The notes under the pieces: generated by a model
The model's input: the letters and a program-made list of their open reading frames with translations, nothing else
Databases searched by the model: none
What the model was told of the DNA's origin: nothing
Translations under genes and position numbers: made by a program
Source of the DNA: a virus
Taxonomy: Duplodnaviria; Heunggongvirae; Uroviricota; Caudoviricetes
Strand: one strand, 5' to 3'
Length of the DNA: 14,478 nt
Virus record (IMG/VR): IMGVR_UViG_2713896899_000013
Coordinates: 1 to 14,478 of that record
Shown here: positions 1-14,478 of the stretch, in pieces
Position numbering within the stretch: the stretch's first letter is position 1
How the letters are laid out: each line of letters begins with the position of its first letter

Positions 1-7436: not shown

Positions 7437-7996
7437 GCGTTAGTTTCTCCACAGTCACGACACGCCACGGCGCCCGGAGCTGCACACTCGCGGGCGTCAT
7501 TACTTTCTGAAATGCAAAAAATTTTGTAGACCAGTGCAGCATGCTCCTGCAGCTTCGAAATTGAGAGGTACAGCTCGTCGTTAATTGCTGTCTTCTCATG
7601 CGGTTCCACCACACCGTCTTCGATTGCAGAACGAATCTGTTTTGAATAACTGCCGATCTGTTCAATGACTTCCAGCAGACGCTGGTTAACATCGGCATTG
7701 TCCACATCCTCGACGTCAGGAAGAGACACAAAGACGCCATTTGCAGACTGCGCCACAGCATCAGCAATGAAGTGAGTGCCACCAGCACGCTGTAAAACCA
7801 TTGCCCATCCCAGCGGAAAAATCTGATCGCCATCTGCACGAAGGCGGTTGAATAAAGCGTTCTCTGTTACATCCAGCCAGTCAGCCGCTTCAGCGTAACC
7901 ACCCGGCAACGCCGCGATAGTTTTTCTGACAGCTTTCACGTACCACTCAGGCTGTTTTTCTATTTTCCAGTGATGCTTACCCACGATTAGCCTCAT
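7433..7996 (-). CDS. CII-like / YdaT-like regulatory protein
   Basis: Position immediately downstream of cro in the pR operon; 187 aa with a C-terminal Cys cluster; family assignment is from memory of prophage 'regulatory protein CII' (YdaT-like) proteins and is uncertain. Confidence 0.45.
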
Positions 7997-8027
7997 CGTT
8001 CTGTGGTTAAAAATTGAAAGTGTTCTG

Positions 8028-8228
8028 CTAATCTTTCGGATAGATATCCGGTCTTAAGTCAGATTTCGTAATTGCACCTGACGTGCATTGCTCAAGTTTT
8101 TTAGCCAGCACAAAACTGGCTTTTTTATAGCCATTGAAAACCAGCCGTAAGTAGCCAGGTGTTGAGCCAACTTTTCCGGCCAACTCGCCCTGCTGTTCTT
8201 TGGTTAAAGAGTCCCAATACGCTTTCAT
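8028..8228 (-). CDS. cro: Cro-like HTH regulator (YdaS/DUF1019-type), 66 aa
   Basis: MKAYWDSLTKEQQGELAGKVGSTPGYLRLVFNGYKK...ITKSDLRPDIYP; divergent from cI across an operator region; GGAGGT Shine-Dalgarno 9 nt upstream of the ATG at 8228. The track ORF 8028-8531 is an upstream extension through the operator region. Confidence 0.75.
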   Translation of the reverse strand: MKAYWDSLTKEQQGELAGKVGSTPGYLRLVFNGYKKASFVLAKKLEQCTSGAITKSDLRPDIYPKD

Positions 8229-8318
8229 ACAATATGTACCTCCGGTGTACATATTACATGATTGAAATGAACCTTCAAGATACTTGTACCTTAACGGTAC
8301 AAGGGTTTTAATTTCGTT
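8229..8318. promoter_or_regulatory. Divergent pR/pRM-like control region with two 19-bp operators (core TGTAC-N7-GTACA)
   Basis: Operators ATGTACCTCCGGTGTACAT (8234-8252) and TTGTACCTTAACGGTACAA (8284-8302). Minus-strand promoter: -35 TTGAAG (8278-8273), 16-nt spacer, -10 TAATAT (8256-8251). Plus-strand promoter: -35 TTGTAC (8284-8289), 17-nt spacer, -10 TTTAAT (8307-8312), start near the A of the cI ATG, implying a leaderless cI mRNA. Confidence 0.6.
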
Positions 8319-8993
8319 ATGAAAACAATCCATGACATCCGGCGGTCTAACGCCAGAAAACTGAGAGATGGTGTTGGCGGGAATTCTTCCTTTGCCACTA
8401 TGATTGATCGCGAGCCAACCCAGACCAGCAGGTTTATGGGAGATGGTGCTACTAAAAATATCGGTGACAGCATGGCACGACACATCGAAAAATGTTTCGA
8501 CCTGCCTGTCGGATGGCTCGATCAAGAACACCAGACAACGAACATCACAAAAAAACCTGATGTTTCAATCACTAATAAACAAATCACATTAGTCCCTGTC
8601 ATATCATGGGTACAGGCCGGAGCATGGAAAGAAGTTGGATATTCTGAGGTTGATTTGAGCACAGCAGAAACGTATCCCTGCCCTGTACCCTGTGGGGAAA
8701 TGACTTATATCTTGCGGGTGATAGGTGATTCAATGATTGATGAGTACCGCCCGGGAGACATGATTTTTGTCGATCCTGAAGTACCTGCCTGCCACGGTGA
8801 CGACGTTATTGCATTGATGCACGATACAGGTGAAACCACCTTCAAAAGGTTGATAGAAGATGGGACACAGCGTTATCTCAAAGCGTTAAACCCAAACTGG
8901 CCTGAGCCTTACATTAAGATCAACGGTAATTGCTCTATAATTGGAACTGTGATTTTCTCAGGAAAACCAAGAAGATACAAAATCAAAGCCTAA
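8319..8993 (+). CDS. cI: CI-type prophage repressor (HTH plus S24 LexA-like peptidase domain)
   Basis: C-terminal VIGDSM...GD...FKRL pattern of the S24 self-cleaving domain; divergent from cro; no Shine-Dalgarno, consistent with a leaderless transcript. Confidence 0.85.
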   Translation: MKTIHDIRRSNARKLRDGVGGNSSFATMIDREPTQTSRFMGDGATKNIGDSMARHIEKCFDLPVGWLDQEHQTTNITKKPDVSITNKQITLVPVISWVQAGAWKEVGYSEVDLSTAETYPCPVPCGEMTYILRVIGDSMIDEYRPGDMIFVDPEVPACHGDDVIALMHDTGETTFKRLIEDGTQRYLKALNPNWPEPYIKINGNCSIIGTVIFSGKPRRYKIKA

Positions 8994-9005
8994 TCAATGT
9001 TTATG

Positions 9006-9029
9006 AACCTGCTTCGGCAGGTTTTTTTA
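9006..9029 (+). terminator. Intrinsic terminator after cI
   Basis: Stem AACCTGC / GCAGGTT with loop TTCG, followed by TTTTTTT. Confidence 0.65.
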
Positions 9030-9032
9030 TAC

Positions 9033-9078
9033 TTGACAATGTACCCATGAGATACATAATGTACCCAAGAGAAACAAC
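9033..9078 (+). promoter_or_regulatory. pL-like promoter overlapped by operators of the same family as those at pR/pRM
   Basis: -35 TTGACA (9033-9038), 16-nt spacer, -10 CATAAT (9055-9060); operator ATGTACCCATGAGATACAT (9039-9057) has the same 19-bp TGTAC-N7 architecture; a degenerate second copy lies at 9058-9076. Confidence 0.55.
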
Positions 9079-9145
9079 AAACAGGCAGGACGCCCACGAA
9101 GTAGCCGCCAGGGGCATATGAAGTCCTGGATGATTCGTTAGTAAC

Positions 9146-9170
9146 AAAAAAAGCGTCGTACAGGACGCTT
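9146..9170 (-). terminator. Intrinsic terminator of the minus-strand secreted-protein gene
   Basis: Minus-strand reading: stem AAGCGTC / GACGCTT followed by TTTTTTTG. Confidence 0.6.
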
Positions 9171-9183
9171 CGCTCTTTAACAA
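9171..9183 (+). promoter_or_regulatory. boxA-like element (CGCTCTTTAACAA) directly after a hairpin, about 105 nt downstream of the pL-like start
   Basis: 12 of 13 match to the rrn boxA consensus TGCTCTTTAACAA and contains the lambda boxA core CGCTCTT; hairpin-then-boxA order as in rrn leaders. Confidence 0.4.
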
Positions 9184-9193
9184 TCTGGATGAC

Positions 9194-9709
9194 TTATCGG
9201 TCAGATTTAAACTGGGGTTCTGGCAAAACTGGTGGTGTTGAATCTTCAAATCGTAACCAGTGTTCCCAAATATCATGTGTTCGTAATTTCTGTAGACTAA
9301 TTTGACGCGATGCAATTGCGGAATTAGTGGTTACTCCACCAGAAGCATCGCCCTCTACTGACGTTGAGGCTTTTTCTACTAATTCTGACCAAGCTTCACT
9401 TTCTGCGTCAAAAGCTTCTGTTAAGTCCCGCAGACGCTGTGGCTCATTTTTATGGTCTTCCTTCAAACGATTCAAAGCGGCAGTTGAATACTTATTCCTG
9501 ACCCATTCGATCTGAGTTAGCTGAATCCGCAGACAATTATCTATATCAATGGTTGTGTTCTGAGGCATGTCAGAACAAGAAATATAAAAGGTCACAACTC
9601 CACCGTTCAAACTACTGCCCGGTTCGATTAAAACATTAGAGGAATTTGACGTAGTCGGCAATATTAATGCTAACGACAAAACCACATGTTTAACAGAAAT
9701 CGCACCCAT
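9194..9709 (-). CDS. Small secreted/periplasmic protein (171 aa), possibly LprI/DUF1311-like; gene lies antisense to the pL direction
   Basis: AGAGGG Shine-Dalgarno upstream of the ATG at 9709; N-terminal hydrophobic signal-like segment VVLSLALIL; own terminator; the family guess is weak. Confidence 0.55.
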   Translation of the reverse strand: MGAISVKHVVLSLALILPTTSNSSNVLIEPGSSLNGGVVTFYISCSDMPQNTTIDIDNCLRIQLTQIEWVRNKYSTAALNRLKEDHKNEPQRLRDLTEAFDAESEAWSELVEKASTSVEGDASGGVTTNSAIASRQISLQKLRTHDIWEHWLRFEDSTPPVLPEPQFKSDR

Positions 9710-10040
9710 TTAAATTGCCCTCTTAAGAACAAGGTCATCCAGATTAACCGAAACCTGGTTATTGGGGAATAACCAAATCCACCTCGCCTGATGTGGCTAA
9801 AAGCAGGCACATAACAGCTAAGTATTTTCAACCAGAGAGAATCCTTAGCGTTGTGGTGAATGCGGCTCAGCGCACGCGGGTTAAGGTTGAGGCTGACAGT
9901 CGACCTTCTGTGGATACCCACCCGTCTGGTGTGCAACCTTCGCCAGGCACCGGGAGGCACCCGGCACCACAACTTTATGCTGTGTGTAGTCTTGGGGGTA
10001 CCAGTTTGTACCCTTGCTTCCGGCTGGTACCGTCCTTTTT

Positions 10041-10129
10041 ACAAAACAGAGAAGAGCATCACCGGACGACGGGCTCATAACCCAATCCATCCGGGCGGCT
10101 GCCACCGCAGGTGTTCTTCTCTGTTTTGT
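10041..10129. repeat. Perfect 15-bp inverted repeat (ACAAAACAGAGAAGA / TCTTCTCTGTTTTGT) flanking a 59-bp GC-rich segment
   Basis: Read directly; arms at 10041-10055 and 10115-10129; lies in a non-coding, hairpin-rich stretch immediately upstream of the yfdP-like gene. Confidence 0.8.
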
Positions 10130-10177
10130 GGAGAAACCAACTGGCCTTGCAGGGTCGATATGATGAGGAGCAGCAAA

Positions 10178-10540
10178 ATGGCTAGCGAACGCAGTACTGA
10201 TGTGCAGGCATTTATCGGGGAGCTGGACGGCGGCGTATTTGAAACCAAAATCGGCGCAGTTCTCAGTGAAGTCGCTTCCGGTGTGATGAACACGAAAACC
10301 AAAGGTAAGGTCTCACTCAACCTGGAAATCGAACCATTTGATGAGAACCGTGTGAAAATCAAACACAAACTCTCATATGTTCGCCCGACTAACCGCGGGA
10401 AAATTTCCGAAGAAGACACCACCGAAACGCCGATGTATGTCAATCGCGGTGGTCGCCTGACTATTCTGCAGGAAGACCAGGGACAATTACTAACTCTTGC
10501 CGGTGAACCTGACGGAAAACTCCGCGCAGCAGGTCATTAA
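10178..10540 (+). CDS. YfdP-like hypothetical protein (120 aa)
   Basis: GAGGAG 7 nt upstream of the ATG at 10178; size and position upstream of the YfdQ-like gene match the CPS-53 yfdP-yfdQ arrangement as I recall it. The track ORF 9860-10540 is a non-coding upstream extension. Confidence 0.6.
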   Translation: MASERSTDVQAFIGELDGGVFETKIGAVLSEVASGVMNTKTKGKVSLNLEIEPFDENRVKIKHKLSYVRPTNRGKISEEDTTETPMYVNRGGRLTILQEDQGQLLTLAGEPDGKLRAAGH

Positions 10541-10605
10541 TATCGTTCTTAATTAACTGATTATTTATCTCATCACTGAATATCTTTATATAGTGAGGAC
10601 TTATT

Positions 10606-11430
10606 ATGTCTCAGAACTTAGACGCAACCGCAATTAATCAAATCCATGCCCTTATTTCTGCTCAGGGTGTTAATGAAATTATCAGTAAGATTGGTGCCGA
10701 TGCTGTGGCATTGCCTGAGAATTTCCGCATTCATGATCTGGAAAAATTTAATTTAAATCGCTTCCGTTTCCGTGGTGCGCTTTCCACTGCCAGCATCGAT
10801 GACTTTACCCATTATTCCAAAGATCTTGCAGATGAAGGCACCCGCTGCTTTATCGATGCTGATAATATGCGTGCTGTCAGTGTGCTTAATCTGGGTACTA
10901 TTGATGAACCAGGTCACGCAGATAACACCGCCACTCTCAAACTGAAAAAGACAGCACCGTTCTCTGCACTGTTGTCTGTTAACGGCGAGCGTAACTCCCA
11001 GAAGTCACTGGCAGAATGGATTGAAGACTGGGCCGACTACCTTGTGGGCTTTGATGCTAATGGTGACACCATTCAGGCAACCAAAGCGGCTGCGGCGATC
11101 CGTAAAATCACGATTGAAGCAAACCAGACCGCTGATTTTGAAGATAATGACTTCAGCGGCAAACGCTCCCTGATGGAGTCTGTCGAAGCGAAGACCAAAG
11201 ACATTATGCCAGTGGCATTTGAATTTAAATGCGTTCCGTTTGAAGGCCTGAAAGAACGTCCGTTTAAATTACGCCTCAGCATTATCACTGGCGATCGTCC
11301 GGTACTGGTTCTGCGCATTATTCAGCTGGAAGCGGTGCAGGAGGAAATGGCTAACGAATTTCGTGATCTGCTTGTTGAGAAATTCAAAGACAGCAAAGTA
11401 GAAACCTTTATTGGTACTTTCACCGCCTGA
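10606..11430 (+). CDS. yfdQ: YfdQ-like protein (DUF2303 family), 274 aa
   Basis: GAGGA Shine-Dalgarno; length identical to E. coli K-12 YfdQ and the same gene order with the HD-domain gene; the assignment is from memory, not a search. Confidence 0.7.
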
Positions 11431-11445
11431 TTTCATTACTGCAAA

Positions 11446-11470
11446 TGCCCCTGCGGGGGCATTTATGGAA
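11446..11470 (+). terminator. Terminator-like hairpin after the yfdQ-like gene
   Basis: AAATGCCCC tgcg GGGGCATTT, 9-bp stem; the following U-tract is weak (TTTATGG). Confidence 0.4.
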
Positions 11471-11557
11471 ACATAATTTACTCAATAATCGCCGGATGGT
11501 GAGGGCTTCCTTTTACCCGAATTCAGCGCGGTGCAGCGCATATACGTGGAGAACAAA

Positions 11558-12094
11558 ATGTCATTTATTAAAACTTTTTCCGGGAAGCATTTTTATTATG
11601 ACAAGATAAATAAAGACGACATCGATATTAACGATATCGCGGTTTCCCTTTCAAATATCTGTCGCTTTGCAGGACATCTTTCACACTTCTACAGCGTCGC
11701 CCAACATGCGGTGCTTTGCAGCCAGCTGGTACCGCAGGAATTTGCTTTTGAAGCGTTAATGCATGATGCAACAGAAGCTTATTGTCAGGACATCCCCGCG
11801 CCACTGAAACGCCTTCTTCCTGACTATAAACAGATGGAAGAAAAAATAGACGCCGTGATCCGTGAGAAATACGGGTTACCCCCGGTGATGAGCACGCCCG
11901 TGAAATATGTCGATCTCATCATGCTGGCAACCGAACGCCGCGATCTCGGGCTTGATGATGGCTCTTTCTGGCCTGTACTGGAAGGAATCCCGGCAACAGA
12001 GATGTTCAACGTGATTCCACTGGCACCGGGCCATGCCTACGGGATGTTTATAGAACGCTTCAACGAGTTATCGGAGTTACGCAAATGCGCATGA
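11558..12094 (+). CDS. yfdR: HD-domain phosphohydrolase (YfdR-like 5'-deoxynucleotidase), 178 aa
   Basis: H...HD metal-binding motif (VAQHAVL ... ALMHDATEAY); GGAGAA 5 nt upstream of the ATG at 11558; the track's 11531 start is an upstream GTG. Confidence 0.8.
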   Translation: MSFIKTFSGKHFYYDKINKDDIDINDIAVSLSNICRFAGHLSHFYSVAQHAVLCSQLVPQEFAFEALMHDATEAYCQDIPAPLKRLLPDYKQMEEKIDAVIREKYGLPPVMSTPVKYVDLIMLATERRDLGLDDGSFWPVLEGIPATEMFNVIPLAPGHAYGMFIERFNELSELRKCA

Positions 12095-12447
12095 ATGTCT
12101 TCGAAATGGAAGGGTTTCTTCGCGGGAAATGTGTACCGCGAGATCTGAAAGTGAATGAAACGGATGCTGAATACCTGGTACGTAAATTCGATGCGCTTGA
12201 AGCTAAATGTGCAGCACAGGAAAACAAAGTAATACCTGTGTCAGCTGAACTGCCGCCAGCAAATGAAAATGTTCTGTTATTTGATGCTAATGGAGAAGGC
12301 TGGCTGATTGGCTGGCGTTCTCTCTGGTACACATGGGGGCAAAAAGAAACCGGAGAATGGCAGTGGACATTTCAGGTCGGGGACCTTGAAAACGTCAATA
12401 TCACTCACTGGGCAGTAATGCCGAAAGCACCGGAGACTAAGAAATGA
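12085..12447 (+). CDS. yfdS: YfdS-like protein (DUF551 family), 120 aa
   Basis: GGAG 8 nt upstream of the ATG; overlaps the yfdR-like 3' end by 10 nt; size matches K-12 YfdS. Confidence 0.7.
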   Translation: MRMNVFEMEGFLRGKCVPRDLKVNETDAEYLVRKFDALEAKCAAQENKVIPVSAELPPANENVLLFDANGEGWLIGWRSLWYTWGQKETGEWQWTFQVGDLENVNITHWAVMPKAPETKK

Positions 12448-12650
12448 GCGTGATAAAAACTCATACAGTAATTGTTATCACCCGAGACGGTGAAAAGCGG
12501 ATGAAACTACATTCCACTGAAACGTCCTGGGTTGCTGGACGTTGTGAATCCTACGACAAAAAGACTGGTTACCGTTGGGGTGCGCCAAACATGCGTCGCC
12601 GTCTGCTCCTGGACAGCATCAGGCCAATTAAACAGGTAGCAACCAGATAA
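12444..12650 (+). CDS. Small hypothetical protein (68 aa), translationally coupled to the yfdS-like gene
   Basis: ATGA start/stop overlap; GGAGA 7 nt upstream of the ATG. Confidence 0.55.
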   Translation: MSVIKTHTVIVITRDGEKRMKLHSTETSWVAGRCESYDKKTGYRWGAPNMRRRLLLDSIRPIKQVATR

Positions 12651-12718
12651 CAAAATTAATTATCAGGACTGAAATTTGATATTACTGCCCGTGTGCAGCG
12701 GGCTAAGTGGAGAAACAT

Positions 12719-12925
12719 ATGCTGAACCTCGATTGTGTTCCTATCTCAACTTATTGCAAAGAAACTGGCGAAACTCCTGAAGCAATAAACAAACGTGTAC
12801 AGCGCGGTGTTTGGCGTGAAGGTGTTCAGGTTTTAAAGGTTGAAGGCGTTAAGGAGAGGTGGATTGATCTTAGTGAGGTTGCAAAATGGGCCAGACAAAA
12901 CTGCTCAAACTACCGCGCGGCGTAA
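12719..12925 (+). CDS. xis: Excisionase-like small DNA-binding protein
   Basis: Small basic protein directly upstream of, and overlapping, the integrase gene, as lambda xis does with int; GGAGAA upstream of the ATG at 12719 (the track's 12707 is a GTG). Confidence 0.6.
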   Translation: MLNLDCVPISTYCKETGETPEAINKRVQRGVWREGVQVLKVEGVKERWIDLSEVAKWARQNCSNYRAA

Positions 12926-14064
12926 CAATCAGGAAACACCGCCAGGGCGAAACGATCAATATAACTTTCACCTACAAAGGAGTTAAATGTCGTGAGCCTC
13001 TTTCCAATCTGGAAGTAACACCAAAGAACATTAAATACGCCGAGCGCACACTCGGCGAAATTCATAATAAGATCGAAAGGGGAACATTCATTTATGCGGA
13101 ATATTTTCCCCGTTCTGCTCGTTTGAAAATTTTTGGTAATGCTGCTGCAGGCAAAACGGTAAAAATGTACCTGGACGAATACCTTGAAATCTGCGAAACG
13201 AGAAAACTTTCACCATCTACGATTGGTGGCTATAAAAAATGCCGTAGTGCGTTAGCCTCACTCCACATTTGCCCTGCAAGTGAATTAACACCAGCAATCC
13301 TGAAAGCGTGGATTCAAAGCCAGAAAACGACCTTAAAAACAATTCGCAACCAGTTATCTTTCCTGCGGTCAGCACTTGATGAAGCCGTAACCGATGGGGT
13401 ACTTCAAATTAACCCCGTATCGTTGGTAACTGCTTCGCGCTACCAAAGTGATAAGTCAGAAGCAGAAAGCAGCTACGTGGTTGATCCGCTATCACCAGCA
13501 GAAGTTGATGCATTACTAGCGGCTGCTGGAAATAAACAATGGGAGAATCTGTTCCGGTTCGCCATACATACAGGCCTGCGTAGTTCTGAATTATGTGCCC
13601 TTCGATGGCGTGATATCGACTTTGTTGGAAAAACTGCCCATGTCCAGAGCGCAAGTGTTGTCGGTGTTATCAAAGGGACAAAGACAAAAGCCGGTACTCG
13701 TAAAGTTGAACTGACAGAAGAGGCAATGTTGGCGCTGATAAATCAGAAGCCATTTACATTCATGAAGGATGCTACTGTCTTTGAAGATCCAAAGACCAAT
13801 AAGCCTTGGGCAAGTGCTGATGCAATTAGGAAAAAAGCATGGGTGCCAATATTGCGAAAAGCAGGTATTCGTTACAGAAACCCATATCAGACCAGGCATA
13901 CATTCGCCACCAGCCATATCAGCCGAGGGGCAAACCTGTTTTGGCTTTCAGTTCAAATGGGGCATAAAGGGCCGGAGATGCTTTTCAGGCACTATGGTCG
14001 ATATTTGAAAGACTATGATGGAAATACAGAACACAAGCCTAAGCTGGTCAGTGGTAAGACATAA
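12886..14064 (+). CDS. int: Tyrosine recombinase / phage integrase (392 aa)
   Basis: C-terminal catalytic region with conserved R (GLRSSE), H-x-x-R (QTRHTFAT) and the terminal H...Y (HKGPEMLFRHYGRY) pattern; sits next to the att core. Confidence 0.9.
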   Translation: MGQTKLLKLPRGVTIRKHRQGETINITFTYKGVKCREPLSNLEVTPKNIKYAERTLGEIHNKIERGTFIYAEYFPRSARLKIFGNAAAGKTVKMYLDEYLEICETRKLSPSTIGGYKKCRSALASLHICPASELTPAILKAWIQSQKTTLKTIRNQLSFLRSALDEAVTDGVLQINPVSLVTASRYQSDKSEAESSYVVDPLSPAEVDALLAAAGNKQWENLFRFAIHTGLRSSELCALRWRDIDFVGKTAHVQSASVVGVIKGTKTKAGTRKVELTEEAMLALINQKPFTFMKDATVFEDPKTNKPWASADAIRKKAWVPILRKAGIRYRNPYQTRHTFATSHISRGANLFWLSVQMGHKGPEMLFRHYGRYLKDYDGNTEHKPKLVSGKT

Positions 14065-14137
14065 AAGGAGCCGCAAAAGATCCGCATAATAAAATGATTA
14101 GTATTAATCGTTTTATTTCAGCTAATTATAAAAATAC

Positions 14138-14169
14138 GGACTCGGGTTCAACTCCCGCCAGCTCCACCA
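14138..14169 (+). other. ssrA: Attachment-site core: copy of the last ~32 nt of ssrA (tmRNA) ending in CCA, with one mismatch; not a complete tmRNA gene
   Basis: GGACTCGGGTTCAACTCCCGCCAGCTCCACCA versus the E. coli tmRNA 3' end GGACGCGGGTTCAACTCCCGCCAGCTCCACCA (recalled); the sequence upstream is the int gene, so the 5' 330 nt of ssrA are absent here. Confidence 0.8.
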
Positions 14170-14214
14170 AAATTCTCCATCGGTGATTACCAGAGTCATC
14201 CGATGAAGTCCTAA

Positions 14215-14248
14215 GAGCCCGCACGGCGCAAGCCCTGCGGGCTTTTTT
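14215..14248 (+). terminator. Intrinsic terminator downstream of the ssrA fragment (likely the native ssrA terminator)
   Basis: Stem GCCCGCA / TGCGGGC followed by TTTTTT. Confidence 0.7.
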
Positions 14249-14317
14249 GTACCCTCAATTTGTCCCGCGAAGTCCGAAGAGAACTAATTAAATCCGAACC
14301 TTTTAGGCCCATTGATA

Positions 14318-14352
14318 GGCCCAACGAAAAGCTCTATTGTTTTCGTTGGGCC
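14318..14352. promoter_or_regulatory. Perfect 13-bp palindrome upstream of the second integrase
   Basis: GGCCCAACGAAAA (14318-14330) and TTTTCGTTGGGCC (14340-14352) around a 9-nt loop, plus a direct repeat AGGCCCA at 14305 and 14317; no U-tract, so it is more likely a binding site or 5' UTR structure than a terminator. Confidence 0.4.
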
Positions 14353-14372
14353 TAAACGCATGGAGACTCCCC

Positions 14373-14478
14373 ATGGCAAGAAAAACCAAGCCGTTAACCG
14401 ATACGGAAATCAAAGCCGCCAAACCTAAAGATGCCGATTACCAGCTGTATGATGGTGAAGTGGTCAACAAAAACTGGC
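14373..14478 (+). CDS. 5' end of a second tyrosine integrase, P4 / CP4-57 IntA-like (partial; runs off the window)
   Basis: MARKTKPLTDTEIKAAKPKDADYQLYDG matches the N-terminal arm-binding motif of P4-family integrases; GGAG 7 nt upstream; located after the ssrA 3' end as intA is in E. coli K-12. Confidence 0.7.
   Translation, partial: MARKTKPLTDTEIKAAKPKDADYQLYDGEVVNKNW

What the first reader, a model, noticed from the sequence alone, without database searches (positions are those of the whole stretch)
8229..9078. Immunity switch with a shared operator family at pR/pRM and pL, and a leaderless cI
Three 19-bp sites share the core TGTAC-N7-GTACA: 8234-8252 overlaps the -10 of the cro promoter, 8284-8302 overlaps the -35 of the cI promoter, and 9039-9057 lies between the -35 and -10 of a strong promoter just after the cI terminator. 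A weaker fourth copy is at 9058-9076. The plus-strand -10 (TTTAAT) is placed so that transcription starts at the cI ATG, as at lambda pRM. This defines the immunity specificity of the phage.
Basis: partly seen in the sequence, partly recalled or inferred. Interest (0 to 1): 0.5.

Follow-up and report, generated by a model that had tools for sequence, protein, structure and literature searches.

The report
Known e14/SfV prophage immunity switch

Summary
The operator family is real. TGTACC-N5-GGTACA-type sites lie at 8235-8251, 8285-8301, 9040-9056 and 9060-9076. All five sit on the three early promoters between cro and cI and just after the cI terminator.

In 29 related loci from about 20 genera the half-sites are almost invariant. 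The spacers vary freely and the layout (OR1, 33 bp, OR2, 17 bp, OR3; OL1, 20 bp, OL2) is kept.

The repressor is 100% identical to YmfK of the E. coli K-12 prophage e14, and Cro is 98% identical to YmfT. The cro-cI intergenic DNA is identical to e14. The same region is 98% identical in phages SfV and SfIV, and SfV's GenBank record already marks a 'putative operator region' there.

The leaderless cI is experimentally established for this exact sequence: differential RNA-seq mapped the ymfK start site on the A of the ATG, leader length 0 (PMC4681348).

About 24% of complete E. coli genomes carry this module. Verdict: correct reading, already known, low interest.

Side observations: a conserved structured pL leader, and an rrn-type boxA.

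The parts
8028..8228 (-). cro (66 aa), homologue of e14 YmfT/CroE
   Evidence: 98% identical to YmfT. phrog_35 transcriptional repressor. Weak HTH_3/YdaS Pfam matches below cut-off.
8235..8251 (.). OR1: TGTACCTCCGGTGTACA. Covers the last base of the pR -10, the predicted pR start site and the cro Shine-Dalgarno sequence (GGAGG = plus strand 8239-8243).
   Evidence: Exact motif match. Present at the same place, with CCTCC in the spacer, in all 29 distinct relatives aligned.
8251..8278 (-). pR (cro promoter), predicted: -35 TTGAAG (8278..8273), 16-bp spacer, -10 TAATAT (8256..8251). Start predicted at about 8243-8246.
   Evidence: Read from the sequence. TTG of the -35 and the -10 position (TAATAT or CATAAT) are conserved in an ungapped alignment of relatives. 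At 8/12 it is below the 9/12 threshold of the consensus scan. The start site is not mapped.
8268..8284 (.). OR2 (weak): TGAACCTTCAAGATACT. Lies on the pR -35 and abuts the pRM -35; centred about -43 from the cI start.
   Evidence: 3 mismatches in the window, so not significant alone. The left half TGAACC/TGTACC and right half GGTACT are conserved in relatives although they lie in the pR spacer. The site reads TGTACCGTCAAGGTTCT in the Pseudomonas and Salinicola relatives.
8285..8301 (.). OR3: perfect palindrome TGTACC-TTAAC-GGTACA. Lies between the -35 and -10 of pRM; centred about -26.
   Evidence: Exact match. Half-sites are invariant and the 5-bp spacer varies freely in relatives. It is always 50 bp from OR1, or 51 bp in two Pseudomonas phages.
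8284..8319 (+). pRM (maintenance promoter of cI): -35 TTGTAC (8284-8289), 17-bp spacer, -10 TTTAAT (8307-8312), start at A8319 of the ATG. The mRNA is leaderless.
   Evidence: Same geometry in 28 of 31 distinct relatives: an NNNAAT hexamer ends 6-7 nt (once 9 nt) before the ATG, and no Shine-Dalgarno sequence is conserved. The start site is mapped at the A of the ATG in e14, where the sequence is identical (PMC4681348 Table S3).
8319..8993 (+). cI repressor (224 aa) = YmfK. N-terminal DNA-binding domain (1 to about 70), linker, and C-terminal S24 self-cleaving domain.
   Evidence: 100% identical to e14 YmfK and to SfIV CI. Peptidase_S24 E = 1.5e-26. VQAG, GDSM and FKRL align with lambda CI A111-G112, S149 and K192. 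The N-terminal profile hits the phage SPC32H Rep N-terminal domain, PDB 5D50, E = 3.7e-8.
9005..9031 (+). Intrinsic terminator of the cI transcript
   Evidence: 8-bp GC-rich stem followed by a T run. A hairpin is kept at this place with different sequences in relatives. Annotated in SfV and Ayreon.
9033..9060 (+). pL: TTGACA (9033-9038), 16-bp spacer, CATAAT (9055-9060). Predicted start about A9067.
   Evidence: 11 of 12 consensus positions. Conserved in enterobacterial relatives. Annotated as a promoter in phage Ayreon.
9040..9056 (.). OL1: TGTACCCATGAGATACA, in the pL spacer
   Evidence: 1 mismatch. Present in all enterobacterial relatives, often as perfect TGTACC-N5-GGTACA. The only differences from e14 in this region are 2 spacer bases.
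9060..9076 (.). OL2 (weaker): TGTACCCAAGAGAAACA. Runs from the last base of the pL -10 across the start site, 20 bp from OL1.
   Evidence: 2 mismatches. The left half TGTACC is conserved 20 bp after OL1 in most relatives, while the right half is variable or degenerate. It has the same position relative to the -10 as OR1 has at pR.
9083..9137 (+). Conserved structured element in the pL leader, with a hairpin at 9108-9112/9125-9129 and a 12-nt loop. It travels with the immunity module; function unknown.
   Evidence: Conserved in 12 relatives up to a mosaic breakpoint. The 5-bp stem is 100% paired and 3 of its pairs show compensatory changes. No Rfam match.
9172..9183 (+). Exact rrn-type boxA (GCTCTTTAACAA) in the pL transcript, preceded by a hairpin at 9153-9168
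   Evidence: Exact 12-mer. The same 12-mer occurs in the pL leaders of L006, SfIV, and Limnobaculum and Pseudomonas relatives.

Best explanation
This is the lysis/lysogeny switch of a lambdoid prophage of the e14/SfV immunity group.

The CI repressor (YmfK) has a helix-turn-helix N-terminal domain and a LexA-like self-cleaving C-terminal domain. As a dimer it binds 17-bp operators of consensus TGTACC-N5-GGTACA.

At the right operator there are three sites:
- OR1 sits on the start site and ribosome-binding site of cro.
- OR2 is weak. It sits on the pR -35 and abuts the pRM -35.
- OR3 is a perfect palindrome inside pRM.

At the left operator, OL1 fills the spacer of the strong pL promoter and OL2 covers its start site.

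In a lysogen, CI at OR1/OR2 and OL1/OL2 shuts off pR and pL. pR drives cro, ymfL-like and ymfM-like genes and replication genes. pL drives the early left genes towards int. cI itself is transcribed from pRM as a leaderless mRNA that starts at its AUG and ends at the terminator just before pL. OR3 gives negative autoregulation.

After DNA damage, RecA-stimulated self-cleavage at Ala100-Gly101 removes CI. Cro, acting on the same sites, then keeps pRM off.

Shown here or in the literature: the sites, their conservation, the promoter geometry, the protein domains and catalytic residues, the identity with e14, and the leaderless start (mapped in e14).

Inferred: who binds which site and in what order; cooperativity (OR1-OR2 are 33 bp apart and OL1-OL2 20 bp apart, both near whole helical turns); and activation of pRM from OR2.
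For: Motif statistics.

All five sites lie on predicted promoter elements.

There are 29 related loci with CI 43-100% identical. In them the half-sites are nearly invariant and the spacers vary. OR1-OR3 spacing is fixed at 50 bp, the -10 lies 6-7 nt before the ATG, and the terminator-pL-OL1-OL2 order is kept.

The recognition-helix region DREPTQxSR is invariant or nearly so across the same set. H-19B CI has a different helix and sits beside different repeats, TTATC/GATAA.

CI carries an S24 domain, with the cleavage site and Ser/Lys dyad aligned to lambda CI. Its N-terminal domain is related to a solved phage repressor DNA-binding domain.

CI is 100% identical to YmfK and Cro is 98% identical to YmfT. 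The intergenic DNA is identical to e14.

The ymfK start site was mapped at the ATG, leader length 0 (PMC4681348).

SfV's GenBank record marks the same stretch as a 'putative operator region'.

The e14 ymfN-ymfK region holds an SOS-inducible division inhibitor (PMC6206680).
Against: No binding or footprint data for YmfK or YmfT were found in the searchable literature.

pR and pRM are weak matches to consensus and are not reported by the promoter scan. The pRM -10 (TTTAAT) lacks the usual A at its second position.

OR2 has 3 mismatches. Part of its conservation (CAAG) is explained by the pR -35.

OR3, the site that would shut off cI, is the best palindrome. This is the opposite of the lambda affinity order, so the lambda-like sequence of events may not apply.

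OR2 and OR3 abut at 17 bp, on different faces of the helix.

The Pseudomonas phage relatives L004 and L005 have no such sites directly after cI.
Confidence: 0.88

Rival explanations
1. Same proteins and sites, but not lambda-like logic. On this reading pRM is a constitutive weak promoter that is only autorepressed through the high-affinity OR3. The 'OR2' stretch is not an operator; it is merely the pR -35 and spacer. pR is then repressed from OR1 alone, possibly helped by OR1-OR3 or OR-OL looping.
For: OR3 is the only perfect palindrome and sits between -35 and -10 of pRM. OR2 has 3 mismatches in the window. The conserved CAAG within it is the pR -35. The 17-bp OR2-OR3 spacing puts two dimers side by side on different faces of the helix.
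Against: The left half of OR2 (TGAACC, or exactly TGTACC in distant relatives) lies in the pR spacer, where promoter function imposes no sequence. It is nevertheless as conserved as the true half-sites. Its centre at about -43 from the cI start is the classical activating position. The pRM -10 is poor, as expected for an activator-dependent promoter.
Confidence: 0.25
2. The palindromes act as RNA or DNA hairpins (terminators or attenuators) rather than as protein-binding operators.
For: The terminator scan flags 8283-8303 followed by GGTTTTAATT as terminator-like.
Against: Five copies of the same half-site sequence occur in different contexts. Across 29 relatives the stems never change by compensatory substitution; the sequence itself is kept, and only the 'loop' varies. 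OL1, OL2 and OR2 are imperfect palindromes that would fold poorly. The sites coincide with promoter elements, and the co-conserved recognition helix of CI fits protein recognition.
Confidence: 0.03
3. The sites are bound by another regulator of the region rather than by CI, for example by Cro only or by the CII-like YmfL homologue.
For: No direct binding data exist. Cro and the CI N-terminal domain share no detectable similarity.
Against: The motif tracks CI homologues across genera. Its half-site stays constant where the CI recognition helix stays constant, including at pL immediately next to cI. Sites on both pR and pL are the hallmark of the immunity repressor. CII-type activators bind direct repeats flanking a -35, not 17-bp palindromes (established knowledge of lambda CII; phage 186 CII from memory).
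Confidence: 0.04

Closest known systems
Immunity region of the cryptic prophage e14 of E. coli K-12 (ymfK repressor, ymfT/croE, ymfL, ymfM)
   Same: CI is 100% identical and Cro 98%. YmfL and YmfM homologues are 95% and 96% identical. The cro-cI intergenic DNA is identical. There are only 5 differences in 870 nt, 2 of them in the OL1 spacer. ymfK is a documented leaderless mRNA (PMC4681348).
   Different: Downstream of the pL leader the window carries different cargo. There is an antisense gene at 9194-9709, and the window has a boxA that e14 lacks at that place. The window appears to be a fuller prophage, with replication genes and an integrase.
Immunity regions of Shigella phages SfV and SfIV; also phages cdtI, Ayreon, 2H10, PhiR29/49 and Stx2c-converting phages
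   Same: 96-99% DNA identity over cro-cI-pL. SfV's record annotates the cro-cI gap as a 'putative operator region' and the cI terminator. Ayreon's record annotates the pL promoter.
   Different: There are point differences in operator spacers and in one OR1 half-site: SfV OR1 is TGTACCTCCGATATACA and its OR3 spacer is CTATC. Cargo downstream of pL differs.
Phage lambda OR/OL switch (CI, Cro, pR, pRM, pL)
   Same: Divergent cI/cro. Three operators at OR and more at OL, all of one 17-bp family. A leaderless cI mRNA with the same -10 to ATG distance (6 nt). CI with an S24 domain, an Ala-Gly site and a Ser/Lys dyad. A weak site centred near -42/-43 of pRM.
   Different: A different half-site (TGTACC). 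Two OL sites, not three. Spacings of 33 and 17 bp instead of 24 and 23 (lambda values from memory). OR1 lies on the start site and on cro's ribosome-binding site rather than on the -10/-35 spacer. The best palindrome is at the OR3 position. pL follows directly after the cI terminator, with no rex genes. The N-terminal domain has no sequence match to lambda's.
Rep repressor of Salmonella phage SPC32H (PDB 5D50)
   Same: Its N-terminal DNA-binding domain is the only solved structure clearly related to this CI's N-terminal domain (profile E = 3.7e-8, residues 1-72).
   Different: The match is remote. Rep has a different C-terminal part and is inactivated by an antirepressor rather than by self-cleavage (from memory of Kim et al. 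2016, not checked here). Its operators were not compared.

Membership tests
e14/SfV immunity group | Repressor essentially identical in its DNA-binding domain | tested here: met
   CI is 100% identical to YmfK over 224 aa, 100% to SfIV CI and 98.9% to the SfV N-terminal domain.
e14/SfV immunity group | Same operators, so cross-immunity is expected | tested here: met
   OR region identical to e14. At OL only 2 spacer bases differ. SfV differs in spacers and in one OR1 half-site base. Actual cross-immunity is not testable here.
Lambdoid CI/Cro switch | Divergently transcribed repressor and cro genes separated by a short operator/promoter region | tested here: met
   cI at 8319-8993(+) and cro at 8028-8228(-), with a 90-bp gap.
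Lambdoid CI/Cro switch | Repressor with an N-terminal helix-turn-helix domain | tested here: inconclusive
   No Pfam family matches even at E <= 10. The profile matches the N-terminal domain of the SPC32H repressor (5D50, E = 3.7e-8) and, weakly, 'phage repressor CI' chains. No structure was predicted here.
Lambdoid CI/Cro switch | C-terminal S24 (LexA-like) domain with an Ala-Gly cleavage site and a Ser/Lys dyad | tested here: met
   PF00717 E = 1.5e-26. VQAG, GDSM and TFKRL align with lambda CI VQAG, GNSM and TFKKL.
Lambdoid CI/Cro switch | Several related palindromic operators overlapping pR and pRM, and further copies at pL | tested here: met
   Three sites at OR and two at OL, on promoter elements, conserved in relatives.
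Lambdoid CI/Cro switch | Repressor and Cro actually bind these sites; cooperativity; positive and negative autoregulation | not testable with these tools
   Needs EMSA or footprinting and reporter fusions. No such data were found.
Leaderless repressor mRNAs (lambda cI type) | Transcription start on the A of the start codon, with no Shine-Dalgarno sequence | tested here: met
   The -10 ends 6 nt before the ATG and there is no Shine-Dalgarno sequence. This geometry is kept in 28 of 31 relatives. The start site was mapped with leader 0 for the identical e14 sequence (PMC4681348 Table S3). It was not mapped in this particular strain.
N/nut-type antitermination (considered for the pL leader) | boxA followed by a boxB hairpin, and an N-like protein | tested here: inconclusive
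   An exact rrn-type boxA lies at 9172-9183 and recurs in relatives. A hairpin precedes it (rrn order). No N-like protein was identified among the neighbouring ORFs.
P4 CI RNA / P1 C4 antisense RNA (considered for the pL leader) | Match to the Rfam C4 model, or complementary seqA/seqB-type segments | tested here: not met
   No Rfam hit even at E <= 10. No convincing complementary partner of the conserved leader was found in the window, SfV or SfIV.

The most novel reading that the evidence does not exclude
The roughly 60-nt conserved, structured pL leader (9083-9137) always travels with this cI/OL module up to a sharp mosaic breakpoint. In many relatives an rrn-type boxA follows it. The leader may be an undescribed cis-acting RNA element of this immunity group. 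Two possibilities are a factor-independent or Nus-dependent antiterminator, or the target of a termination-based second immunity. The second possibility draws on my memory, unverified here, of a report of a 'P4-like' termination immunity in SfV. If either holds, immunity specificity would be set by more than the CI/operator pair.
Probability: 0.25. Interest if true: 0.5.

Novelty: already known. Interest (0 to 1): 0.15.

Why it matters
The module is present in 1,324 of 5,426 complete E. coli genomes. It is also in serotype-converting Shigella phages, Cdt-I phage and Stx2c-converting phages.

It therefore decides when those prophages, and the SOS-inducible division inhibitor YmfM, switch on, and which phages are immune to each other.

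In what I could search, its operators have only been predicted and never footprinted. The refined five-site map and its conservation give a ready design for such experiments and for predicting cross-immunity.

As a discovery it adds little. The region, its repressor and the leaderless start are already on record.

Tried and rejected
Rfam at gathering threshold on the whole window, and at E <= 10 on 8950-9900, found nothing meaningful.

Pfam on the CI N-terminal 88 aa gave no family.

The search for homologous proteins with the N-terminal domain returned only fragments, useless for a structure prediction, so none was run.

The first genome-contig scan failed and was repeated.

The SfV genome paper, the e14 analysis paper (Mehta et al. 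2004, PMC331406) and a dRNA-seq paper are not held. What I recall of them is marked as memory.

A text search for TGTACC with 'operator' gave only primer coincidences.

The regions downstream of cI in Pseudomonas phages lack the motif, so the OL layout is not universal.

H-19B (N-terminal domain 41% identical) was looked at as a contrast. Its helix and its repeats both differ.

A search for complementary partners of the pL leader, testing the P4-like idea, found nothing convincing.

The terminator reading of the OR3 palindrome was considered and rejected; see the rival explanations.

Single-sequence folding of the pL leader is not better than shuffles (z = -0.49). Only the comparative analysis shows the hairpin.
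Full report
**What is in the sequence**

The stretch holds two divergent genes. cro lies at 8028-8228 on the minus strand (66 aa). cI lies at 8319-8993 on the plus strand (224 aa). They are separated by 90 bp.

After cI comes an intrinsic terminator at 9005-9031, followed at once by a near-consensus promoter. This is TTGACA (9033-9038), a 16-bp spacer, then CATAAT (9055-9060), matching 11 of 12 positions.

The motif TGTAC-N7-GTACA is exact at 8235-8251 and 8285-8301. It has one mismatch at 9040-9056. Three such sites compare with 0.18 expected, and only 1 of 200 shuffles reaches three.

With looser matching, two further sites appear.

The fuller consensus is TGTACC-N5-GGTACA. At up to 3 mismatches it gives 10 sites against 3.6 expected, and 0 of 200 shuffles reach that. 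The five best all lie in the two regulatory gaps.

**Position on promoters, read from the sequence**

These assignments are predictions unless stated otherwise.

pR runs on the minus strand. It reads TTGAAG (8278..8273), a 16-bp spacer, then TAATAT (8256..8251).
- OR1 (8235-8251) begins at the last base of that -10.
- It covers the predicted start site at about 8243-8246.
- It carries the cro Shine-Dalgarno sequence GGAGG in its spacer.
- OR2 (8268-8284) lies on the pR -35.

pRM runs on the plus strand. It reads TTGTAC (8284-8289), a 17-bp spacer, then TTTAAT (8307-8312), then 6 nt, then the ATG at 8319.
- The -35 is itself half of OR3 (8285-8301).
- OR3 fills the promoter spacer.

At pL, OL1 (9040-9056) fills the spacer. 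OL2 (9060-9076) starts at the last base of the -10. OR1 has the same geometry at pR.

pR and pRM are weak matches, and the consensus scan does not report them.

**Comparative test**

The CI N-terminal domain finds relatives in several phages:
- Edwardsiella phage EPP-1, 62% identical;
- Pseudomonas phages, 55-59% identical;
- more remotely, H-19B, 41% identical.

A scan of one genome per species returned 29 loci from about 20 genera with CI 43-100% identical.

In an ungapped alignment of 29 distinct cro-cI gaps, the half-sites TGTACC and GGTACA of OR1 and OR3 are nearly invariant, while the OR3 spacer is essentially random. The OR1 spacer always holds CCTCC, the cro ribosome-binding site. OR1 and OR3 are always 50 bp apart, or 51 bp in two Pseudomonas phages.

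The middle site is conserved too. It reads TGAACCnnCAAGGTACT in enterics and TGTACCGTCAAGGTTCT in the Pseudomonas and Salinicola relatives. Its CAAG is explained by the pR -35. Its left half lies in the pR spacer, where a promoter needs no particular sequence. I therefore accept it as a weak third operator.

Downstream of cI, the order is kept throughout the Enterobacterales relatives: terminator, TTGACA, one base, OL1, TAA, TGTACC....

The stretch IDREPTQxSR, the likely recognition helix, is invariant or nearly so in the same set. H-19B has a different helix and sits beside different repeats.

This pattern is what sequence-specific protein recognition produces. It argues against the hairpin/terminator reading that the scan suggests for 8283-8303.

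**The proteins**

CI has a Peptidase_S24 domain (E = 1.5e-26). Its VQAG, GDSM and TFKRL align with the lambda CI cleavage site A111-G112 and with the catalytic S149 and K192. RecA-stimulated self-cleavage is therefore the expected induction route.

The N-terminal 88 residues match no Pfam family. [quoted passage not shown]

Cro is a small helix-turn-helix-like protein. It falls in phrog_35 and has YdaS/HTH_3 matches below cut-off. It has no detectable similarity to the CI N-terminal domain.

The next genes on the cro operon are a CII-like/YmfL-family regulator and a YmfM homologue.

**Identity with known elements**

The region is 96-99% identical to several phages:
- SfV and SfIV;
- cdtI, Ayreon and 2H10;
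- PhiR29 and PhiR49;
- Stx2c-converting phages.

SfV's GenBank record already marks the cro-cI gap as a 'putative operator region' and marks the cI terminator. Ayreon's record marks the pL promoter.

CI is 100% identical to YmfK of the E. coli K-12 prophage e14, and Cro is 98% identical to YmfT. The whole stretch from -110 to +760 around the cI start differs from e14 at 5 positions. Three are silent changes in cI and two lie in the OL1 spacer.

The module occurs in 1,324 of 5,426 complete E. coli genomes, where it is annotated ymfK/ymfT.

From memory, and not verifiable here, Mehta et al. 2004 (BMC Microbiol 4:4) already identified the e14 repressor and Cro binding sites by comparison with SfV.

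**The leaderless cI**

Geometry supports it. The -10 ends 6 nt before the ATG, as I recall for lambda pRM, and there is no Shine-Dalgarno sequence.

In 28 of 31 distinct relatives an NNNAAT hexamer ends 6-7 nt (once 9 nt) before the ATG. TTGTAC lies 17 bp upstream in most of them. The bases between the -10 and the ATG vary freely.

The decisive evidence is experimental. Romero et al. 2014 mapped start sites in E. coli K-12 by differential RNA-seq. They list ymfK among only five leaderless mRNAs. Its start site is at the first base of the gene and its leader length is 0 (PMC4681348, text and Table S3). The window is identical to e14 over this promoter and start.

**How it most likely works**

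CI dimers bound at OR1 and OR2, and at OL1 and OL2, block pR and pL. The spacings of 33 bp and 20 bp are both close to whole helical turns. That is compatible with cooperative pairs, but cooperativity is an inference.

cI is made from pRM as a leaderless message that stops at the terminator before pL. OR3 allows autorepression.

OR2 is centred about -43 from the cI start, and the pRM -10 is poor. Both fit activation by CI, but this is not shown.

One point does not fit lambda. The best palindrome sits at the OR3 position. A model with autorepression only, and no activation, is therefore a serious rival (about 0.25).

No binding data for YmfK or YmfT were found in the searchable literature.

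**Things noticed outside the finding**

First, the pL transcript starts with a conserved element of about 60 nt (9083-9137). It is shared by 12 relatives from nine genera, up to a sharp breakpoint after GATGATTCG.
- Its 5-bp stem (9108-9112 with 9125-9129, 12-nt loop) is paired in every sequence.
- Three of its pairs show compensatory changes.
- The covariation score is far above the shuffled and slid controls.
- No Rfam family matches.

Second, an exact rrn-type boxA (GCTCTTTAACAA) lies at 9172-9183 after a hairpin. The same 12-mer occurs in the pL leaders of an E. coli relative, SfIV, a Limnobaculum prophage and a Pseudomonas prophage. No N-like protein was recognised nearby.

Third, an antisense gene (9194-9709) with its own terminator is flanked by a perfect 12-bp inverted repeat.

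**Verdict**

The thing itself is the well-known e14/SfV immunity module. Its leaderless repressor message is already documented. Novelty: already known. Interest: low.

Noticed in passing
window 9083-9137 (+): Conserved pL-leader RNA element that travels with the cI/OL module up to a mosaic breakpoint. Its hairpin at 9108-9112/9125-9129 has a 12-nt loop, is 100% paired in 12 relatives and has 3 pairs with compensatory changes. No Rfam match; function unknown.
   Followed up: partly
window 9153-9183 (+): Hairpin (GCGTC-GTACAG-GACGC) followed by an exact rrn-type boxA, GCTCTTTAACAA, at 9172-9183 in the pL transcript. The same 12-mer is found in the pL leaders of L006, SfIV (L036 4272), Limnobaculum (L021 1961) and Pseudomonas (L033 3423). 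This suggests Nus-factor-dependent antitermination, but no N-like gene was recognised.
   Followed up: partly
window 9182-9745: A gene antisense to pL (9194-9709, minus strand, 171 aa, phrog_7681, function unknown, weak LprI-like match) has its own terminator (9171..9150, minus strand). It is flanked by a perfect 12-bp inverted repeat, AATCTGGATGAC / GTCATCCAGATT (9182-9193 and 9734-9745). It looks like an inserted cargo gene. SfIV has a similar but imperfect repeat around different cargo.
   Followed up: no
window 7098-7996 (-): The cro operon continues with homologues of e14 YmfL (CII-like, 95% identical) and YmfM (96% identical). YmfM is annotated as a cell division inhibitor, and this e14 region is reported to hold an SOS-inducible one. 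Derepression of pR should therefore cause filamentation.
   Followed up: partly
window, whole; e.g. 7336-7341, 7381-7386, 7567-7572 (-), 8609-8614 (-), 8684-8700 (+): The half-site hexamer TGTACC occurs 16 times against 4.1 expected, and 0 of 200 shuffles reach 16. Copies include a small cluster inside the ymfL/ymfM-like genes and an operator-like 17-mer inside cI (8684-8700, 2 mismatches). It is not known whether any are auxiliary repressor sites or simply codon usage.
   Followed up: no
window 8319-8590 (CI residues 1-88): The DNA-binding domain of this very common E. coli repressor (YmfK) matches no Pfam family even at E <= 10. It is recognisable only through a profile match to the SPC32H Rep N-terminal domain (PDB 5D50).
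   Followed up: partly
L004 2320-2390 (Pseudomonas phage BR133a): Downstream of the related Pseudomonas repressor gene there is no TGTAC-type OL. Instead there are two copies of CTGTATATACA(G/A), perhaps sites for another regulator.
   Followed up: no

What the first reader, a model, noticed from the sequence alone, without database searches (positions are those of the whole stretch)
9033..9183. pL-like promoter followed by a hairpin and an rrn-type boxA: candidate antitermination site with no N-like gene
About 105 nt downstream of the pL-like start is CGCTCTTTAACAA (9171-9183), a 12/13 match to the rrn boxA consensus that also contains the lambda boxA core. It directly follows a hairpin (9151-9170), the same boxB-then-boxA order as in rrn leaders. 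I find no arginine-rich N-like ORF downstream on the plus strand, so antitermination may be factor-independent or use an unrecognised protein. The hairpin also serves as the terminator of the antisense gene at 9194-9709.
Basis: partly seen in the sequence, partly recalled or inferred. Interest (0 to 1): 0.5.

Follow-up and report, generated by a model that had tools for sequence, protein, structure and literature searches.

The report
Phage early leader RNA plus boxA
Just after the repressor-controlled early promoter of this N-less prophage lie a previously undescribed, strongly conserved folded RNA and an exact copy of the ribosomal-RNA "boxA" signal, which together probably let host factors keep RNA polymerase going through about 1 kb of untranslated sequence.

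Summary
A near-consensus, operator-flanked pL promoter (9033-9060) lies downstream of cI. A hairpin follows at 9151-9170, then CGCTCTTTAACAA (9171-9183), whose 12-base core is identical to rrn boxA. No N-like gene was found in the window.

- **boxA:** It is very unlikely to be chance. In 1.6 Mb of related loci, 31 of 41 consensus boxAs lie on the sense strand within 150 nt of the same leader. boxA also recurs without the hairpin in pre-early leaders of T5-like phages.
- **Hairpin:** It is the terminator of the convergent cargo gene (9194-9709), not a boxB analogue.
- **Missed feature:** It shows strong covariation across 99 variants and occurs once per phage, on the pL side. It is present in SfV, e14, ST64B, mEp237, ZF40 and T5-like Providencia phages, and has no Rfam match.

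Best model (inferred): boxA recruits NusB/S10 to make RNA polymerase Rho-resistant across about 1.1 kb of untranslated RNA. The leader RNA would be a phage-specific cis element, put-like or boxB-like. None of this has been tested experimentally.

The parts
8319..8993 (+). cI-type (LexA/S24 family) repressor gene. Its orientation defines the pL side.
   Evidence: 98-99% identical to the annotated cI of SfV, SfIV and PhiR29.
9005..9031 (+). Intrinsic terminator of cI.
   Evidence: 8-bp stem plus a T-run. Annotated as a terminator in SfV and Ayreon.
9033..9060 (+). pL promoter (TTGACA-16-CATAAT) with an operator-like inverted repeat at 9039-9057. Predicted +1 at about 9067.
   Evidence: 11/12 to consensus. 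The inverted repeat resembles those at 8233-8255 and 8283-8303. Annotated as a promoter in phage Ayreon.
9076..9139 (+). Conserved leader RNA forming a three-way junction.
- P1: 9076-9081 / 9134-9139
- P1a: 9084-9086 / 9092-9094
- P2: 9108-9112 / 9125-9129
- Conserved joining strand CACGAAGUAGCCG, conserved loop GGCAUAYGAA, and AUGA before the 3' strand of P1.
   Evidence: In 99 distinct variants, 90.6% of cells are paired against 68.8% in shuffles. Covariation score is 0.539 against 0.143, reached by 0 of 500 shuffles. RNAalifold predicts the same fold independently. The covariance model scores 89.8 bits here, with one copy per phage. No Rfam family matches.
9151..9170 (-). Terminator hairpin of the convergent cargo gene, followed by U7 on the minus strand (9144-9150). 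pL transcription reads it in reverse.
   Evidence: Conserved together with boxA in 21 variants.
9171..9183 (+). rrn-type boxA, CGCUCUUUAACAA (core 9172-9182).
   Evidence: The stretch GCTCTTTAA is invariant in 21 module variants. Variation occurs only at the base before G and at the consensus N position. 31 of 41 consensus matches in 1.62 Mb lie on the sense strand within 150 nt downstream of the leader RNA.
9194..9709 (-). Variable cargo (moron) gene encoding a 171-aa protein with a hydrophobic N-terminus (possible signal peptide, by inspection only). It is antisense to the pL transcript.
   Evidence: phrog_7681 at E 1.8e-78; weak LprI match. Homology with PhiR29_1 and SfIV stops at 9188-9190 and resumes at 9737-9739, with different genes in between.
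9820..10043 (+). Region resembling the STnc100 prophage sRNA. It ends in a terminator-like hairpin (9994-10035) plus U5 (10036-10040), in the path of pL transcription.
   Evidence: Rfam RF02076 at 36.9 bits, E 1.7e-6, below the gathering score of 47. The hairpin folds at -20.7 kcal/mol.
10036..10134 (+). Long conserved RNA hairpin (about 24-bp outer helix with inner stems) just upstream of the first translated sense gene, the yfdP-like gene starting at about 10160-10178.
   Evidence: Consensus fold at -41 kcal/mol, with 6 pairs changed on both sides. Indels are not multiples of three.

Best explanation
The region is the early-left (pL) promoter and leader of an N-less lambdoid prophage of the SfV/e14 type.

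**Shown**
- When repression is lifted, transcription from about 9067 would first produce a conserved 64-nt three-helix RNA (9076-9139).
- It would then run backwards through the terminator of a convergent cargo gene (9151-9170).
- It would then transcribe an exact rrn-type boxA (9172-9183).
- The first translated sense gene starts about 1.1 kb from +1. In between lie the antisense of the cargo gene, a region like the STnc100 sRNA that ends in a terminator-like hairpin, and a long conserved hairpin.

**Inferred**
- The boxA RNA binds host NusB-S10. Together with NusA, NusG and SuhB this converts RNA polymerase into an rrn-type complex that resists Rho.
- That would let pL transcription reach yfdP, yfdQ, yfdR, xis and int.
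- The same logic is known for rRNA operons and CRISPR arrays, and needs no phage N protein.
- The leader RNA is the phage-specific cis component. It either acts on the polymerase directly, as HK022 put does, or serves as a platform that helps the Nus complex assemble.
For: **boxA**
- It is identical to the rrn core and to the functional consensus (PMC5725501).
- rrn-type boxA binds NusB:NusE about ten times more tightly than lambda nut boxA (8 nM against 80-90 nM; PMC2800207).
- BoxA-dependent protection of long untranslated RNA from Rho is established for CRISPR arrays (PMC7665894).
- In 166 leader-bearing loci (1.62 Mb), 31 of 41 consensus boxAs lie on the sense strand within 150 nt downstream of the leader RNA. 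About 6 would be expected over both strands by chance.
- The critical bases are invariant across 21 variants with at least 10 different downstream cargos.
- The hairpin-plus-boxA module also sits behind a different leader class in Scandinavium.

**Independent occurrence**
- In T5-like Providencia phage PR1 the pre-early operon reads promoter, leader RNA, then CGCTCTTTAAAAA 10 nt later, with no hairpin.
- Two more promoter-proximal copies of CGCTCTTTAACAAT occur in the same PR1 operon.
- T5 itself has a sense-strand boxA directly after a hairpin.

**Leader RNA**
- Covariation is strong.
- In the loci inspected it starts within about 25 nt of the best promoter-like -10, 15 nt in the window and in PR1.
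- There is one copy per phage.
- It is shared by phages with unrelated repressors and unrelated downstream genes. This argues for a host partner.

**Need for antitermination**
- No N-like gene was found.
- The untranslated stretch is C-rich relative to G across 9300-9800.
- A terminator-like hairpin with a U-run lies at 9994-10040.
Against: - There is no experimental evidence of any kind.
- In lambdoid loci boxA always travels with the terminator hairpin, and the whole module is highly conserved. Its conservation could therefore partly be hitch-hiking or recent spread.
- Most leader-RNA loci (about 135 of 166) have no consensus boxA nearby. The two elements are thus not obligatorily linked.
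- Ayreon and cdtI share this backbone and carry antisense cargo, yet lack both the leader RNA and boxA. The device is therefore not essential.
- There is no boxC-like GU-rich element and no conserved boxB downstream.
- boxA emerges only after the reversed hairpin, so it cannot help the polymerase pass it.
- The window's own minimum-energy fold prefers a different pairing (9086-9091 with 9123-9128), and P1 here has an A.C mismatch.
- Part of the apparent invariance of the joining strand reflects the search pattern used to collect the sequences.
Confidence: 0.5

Rival explanations
1. boxA is a passenger. It is merely the conserved outer flank of a mobile cassette (terminator plus cargo gene) that inserts behind the pL leader, and it does nothing in the pL transcript.
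For: In lambdoid loci boxA is always fused to the terminator hairpin, and both are equally conserved. The module sits at variable distances from the leader RNA: +85, +229 and +568 nt, and also behind another leader class. Phages of the same backbone do without it.
Against: It matches a 12-base functional consensus exactly and always lies in the sense orientation relative to pL. Variation is confined to the two positions known to tolerate it. It occurs without the hairpin in T5-like pre-early leaders, three times in PR1 and once in T5. The enrichment is 31 of 41 hits.
Confidence: 0.2
2. The leader RNA alone is a factor-independent antiterminator like HK022 put, acting directly on RNA polymerase. 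boxA would then be a dispensable accessory present in a minority of phages.
For: The leader RNA is far more widespread than boxA. It sits at the 5' end of the pL transcript, as putL does in HK022 (PMC9378689). It occurs in phages with unrelated proteins.
Against: It has no sequence or structural similarity to put, and the covariance model finds nothing in HK022. There is no second copy on the pR side. The statistical link with boxA suggests cooperation. Ayreon and cdtI lack it.
Confidence: 0.15
3. An unrecognised phage RNA-binding antiterminator (a functional N analogue) uses the leader RNA as its boxB-like site, together with boxA.
For: The layout of structured RNA plus boxA is formally nut-like. 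Several small pL and pR ORFs have unknown function.
Against: No N-like family hit in any ORF. Phages carrying the leader RNA share no common downstream gene. The T5-like phages have unrelated early genes with no PHROG hits.
Confidence: 0.08
4. The leader is an attenuator or a short RNA. pL transcripts mostly stop at the reversed hairpin and its U-containing tail (about 9170-9180), giving an RNA of about 105 nt. Alternatively, boxA promotes Rho termination, as it does at suhB.
For: The hairpin is followed by UUCGCUCUUU on the plus strand. BoxA-mediated repression is known at suhB (PMC5725501).
Against: The U-tract is interrupted right after the stem, and the A-run/U-run asymmetry favours termination on the minus strand only. 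Most leader-RNA loci have no hairpin at all. xis and int lie downstream in the same orientation and need pL-side transcription.
Confidence: 0.07

Closest known systems
rrn operon leader antiterminator (boxB-boxA-boxC; the rrn antitermination complex with NusA/B/E/G, SuhB and S4)
   Same: The boxA core GCUCUUUAACAA is identical. It lies promoter-proximally in a long untranslated transcript. No phage protein is needed. A structured RNA element lies upstream of boxA.
   Different: There is no boxC-like GU-rich element. The hairpin immediately upstream is the terminator of a convergent gene. The conserved upstream structure is a three-way junction unrelated to rrn boxB. The context is a repressor-controlled phage promoter.
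BoxA upstream of CRISPR arrays (Stringer et al. 2020, PMC7665894) and the suhB 5' UTR BoxA (Baniulyte et al. 2017, PMC5725501)
   Same: A stand-alone consensus boxA outside rRNA that acts through the Nus factor complex. In CRISPR arrays it protects a long untranslated RNA from Rho, which is the role proposed here.
   Different: Here it lies in a phage early operon, fused to a cargo-gene terminator and linked to a novel structured leader RNA. Function is untested.
Lambda/P22/phi21 nut sites with N protein
   Same: Same position, just downstream of pL in a lambdoid immunity region. The boxA is of the P22/phi21/rrn form.
   Different: There is no boxB hairpin downstream of boxA. There is no N gene and no nutR counterpart on the pR side.
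HK022 put RNAs (putL/putR), cis-acting antiterminator RNAs
   Same: An N-less lambdoid phage with a conserved, folded RNA of about 65-75 nt at the very 5' end of the pL transcript and no dedicated phage protein.
   Different: No sequence similarity. The architecture differs (three-way junction against two stem-loops). Only one copy per phage was found. Association with boxA is not a feature of put. Function has not been demonstrated.

Membership tests
rrn-type BoxA (NusB/NusE binding site) | Sequence matches the functional consensus GYTCTTTAANA / rrn GCUCUUUAACAA | tested here: met
   Exact 12/12 at 9172-9183.
rrn-type BoxA (NusB/NusE binding site) | Lies on the transcribed strand downstream of a promoter | tested here: met
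   About 104 nt downstream of an 11/12-consensus promoter with operator-like repeats. The promoter is predicted, not mapped.
rrn-type BoxA (NusB/NusE binding site) | Conserved in relatives at the critical positions | tested here: met
   GCTCTTTAA is invariant in 21 variants. Positional enrichment is 31 of 41 hits.
rrn-type BoxA (NusB/NusE binding site) | Binds NusB-S10 and recruits SuhB; suppresses Rho termination | not testable with these tools
   Needs ChIP, binding or reporter assays.
Lambda-type nut site | boxB hairpin a few nt downstream of boxA | tested here: not met
   Sequence downstream of 9190 differs between relatives and holds no conserved hairpin.
Lambda-type nut site | N-family arginine-rich antiterminator encoded in the pL operon | tested here: not met
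   No Pfam or PHROG antiterminator hit in any ORF of the window.
Lambda-type nut site | Second site (nutR) downstream of cro | tested here: not met
   No second boxA and no second leader RNA in the window.
rrn leader antiterminator (boxB-boxA-boxC) | GU-rich boxC downstream of boxA | tested here: not met
   The sequence after boxA is UCUGGAUGACUUAUCGG, which is not GU-rich and not conserved.
HK022 put RNA | Sequence and structure similarity to putL/putR (two stem-loops) | tested here: not met
   Motif searches and the covariance model find nothing in the HK022 immunity region. putL was read directly from the HK022 sequence.
HK022 put RNA | Located at the start of the pL transcript in an N-less lambdoid phage | tested here: met
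   The leader RNA begins about 10 nt after the predicted +1.
HK022 put RNA | Binds the RNA polymerase beta-prime zinc-binding domain and suppresses terminators in cis without factors | not testable with these tools
   Needs in vitro transcription and rpoC mutants.
Any Rfam family (for the 9076-9139 RNA) | Covariance-model match | tested here: not met
   No hit at gathering score in the window. Only chance-level hits at E up to 10 in 8990-9260.

The most novel reading that the evidence does not exclude
The 64-nt leader RNA (9076-9139) is a new class of cis-acting transcription-elongation control RNA. It would be a functional analogue of HK022 put but unrelated in sequence and fold. Alone, or together with a stand-alone rrn-type boxA, it would assemble a termination-resistant polymerase from host factors only. 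Many N-less temperate phages of Enterobacterales would use it, and T5-like phages would have borrowed it for their pre-early operon.
Probability: 0.3. Interest if true: 0.85.

Novelty: new variant of a known kind. Interest (0 to 1): 0.7.

Why it matters
How the many lambdoid prophages that lack N (e14, SfV, SfII, SfIV, ST64B, Gifsy-like mEp237 and others) achieve processive early-left transcription is not known. Only HK022-type put RNAs have offered an answer.

This locus gives a concrete, testable device: a strongly covarying leader RNA plus an exact rrn boxA. If it works as proposed, three things follow.
- BoxA/Nus antitermination would extend from rRNA and CRISPR arrays to phage early operons that have no phage-encoded factor.
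- It would explain how cargo genes can be inserted antisense into an operon without polar effects.
- It would define a new, widespread RNA family. One copy sits in E. coli K-12 itself (e14), so experiments are easy to set up.

Tried and rejected
- **Rfam:** Nothing at gathering score in the whole window. Nothing meaningful at permissive E-values around the leader.
- **HK022 put:** putL was located in the genome, but no motif or covariance-model match was found.
- **Second copy:** A search for a second leader RNA or boxA on the pR side of the window and of 10 related loci found nothing.
- **N-like protein:** All large and small plus-strand ORFs of the pL operon and all pR-side ORFs were scanned with Pfam and PHROGs. 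No antiterminator family appeared. The arginine-rich N-terminus of ORF 9860 (MRLSARGLRLRL...) has no family match and overlaps RNA-like conserved sequence, so I consider it spurious.
- **boxB and boxC:** No boxB downstream of boxA and no boxC. The sequence diverges at 9188-9190.
- **Hairpin as boxB:** Rejected, because it is the cargo gene's terminator and is absent in the T5-like arrangement.
- **Genome scan:** The genome-collection pattern scan was too unspecific. Most hits in GC-rich genomes were chance. Only 11 of the first 100 loci were confirmed by the model, all in Enterobacterales.
- **Literature:** Searches by sequence and by topic found no description of the leader RNA or of an N-independent prophage boxA. 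King et al. 2011 on put-like RNAs could not be read.
- **mEpimmI phages:** These Nus-dependent phages use an N-like Gp17 and are unrelated to this case.

Full report
**1. What the window is**

The region around the finding is 98-99% identical to the immunity regions of Shigella phages SfV and SfIV and Escherichia phages PhiR29_1 and PhiR49. It is more distantly related to Stx2c phages, cdtI and Ayreon. The gene order matches theirs:
- cro (8028-8228, minus strand) and a cII-like ymfL gene lead the rightward operon.
- cI (8319-8993, plus strand) is followed by its terminator.
- A plus-strand operon then carries a yfdP-like gene, yfdQ (DUF2303), yfdR (5'-deoxynucleotidase), a DUF551 gene, xis and int.

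The same backbone occurs in the E. coli K-12 prophages e14 and CPS-53. The promoter at 9033 is therefore topologically the pL of this phage.

**2. Check of the observation**

- **Promoter:** TTGACA-16-CATAAT (9033-9060) is 11/12 to consensus and the best site in 7900-10700.
- **Operator:** The spacer carries an inverted repeat, ATGTAC-N7-ATACAT (9039-9057). It is of the same type as two inverted repeats between cI and cro (8233-8255 and 8283-8303).
- **boxA:** CGCTCTTTAACAA sits at 9171-9183. It is the only hit in the window with 2 or fewer mismatches to the rrn boxA 13-mer. Its 12-base core is exact, where shuffles give 0.10 hits with up to 1 mismatch. It also matches the experimentally derived consensus GYTCTTTAANA (PMC5725501).
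- **Hairpin:** 9151-9170 folds at -10.6 kcal/mol on the plus strand. On the minus strand it is followed by seven U, 23 nt after the stop codon of ORF 9194-9709.

**3. The hairpin and the cargo slot**

- Homology with PhiR29_1 and SfIV runs through boxA and stops at 9188-9190. It resumes at 9737-9739, and the genes in between differ.
- Other E. coli prophages with unrelated repressors carry the same leader, hairpin and boxA in front of the same or other antisense genes.
- Across 21 distinct variants the module reads AAAAAAGCGCCC-loop-GGACGCTT-N-GCTCTTTAA-M-AAT. It is followed by at least ten different cargo flanks.
- An antisense ORF follows in 18 of 21 boxA-bearing loci, against 30 of 112 loci without boxA (crude ORF calling).

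The hairpin is thus the terminator of a convergent cargo gene, not a boxB analogue. Here the cargo is a 171-aa protein with a hydrophobic N-terminus (phrog_7681, weak LprI match).

**4.

Relatives with different immunity regions share a nearly invariant stretch between promoter and hairpin. A pattern scan of IMG/VR returned over 120 loci and about 100 distinct variants. These reveal a three-helix RNA:
- P1: 9076-9081 / 9134-9139. Variants include AGCGAA/UUCGCU, AACGAA/UUCGUU, AGCAAA/UUUGCU, GUCAUC/GAUGAC and CCACC/GGUGG.
- P1a: a small hairpin, GGC-loop-GCC, with a variable loop.
- A conserved joining strand, CACGNAGUAGCYG.
- P2: CCNNN/N'N'N'GG, with many compensatory variants, capped by a conserved loop GGCRUAYGAA.
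- AUGA before the 3' strand of P1.

The statistics on 99 distinct sequences support the fold.
- 90.6% of cells are paired, against 68.8% in shuffles.
- The covariation score is 0.539, against 0.143 in shuffles, reached by 0 of 500 shuffles.
- All slid controls fall at or below 43% paired.
- 12 of 15 pairs show changes on both sides.
- RNAalifold predicts the same structure independently.

A covariance model built from the alignment finds exactly one copy per phage, on the pL side, in the window, SfV, PhiR29_1, e14, ST64B, mEp237 and ZF40. It finds none in HK022, Ayreon or cdtI.

BLAST finds the element in many named temperate phages of Escherichia, Shigella, Salmonella, Klebsiella, Citrobacter, Yersinia, Pectobacterium and Pantoea. 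In species-representative genomes the model confirms it only in Enterobacterales.

In the loci inspected the RNA starts within about 25 nt of the best promoter-like -10 element, and 15 nt after it in the window and in Providencia phage PR1. That places it at the very 5' end of the transcript. Rfam has no family for it, and I found no paper containing its sequence.

Caveats:
- Part of the invariance of the joining strand comes from the anchor patterns used in the search. Scans with other anchors show limited variation there.
- The shuffle control does not correct for phylogeny.
- The window's own minimum-energy fold prefers another pairing, and its P1 has one A.C mismatch.

**5. Is boxA functional or a passenger?**

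Evidence for function:
- In 166 leader-bearing loci (1.62 Mb), the consensus occurs 41 times, where about 6 would be expected over both strands. Of these, 31 lie on the sense strand within 150 nt downstream of the leader RNA. Several others lie on the sense strand further downstream.
- Within the module, variation is confined to the base before the G and to the N position of the consensus.
- The strongest argument is an independent occurrence. In T5-like Providencia phages PR1 and PSTCR5, the pre-early operon in the terminal repeat reads promoter (TTGCTT-17-TATACT), leader RNA (70 bits), then CGCTCTTTAAAAA 10 nt later, with no hairpin.
- Two more promoters in that PR1 operon are each followed by CGCTCTTTAACAAT.
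- T5 itself has one perfect sense-strand boxA directly after a hairpin in its pre-early region.
- The genes after the PR1 leader have no PHROG matches, and these phages share no annotated regulator with the lambdoid carriers. The common partner is therefore most likely a host factor.

Evidence against function:
- In lambdoids boxA never occurs without the hairpin.
- Most leader-RNA loci lack boxA.
- Ayreon and cdtI have neither element.

**6. Why antitermination would be needed here**

- No ORF of the window matches an N-type or other antiterminator family.
- From +1 (about 9067) to the first credible sense start codon (about 10160-10178) the transcript is untranslated for about 1.1 kb.
- It runs antisense through the cargo gene, where C exceeds G over 9300-9800.
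- It then crosses a region like the STnc100 prophage sRNA (Rfam RF02076, 36.9 bits, E 1.7e-6, below threshold). That region ends in a terminator-like hairpin plus U5 at 9994-10040 (-20.7 kcal/mol).
- It then crosses a long conserved hairpin at 10036-10134.
- Long untranslated RNAs are the classic substrates of Rho, and BoxA/Nus complexes protect rRNA and CRISPR transcripts from it (PMC7665894).
- rrn-type boxA binds NusB:NusE with a Kd of 8 nM, against 80-90 nM for lambda nut boxA (PMC2800207). This is consistent with a site that needs no N protein.

**7. Mechanism proposed**

Shown:
- The anatomy of promoter, leader RNA, reversed terminator, boxA and a long untranslated stretch.
- The conservation and covariation of these elements.
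- The positional association of boxA with the leader RNA.
- The absence of a detectable N-like gene.

Inferred:
- boxA RNA recruits NusB-S10 and the other Nus factors, giving an rrn-type polymerase complex that resists Rho and reaches yfdP through xis and int.
- The leader RNA is a cis element that acts on the elongation complex (put-like) or helps assemble it.

Rivals are passenger boxA (0.2), a put-like leader RNA acting alone (0.15), a hidden N analogue (0.08), and an attenuator, short RNA or suhB-like repression (0.07).

**8. Comparison with known systems**

- **boxA:** By sequence, strand and conservation it belongs to the rrn/consensus BoxA class. Binding and function were not testable here.
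- **Lambda nut:** The site is not a member. It has no boxB, no N gene and no nutR.
- **rrn leader:** The site is not a full rrn leader, because boxC is missing.
- **HK022 put:** The site is not a put RNA. There is no similarity, the fold differs, and there is only one copy. It does share put's position and the N-less context (PMC9378689).
- **Closest functional analogy:** The stand-alone BoxA of CRISPR arrays.

I rate the finding as a new variant of a known kind. If its function is confirmed, the leader RNA itself may be a new RNA class.

Noticed in passing
window 9076-9139 (+): A 64-nt three-helix leader RNA at the 5' end of the pL transcript. It shows strong covariation and has no Rfam family. 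It is present in e14 (E. coli K-12), SfV, SfII, SfIV, ST64B, mEp237, mEp460, ZF40, YeP1-3 and many IMG/VR contigs.
   Followed up: yes
L179 (Providencia phage PR1) 3443-3570, about 4005 and about 4415; L300 (T5) about 4988, minus strand: T5-like phages carry rrn-type boxA sequences in pre-early operon leaders. PR1 has three: one 10 nt after a copy of the leader RNA and two directly after other promoters. T5 has one, immediately after a GGCGG...CCGCC hairpin, inside the annotated 35-codon ORF T5.009.
   Followed up: partly
window 9820-10043 (+): A sub-threshold match to the prophage sRNA family STnc100 (RF02076; 36.9 bits, E 1.7e-6). It ends in a terminator-like hairpin plus U5 (9994-10040). 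It overlaps what e14 annotates as ymfH and what RefSeq calls a frameshifted hypothetical protein.
   Followed up: partly
window 10036-10134 (+): A long conserved hairpin with a 24-bp outer helix and inner stems, found in many leader-bearing loci. It shows compensatory changes and a variable-length inner arm, and its indels are not multiples of three. It is likely a structured RNA, possibly an RNase III site, upstream of the yfdP-like gene rather than coding sequence.
   Followed up: partly
window 9188-9739; L003, L004, L007, L008: A cargo slot between a conserved terminator-plus-boxA module and a conserved right boundary at 9737-9739. It holds different antisense genes in different prophages. 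Here the gene encodes a 171-aa protein with a hydrophobic N-terminus and weak LprI similarity.
   Followed up: partly
L130 (mEp237) 3563-3625; L218, L185, L181, L196: Two leader classes, with P1 = CCACC/GGUGG or GUCAUC/GAUGAC, are followed by a second conserved element: AACGCGCAGCAGGU...ACGUUCCGCYRGCCNGGCGAYAAGGSCA. It contains a small hairpin that appears to covary. This element is absent from the window.
   Followed up: no
window 9119-9142 and 9131-9142 (+): The 3' part of the leader RNA contains mini-ORFs: AUG AAG UCC UGG AUG AUU CGU UAG, and within it AUG AUU CGU UAG. The AUG of GGAUGA is conserved, and an in-frame stop soon follows in most variants. This may be a by-product of the RNA structure.
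   Followed up: no
L002 (Ayreon), L005 (cdtI), aligned to window 9090-9992: These phages share pL and the first 25 nt or so of the leader and then diverge inside the leader RNA. They lack both the RNA and boxA although they carry antisense cargo. The device is therefore dispensable in this backbone.
   Followed up: partly

What the first reader, a model, noticed from the sequence alone, without database searches (positions are those of the whole stretch)
9940..10170. Hairpin-rich non-coding stretch with a perfect 15-bp inverted repeat upstream of the yfdP-like gene
The region contains a 5-bp stem with pentaloop (CCGGG-AGGCA-CCCGG, 9950-9964), an 8-bp inverted repeat (GGTACCAG / CTGGTACC, 9997-10031) and a perfect 15-bp inverted repeat (10041-10055 / 10115-10129) enclosing 59 nt that themselves contain CCGG / CCCGG pairing. 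The ORFs called here (9793-10080, 9881-10105, the extension of 9860-10540) overlap one another and look spurious. It could be a structured RNA on the pL transcript (put-like antiterminator, riboregulator or processing site), a protein-binding palindrome, or the ends of a miniature inserted element.
Basis: seen in the sequence. Interest (0 to 1): 0.55.

Follow-up and report, generated by a model that had tools for sequence, protein, structure and literature searches.

The report
Structured prophage leader RNA before yfdP
The hairpins are real and form a conserved folded RNA at the head of a prophage's early-left operon: the end of a known prophage small-RNA family and its stop signal, followed by an apparently undescribed long hairpin whose tip copies the anticodon arm of the initiator tRNA.

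Summary
All three repeats are present at the stated coordinates, and they are not one object. (1) CCGGG-AGGCA-CCCGG (9950-9964) is the invariant last hairpin of a multi-helix RNA core (9850-9973). This core is a divergent relative of the prophage sRNA family STnc100/PasD: Rfam RF02076 scores 36.9 bits, below the 47-bit gathering cut-off, with E 2.5e-6. (2) GGTACCAG/CTGGTACC (9997-10031) plus UUUUU (10036-10040) is that RNA's intrinsic terminator. (3) The 15-bp repeat is the core of a 25-bp stem in a 100-nt three-way-junction hairpin (10036-10135), here called hairpin C, in the yfdP 5' UTR. Hairpin C is conserved upstream of yfdP across many Enterobacterales genera. It has 12 compensatory base pairs, conserved G·U pairs and a strong plus-strand bias, so it works as RNA. 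Its tip (10070-10083) matches the E. coli tRNA-fMet anticodon stem-loop over 14 nt. The region lies about 0.8-1.1 kb downstream of a repressor-controlled pL promoter (9033-9060). The likely mechanism is attenuation at the terminator, then folding of the long hairpin in read-through transcripts as a processing or translation-control element. That mechanism is inferred, not shown. The put-like, DNA-palindrome, mobile-element and coding readings are not supported.

The parts
9033..9060 (+). pL-type early-left promoter (TTGACA, 16-nt spacer, CATAAT) with an overlapping operator at 9040-9056
   Evidence: The promoter matches 11 of 12 consensus positions, directly after the cI terminator at 9005-9024. 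The operator motif TGTAC-N7-GTACA occurs only here and twice in the cI/cro intergenic region (8235, 8285); 0.18 matches are expected by chance. cI (8319-8993) is a Peptidase_S24 repressor.
9076..9140 (+). Conserved two-helix element about 10 nt downstream of pL. It lies outside the finding and is a candidate cis-acting leader RNA.
   Evidence: There are 74 distinct variants, mostly directly downstream of sigma70 promoters with differing flanking sequences. Both helices covary by inspection of the variant list; this was not formally counted. It matches no Rfam family.
9817..9849 (+). Hairpin abutting the 5' end of the core. It occupies the position held by hairpin-C-like modules in related leaders.
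   Evidence: Inverted repeat I2. ST64B has a different hairpin at the same place. The hairpin C covariance model hits the equivalent position in L143, L146, L152, L131, L168, L151 and L167.
9850..9973 (+). STnc100/PasD-like multi-helix core. It has a closing stem (9850-9858/9965-9973), a GAAU junction, a 5-bp bulged hairpin (9862-9877), variable inner hairpins, and the invariant hairpin CCGGG-AGGCA-CCCGG (9950-9964).
   Evidence: Rfam RF02076 scores 36.9 bits, E 2.5e-6, with a full-length match over 9820-10043. The same match appears in ST64B and e14. The closing stem covaries across 94 distinct family members. The exact 19-mer CCGGGAGGCACCCGGCACC is shared with canonical STnc100 copies.
9979..9991 (+). 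Conserved motif GCUGUGUGUAGUC immediately 5' of the terminator stem
   Evidence: The motif is present in the window, e14 and L143, and in close variants in ST64B and L215, although their terminator stems differ.
9994..10040 (+). Intrinsic terminator: stem 9994-10004/10024-10035 (including the 8-bp repeat) followed by UUUUU at 10036-10040
   Evidence: The fold is shown. Among unique family cores, 88 of 121 have a hairpin plus T-run within 150 nt downstream, against 79 of 366 random control segments. The Rfam model's terminator helix aligns here. The consensus scan missed it because its loop limit is 8 nt and this loop is 19 nt.
10036..10135 (+). Hairpin C: a 25-bp basal stem (including the 15-bp perfect repeat) that opens into a three-way junction
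   Evidence: z -8.25. Across 22 sequences from about 12 genera, 93.5% of cells are paired, against at most 54% for slid controls, with 12 compensatory pairs and 0/500 shuffles as good. The covariance model scores 112 bits on the + strand and 39 on the - strand. It is present upstream of yfdP in Mangrovibacter, Kosakonia, Leclercia, Phytobacter, Providencia and other genera.
10070..10083 (+). Tip hairpin CGGGCUCAUAACCC, identical to the three G-C pairs plus anticodon loop of initiator tRNA-fMet
   Evidence: The tRNA-fMet gene sequence was verified at 100% identity to an annotated tRNA-Met gene; the query matches a median of 4 places per E. coli genome. This is the most conserved part of the tip. 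All 133 occurrences of the 14-mer in 3.7 Mb of held loci lie in hairpin C.
10127..10135 (+). UGUGGAGAA, the conserved 3' flank of hairpin C. It resembles both the core's 5' strand UGUGGUGAA and the phage's own ribosome-binding sites.
   Evidence: The motif is retained in every genus that has the leader, apart from single-base variants (UAUGGAGAA in L220/L228/L230, GGAGAUA in Kosakonia, GGAGUA in Providencia), and also where hairpin C is missing in Buttiauxella L207. The same 9-mer sits just upstream of the start of the minus-strand ORF 7098-7436, at 7445-7453, and also at 2468-2476.
10143..10156 (+). Small GC hairpin between hairpin C and the ribosome-binding site
   Evidence: The stem covaries among genera: GGCC/GGUC, GACC/GGUC, GGCGG/CCGCC and GGCUG/CAGCC.
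10165..10540 (+). Shine-Dalgarno sequence GAGGAG (10165-10170) and yfdP (ATG at 10178, stop ending 10540), the first gene of the early-left operon
   Evidence: Translation is shown. yfdP belongs to PF27127 and phrog_204, both of unknown function. The operon continues with yfdQ and yfdR.

Best explanation
The interval is part of a long, untranslated, heavily folded leader RNA of the early-left (pL) operon of an SfV/ST64B/e14-type lambdoid prophage.

Reading 5' to 3' on the + strand:
- (a) The last hairpin of an STnc100/PasD-family RNA core. The core is closed by GUUGUGGUG/CACCACAAC.
- (b) That RNA's intrinsic terminator.
- (c) A separate, conserved 100-nt hairpin in the yfdP 5' UTR. Its stem begins with the terminator's own U-run. 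Its tip copies the anticodon arm of tRNA-fMet.

Shown here: the parts, their strand, their conservation, and their pairing at the RNA level.

Inferred mechanism:
- Most pL transcripts stop at 10036-10040. This yields an STnc100-like RNA and keeps yfdP-yfdQ-yfdR low.
- Polymerases that read through transcribe the 3' arm, and the 25-bp helix forms.
- The helix buries the U-run and the GGAG of GUGGAGAA.
- Like other long perfect helices in E. coli phage leaders (the lambda N leader and sib), it is probably cut by RNase III. The cut would separate the yfdP message from the upstream leader and set its stability or translation.
For: Identity of (a):
- Rfam STnc100 gives a full-length match, E 2.5e-6. 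It recurs in ST64B and e14.
- The exact T-like hairpin is shared with canonical copies.
- The closing stem covaries.

(b) Hairpin plus U-run:
- It is seen in the folds.
- Family cores are followed by terminators in 73% of cases, against 22% of controls.

(c) Hairpin C:
- z -8.25.
- 12 compensatory pairs and conserved G·U pairs.
- The covariance model is strand-specific.
- It is conserved upstream of yfdP across genera.

Position on the pL transcript:
- The promoter and operators are identified.
- The layout cI - leader - yfdP is the same in mEp460, ST64B, Stx2a_1447 and e14.

No independent promoter is evident. None was found by the scan. In e14, Reg-seq saw a start site in one condition and one replicate only (PMC12133099).

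The RNase III step rests on established knowledge of the lambda N-leader and sib hairpins, not on a test here.
Against: - No expression or end-mapping data were available, so termination, read-through and cleavage are all untested.
- The Rfam score is below the family's gathering cut-off (36.9 against 47 bits).
- Canonical STnc100 copies are free-standing genes with their own promoters, unlike this one.
- Many stem positions of hairpin C are invariant in sequence, more than pairing alone requires. This hints at a sequence-specific partner that the model does not name.
- yfdP exists without the terminator and hairpin C in Buttiauxella (L207). It also exists with a different upstream region in two E. 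coli strains (L203, L211). The hairpin is therefore not indispensable.
- The model gives no role to the tRNA-fMet mimicry.
Confidence: 0.55

Rival explanations
1. The core plus terminator (about 9850-10040) is an ordinary free-standing, Hfq-dependent, trans-acting sRNA gene with its own promoter, like canonical STnc100 and PasD. Hairpin C is then an unrelated 5'-UTR stabiliser of yfdP.
For: Canonical STnc100 copies have clear -35/-10 boxes 7-15 nt upstream of GUGGUGAAU and their own terminators. PasD is validated by Northern blot and depends on Hfq for stability (PMC8550237). The family is described as base-pairing sRNAs.
Against: No promoter-like site lies upstream of 9850. A hairpin abuts the core instead, and ST64B has a different hairpin in the same position. 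The e14 copy showed a start site in only one condition and one replicate. Hairpin-C-type modules are physically joined to cores in other leaders, so the two parts do not look unrelated.
Confidence: 0.2
2. Hairpin C works through its tRNA-fMet anticodon-arm mimic. It could be a decoy or sensor for a factor that reads that arm: a VapC-type anticodon nuclease, MetRS, or the 30S P site with IF3. Alternatively it could be a thrS-style operator controlling yfdP translation.
For: There is 14-nt identity to the verified tRNA-fMet anticodon stem-loop. This is the best-conserved part of the tip across genera, with CAU kept in 20 of 22 sequences. The 14-mer occurs only in hairpin C within 3.7 Mb of held phage DNA. 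Salmonella and Shigella VapC toxins cleave tRNA-fMet in this loop (PMC7180214), and the hosts of these phages are the same genera. Some related modules carry T-arm-like tips (7 of 113 against 22 of 2993 controls).
Against: Only three base pairs plus the loop are copied, not the 5-bp stem. Four genera have lost one of the three G-C pairs while keeping the sequence GGCUCAUAACCCAAUCC. This fits a sequence motif with another partner as well as it fits mimicry. No binding or cleavage test was possible, and no literature precedent was found.
Confidence: 0.15
3. The core is a cis-acting processive antiterminator, functionally put-like. It would modify RNA polymerase so that it reads through the terminator that follows it.
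For: Relatives sit in two kinds of antiterminated phage operons, each time just upstream of a terminator. One is the pL leader (window, ST64B, L143, L171). The other is the late leader between Q genes (PF03589, PF06530) and the lysis genes.
Against: There is no sequence or architectural similarity to HK022 putL/putR or HK639 putL. Canonical members are stand-alone genes ending at their own terminators. PasD accumulates as a discrete Hfq-bound sRNA, which is the opposite of what read-through would give. A better-placed candidate for such a role lies at 9076-9140.
Confidence: 0.08
4. The 15-bp arms act at the DNA level, either as a protein-binding palindrome or cruciform, or as the terminal repeats of a miniature mobile element.
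For: The arms are long and perfect in this window. The block of terminator plus hairpin C is present in some leaders and absent in others (L207). A mosaic breakpoint lies near 9992.
Against: Conserved G·U pairs would be A·C mismatches on the other strand. The + strand scores 112 bits against 39 bits for the - strand. Compensatory substitutions maintain pairing. The arms are 39 bp apart. There is no target-site duplication. The repeat occurs 1-5 times per genome, and every copy whose neighbourhood I examined lay in a prophage leader.
Confidence: 0.03
5. The stretch encodes a small protein: the YmfH family, or an N-terminal extension of YfdP.
For: e14 carries an annotated ymfH ORF over the same sequence. 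ORFs 9793-10080 and 9860-10540 exist in the window.
Against: PGAP marks the equivalent stretch as a frameshifted pseudogene in a 95.6%-identical prophage. The tips differ by indels that are not multiples of three. Substitutions preserve base pairs rather than codons. YfdP homologues start at the 10178 ATG.
Confidence: 0.02

Closest known systems
STnc100 (Rfam RF02076) and PasD prophage sRNAs
   Same: The closing helix GGUG...CACC with a GAAU junction is shared. So are a 5-bp bulged hairpin with a UNNGC loop and the identical hairpin CCGGGAGGCACCCGG abutting the 3' closing strand. A Rho-independent terminator follows 30-85 nt downstream, and the location is a lambdoid prophage.
   Different: The score is below the Rfam gathering cut-off. 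The 5' half resembles the late-leader copies that are probably PasD (GUUGUGGUGAAUGCG), while the 3' half resembles STnc100. No promoter of its own is visible. It sits in the pL leader downstream of cI rather than in the late region near Q, stx and the lysis genes.
RNase III-sensitive leader hairpins of phage lambda (the N leader between nutL and N; sib downstream of int)
   Same: In both cases a long, nearly perfect helix on the pL transcript lies just upstream of the first gene's ribosome-binding site. It forms completely only in transcripts that pass a terminator, as with sib/tI. This comparison rests on established knowledge plus the anatomy.
   Different: There is no sequence similarity. 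Cleavage is untested. Hairpin C has a three-way-junction tip with a tRNA-like arm, which the lambda hairpins lack.
HK022/HK639 put (polymerase-utilisation) antiterminator RNAs
   Same: Both are cis-encoded structured RNAs in the leader of an early phage operon that lacks an N gene and is followed by terminators (PMC9378689).
   Different: Put is about 70 nt with two stem-loops and begins at +3 of the transcript. The finding's hairpins are 0.9-1.1 kb downstream of pL and share no sequence with putL or putR. The element at 9076-9140 matches put in position and size, but not in sequence.
thrS operator and other tRNA anticodon-arm mimics in bacterial 5' UTRs
   Same: In both cases a hairpin in a 5' UTR reproduces the anticodon loop and the adjacent stem of a specific tRNA. 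The thrS comparison rests on established knowledge; the identity to tRNA-fMet rests.
   Different: The tRNA copied here is the initiator tRNA. The mimic sits at the tip of a 25-bp stalk about 95 nt upstream of the start codon. No binding partner is known.

Membership tests
Rfam RF02076 STnc100 (with PasD) | Covariance-model score at or above the curated gathering threshold of 47 bits | tested here: not met
   The window scores 36.9 bits (E 2.5e-6), ST64B 35.1 and e14 29.2. A canonical copy in HK639 scores 52.6.
Rfam RF02076 STnc100 (with PasD) | Closing helix GGUG/CACC with a GAAU junction, and the invariant 3' hairpin CCGGGAGGCACCCGG abutting the closing strand | tested here: met
   There is an exact match at 9850-9861 and 9950-9973. 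The helix covaries in 94 distinct members.
Rfam RF02076 STnc100 (with PasD) | Rho-independent terminator shortly downstream of the core | tested here: met
   The stem spans 9994-10035 and the U-run 10036-10040. Terminators follow 88 of 121 family cores, against 79 of 366 controls.
Rfam RF02076 STnc100 (with PasD) | Free-standing gene with its own sigma70 promoter a few nt upstream of the 5' strand | tested here: not met
   Canonical copies have such promoters. None is found upstream of 9850, where a hairpin lies instead. This rests on a consensus scan only, so a weak promoter cannot be excluded.
Rfam RF02076 STnc100 (with PasD) | Accumulates as a discrete Hfq-bound sRNA | not testable with these tools
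   This is shown for PasD in EPEC (PMC8550237). No data exist for this subtype.
HK022-type put RNA | A two-stem-loop RNA of about 70 nt beginning within a few nt of the transcription start, with sequence related to putL/putR | tested here: not met
   The finding's hairpins lie 0.9-1.1 kb from pL. No motif is shared with the HK022 or HK639 put regions.
HK022-type put RNA | Binds the RNA polymerase beta' zinc-binding domain and suppresses termination | not testable with these tools
   This needs in vitro transcription or rpoC zinc-binding-domain mutants.
Intrinsic (Rho-independent) terminator | GC-rich hairpin immediately followed by a U-run on the transcribed strand | tested here: met
   The stem has 11-13 bp and is followed by UUUUU. 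The consensus scanner missed it because its loop limit is 8 nt and this loop is 19 nt. Efficiency is unknown.
RNase III processing hairpin | An uninterrupted double-stranded RNA helix of about 20 bp or more | tested here: met
   The stem has 25 consecutive pairs, G·U included, and is conserved.
RNase III processing hairpin | Cleavage by RNase III in vivo or in vitro | not testable with these tools
   No data are available. A literature search on ymfH found nothing relevant.
Miniature inverted-repeat mobile element | Terminal inverted repeats with a target-site duplication and dispersed copies at unrelated loci | tested here: not met
   Copies occur 1-5 times per genome; every copy whose neighbourhood I examined lay in a prophage leader. 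The flanks UUUUU and GGAGAA are not duplications.
tRNA or tmRNA gene | Cloverleaf detectable by ARAGORN or the Rfam tRNA model | tested here: not met
   No tRNA or tmRNA was detected in the window or in L002-L005. Only the anticodon arm of tRNA-fMet is copied.

The most novel reading that the evidence does not exclude
Hairpin C, and the related hairpin modules that abut STnc100/PasD-type cores in pL and late leaders, may be display stalks for pieces of tRNA. Here the piece is the initiator-tRNA anticodon arm; elsewhere it is a T-arm-like loop. On this reading, phages use them as decoys or sensors for host factors that read tRNA-fMet, such as VapC-type anticodon nucleases, MetRS, or the 30S P site with IF3. 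RNase III cleavage of the stalk could release the mimic as a small RNA. This would be a previously unrecognised phage counter-defence or translation-control device. It would also suggest that the STnc100/PasD family has a tRNA-derived architecture: an acceptor-like closing stem, a D-like arm and a T-like arm.
Probability: 0.15. Interest if true: 0.85.

Novelty: new variant of a known kind. Interest (0 to 1): 0.6.

Why it matters
STnc100 and PasD are abundant prophage sRNAs in pathogenic E. coli, Shigella and Salmonella, and their function is still unknown.

- **Leader-embedded relatives.** Divergent relatives are built into the leaders of both the early-left and the late operons, always ahead of a terminator and joined to a second conserved hairpin module. 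This links these sRNAs to the control of phage operon transcription and gives concrete constructs to test.
- **A testable hairpin.** The yfdP hairpin matches no Rfam family and none of my literature searches turned it up (the Rfam release and the open-access paper library are the only resources I could check). It is conserved across Enterobacterales. It carries an exact copy of the initiator-tRNA anticodon arm, which points to specific candidate partners that can be tested.
- **An annotation problem.** Because e14 of E. coli K-12 carries the whole arrangement under the gene name ymfH, the work also flags a probable phantom protein family.
- **A tractable system.** The e14 copy offers a well-studied laboratory strain in which to test all of this.

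Tried and rejected
- **Rfam at gathering thresholds.** No hit in the window.
- **ARAGORN.** No tRNA or tmRNA in the window or in four homologous loci.
- **Put homology.** Motif searches in the HK022 pL/pR region and comparison with the annotated HK639 putL found no similarity.
- **A possible operator palindrome, GGTTATT-N4-AATAACC, at 9757-9774.** It has no other good copy in the window. The real operator motif is TGTAC-N7-GTACA.
- **First attempt at that operator pattern.** It used the wrong spacing and gave only chance matches.
- **Consensus promoter/terminator scan of 9500-10300.** It found no terminator because of its loop-length limit, and no promoter upstream of the core.
- **A downstream partner (CUCCAC) for GUGGAGAA.** I looked for one that could close a giant core around yfdP, and found none in a suitable position.
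- **Loop-loop pairing ideas.** I considered type-2 core loops GCUGAU/AUCAGC, the anticodon-like loop with the SD region, and the anticodon-like loop with the loop of the 9076-9140 element. All are complementary over only 4-6 nt and none covaries, so none is claimed.
- **YfdP as a possible RNA-binding autoregulator.** It belongs to PF27127 and phrog_204, both of unknown function. The AlphaFold model is mediocre (pLDDT 64) and has no significant PDB fold match.
- **Literature.** Searches on ymfH, on tRNA-like lambdoid leaders, and on initiator-tRNA mimics in prophages found no description of these elements. The HK639 antiterminator paper is not in the library.
- **Type-2 cores as PasD.** Their identity with PasD is inferred from shared neighbours (Q of family PF03589 and holin). 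It is not verified by sequence.
Full report
**Observation**

- CCGGG-AGGCA-CCCGG at 9950-9964.
- GGTACCAG/CTGGTACC at 9997-10004/10024-10031.
- A perfect 15-bp inverted repeat at 10041-10055/10115-10129, extending to 25 nt at 84% complementarity.

As RNA, 10036-10135 folds to -51 kcal/mol against -24.9 +/- 3.2 for dinucleotide shuffles (z -8.25). The stretch 9975-10180 has z -4.72. The three repeats, however, belong to three different units.

**Setting**

The window is a lambdoid prophage of the SfV/SfII/SfIV/ST64B/e14/CPS-53 kind. The region is 95-97% identical to those Shigella and E. coli phages, and homologous DNA occurs in 2,869 of 5,426 complete E. coli genomes.

- cI (8319-8993, Peptidase_S24) is followed by its terminator (9005-9024).
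- Next comes a near-consensus promoter: TTGACA, 16-nt spacer, CATAAT, at 9033-9060.
- An operator TGTAC-N7-GTACA overlaps this promoter. In the whole window the motif otherwise occurs only twice, both in the cI/cro intergenic region. This promoter is therefore pL.
- Downstream on the + strand lie a conserved element (about 9076-9140), an antisense gene of unknown function (9194-9709 on the minus strand; phrog_7681), the structured region, and then yfdP (ATG 10178), yfdQ and yfdR.
- ST64B, mEp460, Stx2a_1447 and e14 share the order cI - long non-coding leader - yfdP. In e14, xisE takes the place of yfdP.

**First hairpin and the core**

A permissive Rfam search gives a full-length match of 9820-10043 to STnc100 (RF02076). 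The score is 36.9 bits, E 2.5e-6, below the 47-bit gathering score. The homologous places in ST64B and e14 match as well.

In that alignment, CCGGG-AGGCA-CCCGG is the last hairpin inside a junction. The junction is closed by GUUGUGGUG (9850-9858) pairing with CACCACAAC (9965-9973), which is the perfect 9-nt repeat I4.

Pattern scans of viral contigs with either end of the core returned hundreds of relatives. They share these features:
- The closing helix.
- A GAAU junction.
- A 5-bp bulged hairpin.
- A variable middle.
- A 5-bp hairpin abutting the 3' closing strand.

Across 94 distinct 5'/3' strand pairs the helix is 87.7% paired, against 20-62% for slid controls. Three positions alternate between G-C, A-U, U-A and C-G. 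One caveat applies: my script chose the 5' partner by complementarity when more than one candidate existed.

I see three subtypes:
- **Canonical STnc100.** These have clear promoters 7-15 nt upstream and their own terminators. They lie, for example, 75 nt downstream of stx2B (PMC12370729) or in the HK639 late leader (52.6 bits).
- **A late-leader type.** It carries GCGC-AGGCUGAU-GCGC and GCCGG-AGAUCAGCA-CCGGC. In the loci whose flanking genes I examined it sits between Q antiterminator genes (PF03589, PF06530) and the holin and lysis genes, sometimes beside phage tRNAs. PasD is reported with the same neighbours and with structural homology to STnc100 (bioRxiv 10.64898/2026.05.13.724894). This type is therefore probably PasD. 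That is an inference, not checked by sequence.
- **The window's type.** It is PasD-like at the 5' end and STnc100-like at the 3' end, and it lies in pL leaders (window, ST64B, e14, L143, L171).

**Second hairpin**

The 8-bp repeat is the centre of an 11-13-bp stem (9994-10004/10024-10035) followed by UUUUU (10036-10040). It aligns with the terminator helix of the Rfam model. Homologues have unrelated stems at the same place, each followed by a U-run.

Of 121 unique cores, 88 have a hairpin plus T-run within 150 nt downstream, mostly at 30-85 nt. Among random segments of the same loci the figure is 79 of 366. The consensus scanner reported no terminator here because it allows loops of at most 8 nt, and this loop is 19 nt. 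A conserved motif, GCUGUGUGUAGUC (9979-9991), precedes the stem in several otherwise different leaders.

**Third hairpin (hairpin C)**

The 15-bp repeat is part of a 25-bp basal stem whose first five pairs use the terminator's U-run. The stem opens into a three-way junction.

I fetched yfdP loci from one genome per species. The hairpin is present 36-57 nt upstream of the yfdP start in many genera:
- Mangrovibacter, Enterobacter, Atlantibacter, Franconibacter and Leclercia.
- Superficieibacter, Phytobacter, Kosakonia, Scandinavium and Pseudocitrobacter.
- Providencia, in a simplified form.

On an alignment of 22 distinct sequences:
- 93.5% of cells are paired, against at most 54% when partners are slid.
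- 12 pairs change on both sides.
- No shuffle out of 500 reaches the observed covariation.

Several pairs are conserved as G·U, which would be A·C on the other strand. A covariance model of the hairpin scores 112 bits on the + strand and 39 bits on the - strand. This is RNA structure on the yfdP-sense strand. It is not a DNA palindrome.

The repeat occurs 1-5 times per E. coli genome; every copy whose neighbourhood I examined lay in a prophage leader, and it has no flanking duplication. It is not a mobile element. A small GC hairpin (10143-10156) between it and the ribosome-binding site also covaries.

**An unexpected feature**

The first arm of the tip contains CGGGCUCAUAACCC (10070-10083). 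This is identical to the three G-C pairs and the seven-base loop (anticodon CAU) of the E. coli initiator tRNA. I verified my recollection of the tRNA sequence against annotated tRNA-Met genes; the query matches a median of 4 places per E. coli genome.

- It is the most conserved part of the tip. GGG, CCC and CUCAU are kept in 20 of 22 sequences, and the exceptions include the defective e14.
- All 133 occurrences of the 14-mer in 3.7 Mb of held loci lie in this hairpin.
- Three consecutive G-C pairs in the anticodon stem are the hallmark of initiator tRNAs (established knowledge).
- VapC toxins of Salmonella and Shigella cleave tRNA-fMet in this loop (PMC7180214).

I could not test any partner. 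Four genera have lost one G-C pair while keeping the sequence GGCUCAUAACCCAAUCC. A different sequence-specific partner is therefore equally possible.

**Modularity**

The hairpin C model also hits hairpins that directly abut the 5' end of cores in other early and late leaders: L152, L143, L131, L168, L146, L151 and L167, with E from 3e-6 to 0.04.

- L143's tip carries GACGGGCCCAUAACCCAAUCC.
- Other tips carry T-arm-like loops such as GGGUUCAACUCCC (7 of 113 unique upstream regions, against 22 of 2,993 controls).
- In the window, hairpin C is followed by UGUGGAGAA, a near copy of the core's 5' strand UGUGGUGAA.

The yfdP leader therefore looks like a second, truncated unit of 'hairpin plus core'. 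The block of terminator plus hairpin C is cleanly absent in Buttiauxella (L207). It travels with yfdP into phages that have a different core (a mosaic breakpoint lies near 9992).

**Mechanism**

Shown: the parts, their strand, their conservation, their pairing, and their position downstream of pL with no detectable promoter of their own. The scan found none. For e14, Reg-seq saw a start site in one condition and one replicate only (PMC12133099).

Inferred:
- The terminator attenuates pL transcription and yields an STnc100-like RNA.
- In read-through transcripts the 25-bp helix forms and hides the U-run and the GGAG.
- By analogy with the lambda N-leader and sib hairpins, the helix is then cut by RNase III. 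This would uncouple the yfdP message from the leader.

How polymerase passes the terminator is unknown. The conserved two-helix element that begins about 10 nt after pL (9076-9140) is a candidate:
- There are 74 variants, most directly downstream of sigma70 promoters with differing flanking sequences.
- Both helices covary by inspection of the variant list; this was not formally counted.
- It has the position and size of put.
- It does not resemble HK022 or HK639 put or any Rfam family.

**Comparison and novelty**

The core is a sub-threshold, leader-embedded variant of a known family (STnc100/PasD) whose function is itself unknown. Hairpin C, its tRNA-fMet-like tip, and the joining of such hairpins to cores in pL and late leaders match no Rfam family and none of my literature searches turned them up. 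I rate the whole as a new variant of a known kind.

The YfdP protein gave no lead. It belongs to PF27127 and phrog_204, both of unknown function, its model is mediocre (pLDDT 64), and it has no fold match.

Noticed in passing
window 9076-9140 (+): A two-helix element of about 65 nt starts about 10 nt after pL: AGGCAGGACGCCCACGAAGUAGCCGCC, a covarying hairpin with loop GGCAUAUGAAGU, then GGAUGAUUCG. I found 74 distinct variants, mostly directly downstream of sigma70 promoters with differing flanking sequences; blastn finds the element in phages of E. coli, Salmonella, Yersinia, Pectobacterium, Providencia and Klebsiella. It has the position and size of HK022 putL, but it does not resemble HK022 or HK639 put or any Rfam family. 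It may be a new class of pL-proximal cis RNA.
   Followed up: partly
L005 2320-2631 (e14 ymfH); window about 9853-10163: The annotated protein gene ymfH of E. coli K-12 prophage e14 lies exactly over the core, terminator and hairpin C. In a 95.6%-identical prophage, PGAP calls the same stretch a frameshifted pseudogene. The YmfH 'protein family' is probably an artefact of this conserved RNA.
   Followed up: partly
loci L127, L130, L142, L146, L148, L161, L167 (late regions): Relatives of the core with GCGC-AGGCUGAU-GCGC and GCCGG-AGAUCAGCA-CCGGC sit between Q antiterminator genes (PF03589, PF06530) and the lysis genes. Most are followed by a terminator, some lie next to phage tRNAs, and they are preceded by a hairpin-C-like module. 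By context these are probably PasD. The two hairpin loops are complementary over 5-6 nt (GCUGA/UCAGC), but no covariation supports a kissing interaction.
   Followed up: partly
window about 14141-14169 (+): GGGTTCAACTCCCGCCAGCTCCACCA is the 3' end of tmRNA (ssrA), lying just beyond the integrase gene (12886-14064). The prophage therefore appears to be integrated at ssrA, or to carry its att copy (the tmRNA sequence is from memory).
   Followed up: no
window 9194-9709 (-), with 9150-9171: A 171-aa gene of unknown function (phrog_7681, no Pfam match) is inserted antisense into the pL leader. It has its own promoter-like site (9610-9581 on the minus strand) and a terminator. The pL transcript must run antisense through it. 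ST64B and Stx2a_1447 lack this insert, whereas mEp460 carries two different minus-strand genes in the same stretch.
   Followed up: no
L207 about 1416-1500 (Buttiauxella); L203/L211 about 1330-1500 (E. coli): In Buttiauxella the core is joined directly to GUGGAGAAC, with the terminator and hairpin C precisely absent. In two E. coli strains (L203, L211), yfdP is instead preceded by direct repeats of GACGCATCAGATTTT / GACGGGTCAGATTTT that look like iterons.
   Followed up: no
L004 about 2260-2350; L016; L207 (about 100 nt upstream of the core): Two T-arm-like hairpins (CUGGUUCAAUUCCAG and UCCGUUCGAUUCGGA) lie in the leader upstream of the core. ARAGORN finds no tRNA in L004 (L016 and L207 were not scanned).
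   Followed up: partly
L413 (HK639) 44266-45216 and 37910-37969: The HK639 late leader holds tR', a tRNA, a canonical STnc100 (44780-44985, 52.6 bits) and further annotated terminators before the holin gene. The record also annotates an 'M3-like RNA' after cII.
   Followed up: no
L003 21-97 (-) (ST64B): An isrK sRNA scores above the Rfam threshold (64.3 bits) beside the antirepressor-like gene of ST64B.
   Followed up: no

Follow-up and report, generated by a model that had tools for sequence, protein, structure and literature searches.

A structured leader RNA precedes the yfdPQRS module in the pL operon of an SfV/ST64B/LLS-type lambdoid prophage

We find that the yfdP, yfdQ, yfdR and yfdS genes of a lambdoid prophage are preceded by an unannotated leader RNA, a three-way junction whose base pairing we hold with high confidence to be real. 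The DNA analyzed, hereafter the window, is the whole stretch of 14,478 nucleotides covering positions 1 to 14,478 of the IMG/VR virus record IMGVR_UViG_2713896899_000013 (Caudoviricetes). The leader is the only new item here and a modest new lead: it is well supported and directly testable. The genes as such bring no novelty: they form an ordinary module that 3032 of 5426 complete E. coli genomes contain, with its position and the activity of YfdR both published. The prophage, integrated at ssrA, is a lambdoid one of the SfV/ST64B/LLS type, and the region is standard cargo of its pL operon; both module and setting were already known. E. coli K-12, the source of all experiments on these genes, carries a copy without the natural promoter, boxA, terminator or structured leader. 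As the best explanation for the whole we favor, at somewhat better than an even chance, an early and transient brake on host initiation carried on this standard pL cargo.

A conserved three-way junction upstream of yfdP

The leader RNA is flanked by a terminator, T1, on one side and by a small hairpin and the Shine-Dalgarno sequence of yfdP on the other (Table 1). In an alignment of 26 sequences (RNAalifold and pair counts), 97.2% of cells are paired compared with 42-55% in slid controls, 14 of the 40 pairs carry compensatory changes, and none of 500 shuffles attained the observed values. The internal loops of the junction are highly conserved and near-invariant. A trimmed covariance model of 110 positions, R1, hits the + strand immediately ahead of yfdP in SfV, in ST64B and in roughly 50 of the 78 species loci, and has no match in K-12. 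No Rfam family matches the three-way-junction segment. The preceding segment, which ends in T1, resembles STnc100 (RF02076), with scores upstream of yfdP of 36.9 bits in the window, 39.5 in SfV and 35.1 in ST64B. Since the gathering score is 47 we rejected membership in that family, and from its sequence the segment may be a relative of STnc100.

We also asked what else the leader might be. A coding origin was rejected because the indels in its variable hairpin (14 versus 16 nt) are not multiples of three, and because its substitutions come as compensatory pairs that preserve base pairing and not at third positions. The window does hold an in-frame ORF running from 9860 into yfdP, and longer forms of YfdP occur in older annotations. 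An RNA like the put element of HK022 was rejected as well on a comparison by leader core motif and R1: the HK022 early region lacks the motif and gives no R1 match.

Terminator T1 is also widespread: of 31 leaders compared between species, 28 have a T1-type hairpin followed by a U run, with stems that differ in sequence yet remain complementary. Given its place between pL and yfdP, pL-driven expression would need read-through of T1. T1, the covarying junction and the hairpin next to the Shine-Dalgarno sequence together form an element of about 150 nt that may represent a phage cis-regulatory RNA of a class not yet described, which would gate a replication-inhibiting operon. That it is a responsive switch and not a passive processing or stability element is a tentative idea, to which we give clearly less than an even chance. 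The signal for such a gate could be a protein (for example, feedback by YfdP or YfdQ), a nucleotide-related ligand or RNase III.

Table 1. Features of the window from the pL-like promoter onwards.
Feature	Coordinates	Strand	Description
pL-like promoter	9033..9060	+	TTGACA, 16 nt, CATAAT; 11/12 sigma-70 consensus; operator TGTACCCATGAGATACA in spacer
Operator TGTACCCATGAGATACA	9040-9056	+	TGTAC-N7-GTACA motif inside pL spacer
pL-proximal leader	9108..9183	+	Two hairpins, then exact rrn-type boxA
Hairpin CCAGG(N12)CCTGG	9108-9129	+	Compensatory swaps CCTGG/CCAGG and CCTTG/CCAAG among loci
Hairpin AAGCGTC(N6)GACGCTT	9151-9170	+	In pL-proximal leader
rrn-type boxA GCTCTTTAACAA	9172-9183	+	Sole exact match in window
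171-aa gene	9194..9709	-	phrog_7681; weak LprI-like match; opposite strand
STnc100-like RNA segment	9820..10043	+	Ends in T1; RF02076 36.9 bits
Terminator T1	9994..10040	+	Stem GGGGGTACCAG / CTGGTACCGTCC, then TTTTT
yfdP leader RNA	10034..10136	+	~23-bp outer helix around two hairpins (three-way junction, roughly 100 nt)
Small hairpin	10143-10156	+	Helix 6 of consensus; compensatory changes
Shine-Dalgarno GAGGAG	10165-10170	+	Ahead of yfdP; read from sequence
yfdP	10178..10540	+	120 aa; 99.2% identity to K-12, full length
yfdQ	10606..11430	+	274 aa; DUF2303 (PF10065); 98.9% identity to K-12, full length
G+C-rich hairpin AAATGCCCC(TGCG)GGGGCATTT	11443..11464	+	yfdQ-yfdR spacer; no U run; read from sequence
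yfdR	11558..12094	+	178 aa from ATG; HD-domain phosphohydrolase; 97.2% identity to K-12, full length
yfdS	12085..12447	+	120 aa; C-terminal DUF551; 95.8% identity to K-12 over residues 1-118 of 120
68-aa ORF	12444..12650	+	Coupled to yfdS; phrog_1226, no assigned function
Further feature	12707..14064	+	Downstream of 68-aa ORF

The pL operon and its boxA leader

The claim of the initial annotation that the module is under pL control is supported by the sequence. The pL-like promoter is close to consensus and has an operator in its spacer, and we found no second promoter-like site on the + strand between pL and int. The operator motif TGTAC-N7-GTACA occurs three times in the window against 0.18 expected, with the remaining two sites in the cI/cro spacer, and the pL segment is 98.7% identical to the cI-end/pL segment of SfV. 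Upstream of pL lies a LexA-like cI gene (8319-8993), and downstream of the module are xis, int and an ssrA fragment. The window also spans the whole early-right operon, whose one O-like initiator gene (phrog_391) has iterons at 6652-6785; helicase and loader genes are absent from this operon.

The pL-proximal leader carries two hairpins and then a boxA, an order and an exact sequence (GCTCTTTAACAA) that match those of rrn leaders. The boxA 12-mer is present in 22 of 166 loci, and in 21 of these, from several genera, it precedes yfdP by 1.0-1.5 kb on the + strand. Between this segment and the leader of yfdP, which are both conserved, is a variable cassette slot occupied here by the inverted 171-aa gene; SfV, which lacks the boxA segment, has orf33 there and other loci differ again.

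In lambda, the pL leader contains nutL boxA and boxB, an RNase III-sensitive hairpin and then N, and rrn leaders consist of a boxB hairpin, boxA and boxC. In the window, too, a Nus-factor boxA comes early in a long, repressor-controlled operon, and the first gene is closely preceded by an extended duplex structure. It departs from lambda-type N/nut antitermination in that boxA is present with no recognizable boxB and no N-like ORF; neither an N-like nor an arginine-rich ORF was found between pL and yfdP in the window or in two further loci (L051 and L060). Roles for RNase III and Nus factors in this leader are hypothetical. A further difference from lambda is the strong conservation of the internal loops of the junction, beyond what a plain RNase III site would require. 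The leader gate may work together with the rrn-type boxA for N-independent protection of the pL transcript.

Gene order is shared with SfV (orf32-orf28), ST64B (sb37-sb35) and LLS (gp39-gp37), all of which have cI, terminator, pL, leader, yfdP, yfdQ, yfdR, further genes, xis and int. In the pL segment and in the leader of yfdP, SfV and the window share 97-99% identity. The accessory genes downstream differ: SfV has yfdS and yfdT, ST64B has others, and the window has yfdS and the 68-aa ORF. In K-12, the CPS-53 (KplE1) prophage keeps the same four genes with the same order and sizes, and the DNA is 96.8% identical over window positions 10159-12438. However, cI, pL and the whole leader are lost, and homology begins only 19 nt before the yfdP ATG. 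The deletion joined the ori iterons of a truncated O gene to yfdP, and these iterons are now bound by SrsR. Downstream, K-12 has yfdT, torI and argW-type integration in contrast to the 68-aa ORF, different xis/int and ssrA fragment of the window. CPS-53 is a promoterless remnant of the module, and the expectation that the window prophage would prove the more complete one was borne out. Because the region missing from K-12 holds the natural promoter, boxA, terminator and leader RNA, an intact phage (SfV, ST64B, LLS or the window phage) is the place to study how the module is expressed, and to what purpose, under physiological conditions.

The module proteins and the conserved unit

A BLASTP comparison with MG1655 translations finds strong similarity for all four proteins (95.8-99.2% identity), and the identities, sizes and order first assigned to these genes are exact. 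The four genes, within 10178-12650, are near-identical to their K-12 counterparts. YfdP matches phrog_204 (E 1e-49) directly upstream of the DUF2303 gene; its assignment to PF27127 was taken from precomputed annotation. YfdQ matches PF10065 over residues 7-272 with 310.5 bits (gathering score 26.6; E 1e-92) and belongs to a family of 1798 clusters, every one about 265-288 aa. YfdQ had been described as undefined, which still holds for its function; the structure of a homolog, however, has been solved. This entry, PDB 9O7M ("YfdQ Protein"), matches with E 1.5e-44 and has 36 chains, and we found no mention of it in the literature. Neither YfdQ nor YfdP gave an informative fold match, and a search of the PDB for a YfdP partner with the Xanthomonas YfdP homolog gave no match.

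YfdR differs from the K-12 protein by five substitutions (V23D, R92Q, A118V, M164I and D169E). Its length is counted from the ATG at 11558; in the ORF list the gene begins further upstream, at a GTG (11531). It belongs to phrog_318, matches the HD protein of PDB 2gz4 (E 4e-14), and carries the H...HD...D metal-binding set of HD domains (H50, H69, D70 and D119), which together with R36, E73 and D78 is invariant among 51 aligned homologs. Scores for Pfam HD_3 and the YfbR-like family fall slightly under cut-off. The H...HD...D site and the post-HD E/D residues are also common to the E. coli 5'-deoxynucleotidase YfbR (PDB 2paq), to which YfdR aligns weakly over the HD region, but YfdR is not its ortholog, with only 20.5 bits against the YfbR-type equivalog NCBIfam NF003009 (cut-off 122). 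The RefSeq label "5'-deoxynucleotidase" for YfdR is based on K-12 biochemistry rather than on that model. The intact catalytic center suggests that nucleotide hydrolysis is probably part of the job of YfdR.

YfdS (phrog_583) matches DUF551 (PF04448) over residues 50-117 at 23.5 bits, a small margin above the cut-off of 22. In the sequence, the last 10 nt of yfdR are also the first 10 of yfdS, and the yfdS stop and the ATG of the 68-aa ORF share ATGA, an arrangement that indicates the translational coupling already proposed for this ORF. We rejected the 68-aa ORF as a YfdT, as its best BLASTP E-value against K-12 YfdT is 7.4. The hairpin in the yfdQ-yfdR spacer could be an mRNA stabilizer or a partial stop.

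A survey of the module across prophages, covering 78 untruncated species loci and 80 close relatives, finds the pairing of yfdP and yfdQ constant. yfdQ follows yfdP in all 78 loci and yfdR comes next in 57. Among the close relatives, yfdP and yfdQ are each present in 80, yfdR in 78, yfdS in 48, yfdT in 31 and the 68-aa ORF in 16. yfdP-yfdQ is thus an invariant pair with yfdR as a frequent partner, and yfdS, yfdT and the 68-aa ORF are mosaic. The four-gene unit of the initial annotation is too tidy: yfdP-yfdQ, often with yfdR, is conserved, and yfdS is accessory. A Xanthomonas phage, at 32% identity, still has YfdP and YfdQ side by side. The conserved unit differs from the yfdQRST set used in K-12 work, in which YfdP was omitted as dispensable for the phenotype (PMC4776307).

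A proposed early brake on host initiation and its alternatives

K-12 YfdR contacts DnaA domain I through Phe46, in competition with DiaA and DnaB, and initiation at oriC is inhibited by yfdQRS or yfdQRT in multicopy (PMC4776307); the initial annotation was thus right about DnaA binding and about the inhibition of initiation. The published function of the module is also treated in eLife 2025 (PMC12122000). When yfdQRST is deleted no initiation phenotype results, and an overexpression artefact is a possibility that the authors themselves raise (PMC4776307). A role in host takeover or exclusion, a hypothesis drawn from K-12 overexpression, is not new, having been proposed by the 2016 authors (PMC4776307), and we found no signature of exclusion or defence (no PADLOC match). 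All functional data for the mechanism come from multicopy expression in K-12.

Based on these data, we propose the following. In the lysogen, cI would keep pL shut. On loss of the repressor, transcription would start at about 9067, cross the rrn-type boxA leader and the untranslated cassette and meet T1. Read-through would carry it into the three-way-junction leader and then through yfdP, yfdQ, yfdR, yfdS, the 68-aa ORF, xis and int, an order of expression predicted from gene arrangement. With 97.2% identity to the K-12 protein, and with the yfdQ, yfdR and yfdS set that suffices in K-12 complete in the window, YfdR is here a putative DnaA-binding inhibitor that, with YfdQ plus YfdS or YfdT, would lower oriC initiation as its overexpressed K-12 counterpart does. 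Such a brake would free DnaB and precursors for a replicon whose own set is limited to an O-like initiator, without helicase or loader. YfdP-YfdQ, which in distant phages sits among recombination and SSB genes, would be older: an obligate pair that builds large assemblies and acts as an accessory in DNA transactions.

A somewhat unlikely alternative, the most probable of three, is that the module manipulates nucleotide pools or signals: YfdR would act enzymatically on dNMPs or on a modified or signaling nucleotide, steering pools or blunting defence, and DnaA binding would be incidental. The invariant metal and catalytic residues are consistent with this, as is the dNMP kinase within the YfdP-YfdQ operon of one locus (L164). 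HD proteins like YfdR are found in 324 phage records, among them virulent and jumbo phages whose hosts are far from E. coli, under the PHROGs name deoxyribonucleoside 5'-monophosphate phosphatase; with hosts so distant, DnaA binding cannot be the general role of the family. K-12 YfdR is a phosphohydrolase whose affinity for nucleotides, as relayed from Zimmerman 2008 in PMC4776307, is much below that of YfbR, leaving room for a different true substrate. However, a PADLOC search for defence or anti-defence models had no match for the module proteins, the unknown low-G+C genes (304-852 and 1196-2080) or the 171-aa gene (9194-9709). The need for yfdQ and yfdS or yfdT, and the Phe46-dependent contact with DnaA, would also be left unexplained.

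We consider it quite unlikely that YfdP-YfdQ, alone or together with YfdR and YfdS, serves as an unrecognized recombination or DNA-end-handling system in place of Red or Erf in phages lacking a Rec module. The cluster does fill the position of the Rec module. Among all ORFs between pL and int, in the 14.5 kb of prophage visible, a Pfam/PHROG-type scan found no recombinase, exonuclease, Gam/Abc2, annealing protein, RecBCD inhibitor or SSB. In distant loci the pair keeps such company: it stands between ERF and YqaJ exonuclease genes and an SSB gene in one (L160), and in the Xanthomonas phage a recombinase, an exonuclease and an SSB lie downstream. YfdQ also forms a many-subunit assembly, like annealing proteins; deletion of yfdQ in K-12 gives weak sensitivity to MMS and H2O2 (PMC4776307), and its overproduction releases a resident phage (preprint 10.1101/413146). 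Nonetheless, the proteins have no fold likeness to Rad52/Redbeta/Erf, RecA-like proteins, Gam or Ku. The "no Rec module, high Chi" class, described together with the early-left placement of the cluster in Genome Res 2025 (PMC12315714), compensates with Chi and host RecBCD. SfV, ST64B and LLS belong to this class, and the window has both of its features: it lacks a Rec module as scanned, and holds eight Chi sites (GCTGGTGG) in 14,478 bp against 0.44 expected, an 18-fold excess (maximum of three in 200 shuffles), which suggests the same compensation. Zheng et al. (PMC12315714) further report the cluster alongside complete four-function Rec modules in ArgO145 and find that it is not universal in Rec-less phages, and on these grounds judge a recombination role unlikely. 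The module thus stands in place of the recombination genes, as first described, in position and not as a functional replacement.

Least probable, and in our view very unlikely, is stress-tolerance cargo that benefits the lysogen and is expressed from the prophage rather than lytically: deletions of CPS-53, yfdQ or yfdS raise sensitivity to H2O2 or acid in K-12 (Wang 2010, as cited) and the stationary-phase regulator SrsR controls yfdPQ there (PMC9181523), but the K-12 SrsR boxes are phage ori iterons moved by the deletion, which in the window are 3.4 kb off inside the O-like gene, the genes sit downstream of a repressor-controlled pL and behind a terminator without a promoter-like site of their own, and low-G+C genes on their own strand lie elsewhere (9194-9709 and 304-2080).

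An early brake on host initiation, the reading we prefer, has counterparts in lambda P and B. subtilis SirA, likewise proteins of a mobile element or a developmental program that contact DnaA and block initiation. SirA and YfdR both use the Phe46/Phe49 patch of DnaA domain I (PMC4776307), whereas lambda P binds domain III, and neither protein is related to YfdR in sequence. Unlike both, YfdR belongs to the HD phosphohydrolases, and in vivo it depends on YfdQ together with YfdS or YfdT.

The yfd genes and their layout

We find that five plus-strand ORFs are close-packed in the window (ORF listing), exactly where the initial annotation had placed a yfdP-yfdQ-yfdR-yfdS module and a coupled 68-aa ORF. 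BLASTP against the CPS-53 genes of K-12 MG1655, translated from the RefSeq record, confirms the four named genes, with identities of 99.2% (YfdP), 98.9% (YfdQ), 97.2% (YfdR) and 95.8% (YfdS); the same comparison finds no similarity between the 68-aa ORF and K-12 YfdT. Pfam DUF2303 matches YfdQ (E 1e-92), DUF551 matches YfdS (23.5 bits; cut-off 22), and the Pfam YfbR-like and HD models score slightly below cut-off for YfdR. YfdR is not orthologous to YfbR, scoring 20.5 bits on the NCBIfam model versus a cut-off of 122. The 127-nt yfdQ-yfdR spacer, equal in length in K-12, contains a hairpin that might set YfdP and YfdQ to a different level from the downstream genes.

Features of the window, in order of position
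Feature	Positions	Strand	Remarks
Q	2118-2477	-	
PerC-like activator, Dam, LexA DNA-binding-domain protein, RusA, KilA-N, DUF968/HNH		-	early-right operon
O-like initiator	6147-7088	-	phrog_391
Iterons TCAGATTTTGA	6652-6785		15-bp spacing; within O-like gene
112-aa ORF		-	early-right operon, listed between cII-like gene and O-like initiator; no assigned function
cII-like gene	7433-7996	-	
cro-like gene	8028-8228	-	
cI	8319-8993	+	S24 peptidase
cI terminator	9005-9024	+	
pL-like promoter	9033-9060	+	11/12 match
pL leader hairpin 1	9108-9129	+	
pL leader hairpin 2	9151-9170	+	
boxA GCTCTTTAACAA	9172-9183	+	rrn-type, exact; after both hairpins
171-aa gene	9194-9709	-	antisense in pL leader; signal-peptide-like N-terminus; weak LprI (lysozyme inhibitor) match
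Terminator T1	9994-10040	+	stem-loop and U run
Three-way junction	10034-10136	+	~23-bp helix around two hairpins
Small hairpin	10143-10156	+	then Shine-Dalgarno sequence
yfdP	10178-10540	+	120 aa; phrog_204
yfdQ	10606-11430	+	274 aa; DUF2303; phrog_210
Hairpin	11443-11464		9 bp, G+C-rich, no U run; yfdQ-yfdR spacer
yfdR	11558-12094	+	178 aa counted from ATG; phrog_318
yfdS	12085-12447	+	120 aa; DUF551; phrog_583
68-aa ORF	12444-12650	+	68 aa; phrog_1226
xis		+	upstream of int
int	12886-14064	+	
tmRNA (ssrA) 3' end	14067-14169	+	

Distribution of the module

By megablast, 3032 of 5426 complete E. coli genomes carry the module, and in 2032 the match covers at least 80% of it. Among 80 close IMG/VR loci with ~99% identical YfdQ, YfdP and YfdQ are each found in 80, YfdR in 78, YfdS in 48, YfdT in 31 and the 68-aa ORF in 16. 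A second survey used YfdP to find 80 loci, each from another GTDB species; in every one of the 78 untruncated loci YfdP is followed by YfdQ, with YfdR also following in 57 and YfdS in five. More distant loci keep the YfdP-YfdQ pair without YfdR. For instance, an Endozoicomonadaceae prophage has the order HTH repressor, ERF, YqaJ exonuclease, YfdP, YfdQ, SSB, and in CP2-like phages of Xanthomonas a 32% identical YfdP stands with YfdQ, a few genes ahead of a recombinase, exonuclease and SSB. Given these surveys and contexts, the module is a stable P-Q pair, often joined by the HD protein, and its downstream genes are mosaic. YfdR-like HD proteins are the more widespread: 324 phage records have one, versus 181 for YfdQ, and among the 324 are virulent and jumbo phages that infect Caulobacter, Bacillus and Stenotrophomonas. 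Clustering at 50% identity among 1.84 billion representatives gives 1798 DUF2303 clusters; a few truncated fragments aside, nearly all clusters listed are 264-288 aa, with no fusions.

Predicted control from pL

The initial annotation also described the module as lying on an apparently more complete lambdoid phage, governed by pL. The sequence, through an operator-bearing promoter, likeness to Shigella phage SfV and loss of the same region in K-12, supports this prediction. The inverted repeat TGTAC-N7-GTACA (at most one mismatch) occurs three times in the window versus 0.18 expected, twice in the cI/cro spacer and once exactly within the spacer of the pL-like promoter. No further promoter-like site was found on the plus strand from 9100 to the end of int. 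The cI-end/pL segment of SfV is 98.7% identical to window 8983-9139, and the sequence before its orf32 (yfdP) is 97% identical to 9779-10187. The cassette between these segments is variable, being orf33 in SfV and the inverted 171-aa gene here, which occurs in only one of the 80 close loci; its terminator hairpin is also the hairpin before boxA. In K-12, by contrast, homology starts 19 nt before the yfdP ATG and the cI/pL/leader segment is not retained. The K-12 yfdO/yfdP spacer (9248-9604 of the K-12 locus L002), a region bound by the host regulator SrsR (PMC9181523), instead carries the same iterons, TCAGATTTTGA, from a truncated O gene. The “SrsR boxes” of K-12 are therefore iterons of a phage origin, put beside yfdP by deletion.

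A structured leader RNA

The pL leader lies outside the module coordinates and is nevertheless part of module expression. Hairpin 1 shows compensatory swaps among related loci. The boxA 12-mer GCTCTTTAACAA is present in 22 of 166 fetched loci, including Mangrovibacter, Kosakonia, Sodalis and Izhakiella, versus ~0.24 chance matches expected over all loci by our own arithmetic, and in 21 of the 22 it is on the plus strand 1.0-1.5 kb upstream of yfdP. The sequence 3' of boxA varies among loci, the breakpoint of the variable cassette falling directly after it, and no N-like ORF follows it in the window or related loci. T1 is found in 28 of 31 leaders, with stems that differ yet are complementary; an STnc100 match scoring below threshold (36.9 bits; threshold 47) has T1 as its 3' end. 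The 5' strand of the junction's long helix begins with the T1 U run, and one of the inner hairpins has near-invariant loops, the other a variable length. Across 26 sequences, all of different species, paired cells make up 97.2% (slid controls, 42-55%), compensatory changes occur in 14 of 40 pairs (controls, 3-6), and none of 500 shuffles reaches these values. A covariance model places the junction on the plus strand directly before yfdP in ~50 of the 78 species loci, in SfV and in Salmonella phage ST64B, with no match in K-12, HK022 or the Xanthomonas phage; no Rfam family matches the segment. The indel lengths and compensatory pattern led us to reject the leader as coding sequence. T1, the covarying junction and the hairpin by the Shine-Dalgarno sequence occupy 9994-10170, directly upstream of yfdP.

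We propose that boxA would recruit Nus factors and so shield from Rho a pL transcript that is long, untranslated and in part antisense, and that T1 may limit transcription flow into the operon. The junction could be a site of RNase III action or of transcript stability, comparable to the hairpin before lambda N; alternatively, it may respond to a protein or ligand. Of the items here, only the conserved leader RNA and boxA were unrecorded, and they deserve a short follow-up.

Function of the module

In multicopy, the yfdQRST genes suppress hda-185, which is how they were isolated (Noguchi and Katayama 2016, PMC4776307). Suppression needs yfdQ, yfdR and either yfdS or yfdT, yfdP being dispensable; in wild type, as in several over-initiation mutants, supplying the genes in multicopy inhibits initiation, and gene deletion has no initiation phenotype. 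The authors, citing the SfV homologues, propose a role in ancestral phage growth by analogy with lambda P, and the result was cited unchanged in 2025 (PMC12122000). YfdR-DnaA binding and inhibition of initiation on overexpression, which the initial annotation stated correctly, have been shown by others for nearly identical K-12 proteins. In addition, release of a resident phage by a K-12 strain that overproduces YfdQ is reported in a preprint (10.1101/413146). What the sequence itself shows is the identity of the genes, the layout of the operon, a promoter with its operator, a terminator, a structured leader and a lack of Rec or helicase genes. We suggest that upon induction or infection the operon would transiently restrain oriC, to the benefit of a phage replicon that must borrow DnaB, with YfdR catalysis probably contributing, and that YfdP-YfdQ may be a DNA-transaction accessory assembly.

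YfdR residues R36, H50, H69, D70, E73, D78 and D119 do not vary in 51 species homologues, and therefore the HD active site is under selection. A Pseudomonadales prophage, another of the distant loci that keep the YfdP-YfdQ pair without YfdR, has a dNMP kinase upstream of the pair, and PADLOC defence models match none of the module proteins. That the module enzyme acts on the nucleotide pool or as an anti-defence factor is unlikely, if still worth weighing. We consider it decidedly improbable that the module is a hidden recombination system: the distant pairs do neighbor recombination genes, and no ORF from pL to int resembles an annealing protein, exonuclease, RecBCD inhibitor or SSB, but phage ArgO145 has the cluster together with a full Rec module, and cluster genes as hidden recombination functions have been judged unlikely (PMC12315714). 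Least credible is lysogen-benefit cargo, set beside the position of the genes under the putative pL.

Lambdoid phages without a recombination module, for example LLS, ST64B and phiNP, have been described (Zheng, Casjens et al. 2025, PMC12315714), a class predicted there to be enriched in Chi. The window fits this LLS-type class: it has eight Chi sites (GCTGGTGG) versus 0.44 expected and a maximum of three in 200 shuffles, spanning 2837-13914, six of the eight on the minus strand and none within yfdPQRS. Both halves of the initial annotation's interpretation, the inhibition of initiation and the placement on Rec-less lambdoid phages, had thus been published before (PMC4776307, PMC12315714). The finding is correct but ordinary: a known gene set in a known place, whose only functional account has been published together with the same speculation.

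A solved structure of 36 chains, PDB 9O7M “YfdQ Protein”, is matched by the window YfdQ at E 1.5e-44; its sequence is 98.8% identical to the DUF2303 protein of Xanthomonas phage MET23-P3 (L003, 4532-5786). Our literature search found no paper on the entry, which is also absent from fold libraries. Its example chain is “C”, so that A and B may be chains of some other molecule.

Phage surroundings

Reversed relative to the usual lambda map, the window comprises a lambda-like region for immunity, early functions and integration, with a complete early-right operon on the minus strand. This operon has no helicase or helicase loader, and the iterons in its O-like gene are the probable ori. In the nin-like region, a 108-aa protein (4680-5006, minus strand) is a LexA DNA-binding domain alone, with no peptidase domain. 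Unlike SfV (L004, 2226-2414) and ST64B (L005, 2409-2597), whose early-right regions contain a C4 antisense RNA and isrK (P1/P7-type immunity RNAs), the window has no match to either. Just past Q and opposite the late operon are two low-G+C genes (304-852 and 1196-2080, plus strand; 31-44% G+C), one encoding a DUF2441 protein and the other a 294-aa protein whose C-terminus is ion-channel-like. No complete E. coli genome has a match to this part of the window, and PADLOC gives no match for the genes, which may be defence or exclusion cargo. Lastly, the tmRNA 3' end and its terminator (14067-14248) lie directly 3' of int; an Rfam “IsrM” match there is merely the tmRNA terminator, and the ssrA end marks the attachment site.

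What the first reader, a model, noticed from the sequence alone, without database searches (positions are those of the whole stretch)
14064..14478. Prophage ends at a degenerate ssrA 3' copy, followed by a second integrase: tandem islands at the tmRNA locus
The integrase at 12886-14064 reads into a 32-nt copy of the tmRNA 3' end with one mismatch on its 5' (phage-proximal) side, then a terminator, then a P4-type integrase start at 14373. This implies the lambdoid prophage inserted at ssrA next to a resident CP4-57-like element, or the reverse. The mismatch marks roughly where the crossover occurred. A complete ssrA is expected beyond the other prophage end, outside this window.
Basis: partly seen in the sequence, partly recalled or inferred. 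Interest (0 to 1): 0.55.

Follow-up and report, generated by a model that had tools for sequence, protein, structure and literature searches.

The report
Prophage end at displaced ssrA fragment
This is the integrase-side end of a temperate phage inserted in the tmRNA gene (ssrA), next to an older island whose integrase gene is broken by an insertion sequence; the arrangement is real but ordinary and already well described.

Summary
Window 14137-14169 is a 33-nt copy of the E. coli ssrA 3' end with one mismatch (T14142 for G). It follows a xis-int pair (12707-14064) and a 72-nt AT-rich spacer. After it come the native ssrA trailer and terminator, then the start of a CP4-57-type intA at 14373.

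The window holds no complete tmRNA gene. In four related prophages, a complete 363-nt ssrA lies at the far end of a roughly 40-45 kb prophage. Two of these carry the same arm and the same T-bearing fragment as the window.

The mismatch is not decay. It belongs to the phage attP. The same arm plus T-fragment occurs with at least seven different host flanks that start right after CCA, and the intact ssrA of lysogens keeps G.

The integrase is 92% identical in protein to that of Citrobacter phage PhiNP, which was shown experimentally to integrate into the last 25 bp of ssrA in E. coli K-12.

An IS911-family element cuts intA after codon 28, at 14456-14458.

The phage was probably the later arrival. 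Tandem islands at ssrA are a known phenomenon, so interest is low.

The parts
12707..12925 (+). Excisionase gene (xis, 72 aa), overlapping the start of int
   Evidence: phrog_2917 excisionase, E = 1.6e-45. It aligns with the annotated xis of Citrobacter phage phiNP.
12886..14064 (+). Tyrosine integrase of the prophage (392 aa), transcribed towards the attachment site
   Evidence: Pfam Arm-DNA-bind_2 + Phage_integrase. 92% amino-acid identity to the phiNP integrase, whose ssrA target was mapped experimentally (PMC6456863).
14065..14136 (+). P arm of the phage attachment site: tandem 11-mers GAGCCGCAAAA/GATCCGCATAA (14068-14089), which are candidate arm-type Int sites, followed by an AT-rich spacer
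   Evidence: The 11-mers are conserved at a fixed distance from the core in six related elements from E. coli, Klebsiella and Citrobacter. A similar pair lies about 90 nt into the P' arm of relatives. In the window the motif occurs only here, although two matches to so loose a pattern are not in themselves beyond chance. Their function is inferred.
14137..14169 (+). Displaced copy of the ssrA 3' end (33 nt, T14142 in place of G); it contains the 25-27-nt identity block in which recombination takes place
   Evidence: The same arm plus T-fragment is joined to at least 7 different flanks directly after CCA. The phiNP 25-bp core equals window 14145-14169.
14170..14250 (+). Original ssrA 3' trailer and intrinsic terminator (GC-rich stem 14217-14242, U-run 14243-14248), of the type found next to CP4-57-like elements
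   Evidence: 99.1% identity to the sequence directly downstream of the complete ssrA in E. coli 14EC033. Fold of -25.6 kcal/mol, z = -5.2. Terminator scan.
14251..14372 (+). Upstream region of intA (promoter-like site 14312-14340; inverted repeat CCCAACGAAAA...TTTTCGTTGGG)
   Evidence: Identity to E. coli ssrA-intA loci. Promoter-like match, consensus only.
14373..14458 (+). First 28 codons of a CP4-57-type (P4-family) integrase gene, intA, truncated
   Evidence: Same start and identical 28 residues as annotated intA of E. coli 14EC033. The full-length homologue has Arm-DNA-bind_3 + Phage_int_M + Phage_integrase.
14456..14478 (-). Terminal inverted repeat of an IS911-family (IS3-like) insertion sequence that interrupts intA and runs off the window; the transposase is on the minus strand
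   Evidence: Contig L008, 99.99% identical to the window, continues 123 nt (11594-11716) beyond the point where the window ends (about 145 nt of IS sequence in all), into the 3' end of an IS911-family transposase gene (...NSNSVASFC*) in inverse orientation. Three draft contigs end within this element.

Best explanation
The window covers the early-gene half and the int-proximal end of a temperate phage. The phage has a lambdoid early region (Q, DUF968, RusA, Dam, replication, cII/cro/cI-like genes, xis, int) and belongs to the SfV/SfIV/PhiNP group. It is integrated by site-specific recombination into the 3' end of the tmRNA gene ssrA.

The phage attP carries its own copy of the last 27 nt of ssrA. 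Five further matching nt lie beyond one mismatch, and the copy is flanked by arms with candidate Int-binding 11-mers. Int recombines this copy with the chromosomal ssrA inside the identity block, most likely in the T-loop segment. The intact gene is rebuilt from the host 5' part and the phage 3' part at the far end of the prophage. The original 3' end, with its trailer and terminator, is displaced to the int end and is now fused on its left to phage arm sequence that includes the phage's T.

What lay directly downstream of ssrA before integration was a CP4-57-like island starting with intA, which now follows the fragment. In this lineage that intA is inactivated by an IS911-family insertion after codon 28.

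Shown: the anatomy; the phage origin of the mismatch; a complete ssrA at the far end in relatives; the IS insertion; and the orthology of Int to an integrase with an experimentally mapped ssrA target. Inferred: the order of arrival (phage last), the position of the crossover in the T-loop, and the role of the 11-mers.
For: - Fragment: one match with 1 mismatch, none in 200 shuffles. No tmRNA gene in the window.
- Flank: 14137-14458 is 99.1% identical to the ssrA end, terminator and intA start of E. coli.
- Complete genomes: FEX669 and Res13-Sevr-PER07-33 hold 96-97% identical prophages arranged smpB - complete ssrA - about 40 kb prophage - int - fragment - intA or ypjA.
- IMG/VR: two contigs hold both the window's P arm plus T-fragment and, on the same strand, a complete 363-nt tmRNA gene followed by the P' arm.
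- Mismatch: the intact ssrA of lysogens has G while the fragment has T or A. The same arm plus T-fragment is joined to at least 7 different flanks directly after CCA.
- Integrase: 92% identical to the PhiNP Int. PhiNP integrates at the 25-bp ssrA 3' end in E. coli K-12 and rebuilds ssrA (PMC6456863).
- Order of arrival: the same phage is 99.965% identical over 11.3 kb in two hosts whose flanks, including a shared degraded P4-like integrase remnant, differ by 1.2-1.5%.
- IS insertion.
- Background: tandem arrays at tRNA and tmRNA genes and the fragment signature are described in PMC4383910.
Against: - The other end of this particular prophage and its ssrA lie outside the window. The matching draft contigs break at repeats, so the full arrangement is inferred from relatives.
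- The order of arrival in the window's own host background (intA::IS911) was not tested directly. No phage-free genome with the same IS junction was found in any collection searched.
- Nothing shows that this prophage is complete or still able to excise.
Confidence: 0.9

Rival explanations
1. Reverse order of arrival. The phage integrated first into an ssrA with no neighbouring island, and the CP4-57-like element later integrated into the displaced 33-nt fragment instead of the intact gene. The IS911-family element then hit intA.
For: Both orders give the same final sequence. The fragment keeps the whole T-loop and 3' strand that a P4-type integrase would need, with one mismatch in the T-stem.
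Against: - intA lies directly next to the complete ssrA, with a 99% identical flank, in many E. coli genomes, so this is the common resident state.
- In the second host background the phage is about 35 times less diverged than the flank holding the P4-like integrase remnant, so there the phage came last.
- The same arm plus fragment is found next to many different flanks, which fits a mobile phage entering varied resident loci.
- The second element's integrase is now dead.
Confidence: 0.08
2. The fragment, with the sequence upstream of it, is a functional small tRNA-like or tmRNA-like RNA rather than a mere recombination scar. It would be transcribed by read-through from int and would end at the ssrA terminator, perhaps like the Salmonella island sRNA IsrM.
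For: - Rfam tmRNA gives a sub-threshold match (28.2 bits against a gathering score of 47) that pairs GGAGCCG at 14067 with the 3' acceptor strand.
- 14065-14172 folds better than shuffles, z = -3.4.
- There is no terminator between the int stop codon and the fragment.
- A weak IsrM match covers 14160-14248.
Against: - The GGAGCCG segment is half of a tandem 11-mer that recurs in the P' arm of relatives, which is typical of protein-binding arm sites. It is not kept as a pairing partner in PhiNP (AGCGCCG) or Res13.
- T14142 breaks the T-stem.
- The IsrM match covers only the model's ends, about 250 nt are missing, and it scores 32 bits against a gathering score of 376.
- ARAGORN finds nothing.
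Confidence: 0.02
3. The 33-nt match is a chance similarity or an assembly artefact at a contig end.
For: The window ends inside a repeated IS, where draft assemblies break.
Against: - There were no matches in 200 shuffles.
- The identical junction is present in several independent assemblies and read sets.
- Equivalent junctions exist in closed genomes.
Confidence: 0.005

Closest known systems
Citrobacter rodentium temperate phage PhiNP (OR565852; Magaziner et al. 2019, PMC6456863)
   Same: - The integrase is 92% identical in protein, with xis directly upstream.
- attP holds the ssrA 3' end, and the 25-bp core GGTTCAACTCCCGCCAGCTCCACCA is identical to window 14145-14169.
- The tandem 11-mer motif sits at the same distance from the core.
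- PhiNP lysogens of E. coli K-12 integrate at ssrA. From my own knowledge, K-12 carries CP4-57 directly downstream of ssrA, so those lysogens should have the same tandem arrangement.
   Different: - PhiNP carries cargo between int and attP: an AAA ATPase is annotated, 4369-6156 of locus L014. The window has none.
- Its off-core mismatch is at another position (GCTGG instead of T at the window's site).
- Nucleotide identity of the int region is only 84%.
- The early region of the window is closer to SfV, SfIV and PhiR29.
Tandem genomic islands at tRNA/tmRNA genes (Williams 2003, 'Traffic at the tmRNA gene', cited in PMC4383910; Islander database)
   Same: The signature is an intact tDNA, an island with an integrase, and a displaced 3' fragment in direct orientation, with a further island following the fragment. 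The tmRNA gene is the most enriched target, and 125 tandem arrays were counted in 2168 genomes.
   Different: Nothing differs in principle. Here the second member of the array has a disrupted integrase, and its own fragment lies outside the window, so by Islander's strict rule the array cannot be scored from this window alone.
E. coli K-12 cryptic prophage CP4-57 (intA, P4-family integrase, at ssrA)
   Same: The sequence from the ssrA 3' end through the trailer, terminator and first 28 codons of intA is 99% identical to E. coli ssrA-intA loci.
   Different: intA is cut by an IS911-family element after codon 28. The rest of the element is not in the window, so its content is unknown.
Shigella/E. 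coli phages SfV, SfIV and PhiR29
   Same: 96-97% nucleotide identity over 56-65% of the window, covering the early region up to about 12438.
   Different: Their matches stop before the xis-int-att module. The window carries a different integration module, of the PhiNP type that targets ssrA.

Membership tests
Integrative element at a tDNA (Islander signature) | A displaced 3' fragment of the target gene, in the same orientation as the gene, at one island end | tested here: met
   33-nt ssrA 3' copy at 14137-14169 (+), 1 mismatch, none in 200 shuffles.
Integrative element at a tDNA (Islander signature) | A tyrosine integrase gene inside the island | tested here: met
   int at 12886-14064 has Arm-DNA-bind_2 + Phage_integrase. 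xis at 12707-12925.
Integrative element at a tDNA (Islander signature) | An intact target gene (complete ssrA) at the other island end | not testable with these tools
   This lies outside the window, and the matching draft contigs break at repeats. It is met in four relatives: L003, L012, L029 paired with L025, and L048 paired with L020.
Tandem array of islands at one tDNA | Each member has its own integrase gene and its own tDNA fragment | tested here: inconclusive
   The first member meets this. For the second member only 86 nt of intA are present before an IS911-family insertion, and its fragment would lie beyond the window.
PhiNP-type ssrA-integrating temperate phages | An integrase orthologous to the PhiNP Int | tested here: met
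   92% identity over 384 aa.
PhiNP-type ssrA-integrating temperate phages | attP core identical to the 25-bp 3' end of ssrA | tested here: met
   Window 14145-14169 equals the published core, reverse complement of TGGTGGAGCTGGCGGGAGTTGAACC.
PhiNP-type ssrA-integrating temperate phages | Demonstrated integration, excision and particle production | not testable with these tools
   This needs experiments. The late genes lie outside the window. Relatives encode sheath, baseplate and HK97-type capsid genes.
CP4-57-like island with P4-family integrase IntA | intA start and upstream region directly after the ssrA 3' end and terminator | tested here: met
   99.1% identity to E. coli 14EC033 over 322 nt, with an identical first 28 codons.
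CP4-57-like island with P4-family integrase IntA | A full-length integrase (Arm-DNA-bind_3, Phage_int_M, catalytic domain) | tested here: not met
   The reading frame leaves intA at 14458 and enters the IS911-family inverted repeat, giving the fusion product MARKTKPLTDTEIKAAKPKDADYQLYDGEVVNKNWPPS* in L008. The domains are seen only in the intact E. coli homologue.
Functional tmRNA gene | A complete tRNA-like domain, tag reading frame and pseudoknots | tested here: not met
   ARAGORN finds 0 genes. Rfam finds nothing at gathering score. There is only a 28-bit partial match against a gathering score of 47.

The most novel reading that the evidence does not exclude
The displaced ssrA end is more than a scar. 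Read-through from int would yield a short RNA that runs from the phage arm through the T-bearing tRNA-like 3' fragment to the retained ssrA terminator. It would be a tmRNA-end mimic or an island sRNA in the manner of Salmonella IsrM, whose Rfam model shares this terminator. Such an RNA could interact with SmpB, with processing RNases, or with regulatory targets.

A more modest variant is that the conserved tandem 11-mers are the arm-type Int sites, and that the gap between int and these sites is a dedicated cargo slot. That gap holds an AAA ATPase plus Dam, or other genes, in relatives.
Probability: 0.04. Interest if true: 0.4.

Novelty: already known. Interest (0 to 1): 0.1.

Why it matters
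It matters little beyond annotation. It fixes one prophage boundary to the nucleotide: the host sequence resumes within 14143-14169. It identifies the integration module as PhiNP-type and ssrA-specific. It shows that the neighbouring CP4-57-like integrase is a pseudogene in this lineage. The arrangement is a textbook case of serial use of the tmRNA gene by mobile elements. It also shows that a 'mismatch' in a displaced tDNA fragment can be element-borne sequence rather than decay.

Tried and rejected
- Source genome and species. Two exact-pattern scans of the species-representative genomes found nothing: P arm plus core and the intA::IS911 junction. The junction is also absent from JGI metagenome contigs and IMG/VR. 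No complete E. coli genome extends past window 14458. The host lineage is therefore unnamed, and the phage-free state of this locus could not be examined.\n- Fusion-peptide look-up. I did not spend a 13-CPU-hour protein search to get round this, because the verdict would not change.\n- tmRNA-like fold. I considered the fold suggested by Rfam and by the MFE structure, and rejected it. The supposed 5' acceptor strand is part of a repeated 11-mer that is also found in the P' arm, and it is not conserved as a pairing partner.\n- IsrM. The hit covers the terminator only and scores far below threshold.\n- A second att copy in the window. There is none, so the other prophage end is not in the window.\n- Williams 2003 (PMC142792) is not held in the library. 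It is cited only through the Islander paper.\n- The CP4-57 excision paper (PMC10107115) gave nothing on att sequences.\n- PADLOC found no defence-system match for the left-end cargo ORFs.

Full report
**1. What is in the sequence**

The window's right end reads as follows on the + strand:
- xis, 12707-12925 (phrog excisionase, E = 1.6e-45).
- int, 12886-14064 (Arm-DNA-bind_2 + Phage_integrase).
- A 72-nt AT-rich spacer, 14065-14136.
- CGGACTCGGGTTCAACTCCCGCCAGCTCCACCA, 14137-14169.

This last segment is the 3' end of E. coli ssrA with one change, T14142 for G. It is the only such match in the window, and none appeared in 200 shuffles. ARAGORN and Rfam at gathering threshold find no tmRNA gene in the window, so the segment is a fragment and not the end of a complete gene.

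From 14137 to 14458 the window is 99.1% identical to the stretch of E. coli 14EC033 that runs from the last 33 nt of the complete ssrA through its trailer and terminator into intA. The terminator hairpin (14217-14242 plus a U-run) folds at -25.6 kcal/mol, z = -5.2. The ATG at 14373 is the annotated intA start, and the first 28 codons are identical. The intact homologue has the P4-family domain set Arm-DNA-bind_3, Phage_int_M and Phage_integrase. Two small corrections apply: the copy is 33 nt, and int ends 72 nt before it.

**2.

Homology to intA stops at 14458. The remaining bases, TGAAGTGGTCAACAAAAACTGGC, are the terminal inverted repeat of an IS911-family insertion sequence. Contig L008 is 99.99% identical to the window over 11.6 kb and runs 123 nt beyond the window's end. 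That extra sequence is the 3' end of an IS911-family transposase gene in inverse orientation. The resulting product is a 38-residue fusion peptide. Three independent draft contigs end inside this IS, and the window stops 4 nt short of the end of one of them. The 'second integrase' is thus a pseudogene in this lineage. Whether the rest of a CP4-57-like element follows is unknown.

**3. Is there a complete ssrA at the other end?**

This cannot be seen in the window, which holds a single att copy. The matching draft contigs break at repeats. It can be seen in relatives:
- E. coli FEX669 and Res13-Sevr-PER07-33 carry prophages 96-97% identical to window 2.4-14 kb. They are arranged smpB - complete ssrA - about 40 kb of myovirus-type prophage - int - fragment, followed by an intA-type integrase (FEX669) or ypjA (Res13).
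- Two IMG/VR contigs (UViG_2925877141_000001 and UViG_2721755498_000001) hold the window's exact P arm and T-bearing fragment. On the same strand they also hold a complete 363-nt tmRNA gene (tag ANDENYALAA) followed by phage P' arm sequence.

The prediction is met wherever it can be tested.

**4. The mismatch**

In lysogens the complete ssrA keeps G, whereas the fragment has T in the window, WP5, Res13 and the IMG/VR contigs, and A in FEX669. The P arm plus T-fragment is joined to at least seven unrelated right flanks that begin directly after CCA. The T therefore travels with the element. It is part of attP on the side that never enters the rebuilt ssrA, and it is not decay of a once perfect copy.

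It bounds the crossover on the 5' side only, so exchange must occur within 14143-14169. PhiNP has G at this position but T two bases further on (GCTGG). This leaves the published 25-bp common core, equal to window 14145-14169. By analogy with other T-loop-targeting tyrosine integrases, the exchange most likely lies in the T-loop, 14147-14153. This last point is an inference and was not tested.

**5. Which phage**

The early region matches PhiR29, SfIV, SfV and some Stx2c phages at 96-97%, but those matches stop near 12438. The xis-int-att module is instead of the Citrobacter phage PhiNP type, at 84% nucleotide and 92% protein identity for Int. PhiNP is a temperate myovirus shown experimentally to integrate into the 25-bp 3' end of ssrA in E. 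coli K-12 and to rebuild the gene (PMC6456863). From my own knowledge, K-12 carries CP4-57 directly downstream of ssrA. Such lysogens should therefore have the very arrangement seen here.

**6. Order of arrival**

Both orders give the same final sequence. Three lines of evidence favour the phage arriving last:
- intA directly next to a complete ssrA, with a 99% identical flank, is common in E. coli.
- The identical phage occurs in a second host background. There the flank after CCA is AACATTGATAC..., followed by a degraded P4-like integrase remnant, ykgR/ykgM/ykgO-like genes and csiD. That flank is not E. coli-like.
- Between two such hosts the phage differs at 4 of 11,277 positions, while the flank differs by 1.2-1.5%. 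The remnant is therefore old and the phage recent.

For the window's own background this is an analogy. A phage-free genome with the same IS junction was not found.

**7. How attP is built**

Directly after the int stop codon lie two tandem 11-mers, GAGCCGCAAAA and GATCCGCATAA (14068-14089). They are conserved at a fixed, ungapped distance from the core in six related elements from E. coli, Klebsiella and Citrobacter. A similar pair (GGATACGCAAAGGAGCCGCGG) lies about 90 nt into the P' arm of relatives. This is the layout expected of arm-type sites for an integrase with an arm-binding N-terminal domain. It gives an attP of about 240 bp, in line with the roughly 250 bp quoted for such elements. 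The assignment is inferred.

It also explains a sub-threshold Rfam tmRNA match that paired GGAGCCG with the acceptor 3' strand and a better-than-random fold. I reject a tRNA-like RNA reading for two reasons: the segment is a repeated protein-site-like motif, and it is not conserved as a pairing partner.

**8. Comparison with what is known, and verdict**

The fragment signature, the preference of islands for the tmRNA gene and tandem arrays at one tDNA are all established (PMC4383910; Williams 2003, cited there). The closest characterised phage has had its att site mapped. Identical sequence already sits in several public assemblies.

The finding is correct and cleanly resolved, but it is an instance of a known phenomenon. 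Novelty is 'already known' and interest is about 0.1. The only reading with some novelty is a functional RNA from the displaced fragment, or a dedicated cargo slot between int and the arm sites. Neither is supported by the evidence in hand.

Noticed in passing
window 14456-14478 (continues in L008 11568-11716): An IS911-family insertion sequence, in inverse orientation, interrupts the CP4-57-type intA after codon 28. Three draft contigs end inside it. The junction is absent from 5,426 complete E. coli genomes, from the species-representative genomes, from the JGI metagenome contigs and from IMG/VR.
   Followed up: yes
window 14068-14089; L003 7277-7310; L012, L029 and L048 about +85 to +115 after ssrA: Tandem 11-mers GAGCCGCAAAA/GATCCGCATAA sit at a fixed distance from the att core in six related elements, and a similar pair lies in the P' arm. 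They are candidate arm-type integrase binding sites.
   Followed up: partly
L001 296-3008; L014 4369-7100; L003 45426-46614; L012 3898-4716: In relatives, the gap between the int stop codon and the 11-mers holds varied cargo. This is an AAA-family ATPase plus a DNA adenine methylase in E. coli WP5-W18-ESBL-11, an AAA ATPase in PhiNP, and hypothetical genes in FEX669 and Res13. In the window the gap is empty. It looks like a recurrent cargo-insertion slot just outside attP.
   Followed up: partly
L004-L007 and L009, from about 115 nt after the int stop codon: The same phage (99.965% over 11.3 kb) sits in a second host background that is not E. coli-like. There the ssrA flank holds a frameshifted P4-like integrase remnant followed by ykgR, ykgM and ykgO-like genes (ribosomal L31/L36 paralogues), then csiD-lhgO-gabDT. 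L005 has an extra 1.25 kb in this flank.
   Followed up: partly
L004 and L006, att fragment (about 11284): The displaced fragment has lost 4 nt (CCAGCTCCACCA has become CCAGCCCA). This is real decay of the scar after integration, unlike the phage-borne T.
   Followed up: no
L012 about 3850-3760 (minus strand), directly after the fragment: In E. coli Res13-Sevr-PER07-33 the fragment is followed by a diverged copy of the phage P' arm (ATCATGATTGGACGGTGTAAAAACAAC...). This is the remnant of an earlier prophage of the same att type, and so a third layer at the same ssrA locus.
   Followed up: no
window 14160-14248: A weak Rfam match to the Salmonella island sRNA IsrM covers only the model's first 7 and last ~50 positions (32 bits against a gathering score of 376). 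The IsrM model appears to begin in an ssrA-end-like sequence and to end in an ssrA-type terminator, which hints that IsrM arose at a similar island junction.
   Followed up: no
window 304-852 (+), 1196-2080 (+), 2118-2477 (-): Two genes lie beyond the Q-like antiterminator gene (2118-2477, phrog_79) and are transcribed in the opposite direction. One is DUF2441/phrog_5663, and the other is a 294-aa protein with a weak ion-channel match. They look like cargo genes between Q and the lysis region, and they have no PADLOC match.
   Followed up: partly
window 14296-14352: An 11-bp inverted repeat, CCCAACGAAAA...TTTTCGTTGGG, lies just upstream of the intA start. It is conserved with E. coli ssrA-intA loci and may be a regulatory hairpin for intA expression.
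   Followed up: no
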